This document shows positions 1 through 24,217 of a DNA stretch of 24,217 bases, piece after piece. Numbering within the stretch: the stretch's first letter is position 1; each line of letters opens with the position of its first letter. The position numbers and the translations under genes were made by a program. The DNA comes from Myxococcales bacterium (lineage in GTDB: Bacteria > Myxococcota_A > UBA9042 > JABWCM01 > BTVJ01). Under the pieces are notes generated by a model that was not told the DNA's origin, did not search any database, and worked only from the letters and a program-made list of their open reading frames with translations. The stretch spans positions 1 through 24,217 of the forward strand of contig BTVJ01000104.1 of assembly GCA_045863395.1 (NCBI GenBank), written 5' to 3'.

Positions 1-2731
1 CCGGCGCGCAGACGGTGGTGCCTGTCTGGCACAGGTCGTCGTCGGGCCCGTCGCACGGCTCGCCGAGACCCGGGAAGCCCTCGTCCACCGCGCCGTCGCA
101 GTCGTCGTCCACTCCGTTGCACAGCTCTGCCGCGCCCGCGTGGCGCGTCGGATCCTGGGGGGCACAGTCCGATCCGTCCGGGTCGCCGTCTCCGTCGTCG
201 TCGTCGTCGCACGCGTCCCCTTCCCCGTCCCCGTCCAGGTCCGCCTGCTCCGGGTCTGCTACCGTCGGGCAGACGTCCTCGCCGTCCGGGATCCCATCCC
301 CGTCCTGGTCTCCGTCGCAGGCGTCGCCCACGCCATCGCCGTTGAGGTCCTCCTGACCGGGGTTGGACACCAGCGGGCAGTTGTCCTCTCCGTCCGCGAC
401 GCCGTCCCCGTCGTCGTCCTCGTCACAGGCGTCTCCCACACCGTCCCCGTCCGCGTCCGCCTGGTTGCCGTTTTCGGTCAGTGGGCAGTTGTCCTCCCCA
501 TCGGGCGCTCCATCTCCGTCGTCGTCGTCATCGCAGGCGTCACCCAGCCCGTCCCCGTCCGTGTCGGTCTGGTCCGGGTCTGCGATCTCGGGGCACACGT
601 CCTGACCATCGGGCACCCCGTCGCCGTCGTCGTCCCCGTCCACGCAGTCAGCCTCGCTGTCGCCGTCCTGGTCCGGGAAGCCCTCGTCGGTGAGCCCGTC
701 ACAGTCGTCGTCGAGCCCGTTGCACGACTCCCCCTCCCCCGGCCCCGGCTCCCAGCACTCGACTCCCGCAACACCGCACACCACGGTCCCGCCGGTGCAC
801 TGGTCCTCGTCAGGCCCATCGCAGGTGCTACCGAGCGCGGGGAAGTCCTCGTCCGTCTGGCCGTCACAGTCGTCGTCCTGGCCGTTGCACAGCTCGGGCG
901 CGGCGGGGTGAACTCCTGGGTCGCAGGGCGCACAATCTCCGAGATCGGGCGTACCATCAGCGTCATCGTCGGATTGACAGGCGTCGCCGATCCCGTCTCC
1001 GTTGCAGTCCTCCTGGGTGGTATTCTTGACCTTCGGGCAGTTGTCCAGCGGGCAGGGCACTCCGTCTCCGTCCTTGTCCAGCAGGTCGCAGGCGTCCCCG
1101 ACGCCGTCCCCGTCGCAGTCCGCCTGCGCGGGGTCCCAGGCGACCGGGCAGAGGTCGAACGGGTCCAGCACGCCGTCTCCGTCCTTGTCGTCGTCGCAGT
1201 CGTCGCCGACGCCGTCCTGGTCCAGATCCTGCTGACCCGGGTTCGTCACGCCCTCGCAGTTGTCGACGGCGTCGATGACCCCGTCTCCGTCCGAGTCCGG
1301 GTCGCAGGCGTCTGCGATGCCGTCTCCGTCGCTGTCCGGCTCACCCTCGTCCGTCTGCCCGTCGCAGTCGTTGTCCACCCCGTCGCAGATCTCCGGCAGC
1401 CCCGGCGCGGCCTCCGAGTCTCCGTCGTCGCAGTCCAGCGTCCCGCAGCCGACCACGGTGTACTTGTCCTGGGGAGCGCACAGGCACTTCTGCTTCGCGC
1501 ACGACTCCGGGGCGCCGTCGCCGTCGTTGTCCCACGTGTAGACCGTGCACCCGACCACGGGGTCCTTCGGCGCGCAGTCCGCCGCGTCCGGGAGGCCGTC
1601 GCCGTCGTCGTCCTCGTCGCAGGCGTCCCCGGTCCCGTCGCTGTCCGTGTCCGTCTGGTCGGCGTTGGAGGCGTGGGGGCAGTTGTCCTGTCCGTCCGGG
1701 ACCCCGTCCGCGTCGTCGTCCTCGTCGACGCAGTCGGCCAGGCCGTCGCCGTCCGTGTCGTCCCACCCCTCGTCCGTGAGCCCGTCGCAGTCGTCGTCCT
1801 CGCCGTTGCACTGCTCCACCGACGGCTCCGGCGCGTCGCACACGGACCACTTCCCACCGTCGCAGGTGCGCGTCCCACCACAGGAGCCCGCCCCGTTGCT
1901 CACCGTACACGCCTCATCCAGGTCCTCGTCCGCGAGCCCGTCGCAGTCGTCGTCCTGCCCATTGCACGTCTCCGCCGCGGGCTCCTTCGCCGAGCACTCC
2001 CCCAGTCCCCCGACACCGCAGGAGCGGGTCCCCTCGCAGGCGCCGTGCTCGTTCTCCGCGGTGCAGGCCGTGGTGGCGCCCTCCTTCGTGGACAGGGCGC
2101 TGCACTCGCACTCCCCGGAGGTCGGGACGCACTGGGGGACGCCCTTCCCGTCGCCCAGGGGGTCCATGTCCTCGCAGGTGTACCCGGACGGGCAGGTCCG
2201 CCCGTCCCCGCAGGCCCCGCCGCAGAAGCTCCCGGCGCCGCCCGCCGTGATGCAGTACCCGCCGAGGCCTCCCTCCTGCGCGCAGTCCGCCCCGGTCATG
2301 CACGGGCGGCAGAGCTTCGTGTAGAGGGAGAGGCAGATGTAGGTGGCGTCGCTGCCGCTGTTCGTGACCGCCGCGCAGGACCACCCCTCCGGGCAGGTCT
2401 CGGTGCAGGGCTGGGTGCAGACGTGGCCCTCGGCCGTCGGCACACAGAAAGTGCTCTGGCAGTCCGCGGCCCCCGTGCAGGGGCAGCCCGGGGAGCCGTC
2501 CGCGGGCTCCGGGCACTCCCACTCCACCGGGGTGGCGACGTCCTCGCCGCGGGGTGCCGTGTCGACCTCGCCGGTATCGGCCCCACCCCACGAGATGTCG
2601 GCGATGACGCCGACGTCCTCCGCGCCGCCCGCGTCCGGAGTCGCGTCGGCTACCGGCGCCGTCGCGTCGTCCCCGCAGGCGAGCAGTGAGCCCAGGAGCG
2701 TGAAGAGGAGCGTCCGTCCAAACCGTCCCAT
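1..2731 (-). CDS. Large Cys/Asp-rich surface lipoprotein with thrombospondin type 3 repeats and MopE-like metal-binding motifs (3' end outside window)
   Basis: Translated by hand; absent from the ORF track because it has no stop in the window. ATG at 2731, MGRFGRTLLFTLLGSLLAC (lipobox LLAC), open for 910 codons. About 8 TSP3-type repeats (e.g. DGVPDGQDNCPHASNADQTDTDSDGTGDACD) and 6 ExC[ND]GxD[DN]DCDG motifs. Confidence 0.9.
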   Translation of the reverse strand, partial: MGRFGRTLLFTLLGSLLACGDDATAPVADATPDAGGAEDVGVIADISWGGADTGEVDTAPRGEDVATPVEWECPEPADGSPGCPCTGAADCQSTFCVPTAEGHVCTQPCTETCPEGWSCAAVTNSGSDATYICLSLYTKLCRPCMTGADCAQEGGLGGYCITAGGAGSFCGGACGDGRTCPSGYTCEDMDPLGDGKGVPQCVPTSGECECSALSTKEGATTACTAENEHGACEGTRSCGVGGLGECSAKEPAAETCNGQDDDCDGLADEDLDEACTVSNGAGSCGGTRTCDGGKWSVCDAPEPSVEQCNGEDDDCDGLTDEGWDDTDGDGLADCVDEDDDADGVPDGQDNCPHASNADQTDTDSDGTGDACDEDDDGDGLPDAADCAPKDPVVGCTVYTWDNDGDGAPESCAKQKCLCAPQDKYTVVGCGTLDCDDGDSEAAPGLPEICDGVDNDCDGQTDEGEPDSDGDGIADACDPDSDGDGVIDAVDNCEGVTNPGQQDLDQDGVGDDCDDDKDGDGVLDPFDLCPVAWDPAQADCDGDGVGDACDLLDKDGDGVPCPLDNCPKVKNTTQEDCNGDGIGDACQSDDDADGTPDLGDCAPCDPGVHPAAPELCNGQDDDCDGQTDEDFPALGSTCDGPDEDQCTGGTVVCGVAGVECWEPGPGEGESCNGLDDDCDGLTDEGFPDQDGDSEADCVDGDDDGDGVPDGQDVCPEIADPDQTDTDGDGLGDACDDDDDGDGAPDGEDNCPLTENGNQADADGDGVGDACDEDDDGDGVADGEDNCPLVSNPGQEDLNGDGVGDACDGDQDGDGIPDGEDVCPTVADPEQADLDGDGEGDACDDDDDGDGDPDGSDCAPQDPTRHAGAAELCNGVDDDCDGAVDEGFPGLGEPCDGPDDDLCQTGTTVCAP

Positions 2732-2779
2732 GGTCGATCCCCAGGCCGCGCCCCAAGTGAGGACGCGGCCATCTGCGAG

Positions 2780-4915
2780 CTACGGGTTGCGCAGTACGAT
2801 CTGGTAGTGACCGGCGGCGCCGGCCCCCCCGTGGTCGCCCGTCTGGGTGAAGTAGTAGTTGTAGCCGTTGCCGAGGGGGCAGACGCGGCCCTGGTCCGTG
2901 TAGCCCACGCCGCCCTCGTTGACGGTGGACGAGCCGCCGCCGCCGCCCCCGCGCCCGCCGTCCCAGCCGTTGACGGTGCCGCCGTTCATGCCCGGCAGCG
3001 CGCAGCCCCCGATGCCGCCCGGGCCGCCGTCCACCAGGATGTTCCCGCCGTAGGTGCTCGCGCCGCGCACCTCGAAGAGGACCGTCCCGCCGCCGCCCCC
3101 ACCGCCGCCGCCGCCCGCGCCGGAGTAGTTGAAGTTGTAGCTGGACTTCGTCGTGTCCTTGCCCGCCTGGCCGGGCCCGCCCCGCGCGTCGATGGTGCAC
3201 GCCCCCGAGAGAGCGCCGCCCACCTCCCAGACGATGGCGCCGGCCCCCGCCCCGCCCGCGCCTCCGGCCCCGGGGGAGTTGGTGCTGCCCGCTCCGCCGG
3301 CACCGCCGCCTCCGCCGCCGGAGCCTGGCGCGATGATCGCCTGCTTGTAGGCGATGGTGGTCGCCCGGTAGGACGGGCCTCCGCTGCCGTTGGTGCCCGT
3401 CGCTGCTCCTCCCTTTGCGGATCCTCCCCCCTGGCCCGGGAGCCCCGCCTGGACCACCGGGTCCACGACGCCCGCGAAGTCCTGCCCCACCGTTCCGCTG
3501 TCTCCGGGCGTCCCCACTCCCTGGGTCGCTCCCCCAATGCCTCCGGGCGAGCCCAAGCCCCGCACGTCGATGCAGGGCGTCGCGGTCGAGGACAGGGTGA
3601 CGTCTCCCTGGGACTTGATGAGCACCGCGGTGCCCCGCGGGTGGGGGTTGACGAACGACAGCGACCCCGCGCCGCTCACCGTCACCGTCGTGTGCTGCCG
3701 CACGAAGACCGGCGCGCCGCCGAGGTCGATCACCGTCGGCTGGGTGACCACCAGGGGCCCATCCGAGCCGTCTCCCCCGAACAGGGCTGCCTCCACGAAG
3801 GCCTGGGTGGCTACCGGCTCCTGGGCGCCGCCCGCCCCGGTCACCGTCAGCGCCCCGTGCACCACGAGATCTCCCGTCGCGACCACCACGCCCGGCGACA
3901 GGAGCTCCACCTCCAGGGACCACCCGTTCAGCGTGCCGTCCACGCCGGGCGGCAGGTTGTCGCGCACGCGCAGCGTCCAGGTCCCGGCCGCGCTCTTCCC
4001 GACATAGGGCTCGAAGCTGCCCGCCGCGATGGGCATCGGCGGCCAGGTCCCCTTGAGCCCCCCCGGCGTGCCCGGCGCCAGCGAGTGGATCAGGATCGGG
4101 GGCCCGAGCGGGGCGGGCGGCACCAGCTCCACCTCGAGCTGGGTCGGGGCCGGGTGGGTGATGTCCAGGGTGACCCGCACAGCCCGCGTGAGGCCCAGGT
4201 CCGGGACCGTGATCTGCGACTCCGTGTACTCGAACCAGTAGCCGGGGATGACCGCCGGCCCTCCGCTCTCCCAGGTCAGCACCAGCTCGTTGGTCAGGGT
4301 GCCGTTGGACACCTCGTCGAGCCCGTCCGGCGGCAGGCCCGCCGGGGAGACCGCCTCCCCCGCCTTGACGTACCCTGCGGCGTCGACCGCAGCGAGGGCG
4401 GCGGCTGCGAGCTCCTCGACGGCCGCGGGCGACAGAGCGCCGAAGGGGACGCAGCCGCTGCACGCGAGCCCCCCGGCAGCATCCGCCGTGGCCGCGTGCA
4501 GCGCGTAGGCGGTCGAGCCGAGCGGGCGTCGCGGCAGCTCCGGGTCCGACTCCACCGTCATGCCGAGCCACAGCGGCGCCGCAGAGAAGAGCGCAGGGTC
4601 GAGCGGCGCGTGGGTGCCGAGGAGCACGTGGAAGGTCCCGTCCTTGACGCCGAGGCAGCTCGTGGGGGCGCCCTGGCACGTCTGGCCCGCCGGGGGCCAG
4701 CTCTCCGTCCAGACGGGGGACCCGCCCACCTGCTGCCCATAGAGCGCGAACGTGACGGAGAAGACGCCTTCGGCGACCGGAAGCCCCGCGTTGTCTCTCA
4801 GCACTCCCTGCAGCGGCATCACGGGGGGCGGCGCCGCGAGCGCCGGCGCGGCGATCAGGGCGAGCAGCGTCGCGAGAGGGCGCCAGCTGGGGGCATGGAA
4901 GACGGTGTCCCGCAT
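2780..4915 (-). CDS. Secreted fibre/adhesin-like protein with proprotein convertase P-domain and glycine-rich C-terminus (711 aa)
   Basis: ATG 4915 preceded by GGAGG. Signal peptide ending ALA-A. P-domain motifs (VTLDITHP..LEVELV; AAGTWTLRVRD...GTLNGWSLEV). GDGSDG motif followed by long GxGG runs. The ORF-track start at 5101 is an over-extension. Confidence 0.8.
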   Translation of the reverse strand: MRDTVFHAPSWRPLATLLALIAAPALAAPPPVMPLQGVLRDNAGLPVAEGVFSVTFALYGQQVGGSPVWTESWPPAGQTCQGAPTSCLGVKDGTFHVLLGTHAPLDPALFSAAPLWLGMTVESDPELPRRPLGSTAYALHAATADAAGGLACSGCVPFGALSPAAVEELAAAALAAVDAAGYVKAGEAVSPAGLPPDGLDEVSNGTLTNELVLTWESGGPAVIPGYWFEYTESQITVPDLGLTRAVRVTLDITHPAPTQLEVELVPPAPLGPPILIHSLAPGTPGGLKGTWPPMPIAAGSFEPYVGKSAAGTWTLRVRDNLPPGVDGTLNGWSLEVELLSPGVVVATGDLVVHGALTVTGAGGAQEPVATQAFVEAALFGGDGSDGPLVVTQPTVIDLGGAPVFVRQHTTVTVSGAGSLSFVNPHPRGTAVLIKSQGDVTLSSTATPCIDVRGLGSPGGIGGATQGVGTPGDSGTVGQDFAGVVDPVVQAGLPGQGGGSAKGGAATGTNGSGGPSYRATTIAYKQAIIAPGSGGGGGGAGGAGSTNSPGAGGAGGAGAGAIVWEVGGALSGACTIDARGGPGQAGKDTTKSSYNFNYSGAGGGGGGGGGGTVLFEVRGASTYGGNILVDGGPGGIGGCALPGMNGGTVNGWDGGRGGGGGGSSTVNEGGVGYTDQGRVCPLGNGYNYYFTQTGDHGGAGAAGHYQIVLRNP

Positions 4916-4965
4916 GGGGCCTCCGGAAGTGAGGGCGGGGTGCTCCGCTCGAGGCGGTTTGAGAG

Positions 4966-4995
4966 ACGGTAGAGCACCGCTCCCTGGGGGGTCAA
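4966..4995 (-). promoter_or_regulatory. Putative sigma70 promoter for the 4915 gene
   Basis: Minus strand TTGACC-N18-TACCGT, about 50 nt upstream of the ATG. Confidence 0.45.
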
Positions 4996-5050
4996 GGTCC
5001 TTGTTGAGGCCGCGCGGGCGAGGTTCCCGGTACGCAGCCTCCCGCCGCCG

Positions 5051-5079
5051 TTGATCGTCCACCGAGCCGCTGCTACGGT
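5051..5079 (+). promoter_or_regulatory. Putative sigma70 promoter (extended -10) for the MFS gene
   Basis: TTGATC-N17-TACGGT with TGn immediately before the -10. Confidence 0.55.
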
Positions 5080-5099
5080 GCGCCCGCGAGGTGCCGGGC

Positions 5100-6266
5100 A
5101 TGCGGGAGGCGACGCGGGTTTCGGCCCTCTACTTCTTCTTCTTCACGTTCCTGGGGATCTACGCCCCGTTCGCGAGCCCCTACTACGCCTCGCTTGGCCT
5201 CTCGGGGCCCGAGATGGGCATCATCGGCGCCGTCCTGCCCATCGCGGCGGCCTTCATTCCCCCGCTCTGGGGCGCCATCGCCGACCGGCTGGGGCAGACC
5301 ACCCGCCCGCTTCAGGTGGCTCTCTGGGGCGCCTGCGTGATGCTCCTCCCGTTCCCCTTCGCCCGGACCTTCGCGCCGCTCTTCGCCGTGCTCGTCGGCT
5401 ACGGCCTCTTCAGGAACGGCATCGTCCCGCTGCTCGACAGCCTCACCCTGACGCTCACGGAGCGCATCGGCGGGGAGTATGGCCGCATCCGGTCGTGGGG
5501 CAGCATCGGCTTCCTCGTCGCCAGCGTCGCCGTCGCGTTCGCCGCCGACGCCGGGTGGCAGGGCGCCGTCGTCTGGGGGATGGTCGGGACCCAGCTCGTC
5601 GCGGCGCTGGCGTCGGTGGGGCTCCCGCGCGCTCCACGCGATCGGGCGTCGAACCTGATCGCGGACCTGCGGGAGCTCCTGACCCGCCCCCTCTTCATCC
5701 GCCTGCTCGTCGTGTCGGCGCTGGTGCAGGTCGGCTCCTTCGGCCCCCTGTTCTTCTACCCCACCCACATGCGCGAGCTGGGGCTGTCCAACGTGCTGCT
5801 CGGCGCCTTCTGGTGGACGGGCGTGCTCGCCGAGGTGGTGCTCTTCCGGGTCGCGCCGCGGGTCATCGCTCGCATCGGGCTCGGCGCTCTGTTCGTCCTC
5901 TCTCCGCTCACGACGGCCACCCGGTGGGCCGTCCCGCTCGTGACCGACCTTCCATGGGTCGTCATCGCCGCCCAGTCACTGCACGCCCTCAGCTTTGGCG
6001 GGCTGTACTACGCCGCCGTGACCTGGCTCGCCCAGGCGGTCCCTCTGCGGCTGCGTGCGAGCGGGCAGTCCCTCTATGCGGCGGTCGCCTTCGGCATCGG
6101 CGGAGGCTTCTCGACCCTGGTCAGCGGGTGGATCGTCGAGTCCTGGCACATCGAGGGTGTGCTCTGGCTGGGCGTCGCAGCCTCTCTCGCGGCGCTGGCG
6201 CTCTGCCGCCCCGTGGTGGCCGTCATGCAGCGGAGTGGCGTCGAAGTGGCGGGCCATCGCTCGTAG
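5100..6266 (+). CDS. MFS transporter (MFS_1_like / HcaT-like)
   Basis: Hydrophobic multi-TM protein. LYFFFF..LGIYAPF N-terminus, PPLWGAIADRLG (motif A), YGRIRSWGSIGF, QSLHALSFG. GAGG upstream of ATG 5100. Confidence 0.9.
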   Translation: MREATRVSALYFFFFTFLGIYAPFASPYYASLGLSGPEMGIIGAVLPIAAAFIPPLWGAIADRLGQTTRPLQVALWGACVMLLPFPFARTFAPLFAVLVGYGLFRNGIVPLLDSLTLTLTERIGGEYGRIRSWGSIGFLVASVAVAFAADAGWQGAVVWGMVGTQLVAALASVGLPRAPRDRASNLIADLRELLTRPLFIRLLVVSALVQVGSFGPLFFYPTHMRELGLSNVLLGAFWWTGVLAEVVLFRVAPRVIARIGLGALFVLSPLTTATRWAVPLVTDLPWVVIAAQSLHALSFGGLYYAAVTWLAQAVPLRLRASGQSLYAAVAFGIGGGFSTLVSGWIVESWHIEGVLWLGVAASLAALALCRPVVAVMQRSGVEVAGHRS

Positions 6267-6291
6267 CACAAAAGTGTGCGACACTCCGCTC

Positions 6292-7920
6292 GTGGCAGCG
6301 AACAGACAGAGTCGCGTGCGCAGCGTGCTCGTCCGGCATGGGGCCCGCGTCGTCGGCGTGGTCGTGGCGCTGTTCGTCGTGGGGGTGCTGTTCCTGAGCG
6401 CCCACGTCGCGGCCCTGCGCCGCTCGCTGGAGGCCCACGTGGGTGGCCTGCGCGCCGCCCAGGCGGTGCAGCGGGCGCTGGTCTCCGGCGGCCCCACCGA
6501 GGAGCGGTCTCGCGCCCTGTCGGAGCTTCGGTTCGCCCTGGCACAGATCCCGGACCGCGCCCCCACAGTGAATACGGCTGCGGCGAGGCTGGGGGTCATC
6601 ACGACGCCGGGCACCTCCAGCGCGGAGCAAGCGGATGCGCTCGATGGTCTCGTCTCTGCCTTGCGCGAGGCGTCGAGCGCCATCTCCCACCGGCTGGGCG
6701 CCACCTGGACCTGGTTGGCCGCCTACGCGGTGGCGGCGATCCTGCTGGCGGGGCTCGCGTGGTGGCTCTCGCGGCAGATCCAGCGAGCGCGGCTGCGCGC
6801 CGAGGAGCTCTACGCGTCGCTCCAGGCGGAGACCGCCAGCAGGCTGGCCGCACAAGAGCAGCGCCAGGCCTACGAGCGCCTCCTCGACCAGGTCATCGAG
6901 CACGCGCCCGTGGCCATCGCCATCCACGGCGACGACGGGCGGCTCTTGCGCCGCAACCCGGAGCACGAGCGGCTGTTCGGCGGCGCCCGCGGGCCCATCG
7001 AGGCGCTCGACCGGGCCCGCCGGGGAGTGGCGACGGCGGGCGAGGAGCACGTCGTCCAACGGCCCGGGGTCCCCGCGCTCGTCGTAGAGCTGGCGGCTGC
7101 GCCCGTCCCCGGGGCCGGCGGCGTCGAGTCGGTCGTGCTCTTCGCCCGGGACGTGACTGAGGTGCGCAGGCGCCAGCAGCAGGCGTGGGCCGAAGATCGC
7201 GCCACCATGGTCGCCACCATGGCGCGGGGAATGGGCCACGAGCTGCGCAACCCGCTGACCTTCGTGCTCGGCAACATCGACTGGCTCCTCGACGAGGTCA
7301 CCCACGCCGAGGGCCTGTCGGAGGAGACCCGCCGCACCTGGGAGCAGGCGCTCGTCGACATGGCAGACGGCGCGGCGCGGCTCCGGGGCGCTGCCTCGGA
7401 TCTCGGCGCTCTCGGCGGTCACGGGGCCACGGGGAGGTGCGATCCGCGCGAGGCCGTGCGCCTCGCTGCCCGCCTCGTTCCAGAGCTGGGCGAGGTCGCC
7501 CGCGTGGCCGTGGAGCCCGGCCGGGCCCCCCTGGTGCGGGGGAGCCTGGCGCACGTCGCCTTGGTGATCTCCGATGTGCTGCGCCGAGTGGCCGCGCTGC
7601 TCGGCGCCTCCGGCGGCGACTGGCTGGTGCGGGTCGGGTGTGAGCCCGACGGGGACGGGGCGCGCGTGCAGGTCACGGCGGAGGCGGACGCGGCCCGAGA
7701 GGAGCTGTCCGGCCCGTCTCTCTCCCCCGATGCGGCGGAGCGCGCCTTCGGGGCGACACCGAGCGCCACGGTGGCTCCCGTGAGCGGCCTGCTCTCCCAT
7801 CTGGGCGCGACCCTCGAGGCCGTCGTCGTCCGGGGTGCACTGAGCGTCCACATCGGGCTCGGGGCGCCGGACGCGGAGGCGCCTGCCGGAGACCCGGCAC
7901 CCAGCGGATCGCGCACGTAG
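6292..7920 (+). CDS. Membrane sensor with PAS-like and HisKA domains; catalytic HATPase domain degenerate
   Basis: Two hydrophobic segments. PAS-like stretch (IEHAPVAIAIHGDDGRLLRRNP...FARDVTE). H-box GMGHELRNPL (His codon 7237). No recognisable N/G1/G2 boxes. GTG 6292 start is inferred. Confidence 0.75.
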   Translation: MAANRQSRVRSVLVRHGARVVGVVVALFVVGVLFLSAHVAALRRSLEAHVGGLRAAQAVQRALVSGGPTEERSRALSELRFALAQIPDRAPTVNTAAARLGVITTPGTSSAEQADALDGLVSALREASSAISHRLGATWTWLAAYAVAAILLAGLAWWLSRQIQRARLRAEELYASLQAETASRLAAQEQRQAYERLLDQVIEHAPVAIAIHGDDGRLLRRNPEHERLFGGARGPIEALDRARRGVATAGEEHVVQRPGVPALVVELAAAPVPGAGGVESVVLFARDVTEVRRRQQQAWAEDRATMVATMARGMGHELRNPLTFVLGNIDWLLDEVTHAEGLSEETRRTWEQALVDMADGAARLRGAASDLGALGGHGATGRCDPREAVRLAARLVPELGEVARVAVEPGRAPLVRGSLAHVALVISDVLRRVAALLGASGGDWLVRVGCEPDGDGARVQVTAEADAAREELSGPSLSPDAAERAFGATPSATVAPVSGLLSHLGATLEAVVVRGALSVHIGLGAPDAEAPAGDPAPSGSRT

Positions 7921-7954
7921 ACCACCCCCGGTCACCCGATCTACCATGCCGCCC

Positions 7955-9331
7955 ATGATCGAGGCCCTCGGACGCACGCTCCACCGCCTGGCGACCCGCC
8001 TGATGCCCGACCCCTTCGTGCTGGCAGTGGGCCTGACGCTCGTGGTGCTCGCGCTGGGAGTGCTGTTCGGAGACGCCCTGGCCGTGGGTTCCCTCGCCGA
8101 CCGCTTCAGCGCGACCCTCCTCGGGTGGAGGTCCTACCTGTTCGACCCCCGCCGGCCCGACGGCTCCGTGGTCGAGGGCTACCTCTACTTCGCGTTCCAG
8201 ATGTGCCTGGTGCTGGTCACGGGCCACGCGCTCGCCACCTCGCGGCCCGTCGGGCGTGCGCTCGGCGCCCTCGCGCGGCTCCCCCGCTCCGGGGCCGCCG
8301 CCTCGGCGACGGTCGCCCTGATCGCGTGCGCCCTGGCGCTGGTCCACTGGGGGCTCGGGCTCATCGGGGGCGCGCTCGTCGCCCGCGAGGCCGGTCGCCA
8401 GCTCCTGCGCCGGGGGGTCCCAGCCCACTACCCGCTCATCGGAGCCGCCGGCTACACGGGCCTCATGGTGTGGGGCGGCGGCCTGAGCGGCTCCATCCCG
8501 CTGAAGGCCATCGACTACCGCTCTGACATCCTGGCCGACGGCGTCCCGCTCTCCTTGACCCTGTGGAGCCCGCTCAACCTGACCGTCTGCGCGATGCTCC
8601 TGGTGCTGGTGCCGGTGCTCGCGTGGGCGCTGCACCCCAAGGAGGGCTGCGTCCCCTACGCCGGCCCCCTGGACGACCGCTCTGACGAGGAGCCGGCGAG
8701 TGAGGGCCGCTCCCCCGTCGTCGTGTGGCTGGAGTGCAGCCGCGCGCCGGCGCTGGTCCTCGCGGTCCTCGGCTTCGGCGCCGTCGCCCTCGACGCCTGG
8801 CGCGGCACCTTCCGCCTCGATCTGAACTCGCTGAACGTGATCTTCCTCTTCGCCGGCATCGCGGCCCAGGGCTCCCTCCTCCGCTACGTGCGCGCAGTGT
8901 CCGACGGCGTGGCGGGTTGTGCCGGCATCGTGCTCCAGTTCCCGTTCTACTTCGGCATCCTGGGCATCCTGCTGGTGACGGGGCTCGGTGCCCAGGTGAG
9001 CCGCGCCATGGCGGCCGCCAGCTCCGAGGCCACGTACCCGCTCCTCACCTTCCTCAGCGCCGGCCTCGTCAACCTGTTCGTGCCGAGCGGCGGCGGGCAG
9101 TGGATCATCCAAGGGGACATCGTCATCGGCGGGGCCGGCCAGGACCCCGCGCTCATCGGCAGGGCGGTCATGGCGCTTGCCTACGGGGATGGGTGGACCA
9201 ACATGCTCCAGCCCTTCTGGGCGCTGCCCCTGCTCGGCATCCTGGGGTTGCGCGCCCGCGACATCATGGGCTACACGGCAGCCATCATGATAGTGAGCGG
9301 CGGCGCCATCCTGCTCGCCCTCTGGCTCTGA
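7955..9331 (+). CDS. atoE: AtoE/TIGR00366-family short-chain fatty acid transporter
   Basis: Family motifs MPDPFV, VPSGGGQW, YGDGWTNMLQPFWALPLLGI, RDIMGY. Start is 7946 or 7955. Confidence 0.85.
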   Translation: MIEALGRTLHRLATRLMPDPFVLAVGLTLVVLALGVLFGDALAVGSLADRFSATLLGWRSYLFDPRRPDGSVVEGYLYFAFQMCLVLVTGHALATSRPVGRALGALARLPRSGAAASATVALIACALALVHWGLGLIGGALVAREAGRQLLRRGVPAHYPLIGAAGYTGLMVWGGGLSGSIPLKAIDYRSDILADGVPLSLTLWSPLNLTVCAMLLVLVPVLAWALHPKEGCVPYAGPLDDRSDEEPASEGRSPVVVWLECSRAPALVLAVLGFGAVALDAWRGTFRLDLNSLNVIFLFAGIAAQGSLLRYVRAVSDGVAGCAGIVLQFPFYFGILGILLVTGLGAQVSRAMAAASSEATYPLLTFLSAGLVNLFVPSGGGQWIIQGDIVIGGAGQDPALIGRAVMALAYGDGWTNMLQPFWALPLLGILGLRARDIMGYTAAIMIVSGGAILLALWL

Positions 9332-9351
9332 CCCCCTTGGAGGAGGCCCCC

Positions 9352-9741
9352 ATGTCACGCGTGACCCTCAGCACCCCCGACGCTCCGGCCGCCATCGGCC
9401 CCTACGCACAAGCCATCGCGGTGAGCGCCCGTGAGCTGGTGTTCCTCAGCGGCCAGGTGGGCATCGATCCCGCCACCGGCGCCCTCGTGGACGGCGGCCT
9501 CGAGGCGCAGGCGCGCCAGGTCATGCGCAACCTGGGCGCGGTGCTCTCCGCGGCGAGCCTCACCTTCGACGACGTGGTCCGCTGTACGGTCTACCTGACC
9601 GATCTGGAGCAGTTCGGCACGGTCAACGCCATCTACGGCTCCTTCTTCTCGGCCGGGCGCGTCCCCGCGCGCGCGACCATCCAGGTGAGCCGCCTGCCCA
9701 AGGACGCGCTCGTCGAGATCGACGCCATCGCCGCGCGCTGA
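9352..9741 (+). CDS. ridA: RidA/YjgF/UK114 reactive intermediate deaminase (129 aa)
   Basis: [53 protein letters not shown] with conserved Arg and Glu. GGAGGAGG upstream. Confidence 0.95.
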   Translation: MSRVTLSTPDAPAAIGPYAQAIAVSARELVFLSGQVGIDPATGALVDGGLEAQARQVMRNLGAVLSAASLTFDDVVRCTVYLTDLEQFGTVNAIYGSFFSAGRVPARATIQVSRLPKDALVEIDAIAAR

Positions 9742-9745
9742 TCGC
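9594..9745 (+). repeat. ridA 3'-end direct repeat, copy A (within intact ridA)
   Basis: Direct comparison with 11917..12068 and 14240..14394. Confidence 0.95.
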
Positions 9746-9773
9746 GGCCCTGTGAATGTTGCTCCGCTCCTCG

Positions 9774-9812
9774 TATGATGCCCTGGTCGAGCGGCCGGGT
9801 TGCAGGAGGAGG
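9774..9812 (+). promoter_or_regulatory. -10-like TATGAT and GGAGGAGG RBS for the duplicated lipoprotein (repeated at 12097..12135)
   Basis: TATGAT 9774-9779, RBS 9805-9812; -35 match is weak. Confidence 0.45.
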
Positions 9813-9818
9813 GGCGTG

Positions 9819-11921
9819 ATGAGCCGGTGCTTCGCGGTGGTGGTCATTGTCGCTGCGTGTGCCGTCGAGAGCACCCAGCCGGGCGGAGCGGGCGACTGCT
9901 CGGGGTGCGCGGACGCGACGCTGGACACGCGAGGCGACGCGGGCGTCGCCCACGATGCGGTGCCGGGGGACATCGACGGTGTGGCTCTGCCCGATGTGGC
10001 TGCCGACGCGCCCGAGCCTCCCGACGCTGCCGATGTCTCGCAGGCGCCCGATGCCCCCGACGCGCTCGAGCCCCTCACCGAGTGCCCGGACTCTTGGCTG
10101 AAGGGTGGAGAGGCGTGCGTCGGGCCTCTCGGCTGCACCTACGGCAAGGAGTGCTGCTGCGGCCAGTGCGACGTGTCGCTCTCCTGTTCCTGCACCTCCG
10201 GCAAGATGTCGTGCTACTACACGGACTTCTGCATGGGCCGGTTCTGCTCGGACGGCTGCCCGAACCAGACGATCACGACCCCGCTCGGCTGCACGTCGTG
10301 CAAGGACGCCTACGGCGGCGTGCACGCAGCGCTCCAGGAGCTCGCGGACTCCGCCGGCGGCTGCCAGACCGATGCAGACTGCCAGCTCGCGAAGGTCGCT
10401 ACCAACTGTGGTCCTGTCTGCAAGCTCGGGGTCGTGAAGACCGGGCGCGACGTCCTGGAGGCGAGCGCGCCGGCGATCAATAAGGCGTGGTGCGCGCAGG
10501 GCGGCCTGTGCGACGGCCTCCCCCCCTTCATCGAGGGCTACTGGGAGCAGCCCGCATGCCAGCCGGCCGGGTACGCCCGTTGCGACGAGGGACAGTGCCG
10601 CTTCGCCGTCCCGTGTGACCCGGCGGTGCAGGAGGTGGGTTCGGCCTGCGACGACGGCGACGCCTGCACGCTCGGCGACACCTGCACGGAGCCCTTCGTC
10701 TGCACCGGCGCGCCGGCCGACTGCGACGACGGCGATGTCTGCACCGACGACTCGTGCGACCCGGCCACCGGCTGCGCGCACACCGAGAACAGCGCCGCCT
10801 GCACGGGCTTCGAGGGGGCGTGCTCGGTCGGCGGCCAGTGCGTCGCCGGCGAGTGCCAGGCCAGCCCCGTGCCGGGCTTCACCCGGGAGTATCCGGGCCC
10901 GCACCGCGTGGTGTCCGCGGTCGACGTCGTGCCGGGCGGGGCGCTCGTGCTGGCCGGAGCTGTGGCGAGCGCGACACCCGACAAGGGCTTCGTCCTCCGC
11001 GTCGCCCCCACCGGCGAGCAGCTCGGGGCACCGCTCGCGGTGCTCGCGGCCGTGACGGACGTGGTCGCGTTCGAGGACGGCGGCCTGCTCGTGGCCGGCG
11101 AGGTGCTCGGGCAGAAGGACATCGCCTTGACGCGCATGGACCCCGGGGACGAGGCGCTGTGGACGGGGTTCATCGAGACCCCGGGAGCGGACCTCATGCC
11201 TCGGCTCGCCGCCCACCCGAGCGGAACGACCGCGGTGGTCTGGAGCAAGTCCGCGGCGACCCGCGTCGCGACCATCAGCGCCGCGGGCGAGATCGGACCC
11301 TCCGCGTCCCTCGGGATCCCCTCCGACCAGGGCTCCTGGCCGGGGGTCGACGGCTGGCCGCGCATCGCCCCGACCGCGAGCGGCTTCGCCGTGCTGCACA
11401 CCTCGCCGACCTGGTCCGGAGAGGCGCGGACCAAGGTGTCCCTCGTGGACCTGACGGGCACCCTGACCCACTCGTTCGTGCTCAAGTCCTCCGGGCCCGA
11501 GCGCCCGCGCGGGATTCTCTGGTTGACGGGCGACGTGCTCATCGCGTGGGGTGTGCGCGGCACCGGCGCTGACGCGGTCCGCTGGGTGCGCCGCCTGACG
11601 ATGGCGGGCCAGCAGATGTGGGAGCACGTGGGTCCCGACGAGGAGGTCGCCCCGTGGAACGCGGTCGCTCTGTGGACGCACGGGACTGCGGCGGACGGCC
11701 TGCCGCGGCTCGCGAACCTGCGGATCGACACGGGTGAGGAGGTCTGGTCGCAGGTTCTGCCGCCTGCCGGCGTCGTCGTGGTCGACTCCGTACTCGTCCC
11801 GGACGGGATCGCGCTGGCTGGCACTCGCTTTACCAGCGGGTGGGGCACGCCCTGGCTTCGCCGCACGTCGTGGGTCCAGGACTGTGATGGCGGCGTCTGC
11901 CCACCTCCTGGCTGCCCCTGA
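9819..11921 (+). CDS. Cys-rich lipoprotein (700 aa), copy 1: CTDC-like repeats and probable beta-rich C-terminal domain
   Basis: [14 protein letters not shown] lipobox-like, Asp-rich linker, ECCCGQC module, [10 protein letters not shown] / [18 protein letters not shown] repeats, strong RBS. Confidence 0.85.
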
Positions 11922-12068
11922 CCAATCTGGAGCAGCTCGGCACGGTCAACGCCATCTACGGCTCCTTCTTCTCGGCCGGGCGCGTCCCCGCGCGCGCGAC
12001 CATCCAGGTGAGCCGCCTGCCCAAGGACGCGCTCGTCGAGATCGACGCCATCGCCGCGCGCTGATCGC
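11917..12068 (+). pseudogene. ridA 3' fragment, copy B (recombinant: 5' alleles of C, 3' alleles of A)
   Basis: Encodes [14 protein letters not shown]...VEIDAIAAR* with no start. Matches C at 11924 and 11936; matches A at 11974, 12013 and the stop. Confidence 0.9.
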
Positions 12069-12141
12069 GGCCCTGTGAATGTTGCTCCGCTCCTCGTATG
12101 ATGCCCTGGTCGAGCGGCCGGGTTGCAGGAGGAGGGGCGTG

Positions 12142-14244
12142 ATGAGCCGGTGCTTCGCGGTGGTGGTCATTGTCGCTGCGTGTGCCGTCGAGAGCACCCA
12201 GCCGGGCGGAGCGGGCGACTGCTCGGGGTGCGCGGACGCGACGCTGGACACGCGAGGCGACGCGGGCGTCGCCCACGATGCGGTGCCGGGGGACATCGAC
12301 GGTGTGGCTCTGCCCGATGTGGCTGCCGACGCGCCCGAGCCTCCCGACGCTGCCGATGTCTCGCAGGCGCCCGATGCCCCCGACGCGCTCGAGCCCCTCA
12401 CCGAGTGCCCGGACTCTTGGCTGAAGGGTGGAGAGGCGTGCGTCGGGCCTCTCGGCTGCACCTACGGCAAGGAGTGCTGCTGCGGCCAGTGCGACGTGTC
12501 GCTCTCCTGTTCCTGCACCTCCGGCAAGATGTCGTGCTACTACACGGACTTCTGCATGGGCCGGTTCTGCTCGGACGGCTGCCCGAACCAGACGATCACG
12601 ACCCCGCTCGGCTGCACGTCGTGCAAGGACGCCTACGGCGGCGTGCACGCAGCGCTCCAGGAGCTCGCGGACTCCGCCGGCGGCTGCCAGACCGATGCAG
12701 ACTGCCAGCTCGCGAAGGTCGCTACCAACTGTGGTCCTGTCTGCAAGCTCGGGGTCGTGAAGACCGGGCGCGACGTCCTGGAGGCGAGCGCGCCGGCGAT
12801 CAATAAGGCGTGGTGCGCGCAGGGCGGCCTGTGCGACGGCCTCCCCCCCTTCATCGAGGGCTACTGGGAGCAGCCCGCATGCCAGCCGGCCGGGTACGCC
12901 CGTTGCGACGAGGGACAGTGCCGCTTCGCCGTCCCGTGTGACCCGGCGGTGCAGGAGGTGGGTTCGGCCTGCGACGACGGCGACGCCTGCACGCTCGGCG
13001 ACACCTGCACGGAGCCCTTCGTCTGCACCGGCGCGCCGGCCGACTGCGACGACGGCGATGTCTGCACCGACGACTCGTGCGACCCGGCCACCGGCTGCGC
13101 GCACACCGAGAACAGCGCCGCCTGCACGGGCTTCGAGGGGGCGTGCTCGGTCGGCGGCCAGTGCGTCGCCGGCGAGTGCCAGGCCAGCCCCGTGCCGGGC
13201 TTCACCCGGGAGTATCCGGGCCCGCACCGCGTGGTGTCCGCGGTCGACGTCGTGCCGGGCGGGGCGCTCGTGCTGGCCGGAGCTGTGGCGAGCGCGACAC
13301 CCGACAAGGGCTTCGTCCTCCGCGTCGCCCCCACCGGCGAGCAGCTCGGGGCACCGCTCGCGGTGCTCGCGGCCGTGACGGACGTGGTCGCGTTCGAGGA
13401 CGGCGGCCTGCTCGTGGCCGGCGAGGTGCTCGGGCAGAAGGACATCGCCTTGACGCGCATGGACCCCGGGGACGAGGCGCTGTGGACGGGGTTCATCGAG
13501 ACCCCGGGAGCGGACCTCATGCCTCGGCTCGCCGCCCACCCGAGCGGAACGACCGCGGTGGTCTGGAGCAAGTCCGCGGCGACCCGCGTCGCGACCATCA
13601 GCGCCGCGGGCGAGATCGGACCCTCCGCGTCCCTCGGGATCCCCTCCGACCAGGGCTCCTGGCCGGGGGTCGACGGCTGGCCGCGCATCGCCCCGACCGC
13701 GAGCGGCTTCGCCGTGCTGCACACCTCGCCGACCTGGTCCGGAGAGGCGCGGACCAAGGTGTCCCTCGTGGACCTGACGGGCACCCTGACCCACTCGTTC
13801 GTGCTCAAGTCCTCCGGGCCCGAGCGCCCGCGCGGGATTCTCTGGTTGACGGGCGACGTGCTCATCGCGTGGGGTGTGCGCGGCACCGGCGCTGACGCGG
13901 TCCGCTGGGTGCGCCGCCTGACGATGGCGGGCCAGCAGATGTGGGAGCACGTGGGTCCCGACGAGGAGGTCGCCCCGTGGAACGCGGTCGCTCTGTGGAC
14001 GCACGGGACTGCGGCGGACGGCCTGCCGCGGCTCGCGAACCTGCGGATCGACACGGGTGAGGAGGTCTGGTCGCAGGTTCTGCCGCCTGCCGGCGTCGTC
14101 GTGGTCGACTCCGTACTCGTCCCGGACGGGATCGCGCTGGCTGGCACTCGCTTTACCAGCGGGTGGGGCACGCCCTGGCTTCGCCGCACGTCGTGGGTCC
14201 AGGACTGTGATGGCGGCGTCTGCCCACCTCCTGGCTGCCCCTGA
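12142..14244 (+). CDS. Cys-rich lipoprotein (700 aa), copy 2, identical translation to copy 1
   Basis: Identical ORF translation at +2323. Confidence 0.85.
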
Positions 14245-14394
14245 CCAATCTGGAGCAGCTCGGCACGGTCAACGCCATCTACGGCTCCTTCTTCTCAGCC
14301 GGGCGCGTCCCCGCGCGCGCGACCATCCAGGTGAGTCGCCTGCCCAAGGACGCGCTCGTCGAGATCGACGCCATCGCCGCGCGCATTTGATCGC
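14240..14394 (+). pseudogene. ridA 3' fragment, copy C (ends AARI*)
   Basis: Differs from A by 4 substitutions plus an extra ATT codon before TGA. Confidence 0.9.
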
Positions 14395-14415
14395 CCCCAG
14401 CCGTTCTGCCATCCT
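14387..14415 (+). promoter_or_regulatory. Putative sigma70 promoter for the CapA-family gene, overlapping the stop of ridA copy C
   Basis: TTGATC-N17-CATCCT with TGn extension; ATG 8 nt downstream and no SD. Confidence 0.45.
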
Positions 14416-14423
14416 TCCGCGCC

Positions 14424-15536
14424 ATGAAGCGGACAATCCTCGCGCTCGCCCTCCTCGTGTCCTCGGCCGCCGCTGCGGGGCCGCGGGACCTCGTCATCGC
14501 CCTGGGCGGGGACGTGTCCTTCCACCACGGGTGGTTCAACGCCAAGCTCGACAAGGTGGGCGAGTCCCCGGGGCCGTTTTCGCTCATCCAGAGCTACCTG
14601 GACGAGGCGGACCTGCGATTCCTGAACCTGGAGGCGCCGGTCACCGAGGGCTCGGCGGTCATCAAGAAGACCTACAGCCTCGCCATGCCGCCTCACCGCC
14701 TCGCGTGGATCGTCAAGGCCGGCTTCAACCTCATCTCGCTCGCCAACAACCACACGGCCGACGCTGGGGTGGAGGGGCTTGCCGCGACCATCGCCAACCT
14801 GCAGAAGGTGCGGGACGGGGGCACAGACCTGTGGTGGGCCGGCGCCGACCCCGACGCGAGCAAGGCCGACGCGGTCACGTACCTCACCCCGGAGGGCAAG
14901 GAGCTGAAGGTGGCGTTTCTCGCCTTCGGCAACAACCGGGCCCCGGAGGTCGCAAGCTTCTGGGGCAAGCGCGTTACGGAGCGCGTCAAGGAGGCGCGCG
15001 CATCGGCTGACCTGGTCCTGGTCTCGATCCATGCGGGCAAGGAGTACGATCACGTCGCAGAGCCGGACCTGGCGCGGCGCTACCGGGGCCTCATCGACGC
15101 GGGCGCCGACGTGATCATCGGCCACCACCCCCACGTGGTCCGCGGAGTCGAGCGGTACAAGCACGGCGTGATCCTCTACAGCCTCGGCAACCTGTCGTTC
15201 GCTTCCTTCACCGTGCGCCACCACGAGACGGGCGCGAAGATGTGGGGCATGCTCCCCATGGTGTACGTGACCGACGGGAAGCTCTCGCGGCTGCGGATCG
15301 TGCCCCTGTGGGTGAGCCACAACGAGAAGCTGGTGGTGGAGGGGGAGCCCGCGCTCCCGCCGACGCCGTTCCAGCCACAGCCCCTGACCGGCGGCCACGC
15401 GCGCGCGGCGCTCGACGCCTTCCAGCGCTTCAGCGACGCCGTGGAGGGCAACGCGACGCGCCTCGCCATCGACGGGGACGAGGCGAACCTGGATCTCACC
15501 GGATCCGCCGGGGGCAGTGGGGCCGCTTCACCGTGA
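14424..15536 (+). CDS. CapA/PGA_cap family secreted metallophosphoesterase-fold protein
   Basis: Signal peptide. Motifs GGDV, NLE, ISLANNH..DAG, HAGKEY, IIGHHPHV, YSLGN. Confidence 0.9.
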   Translation: MKRTILALALLVSSAAAAGPRDLVIALGGDVSFHHGWFNAKLDKVGESPGPFSLIQSYLDEADLRFLNLEAPVTEGSAVIKKTYSLAMPPHRLAWIVKAGFNLISLANNHTADAGVEGLAATIANLQKVRDGGTDLWWAGADPDASKADAVTYLTPEGKELKVAFLAFGNNRAPEVASFWGKRVTERVKEARASADLVLVSIHAGKEYDHVAEPDLARRYRGLIDAGADVIIGHHPHVVRGVERYKHGVILYSLGNLSFASFTVRHHETGAKMWGMLPMVYVTDGKLSRLRIVPLWVSHNEKLVVEGEPALPPTPFQPQPLTGGHARAALDAFQRFSDAVEGNATRLAIDGDEANLDLTGSAGGSGAASP

Positions 15537-15648
15537 GGTCTTGCCCTTTGGGCCGCGCTGCACCACCATCGCAGTGGGAGCCCGCGAATACGGCGGCGTC
15601 CTGAGCGTCGGCGGCATCGTGGACCGCACCGAACCCAAGGAGACGACC

Positions 15649-16077
15649 ATGAGACCCATCGCCGCAAGGACCGTCCGCTTCGCCGCCATCGCCCTCACGC
15701 TGCTCATCGCGACGGCCGCCTCCGCCCAGGAGGTCGACGCCGCCACCGAGGCCAAGGGCCGCGAGCTCGCAGAGAAGGTCTGCACCATCTTCATGTCGGG
15801 GGACCGCGCCGGCTTCGAGGCCATGCTGCACTCGAGCCTCAACAAGCAGCAGAACATGAAGTACTGGTGGGACGTGAACGGCAAGGGCAAGGACTACACC
15901 TCCCTGTACTCGGCGTGTACGTTCAGCCGCGTGGACAAGAGCAGCATGAAGGACCGCATCAAGGTGTTCATCCAGCGCACGCCCAAGCGCCCGGGCGAGA
16001 GCATGCCCGCGCCGGTCAGCTTCCAGCCCGACGCGGCCGCGGGCGGGCAGTACAAGATCACCGCCTGCTCCCTCTGA
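15649..16077 (+). CDS. Secreted hypothetical protein (142 aa)
   Basis: AAGGAG RBS, signal peptide ending ASA-Q, GC3-rich codons, TTGCCC-N17-CACCAT at 15541-15569. Confidence 0.8.
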   Translation: MRPIAARTVRFAAIALTLLIATAASAQEVDAATEAKGRELAEKVCTIFMSGDRAGFEAMLHSSLNKQQNMKYWWDVNGKGKDYTSLYSACTFSRVDKSSMKDRIKVFIQRTPKRPGESMPAPVSFQPDAAAGGQYKITACSL

Positions 16078-16100
16078 GCGGCGCTCCTGCGAGGTCCCCC

Positions 16101-16808
16101 ATGCGCGCACGGATCGGAGTCGTGGTGGCGTTTGCCGTCGTTGCGGGGGTCGCGGTCGCGCAGGCTCCTCCTCCGGTGGATGGCGTCCCCGAGCCCCTGG
16201 CCATGACCCCCATCCTGCCTGCCGGCATGACCTGGCTGCGGCACCCCCAGCGCCCGTTCTCGATCCTGTCCACCGAGGTGTCCGTCGCCCAGTTCCGCGC
16301 GTGCGTCGACGCGGGCCAGTGCGCCAAGGACACCTTCCAGAGCTGCAACTTCGGGACCGCGGGGCGGGACGATCACCCGATGAACTGCGTGCAGTGGACG
16401 GGCGCCGACCAGTTCTGCCGGTACGCGGGCGGCCGGCTGTGCACCGAGGACGAGTGGCTCCAGGCGTGCAGCGGCACGGACGGGCGCCACTTTCCCTACG
16501 GTGGCGCGTTCGACCTGCAGGCCTGCAACTCCCAGTCGGACACGGTCAAGGCGGACCGCCCCATGGGGACGGTCCCCGTGGGGAGCCTGAAGCGCTGCGA
16601 GGGGGGCCTGCCGGGGCTCTTCGACATGGCCGGAAACGTCACCGAGTGGGTGGACTCCTGCAAGGGGACCTACTGCAAGTTCCGCGGCGGCGGCTGGAAC
16701 AGCAACGACCCCATCGAGCAGTTCGCGGCATGCACCGGTGTGTGCTCCGGCAACCAGAAGAGCTTCGGTAGCGCAACCATCGGGTTCCGCTGTTGCCGCA
16801 GCGAGTAA
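16101..16808 (+). CDS. Secreted FGE-sulfatase (SUMF1/EgtB/PvdO-fold) domain protein (235 aa)
   Basis: TEVSVAQF, HPMNCVQW, RLCTEDEW, GLFDMAGNVTEW, GFRCC; N-terminal signal peptide. Confidence 0.9.
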   Translation: MRARIGVVVAFAVVAGVAVAQAPPPVDGVPEPLAMTPILPAGMTWLRHPQRPFSILSTEVSVAQFRACVDAGQCAKDTFQSCNFGTAGRDDHPMNCVQWTGADQFCRYAGGRLCTEDEWLQACSGTDGRHFPYGGAFDLQACNSQSDTVKADRPMGTVPVGSLKRCEGGLPGLFDMAGNVTEWVDSCKGTYCKFRGGGWNSNDPIEQFAACTGVCSGNQKSFGSATIGFRCCRSE

Positions 16809-16859
16809 GGTTGCGAGCGCGGGCCATCGCGCATAGCATCGGGGGTCGCGAGGGACGCC

Positions 16860-17138
16860 ATGAGCAAGACGACCATCAGGAGCATGAAGACCCGGGCGCG
16901 GAGCATCGAGCTCGTGGTGCTGCTGGTGGTCGTCGTCGTGGTCGGCCTGCTCGCGGTCCCCATCTGGCGCGAGCTCACGGCGCCCACCCCGGTGGAGCAG
17001 AGCGAGAGCCGTGCTCGCCCTGAGCTCACCGCTCCGGCGACGTCACTGCCCGCTCGCATCCTCCAGCCCCAGGCTGGCGGCGCGCCGACGGCGCCGGTGC
17101 CGTCCGTCCCGCCCGCGGAGGTCGGCGCGGGTCAATAA
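16860..17138 (+). CDS. Small single-TM hypothetical protein with Pro/Ala-rich tail
   Basis: One strong hydrophobic helix; TTGCGA-N17-TAGCAT at 16811-16839 and GAGGG upstream; start 16860 or 16884. Confidence 0.55.
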   Translation: MSKTTIRSMKTRARSIELVVLLVVVVVVGLLAVPIWRELTAPTPVEQSESRARPELTAPATSLPARILQPQAGGAPTAPVPSVPPAEVGAGQ

Positions 17139-17187
17139 GAACCTGTCGAGAATCGGTGGCAGTCGTGTCGGCGCCCCCCGTGACCGC

Positions 17188-17475
17188 CTACTTGCAGGTG
17201 CCCGAGGAGCACTTCTTTCCGGGGCACTCGCTGTCGAAGCTGCACTTGCCGTCGGGCGCGTTGGAGCACTTGCTGCTGTTGCACTTGGCGCCGCCGCCGC
17301 CGCAGTCGCTGTCGAAGCTGCACTTGCTGCCGGACGCCGTGGCGCACCGCCCGCTGTTGCACTTGACGCCCTTGCCGCAGTCGCTGTCGAAGCTGCAATC
17401 GCCCTCGCCCGCGAGGGCGCTCCCCGCGAGGAACAGGACGGCTGCCAGGGCGCCCAACGAGATTCCGAGCTTCAT
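17188..17475 (-). CDS. Secreted 12-Cys peptide with three CSFDS[DE]C-x4-6-C-x4-C repeats (95 aa)
   Basis: AAGGAG RBS, signal peptide MKLG...GSALA, three 4-Cys repeats visible at both DNA and protein level. Confidence 0.85.
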   Translation of the reverse strand: MKLGISLGALAAVLFLAGSALAGEGDCSFDSDCGKGVKCNSGRCATASGSKCSFDSDCGGGGAKCNSSKCSNAPDGKCSFDSECPGKKCSSGTCK

Positions 17476-17550
17476 GTCACACTCCTTGGTGGTGGGTTCG
17501 AGCCCTTCTACTCCGATTTGCCGGCGTTGTCACCTGTCGAACGGTGGTCA

Positions 17551-17579
17551 TTGCGCACCCGCACGGTGACCCGTAGGAT
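17551..17579 (+). promoter_or_regulatory. Putative sigma70 promoter for the GH92 gene
   Basis: TTGCGC-N17-TAGGAT followed by GGAGGAGG RBS. Confidence 0.55.
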
Positions 17580-17609
17580 CCGCGGGGCTTCGGAGCGGAG
17601 GAGGCGACC

Positions 17610-20105
17610 ATGTGGGTGCTCGACTGGCGCGGCGCGGTTCCTTGGGTCGTGGCGCTGGCCCTCGGAGGGTGCGGTGACGACGGGGGAGGGGGCGGCCACG
17701 CCGGGGCGGACGCTCTGCACACGCACGGCGGTGACACGCAGGGGGAGGCCGACGCCCCCGCCGATGCCGGCGCGGACACCTCAGGTTCCGCTGACAGCGG
17801 CGCTCTGGTCGATGTGCCCGGCGGGGACGCTGGGGAGGACGCCGGGGGTGACGCCGGAGCCGCGGATGCGGCCGACGTGGCGCAGCGGACGGACGCCACC
17901 GTGCCGCTCCCGGATGCGGCAACGCCCGCCGTGGACGCCCCCCATGCGCTCCTGGCCGACCCGCGCATCGGCACCGGGGCTACCCTCGCCAACGTGGGGA
18001 GCGCCTACCCGGGGGCCGCGGCCCCCCTCGGGCTCGTCAAGGCGAGCCCGGACACCATGCAGGAGCAGAGCATGGGCGGCGCGTTCCACTGCGCCGGCTA
18101 CCAGTGGTTCGACCCGTACATCCACGCCTTCTCCCACAACCACCTGCATGGCACCGGCGCCCCGGACTATGGCAACATCGCGCTGATGCCCGCGGCGGAC
18201 ATGAGCCCGGAGCGCACCGTCCGGCAGGGGCGCAAGGCGCCGTTCACCCACGACGACGAGGTGGCGCAGCCCGGATACTACGCGGTGACTCTGACCGACC
18301 CGCGGGTGCGCGCCGAGGTAACGGCGACCACCCGGTGCGCCCACCACCGCTACACCTTCATGGACGCGCCCGCCGAGGGGGTGATCCTGCTCGACGCCAG
18401 CGCGGCCATCGCCAACGGGCGCTGCACGGTGGGGGAGGTGACCGTGGACCCGACCGAGCGGACGGTCTCGGGTATGACCCACAACCAAGGCAACTTCGCG
18501 GGGCGCTACGGCGGCTTCGACGTGTACTTCGTCGCGCGGTTCAATCGGGACTTCACCGGCTTCGGTACGTGGGATTCGGCGGATTCGATTCAGGAGGGCG
18601 TGGCCCACGCGGCGACCGAGGCGGATCCGGGCCACGTGGGGGCCTGGCTGCGCTTCGATACGGCGGCGAGTCCGACGGTGGAGGTGCAGGTGTGCCTGTC
18701 CTATGTGGACATCGAAGGCGCGCGCAAGGCGCTCGCCGCGGAGCTTCCGGCCTTCGACTTTGCCGCGACCCGGGCGCAGACGCTGCTCGATTGGGAGGCG
18801 GAGCTGTCCGTGATGGACGTGGAGGGGGGCACGCAGGACCAACGAGTCATCCTGTACACCGCGCTCTATCACGCGCTGCAGATGCCCACCATCTGGAGCG
18901 ACGTGGACGGACGGTATCGGGGCTTCGACAAGCAGATTCACGTCGCGGAGGGCTGGACCTACATGACGGACATGTCCCTGTGGGACACCTTCCGCACCCA
19001 GCACCCGCTCCTGGCCCTGCTGTGGCCCGAGAGGCAGCGGGACGTGATGCGATCTCTGGTCGCCATGCGGGAGCAAGGCGGCTACGTGCCGCGCTGGCCC
19101 ATGGGCGCGGGGGACACGGGGAGCATGATCGGGCAGCACGCGGCGGCCCTGGCGGCGGACAGTGTCCTCAAGGGCATTACGGGCTTCGATCAGGAGTCTC
19201 TCTATGAGGGTCTCCATCAGGCGGCAAACGGCCCGTTGCCTCCAGGCGGATACGGCGGGAGGGACTGCATCGAGGAGTATCTGGAGTATGGGTACTGCCC
19301 GTCGGACCTGCACAAGGAGTCAGTCTCTCTCACGCTGGAGTATGCCTTCGACGACTTCTGCCTCGCGCGGTTCGCCGAGTCTCTGGGACGAGAGGACGAC
19401 GCGCTTGTGTACGACTCCCGAGCCAAGTCATACGCGCCGCTCTTCCACCCGGAGAGCGCGTTCTTCAGGCCCCGGATGTCGGACGGCACCTGGGACGGGC
19501 CCTTCGACCCCAAGCTGTGGTCCTTCAGCAACGAGTGGTACGTGGAGGGGACCGCGTGGCAGTGGCTGTGGTTCGTTCCCCACGACGAGCCGGGCCTGCG
19601 GGCGCTGTTCGGCGGGGACGAGCCCTTCGTCGCCAAGCTGGACGACTTCTTCCAGCAGGCCAAGGACGTGTTTCAGTTCGATCTTCCGTCGCCGTTCTAC
19701 TACCACGGCAACGAGCCCGACATCCATGCGTCCGTGCTCTTCGCCCGGGCCGGGCGCCCTGATCTGGCGCAGAGGTGGACCCGGTGGGTGGCGGACGTGA
19801 GCTACAAGACCACCTACGACGGGCTCGTCGGCAACGACGACGCGGGGACGCTGTCCTCCTGGTACGCCTTCGCCGCCATGGGGCTCTACCCGACGCCGTG
19901 TGTGCCCGGCTACACGGTGCTTGCGCCGATCTTCGATCAGGTGACGCTGCACCTGCCAGGCGGGGACGTGATCGTCGAGTGGCCGGGAGCGTCCACGGGC
20001 GCCGTGGCCACGGGAGCGACGTGGAACGGGGCCCCCGTACAGGAGTGGTGGATCGATCACGCGGCCCTTACCGCGGGCGGCACCCTGGTGATGACGATGC
20101 CGTGA
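17610..20105 (+). CDS. GH92 family glycoside hydrolase (alpha-mannosidase-like), lipoprotein
   Basis: LGGC lipobox. PGAAAPLG...SPDT, FSHNHLHGTG, SLWDTFRT, YVEGTAWQW, YYHGNEP, GNDDAGTLSSWY. Confidence 0.93.
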   Translation: MWVLDWRGAVPWVVALALGGCGDDGGGGGHAGADALHTHGGDTQGEADAPADAGADTSGSADSGALVDVPGGDAGEDAGGDAGAADAADVAQRTDATVPLPDAATPAVDAPHALLADPRIGTGATLANVGSAYPGAAAPLGLVKASPDTMQEQSMGGAFHCAGYQWFDPYIHAFSHNHLHGTGAPDYGNIALMPAADMSPERTVRQGRKAPFTHDDEVAQPGYYAVTLTDPRVRAEVTATTRCAHHRYTFMDAPAEGVILLDASAAIANGRCTVGEVTVDPTERTVSGMTHNQGNFAGRYGGFDVYFVARFNRDFTGFGTWDSADSIQEGVAHAATEADPGHVGAWLRFDTAASPTVEVQVCLSYVDIEGARKALAAELPAFDFAATRAQTLLDWEAELSVMDVEGGTQDQRVILYTALYHALQMPTIWSDVDGRYRGFDKQIHVAEGWTYMTDMSLWDTFRTQHPLLALLWPERQRDVMRSLVAMREQGGYVPRWPMGAGDTGSMIGQHAAALAADSVLKGITGFDQESLYEGLHQAANGPLPPGGYGGRDCIEEYLEYGYCPSDLHKESVSLTLEYAFDDFCLARFAESLGREDDALVYDSRAKSYAPLFHPESAFFRPRMSDGTWDGPFDPKLWSFSNEWYVEGTAWQWLWFVPHDEPGLRALFGGDEPFVAKLDDFFQQAKDVFQFDLPSPFYYHGNEPDIHASVLFARAGRPDLAQRWTRWVADVSYKTTYDGLVGNDDAGTLSSWYAFAAMGLYPTPCVPGYTVLAPIFDQVTLHLPGGDVIVEWPGASTGAVATGATWNGAPVQEWWIDHAALTAGGTLVMTMP

Positions 20106-20187
20106 TCACGGCGAGGTACTTTGGCAACGAACCGGTGGCAGCGACTTGCTCGGGGGCGTAGACTTGGTCCCGCCAAGGAGGTGACCC

Positions 20188-23100
20188 ATGCACCGGTCCC
20201 CACACACCGTGATCCTGCTGTCTCTGGCGCTCGGCGCGTGCTCGGACGCGCCCGCCGGCGACGGGGCCGTCCAGTTCGGTCCGGGCGCCCCCAACGGCGT
20301 CAATGGTCCGGGCGACTCCGGAGGCTCGGTGTCCGTGGACGCGGGTGCCCCGGACGTCCCTGGGGAGGATGTCGCCACGGAGCGTCGCGCCGTGTGCCTG
20401 CCCTGCGGTGCCGAGAGTGACTGCGACGCCGGCTCCTGCACCGCCGTCGGAGGGACGCTCCTCTGCGTCGAGCCGTGCGACAATGGCGCCTGCCCGCCCG
20501 GACTGGACTGCGTTCCCTCGGGAGCCGGCGCCGTCTGCGCCCCCCCTGGCGGCATCTGCCCCTGCGCGTGGGAGGACAAGCTCCAAGTGCGCCCCTGTGC
20601 CGGAGAGAGCGAGGGCGGCGTGTGCGTCGGCGAGGCCCTCTGCGACTTCGTGGACGGCTGGATTTGCTCGGCGTCGGCCCCGGCGCCCGAGGAGTGCAAT
20701 GGGAAGGACGACGACTGCGACGGCGAGGTGGACGAGGACTACAAGGTCGGCGGCTGGTACTTCGGGCCGGAGAGCTGCGGGGCGTGTGGGGTCGCCTGCG
20801 CCGACGTTCCGCACGGCACGGCCGCCTGCTCGTTGGAGGTTCCTCCCGCGTCGTGCCGCGTCGTCTCCTGTGACCCTGGGTACGCGACCAGTGACGGTCT
20901 CACCTGCGAGCCCATAGCGGGCTACGCATGCGTGTCCTGCGTCGACGACGCCGACTGCCCGGGCGGCTCCTGCGGCCTCGTGGACGGCGACAGCATGTGT
21001 CTCCCTGCGTGCGGCGTCTGCCCCGAGGGCTACGCCTGCACCGACGGGAGCTGCCGGCCCACGGCGGGGACCTGCGCGTGCCTCCCGGCCAGCGTGGGGC
21101 TGGTCGTGACCTGCTCCCGGGACAACGGCTTCGGCTCCTGCCTCGGCACGTCCACCTGCATGGAGGATGGGTTCTCCCCCTGCGACGCGCTCCTCCCGGC
21201 CGCCGAGGACTGCAACGGTCTGGACGACGACTGCGACGGGGTCGTGGACGAGGGGCTGCCCCCCGATCAGACCTGCGTCGCGACGGCGGAGGGGATTGGC
21301 ACCTGCGTCGGGCTCCTGGTGTGTGGCGGAGCGGCGGGCTGGCAGTGCACGGCGGAGGCGCCGTCCCCCGAGGTGTGCGACACCTTCGACAACGACTGCG
21401 ACGGGGTCGTCGATGACGGCTTCCGTGACCCGGTGACGGGGCTCTACATTACCGACGCCCACTGCGGTGCCTGCGGCATCGACTGCGGCCTGGTGGTGGC
21501 CCCCCACGCCACCGGCGTCTGCGCACCCACGATTCCCCTGCCGACCTGTGCGCTCAAGTGCGCCCCGGGGTGGGTGGACGCGGACAAGGTGGCCGGCAAC
21601 GGCTGCGAGTGCCCCTTCCTCGGGCCCGACGACTCGCCGGACGGGGTGGACCAGAACTGCGACGGAATCGACGGCATGCCGGACAAGGCGATCTTCGTCT
21701 CGGTCACCGGCTCGGACGACGCCCCTGGCACCCCGGCCCAGCCTGTGCGCACGGTGAAGCGGGGCCTGGAGCGGGCGAAGGACCAGGCGCGGCCTCACGT
21801 GTACGTGACCGGCGGCCAGTTCGACGGGGGGGCCGCCCTCCACGCGGGGGTCAGCGTCTACTGCGGCTTCGACCTGGGCTTCTCGGCGCGCCAGCCGTCC
21901 GTGCACGAGTCCACTCTGCTGCCCGCCAAGGCGAGCCCCTCGGTGCCGGGCACTGTCAGCGCGGCCTTTGCAAGCCCGCCGTCAACGCCGACGGGCATGG
22001 ACGGCTGCACGGTCCTCGGGGTCGTGGAGACCGGCGAGGGCGCGTCCTCCTACGCGGTCTATCTGCGCAACGCGGGCGCTCAGGTGTTCTTCAGCGGCAA
22101 CCGGGTGGTCGCGGGCGAGGGTGGGCCCGGTGTGGCGGGCAAGGACGGGGCCCACGGAGACGATGGCGCGCCGGGCGGGCCGGGCAAGAAAGCCTATGAC
22201 GTCGGAGGCGTGTGCGTAGCAGCCAACGCCCTGGCCGGGGGCGCCGGCGGCGTGCGGCAGTGCGGGGGCGTCGACGTCAGCGGCGGCGCCGGGGGCGAAT
22301 CCCGCTGCCCGGTCTACAACGAGTCCGGCAGCGCCAGCGACTGCCCGGCCTACGCATCGCAGAACCCCAAGGCGACCGAGCAAGGCAAGCCGGGCGTGCC
22401 CGCCGGCGGTGGCGGCGGCGCGCCGGGCGGCGACGCCCTCCAGTCCGTGCTGTACGACGGCAAGACCTGCACCTGGGACTCCTTCAACTGCGGCTACTGC
22501 CATGTGGGCCTCGGGGGCACGGACGGCAAGGACGGCAAAGGCGGACCCCCAGGTGAGCACGGTGCGGCGGGGAGCGGCGCCGCTGGGGGCTCCGTGTCGG
22601 GCGGCCTCTGGGCTGGCGCATCTGGCGGCACGGGCGGGGTCGCCAAGGCAGGCGCGGGTGGCGGTGGCGGCGGCGCAGGCGGCGGCGTAGAGACATACTC
22701 CTGCCAGGGGGCGAGCGGCGCCTCGGACGTCGGCGGCTCCGGGGGGGGCGGAGGATCGGGGGGGTGCGCCGGAGGTGGCGGTTCGGGCGGCGGCTCTGGC
22801 GGCGCGGCCTTCGGGCTCTTCCTCACGTGGACCAGCCCGCCTGTGGGGCTGCCCGTCATCAAGGCGAACACCCTGGTCACGGGCAAGGGCGGTCCCGGTG
22901 GCAAGGGCGGCTCCGGGGGTGTCGGAGGCGTCGGAGGCTACGGCGGTGTCGGCGGCCCCGATGGCTCGGGCGACCCCCAGGTGTGGTGCGCTGGCGAGGG
23001 CGGCAATGGAGGCCACGGCGGCACGGGCGGGTCGGGCGGCGGTGGTGGTGGCGGCGCGGGGGGGCCGTCCATTGCCGTCGCCGTCCATGCTCCTGCGGGG

Positions 23101-23247
23101 ACCCAGATCAAGCCCCTGGAGGACGGCAACGCGGCCCAGCTCTCCGGCCAGAGTGGTGTGGGCGGGGCCGGTGGGCCCTCGAAGGGGAAGGCGGGTGCGC
23201 CCGGCGCCCCCGGGGTCCACCAGGCCGTGGTGCTGCTGCCCTGGTGA
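20188..23247 (+). CDS. Cys-rich lipoprotein with MopE-like motifs and glycine-rich (PGRS-like) C-terminal domain (1019 aa)
   Basis: AAGGAGG RBS, LGAC lipobox, EECNGKDDDCDG / EDCNGLDDDCDG / EVCDTFDNDCDG, IFVSVTGSDDAPGT..QPVRT motif, then long GGxGG runs. Confidence 0.88.
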   Translation: MHRSPHTVILLSLALGACSDAPAGDGAVQFGPGAPNGVNGPGDSGGSVSVDAGAPDVPGEDVATERRAVCLPCGAESDCDAGSCTAVGGTLLCVEPCDNGACPPGLDCVPSGAGAVCAPPGGICPCAWEDKLQVRPCAGESEGGVCVGEALCDFVDGWICSASAPAPEECNGKDDDCDGEVDEDYKVGGWYFGPESCGACGVACADVPHGTAACSLEVPPASCRVVSCDPGYATSDGLTCEPIAGYACVSCVDDADCPGGSCGLVDGDSMCLPACGVCPEGYACTDGSCRPTAGTCACLPASVGLVVTCSRDNGFGSCLGTSTCMEDGFSPCDALLPAAEDCNGLDDDCDGVVDEGLPPDQTCVATAEGIGTCVGLLVCGGAAGWQCTAEAPSPEVCDTFDNDCDGVVDDGFRDPVTGLYITDAHCGACGIDCGLVVAPHATGVCAPTIPLPTCALKCAPGWVDADKVAGNGCECPFLGPDDSPDGVDQNCDGIDGMPDKAIFVSVTGSDDAPGTPAQPVRTVKRGLERAKDQARPHVYVTGGQFDGGAALHAGVSVYCGFDLGFSARQPSVHESTLLPAKASPSVPGTVSAAFASPPSTPTGMDGCTVLGVVETGEGASSYAVYLRNAGAQVFFSGNRVVAGEGGPGVAGKDGAHGDDGAPGGPGKKAYDVGGVCVAANALAGGAGGVRQCGGVDVSGGAGGESRCPVYNESGSASDCPAYASQNPKATEQGKPGVPAGGGGGAPGGDALQSVLYDGKTCTWDSFNCGYCHVGLGGTDGKDGKGGPPGEHGAAGSGAAGGSVSGGLWAGASGGTGGVAKAGAGGGGGGAGGGVETYSCQGASGASDVGGSGGGGGSGGCAGGGGSGGGSGGAAFGLFLTWTSPPVGLPVIKANTLVTGKGGPGGKGGSGGVGGVGGYGGVGGPDGSGDPQVWCAGEGGNGGHGGTGGSGGGGGGGAGGPSIAVAVHAPAGTQIKPLEDGNAAQLSGQSGVGGAGGPSKGKAGAPGAPGVHQAVVLLPW

Positions 23248-23408
23248 GGCAGGGGACCGATGCGCGGCCCACGTTGCCTCGCTTCGGCTGATCGGGGCCT
23301 GCCACCATGGCCACGAGGGACCCGCTGTTGCCCGCCTCGAGTGCACGGTGGTAGTCTGGCAAGGCGGTCCTCGACTTGTCTACAGGCGTCGGACCCCAAG
23401 GAGGGCAC

Positions 23409-24217
23409 ATGGCGCTCGCATCTCGCTCAGCACTCGGAGCCGATCAGACTCCAGCGGCTCCGGCGCCCGTCCAGACTCAGCGAGGCCGACCGCCCTGCGT
23501 GCTCAGCGTGGTGTGGGACGTGGGGGTCTCCGAGGTGGTGGACTGGTCGAGCTGGTATCTGACGGACGAGGACGACATGGGGCAGAACCCTCGCCAGAAC
23601 GAGGCCATCGACGCGTTCAAGGCGGTGCTGCTCGAGCGCGTCGGGGAGCTTGGCCTGGCCGAGGCCTTTGTCGGTGCGGACGCCTTCTTTGCCTGGGTCG
23701 AGAGCGAACCGCTGGTGCGGGTTTCTCCAGATGTCTATCTGCTCCCGAGGCGTCCGGACCCCCTGCCGGCCTCGTTCCAGACGTGGCGCCCCGGTCATGT
23801 CCCACCGCAGCTCGCGGTCGAGATCGTCAGCGAGGATTGGAAGAAGGACTACGAGGGCGCCCCTCAGAAGTACGCGCAGCTTGGCGTCGCGGAGCTGGTC
23901 GTGTTCGACCCGGACGTGGTGGATCGCGCGCCAAAGGGCCCGGATCGCTTCGCCGTGCAGGTGTTCCGCCGCAGCGCGGACGGCCTGTTCGTGCGCTCCT
24001 ATGCAGGCTCTGGACCGGCGTGGATCGAGTCCGTGCGCGCCTATGGTGTGGTCACCCAGACCGAGATCGCGCCGGTGCTGCGCCTGGCTTACGACGCCGA
24101 GGGCCGACGCTGGGTGCCCACGGCCGCCGAGCGGGCCAGGAGCGAGCGTGACGAGGCGGCGCGCGAGCGTGACGAGGCGGCGCGCGAGCGTGACGAGGCG
24201 GCGCGCGAGCGTGACGA
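23409..24217 (+). CDS. Uma2 (DUF820) family PD-(D/E)XK-like endonuclease with heptad-repeat tail (3' end outside window)
   Basis: Translated by hand (not in the ORF track). AAGGAGG RBS; VSPDVY, PPQLAVEIVSEDWKKDY, KYAQLGVAELVVFDP; ends in (ERDEAAR)n. Confidence 0.88.
   Translation, partial: MALASRSALGADQTPAAPAPVQTQRGRPPCVLSVVWDVGVSEVVDWSSWYLTDEDDMGQNPRQNEAIDAFKAVLLERVGELGLAEAFVGADAFFAWVESEPLVRVSPDVYLLPRRPDPLPASFQTWRPGHVPPQLAVEIVSEDWKKDYEGAPQKYAQLGVAELVVFDPDVVDRAPKGPDRFAVQVFRRSADGLFVRSYAGSGPAWIESVRAYGVVTQTEIAPVLRLAYDAEGRRWVPTAAERARSERDEAARERDEAARERDEAARERD
24144..24217 (+). repeat. Perfect 21-bp tandem repeat GAGCGTGACGAGGCGGCGCGC, 3.5 copies to the window end
   Basis: Units start at 24144, 24165, 24186 and 24207; in frame, encoding ERDEAAR. 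Confidence 0.95.

Follow-up and report, generated by a model that had tools for sequence, protein, structure and literature searches.

The window, meaning the whole 24,217-nt stretch of DNA that was analysed, carries an intact ridA gene, a lipoprotein gene in two assembled copies and three direct copies (A, B and C) of the ridA tail, set between an AtoE-like gene and a CapA-family gene (Table 1). An AtoE-like gene stands directly 5′ of ridA also in the class relatives G033 and G038. Of the expression signals proposed in the first-pass annotation, the ribosome-binding-like motif is present; a sigma-70 promoter scan of positions 9300–9900 gave none, and likewise no terminator was found there. 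Rfam search gave no match. As annotated earlier, no recombinase is encoded in the window: a scan of 11 window proteins gave no match to a recombinase family, and the tyrosine/serine recombinase matches of the genome all lie on other contigs.

Table 1. Genes, repeat copies and short features at the ridA locus
Feature	Position	Strand	Basis
Short-chain fatty acid transporter gene, AtoE-like, upstream flank	7946..9331	+	PF02667 E 1.9e-105
ridA, intact, 129 aa, ending AAR	9352..9741	+	PF01042 E 6.9e-39; TIGR00004 above cut-off
Repeat copy A: ridA tail (codon 81, third base, to 4 nt beyond stop), without native-end ATT	9594..9745	+	
37 bp with the same letters in all three copies (A, B, C); B changes from C-type to A-type inside this block	9614..9650	+	Comparison of repeat copies
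AGGAGG, ribosome-binding-like, 9 nt 5′ of lipoprotein ATG (9819)	9804..9809	+	Seen in sequence
Cargo gene: 700-aa predicted lipoprotein	9819..11921	+	PF00526; alignment with P0011, P0012
Repeat copy B: C-left + A-right; second-pass junction, probably assembly loop	11917..12068	+	
Lipoprotein gene, copy 2, letter-identical; depth gives no support	12142..14244	+	
Repeat copy C: displaced native ridA tail, ending ATT-TGA (AARI); D84N, F88L and two silent changes	14240..14394	+	
CapA/PGA_cap family gene, downstream flank	14424..15536	+	PF09587 E 8.6e-54

Repeat copies, cargo gene and sister lineage

Copies A and C (152 and 155 bp) are 95.5% identical and end in a common TGATCGC. Unique to the locus; the whole assembly holds just the three window copies. 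Copy B, at an offset of 2323 from A, departs from A at just two sites, 9601 (G/A) and 9613 (T/C), and from C at just the equivalents of 9651 (G/A) and 9690 (C/T) and by the additional ATT of C. The mosaic described earlier, C-type on the left and A-type on the right with the exchange within 9614–9650, is exact on letter comparison. Positions 9614–11973 are identical to 11937–14296; the 8.77-Mb assembly has no longer exact duplication on the same strand than these 2360 bp. Any second pass from A through the gene to C, in the cell or in the assembler, yields the B mosaic, which is therefore uninformative on att sites; the attL/attP/attR reading given to it finds no support.

The A and C tails differ by two silent and two non-silent changes, a count that fits a donor tail and a copied target alike. 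Residue F88 is invariant in 19/19 RidA proteins and D84 conserved in 16/19. Since the changes on the left of C alter these residues, they look like decay, as with F88L at an invariant site, and the donor alleles suggested for this part find no support.

The gene product is a predicted surface lipoprotein. Cys14 is conserved among homologues; a Cys-rich region and a Dicty_CTDC repeat (PF00526) are present. A C-terminal beta-propeller is predicted (Atlas TM about 0.8 to propeller-type clusters, both sides being predicted models). The family is tiny, with three matches in one search and two below 1e-30 in another. GC3 is 0.91 and, like codon use, native-like. The stop and most of the last codon are supplied by the ridA repeat. 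C-termini are GCAAE and GCAE in the homologues P0011 and P0012 and GCP in the window protein, so that the last 2–3 residues are lost; this marks the left junction as an illegitimate join, which clips the cargo, and speaks against a reusable site. A degenerate form of the C-terminal motif gave no match in genome contigs. A partial paralogue lies on contig C171 (71% over 471 bp); elsewhere the assembly has neither another full copy nor a full-length paralogue.

The RidA predicted for an empty site exists as a protein in a sister lineage: P0002 carries the A-left residues D84/F88 and the AARI end. The empty site is known as protein and not as DNA, and the lineage that carries it is another strain, with about 95% identity at atoE. 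P0002 and two further sister-lineage proteins, P0010 (AtoE) and P0008 (CapA), each have 9296 given as the longest contig; their genes presumably share one contig. Among 40 relatives none is of the same family or genus, and best matches are about 70% and fragmentary. The exact 30-nt core has no match in metagenome contigs. With a word share of about 0.5, runs X16 and X17 were taken as candidate empty-site strains and then rejected, both covering the lipoprotein gene at low depth; X16 also contains the 95% sister, its change at 9023 being that of P0010. The earlier proposal that the gene came in together with a duplicated ridA tail, and without a recombinase, is supported. The single A-gene-C insertion is real, on the evidence of the sister RidA ending AARI, the clipped lipoprotein C-terminus and the decay on the left of C.

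Copy number and the second-pass junction

Contig depth, which is no copy number, was taken from the pieces listed for four runs of four studies. Run X1 is likely, though only possibly, the source run; the contigs listed for it agree with the window at every letter. Depths in X1 are 21 for the flank, 17.4 for the 2258-bp gene contig and 43.5 for the 125-bp tail contig. Flank and gene depths are 8.2–10.2 and 7.5–8.3 in X3, 2.7–4.7 and 3.5–4.8 in X17, and 2.5–5.7 and 2–6.4 in X16. The tail contig is inconsistent across runs, with 8.1 in X3 against the value in X1. The lipoprotein gene stands at about 0.8–1× flank depth in 4/4 runs, with no raised depth over the unit; amplification of the gene, as once proposed, is not supported by these contig depths. 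Of the two gene copies first described, both are present in the assembly and the second is unsupported by depth.

SPAdes-type assemblers unroll short loops. The length 2258 equals 2323 − 125 + 60, the loop size expected at k = 31, the value at which the run contigs were built; P0004 and P0005 are likewise on 2258-bp contigs. Words found only in B require k of 39 or more. The second lipoprotein copy with its B junction is probably an unrolled assembly loop and not a mobile circle.

Overlap lengths at contig ends peak at 55 (70 matches; every other length ≤8); the assembly was made with k = 55. At this k no word is common to A and C, so B-type words were probably in the assembler input. The 17 B-only 55-mers are C words with one base changed. 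The B junction is possibly real in a minority of cells.

A two-copy form real in most source cells, made after a one-off insertion by RecA tandem duplication through unequal crossing-over of A and C, is unlikely. RecA duplication-amplification between direct repeats gives a hybrid junction, and B is exactly that junction; a k = 55 graph without B-type words has no loop, and amplification between long direct repeats is reported for such inserts (PMC2853133). Depth here is without amplification, however: the gene contig has 0.83 of flank depth in the likely source run and about 1× in the three other studies, and a single base change in C suffices for the B words.

Gene-tail insertions across the genome

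Twelve loci of the genome, chosen after looking and with a crude, home-made gene caller, show an intact gene, then cargo, then a displaced tail, without a recombinase. Low-copy near repeats are direct in 35 pairs and inverted in 5. Counted direct pairs number 27 (the 35 minus 5 separated by over 12 kb and 3 extra pieces of counted loci). The stop of an intact gene lies inside the repeat in 15/27 of these pairs (≤12 kb), against a random expectation of 2.85 ± 1.6 (one placement, 500 repeats, maximum 8). The C33 pair was dropped as a tail insertion, being a DGR (Avd + RT); with the DGR excluded, the intact gene is upstream of the cargo in 13/14 pairs. No junction motif common to the 12 loci is seen by eye, and none of 40 cargo proteins is a tyrosine/serine recombinase. 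Cargo at the other loci is in large part foreign-looking or defence/TA-like, with GC3 of 0.77–0.87. Deletions have eroded loci C1, C7 and C27; C1 and C7 retain strings of eroded downstream genes. In 7 class relatives (1.98 Mb) six direct pairs ≤12 kb occur, none with the coding tail of an intact gene, where the rate seen in the present genome would predict about 2.7.

Synonymous/non-synonymous differences are 6/0, 5/0, 4/0, 3/0 and 3/1 in several pairs; others are neutral-looking (3/9, 6/15). Mostly silent differences are expected of a relative's working copy, and at several loci these counts point to tails that would be donor-derived and not copied from the target.

Displaced 3′ tails were found at 0/80 other ridA loci (for 41 of them the downstream sequence covers 2.5 kb or more), and no other cargo with the same ridA tail occurs in the genome or at these loci. 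The dedicated ridA dock put forward earlier is not supported. The exact 27-nt core has no match in viral contigs. ComEC has no match in the 97%-complete assembly and Ku none in the genome; DprA is present.

Origin of the insert

The favoured reading, held with somewhat better than even confidence, is that the lipoprotein gene arrived once by recombinase-free long target duplication, the second copy being probably the assembler's second pass. DNA of a close relative, ridA tail then lipoprotein gene, would have been illegitimately joined, lipoprotein end to mid-ridA. Homologous recombination would have crossed over within the ridA tail, which amounts to a single integration of an end-joined circle. 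The upstream ridA would thereby be regenerated and the native tail displaced downstream to decay. Insertions that break the target gene would be lost to selection, and this would account for repeats that run across stop codons. RecA acting on the two tails could, at low frequency, remove the unit or double it, and B is the junction so expected. The homology-driven part of the earlier cassette proposal comes close to this reading; its att/dock interpretation is not supported.

On insertion with long target duplication, PMC3457768 and PMC2853133 both cite Nobusato et al. 2000. In Furuta et al. 2010 (PMC2853133), the insert is <20 kb and without a mobility gene, direct repeats are >30 bp and variable (about 25–420 bp in tables), and a relative has the empty site. 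Repeats often cover a start or stop, the target gene is kept intact, and amplification between the repeats is possible. The survey concerned restriction-modification (RM) genes, mostly of naturally competent species, and the class mechanism is there still a hypothesis; according to PMC3457768 it is accepted for RM systems "and other DNAs". The ridA insert is likewise one 2.1-kb gene (<20 kb) without a mobility gene, bracketed by a direct repeat >30 bp. RM cargo was a criterion of the 2010 survey and not of the class, and the supplementary tables of the survey (PMC2853133) may include non-RM cases; here the cargo is a lipoprotein gene. Different are the host without a ComEC match, the clipped cargo, the 12 loci in one genome and the varied cargo. 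The locus matches the class, as an example with non-restriction cargo.

Homology-facilitated illegitimate recombination usually deletes host DNA, whereas host DNA is duplicated here, in a host with DprA and without a ComEC match. It combines one homologous crossover with one illegitimate join, needs no recombinase and is described in naturally competent species (PMC2884548); the same crossover and join would bring foreign DNA to the ridA locus. Literature search gave no relevant myxobacterial description, none on assembler loops and no closer title match.

A remnant of an integrase-borne element of e14/icdC or CIME type, which carried a replacement tail to ridA and lost its integrase, is rather improbable. 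Element e14 in icd, leaving icdC, is integrative with 3′-end replacement (PMC13626634). Its geometry is that of the ridA locus: intact gene, cargo and C-terminal pseudogene fragment, with insert loss giving a chimeric gene. The native ATT is missing from the end of copy A, as could be the case in a replacement tail; the eroded loci would fit, and domesticated proviruses lose integration genes (PMC13626063). The unit, however, is without integrase or phage genes or relics and without a common core motif, its core lacks an exact viral-contig match, ridA is not recurrently used (0/80 loci), no motif is common to the twelve different target genes, the junction lies inside the cargo gene, and cargo GC3 is native-like.

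The first-pass picture of a 2323-bp circle with B as attP-like junction, excising and re-docking, in trans or through homology, at ridA so as to load and amplify surface proteins, is very unlikely, and the att-site/circle interpretation of the locus is unsupported. The empty site of the sister lineage at protein level, the B-type words probably contained in the reads and the gene depth slightly below flank in X1 and X3, which a few chromosomes without the insert could produce, are in its favour; against it are the ridA tail's want of other cargo in the genome and at the 80 loci, the junction that cuts into the cargo, the decayed left part of C and depth that is not in excess. A contig of X16 in which the end of the gene runs on into its start was considered as circle evidence and set aside as an outcome of collapse at k = 31, the 48-bp shared block exceeding that length. 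An origin without foreign DNA, in which a large intragenomic tandem duplication and later deletions put a native lipoprotein gene behind ridA, the displaced tail being what remained, is the least probable: it has for it the native-like codon use, the partial paralogue on C171 and the eroded gene strings at C1 and C7, and against it the lack of a second full copy or full-length paralogue in the assembly and the foreign-looking or defence/TA-like cargo frequent at other loci.

Under the favoured single insertion by long target duplication, the ridA locus adds one modest case to a class already described. Att-like mosaics in short-read assemblies are to be read with caution, as they arise from any direct-repeat loop and need read-level proof. 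About 12 recombinase-free gene-tail insertions in one genome, with varied non-restriction cargo, form a ready test set for the class. It is doubtful that this myxobacterial lineage gains much of its accessory DNA as small recombinase-free circles, each of a relative's gene tail and cargo, that dock by homology and go on cycling in and out, with B as the snapshot of a live circle. If true, the 12 loci would represent a general route for loading genes at any housekeeping gene end without detectable competence, the accessory cargo being surface proteins, defence and toxin-antitoxin genes.

Locus layout and the end of ridA

The source assembly (G000) comprises 8.77 Mb in 186 contigs, with 71% GC, and the window is one entire contig. 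Gene order is atoE-like transporter, ridA, lipoprotein, lipoprotein, capA. Three copies of the ridA tail, A, B and C, are spaced 2323 bp apart; no further copies are present in the assembly. Copy B carries the letters of C at the equivalents of 9601 and 9613 and those of A at 9651, 9690 and the end, exactly to the base as in the first-pass annotation. Positions 9614-11973 are identical to 11937-14296.

Coordinates of the ridA-tail repeats and of other features, on numbered contigs of the source assembly unless stated
Feature	Contig	Coordinates
ridA tail, copy A	C104 (window)	9594-9745
ridA tail, copy B	C104 (window)	11917-12068
ridA tail, copy C	C104 (window)	14240-14394
Lipoprotein C-terminus	C104 (window)	11853-11918
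Secreted-looking 95-aa protein	C104 (window)	17188-17475 (-)
Twelve tail-insertion loci	C1, C7, C17, C22, C23, C27 (twice), C38, C39, C49, C68, C104	
Convergent-gene tail duplication (L016)	C1	307095-317678
GNAT/SDR repeat locus (L024)	C27	15257-23025
KAP NTPase locus (L025)	C27	83556-87109
PHP-AAA ATPase locus (L027)	C38	40112-44102
Diversity-generating retroelement (L026)	C33	45281-52672
Template repeat of L026	C33	52540-52672
Island with 52-bp direct repeat	C2	214298-247960
Partial copy of ridA 5' part (L078)	metagenome contig	339-419

The insertion of the lipoprotein gene is real. The second member of the RidA cluster, P0002, combines conserved A-left residues with the AARI end encoded by copy C, which is therefore the native ridA end. 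The sister AtoE and CapA proteins have the same longest contig as P0002 (9296). An empty ridA-capA site had been predicted; P0002 matches it, as a protein only and from a sister lineage about 95% identical at atoE. The 40 relatives compared all lie outside the family and genus. The C-left changes are D84N and F88L. Since F88 is present in 19 of 19 RidA proteins and D84 in 16, these letters look like decay after displacement, not like alleles of a donor.

The ridA repeat, in another frame, supplies the stop and most of the last codon of the lipoprotein. This clipped left junction is not where the gene would naturally end: two homologues, at 64% and 43% identity, finish with GCAAE and GCAE, the window lipoprotein with GCP. 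The lipoprotein C-terminus has 22 residues in common with both, invariant despite the low overall identity. The family forms about three clusters in the entire collection. A separate gene of the window encodes a 95-aa protein that looks secreted and has three cysteine repeats of CSFDSDC type.

Copy B and the second lipoprotein gene

A second pass through a single A-gene-C unit must exit C in one of the blocks common to both and enter A. Unequal crossing-over, circle re-entry and an assembler loop walk must all yield C-left and A-right. The mosaic, previously taken as an att-type junction, thus marks only where the pass occurred, not the existence of an att system.

That the second gene copy is a real duplication in the majority of cells is unlikely. 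Depth was taken from contigs of four runs from four studies over 5400-11936. Three listed contigs of run X1, which may be the source run, match the window there without any differing letter. Contig depth of this type is not copy number; in X1 it is 21 in the flank, 17.4 over the gene (about 40 expected for two copies) and 43.5 over the collapsed 125-bp tail. Gene depth is also close to flank depth in X3, X16 and X17. Tail-contig depth is oddly inconsistent across runs (8.1 in X3 vs 43.5 in X1). A single unit at k=31 would give the loop seen as the 2258-bp gene contig. Contigs of 2258 bp also carry two variant lipoproteins of the protein collection, so strains have the single unit in common.

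Contig-end overlaps give k=55 for the assembly. At this k no word is common to A and C, and 17 words are found in B only, each a C word with one base altered. Such words probably entered the assembly graph. Any of three things would be enough to make the loop: strain variation in C, an error in a read, or a recombinant present as a minority. The assembler could then traverse such a loop twice.

Tail insertions across the genome

Self-comparison for low-copy repeats (minimum 45 bp and 84% identity, at most 60 kb apart) yielded 35 direct and 5 inverted pairs. The stop of an intact gene lies inside 15 of the 27 direct pairs at most 12 kb apart, vs a random expectation of 2.85 +/- 1.6 with one placement, or about 6 if both copies count as tries; genes were called with a crude caller, and the set was delimited post hoc. 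A diversity-generating retroelement accounts for one of the 15. In 13 of the other 14, at 12 loci, the intact gene comes first, with the cargo downstream of it and the fragment last. Target genes are mutually unrelated, repeats are 52 to 748 bp long, and no common junction motif is visible across the loci. At 17 loci of this or a similar kind, two of which have IS remnants, 40 cargo proteins were called, and none is a tyrosine or serine recombinase. Cargo includes a DNA methylase, toxin-antitoxin pairs, KAP NTPase, PHP-ATPase with a Schlafen protein, and surface proteins. In some repeat pairs the differences are confined to silent sites, which suggests a tail from a relative's working gene; others look neutral. 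Strict cases in seven relatives (1.98 Mb) numbered zero, with only about 2.7 expected.

A donor-like segment is seen most clearly in L016, where the tail duplication takes in a convergent gene pair. Identity is complete over the initial 233 bp; then follow a glycosyltransferase piece at 90%, eroded pieces at 85% of two more downstream genes, and 6.8 kb of cargo. The 748-bp repeat of L024 spans an entire GNAT gene and an SDR tail; more than 500 bp at its core are identical and its ends have diverged, the pattern expected from repeated homogenisation. Defence-like cargo lies between tail repeats in L027 (PHP-AAA ATPase, Schlafen/AlbA_2 protein) and L025 (KAP NTPase, FGE-sulfatase-domain protein). 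The retroelement, L026, encodes Avd (PF22296, below cut-off) and reverse transcriptase (PF00078). Its 133-bp template repeat matches the 3' end of a 1177-codon gene; changed codons are 14/14 non-synonymous and adenine-centred.

The genome's recombinases are on contigs other than those of the cargo loci, except for a 38-kb element on C24. The C2 feature is a conventional island, with 52-bp perfect direct repeats 33.6 kb apart and a tyrosine integrase beside one copy. No displaced 3' tail was found at 80 metagenome ridA loci (downstream sequence reaches 2.5 kb or more at 41 of them), contrary to ridA as a recurrent docking target, and the exact core had no match in viral contigs. In L078 an 81-bp stretch matching the ridA 5' part at 91% lies 1.6 kb before an intact ridA, a 5'-end counterpart of the ridA-tail layout.

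Class and proposed origin

The ridA locus probably belongs with insertions with long target duplication, an already described class. In Furuta et al. 2010 (PMC2853133), the duplication is long and variable, no other mobile element is involved, and repeats often cover a start or stop, so that the target stays intact; inserts can amplify, with no evidence of release. The ridA locus agrees in its long direct repeat, unique to the locus, and in its short insert lacking a mobility gene; it differs in having no restriction-modification cargo, the filter of that survey. PMC3457768 recognises the mechanism for other DNAs as well. The icd/e14/icdC arrangement (PMC13626634) has the same geometry, but e14 is an integrase-borne prophage.

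On balance, the insertion is likely to have arisen by an illegitimate join at the end of the lipoprotein gene and a single crossover within the ridA tail, with DNA from a close relative. The putative donor DNA would have carried that relative's ridA tail and lipoprotein gene. ridA would be regenerated upstream, and the native tail left decaying before capA. As to a presumed entry route, DprA is present in the genome; ComEC and Ku had no match there. Survivors would be insertions sparing the target gene, which would explain repeats spanning stops. RecA could then, on rare occasions, remove or add a unit between the tail repeats. The first-pass interpretation stands in part: an empty-type RidA exists; an att system is not supported, nor is ridA as a recurrent target at the 80 loci. 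The point to retain is not the att-like junction but that a single genome holds recombinase-free tail insertions at 12 loci.
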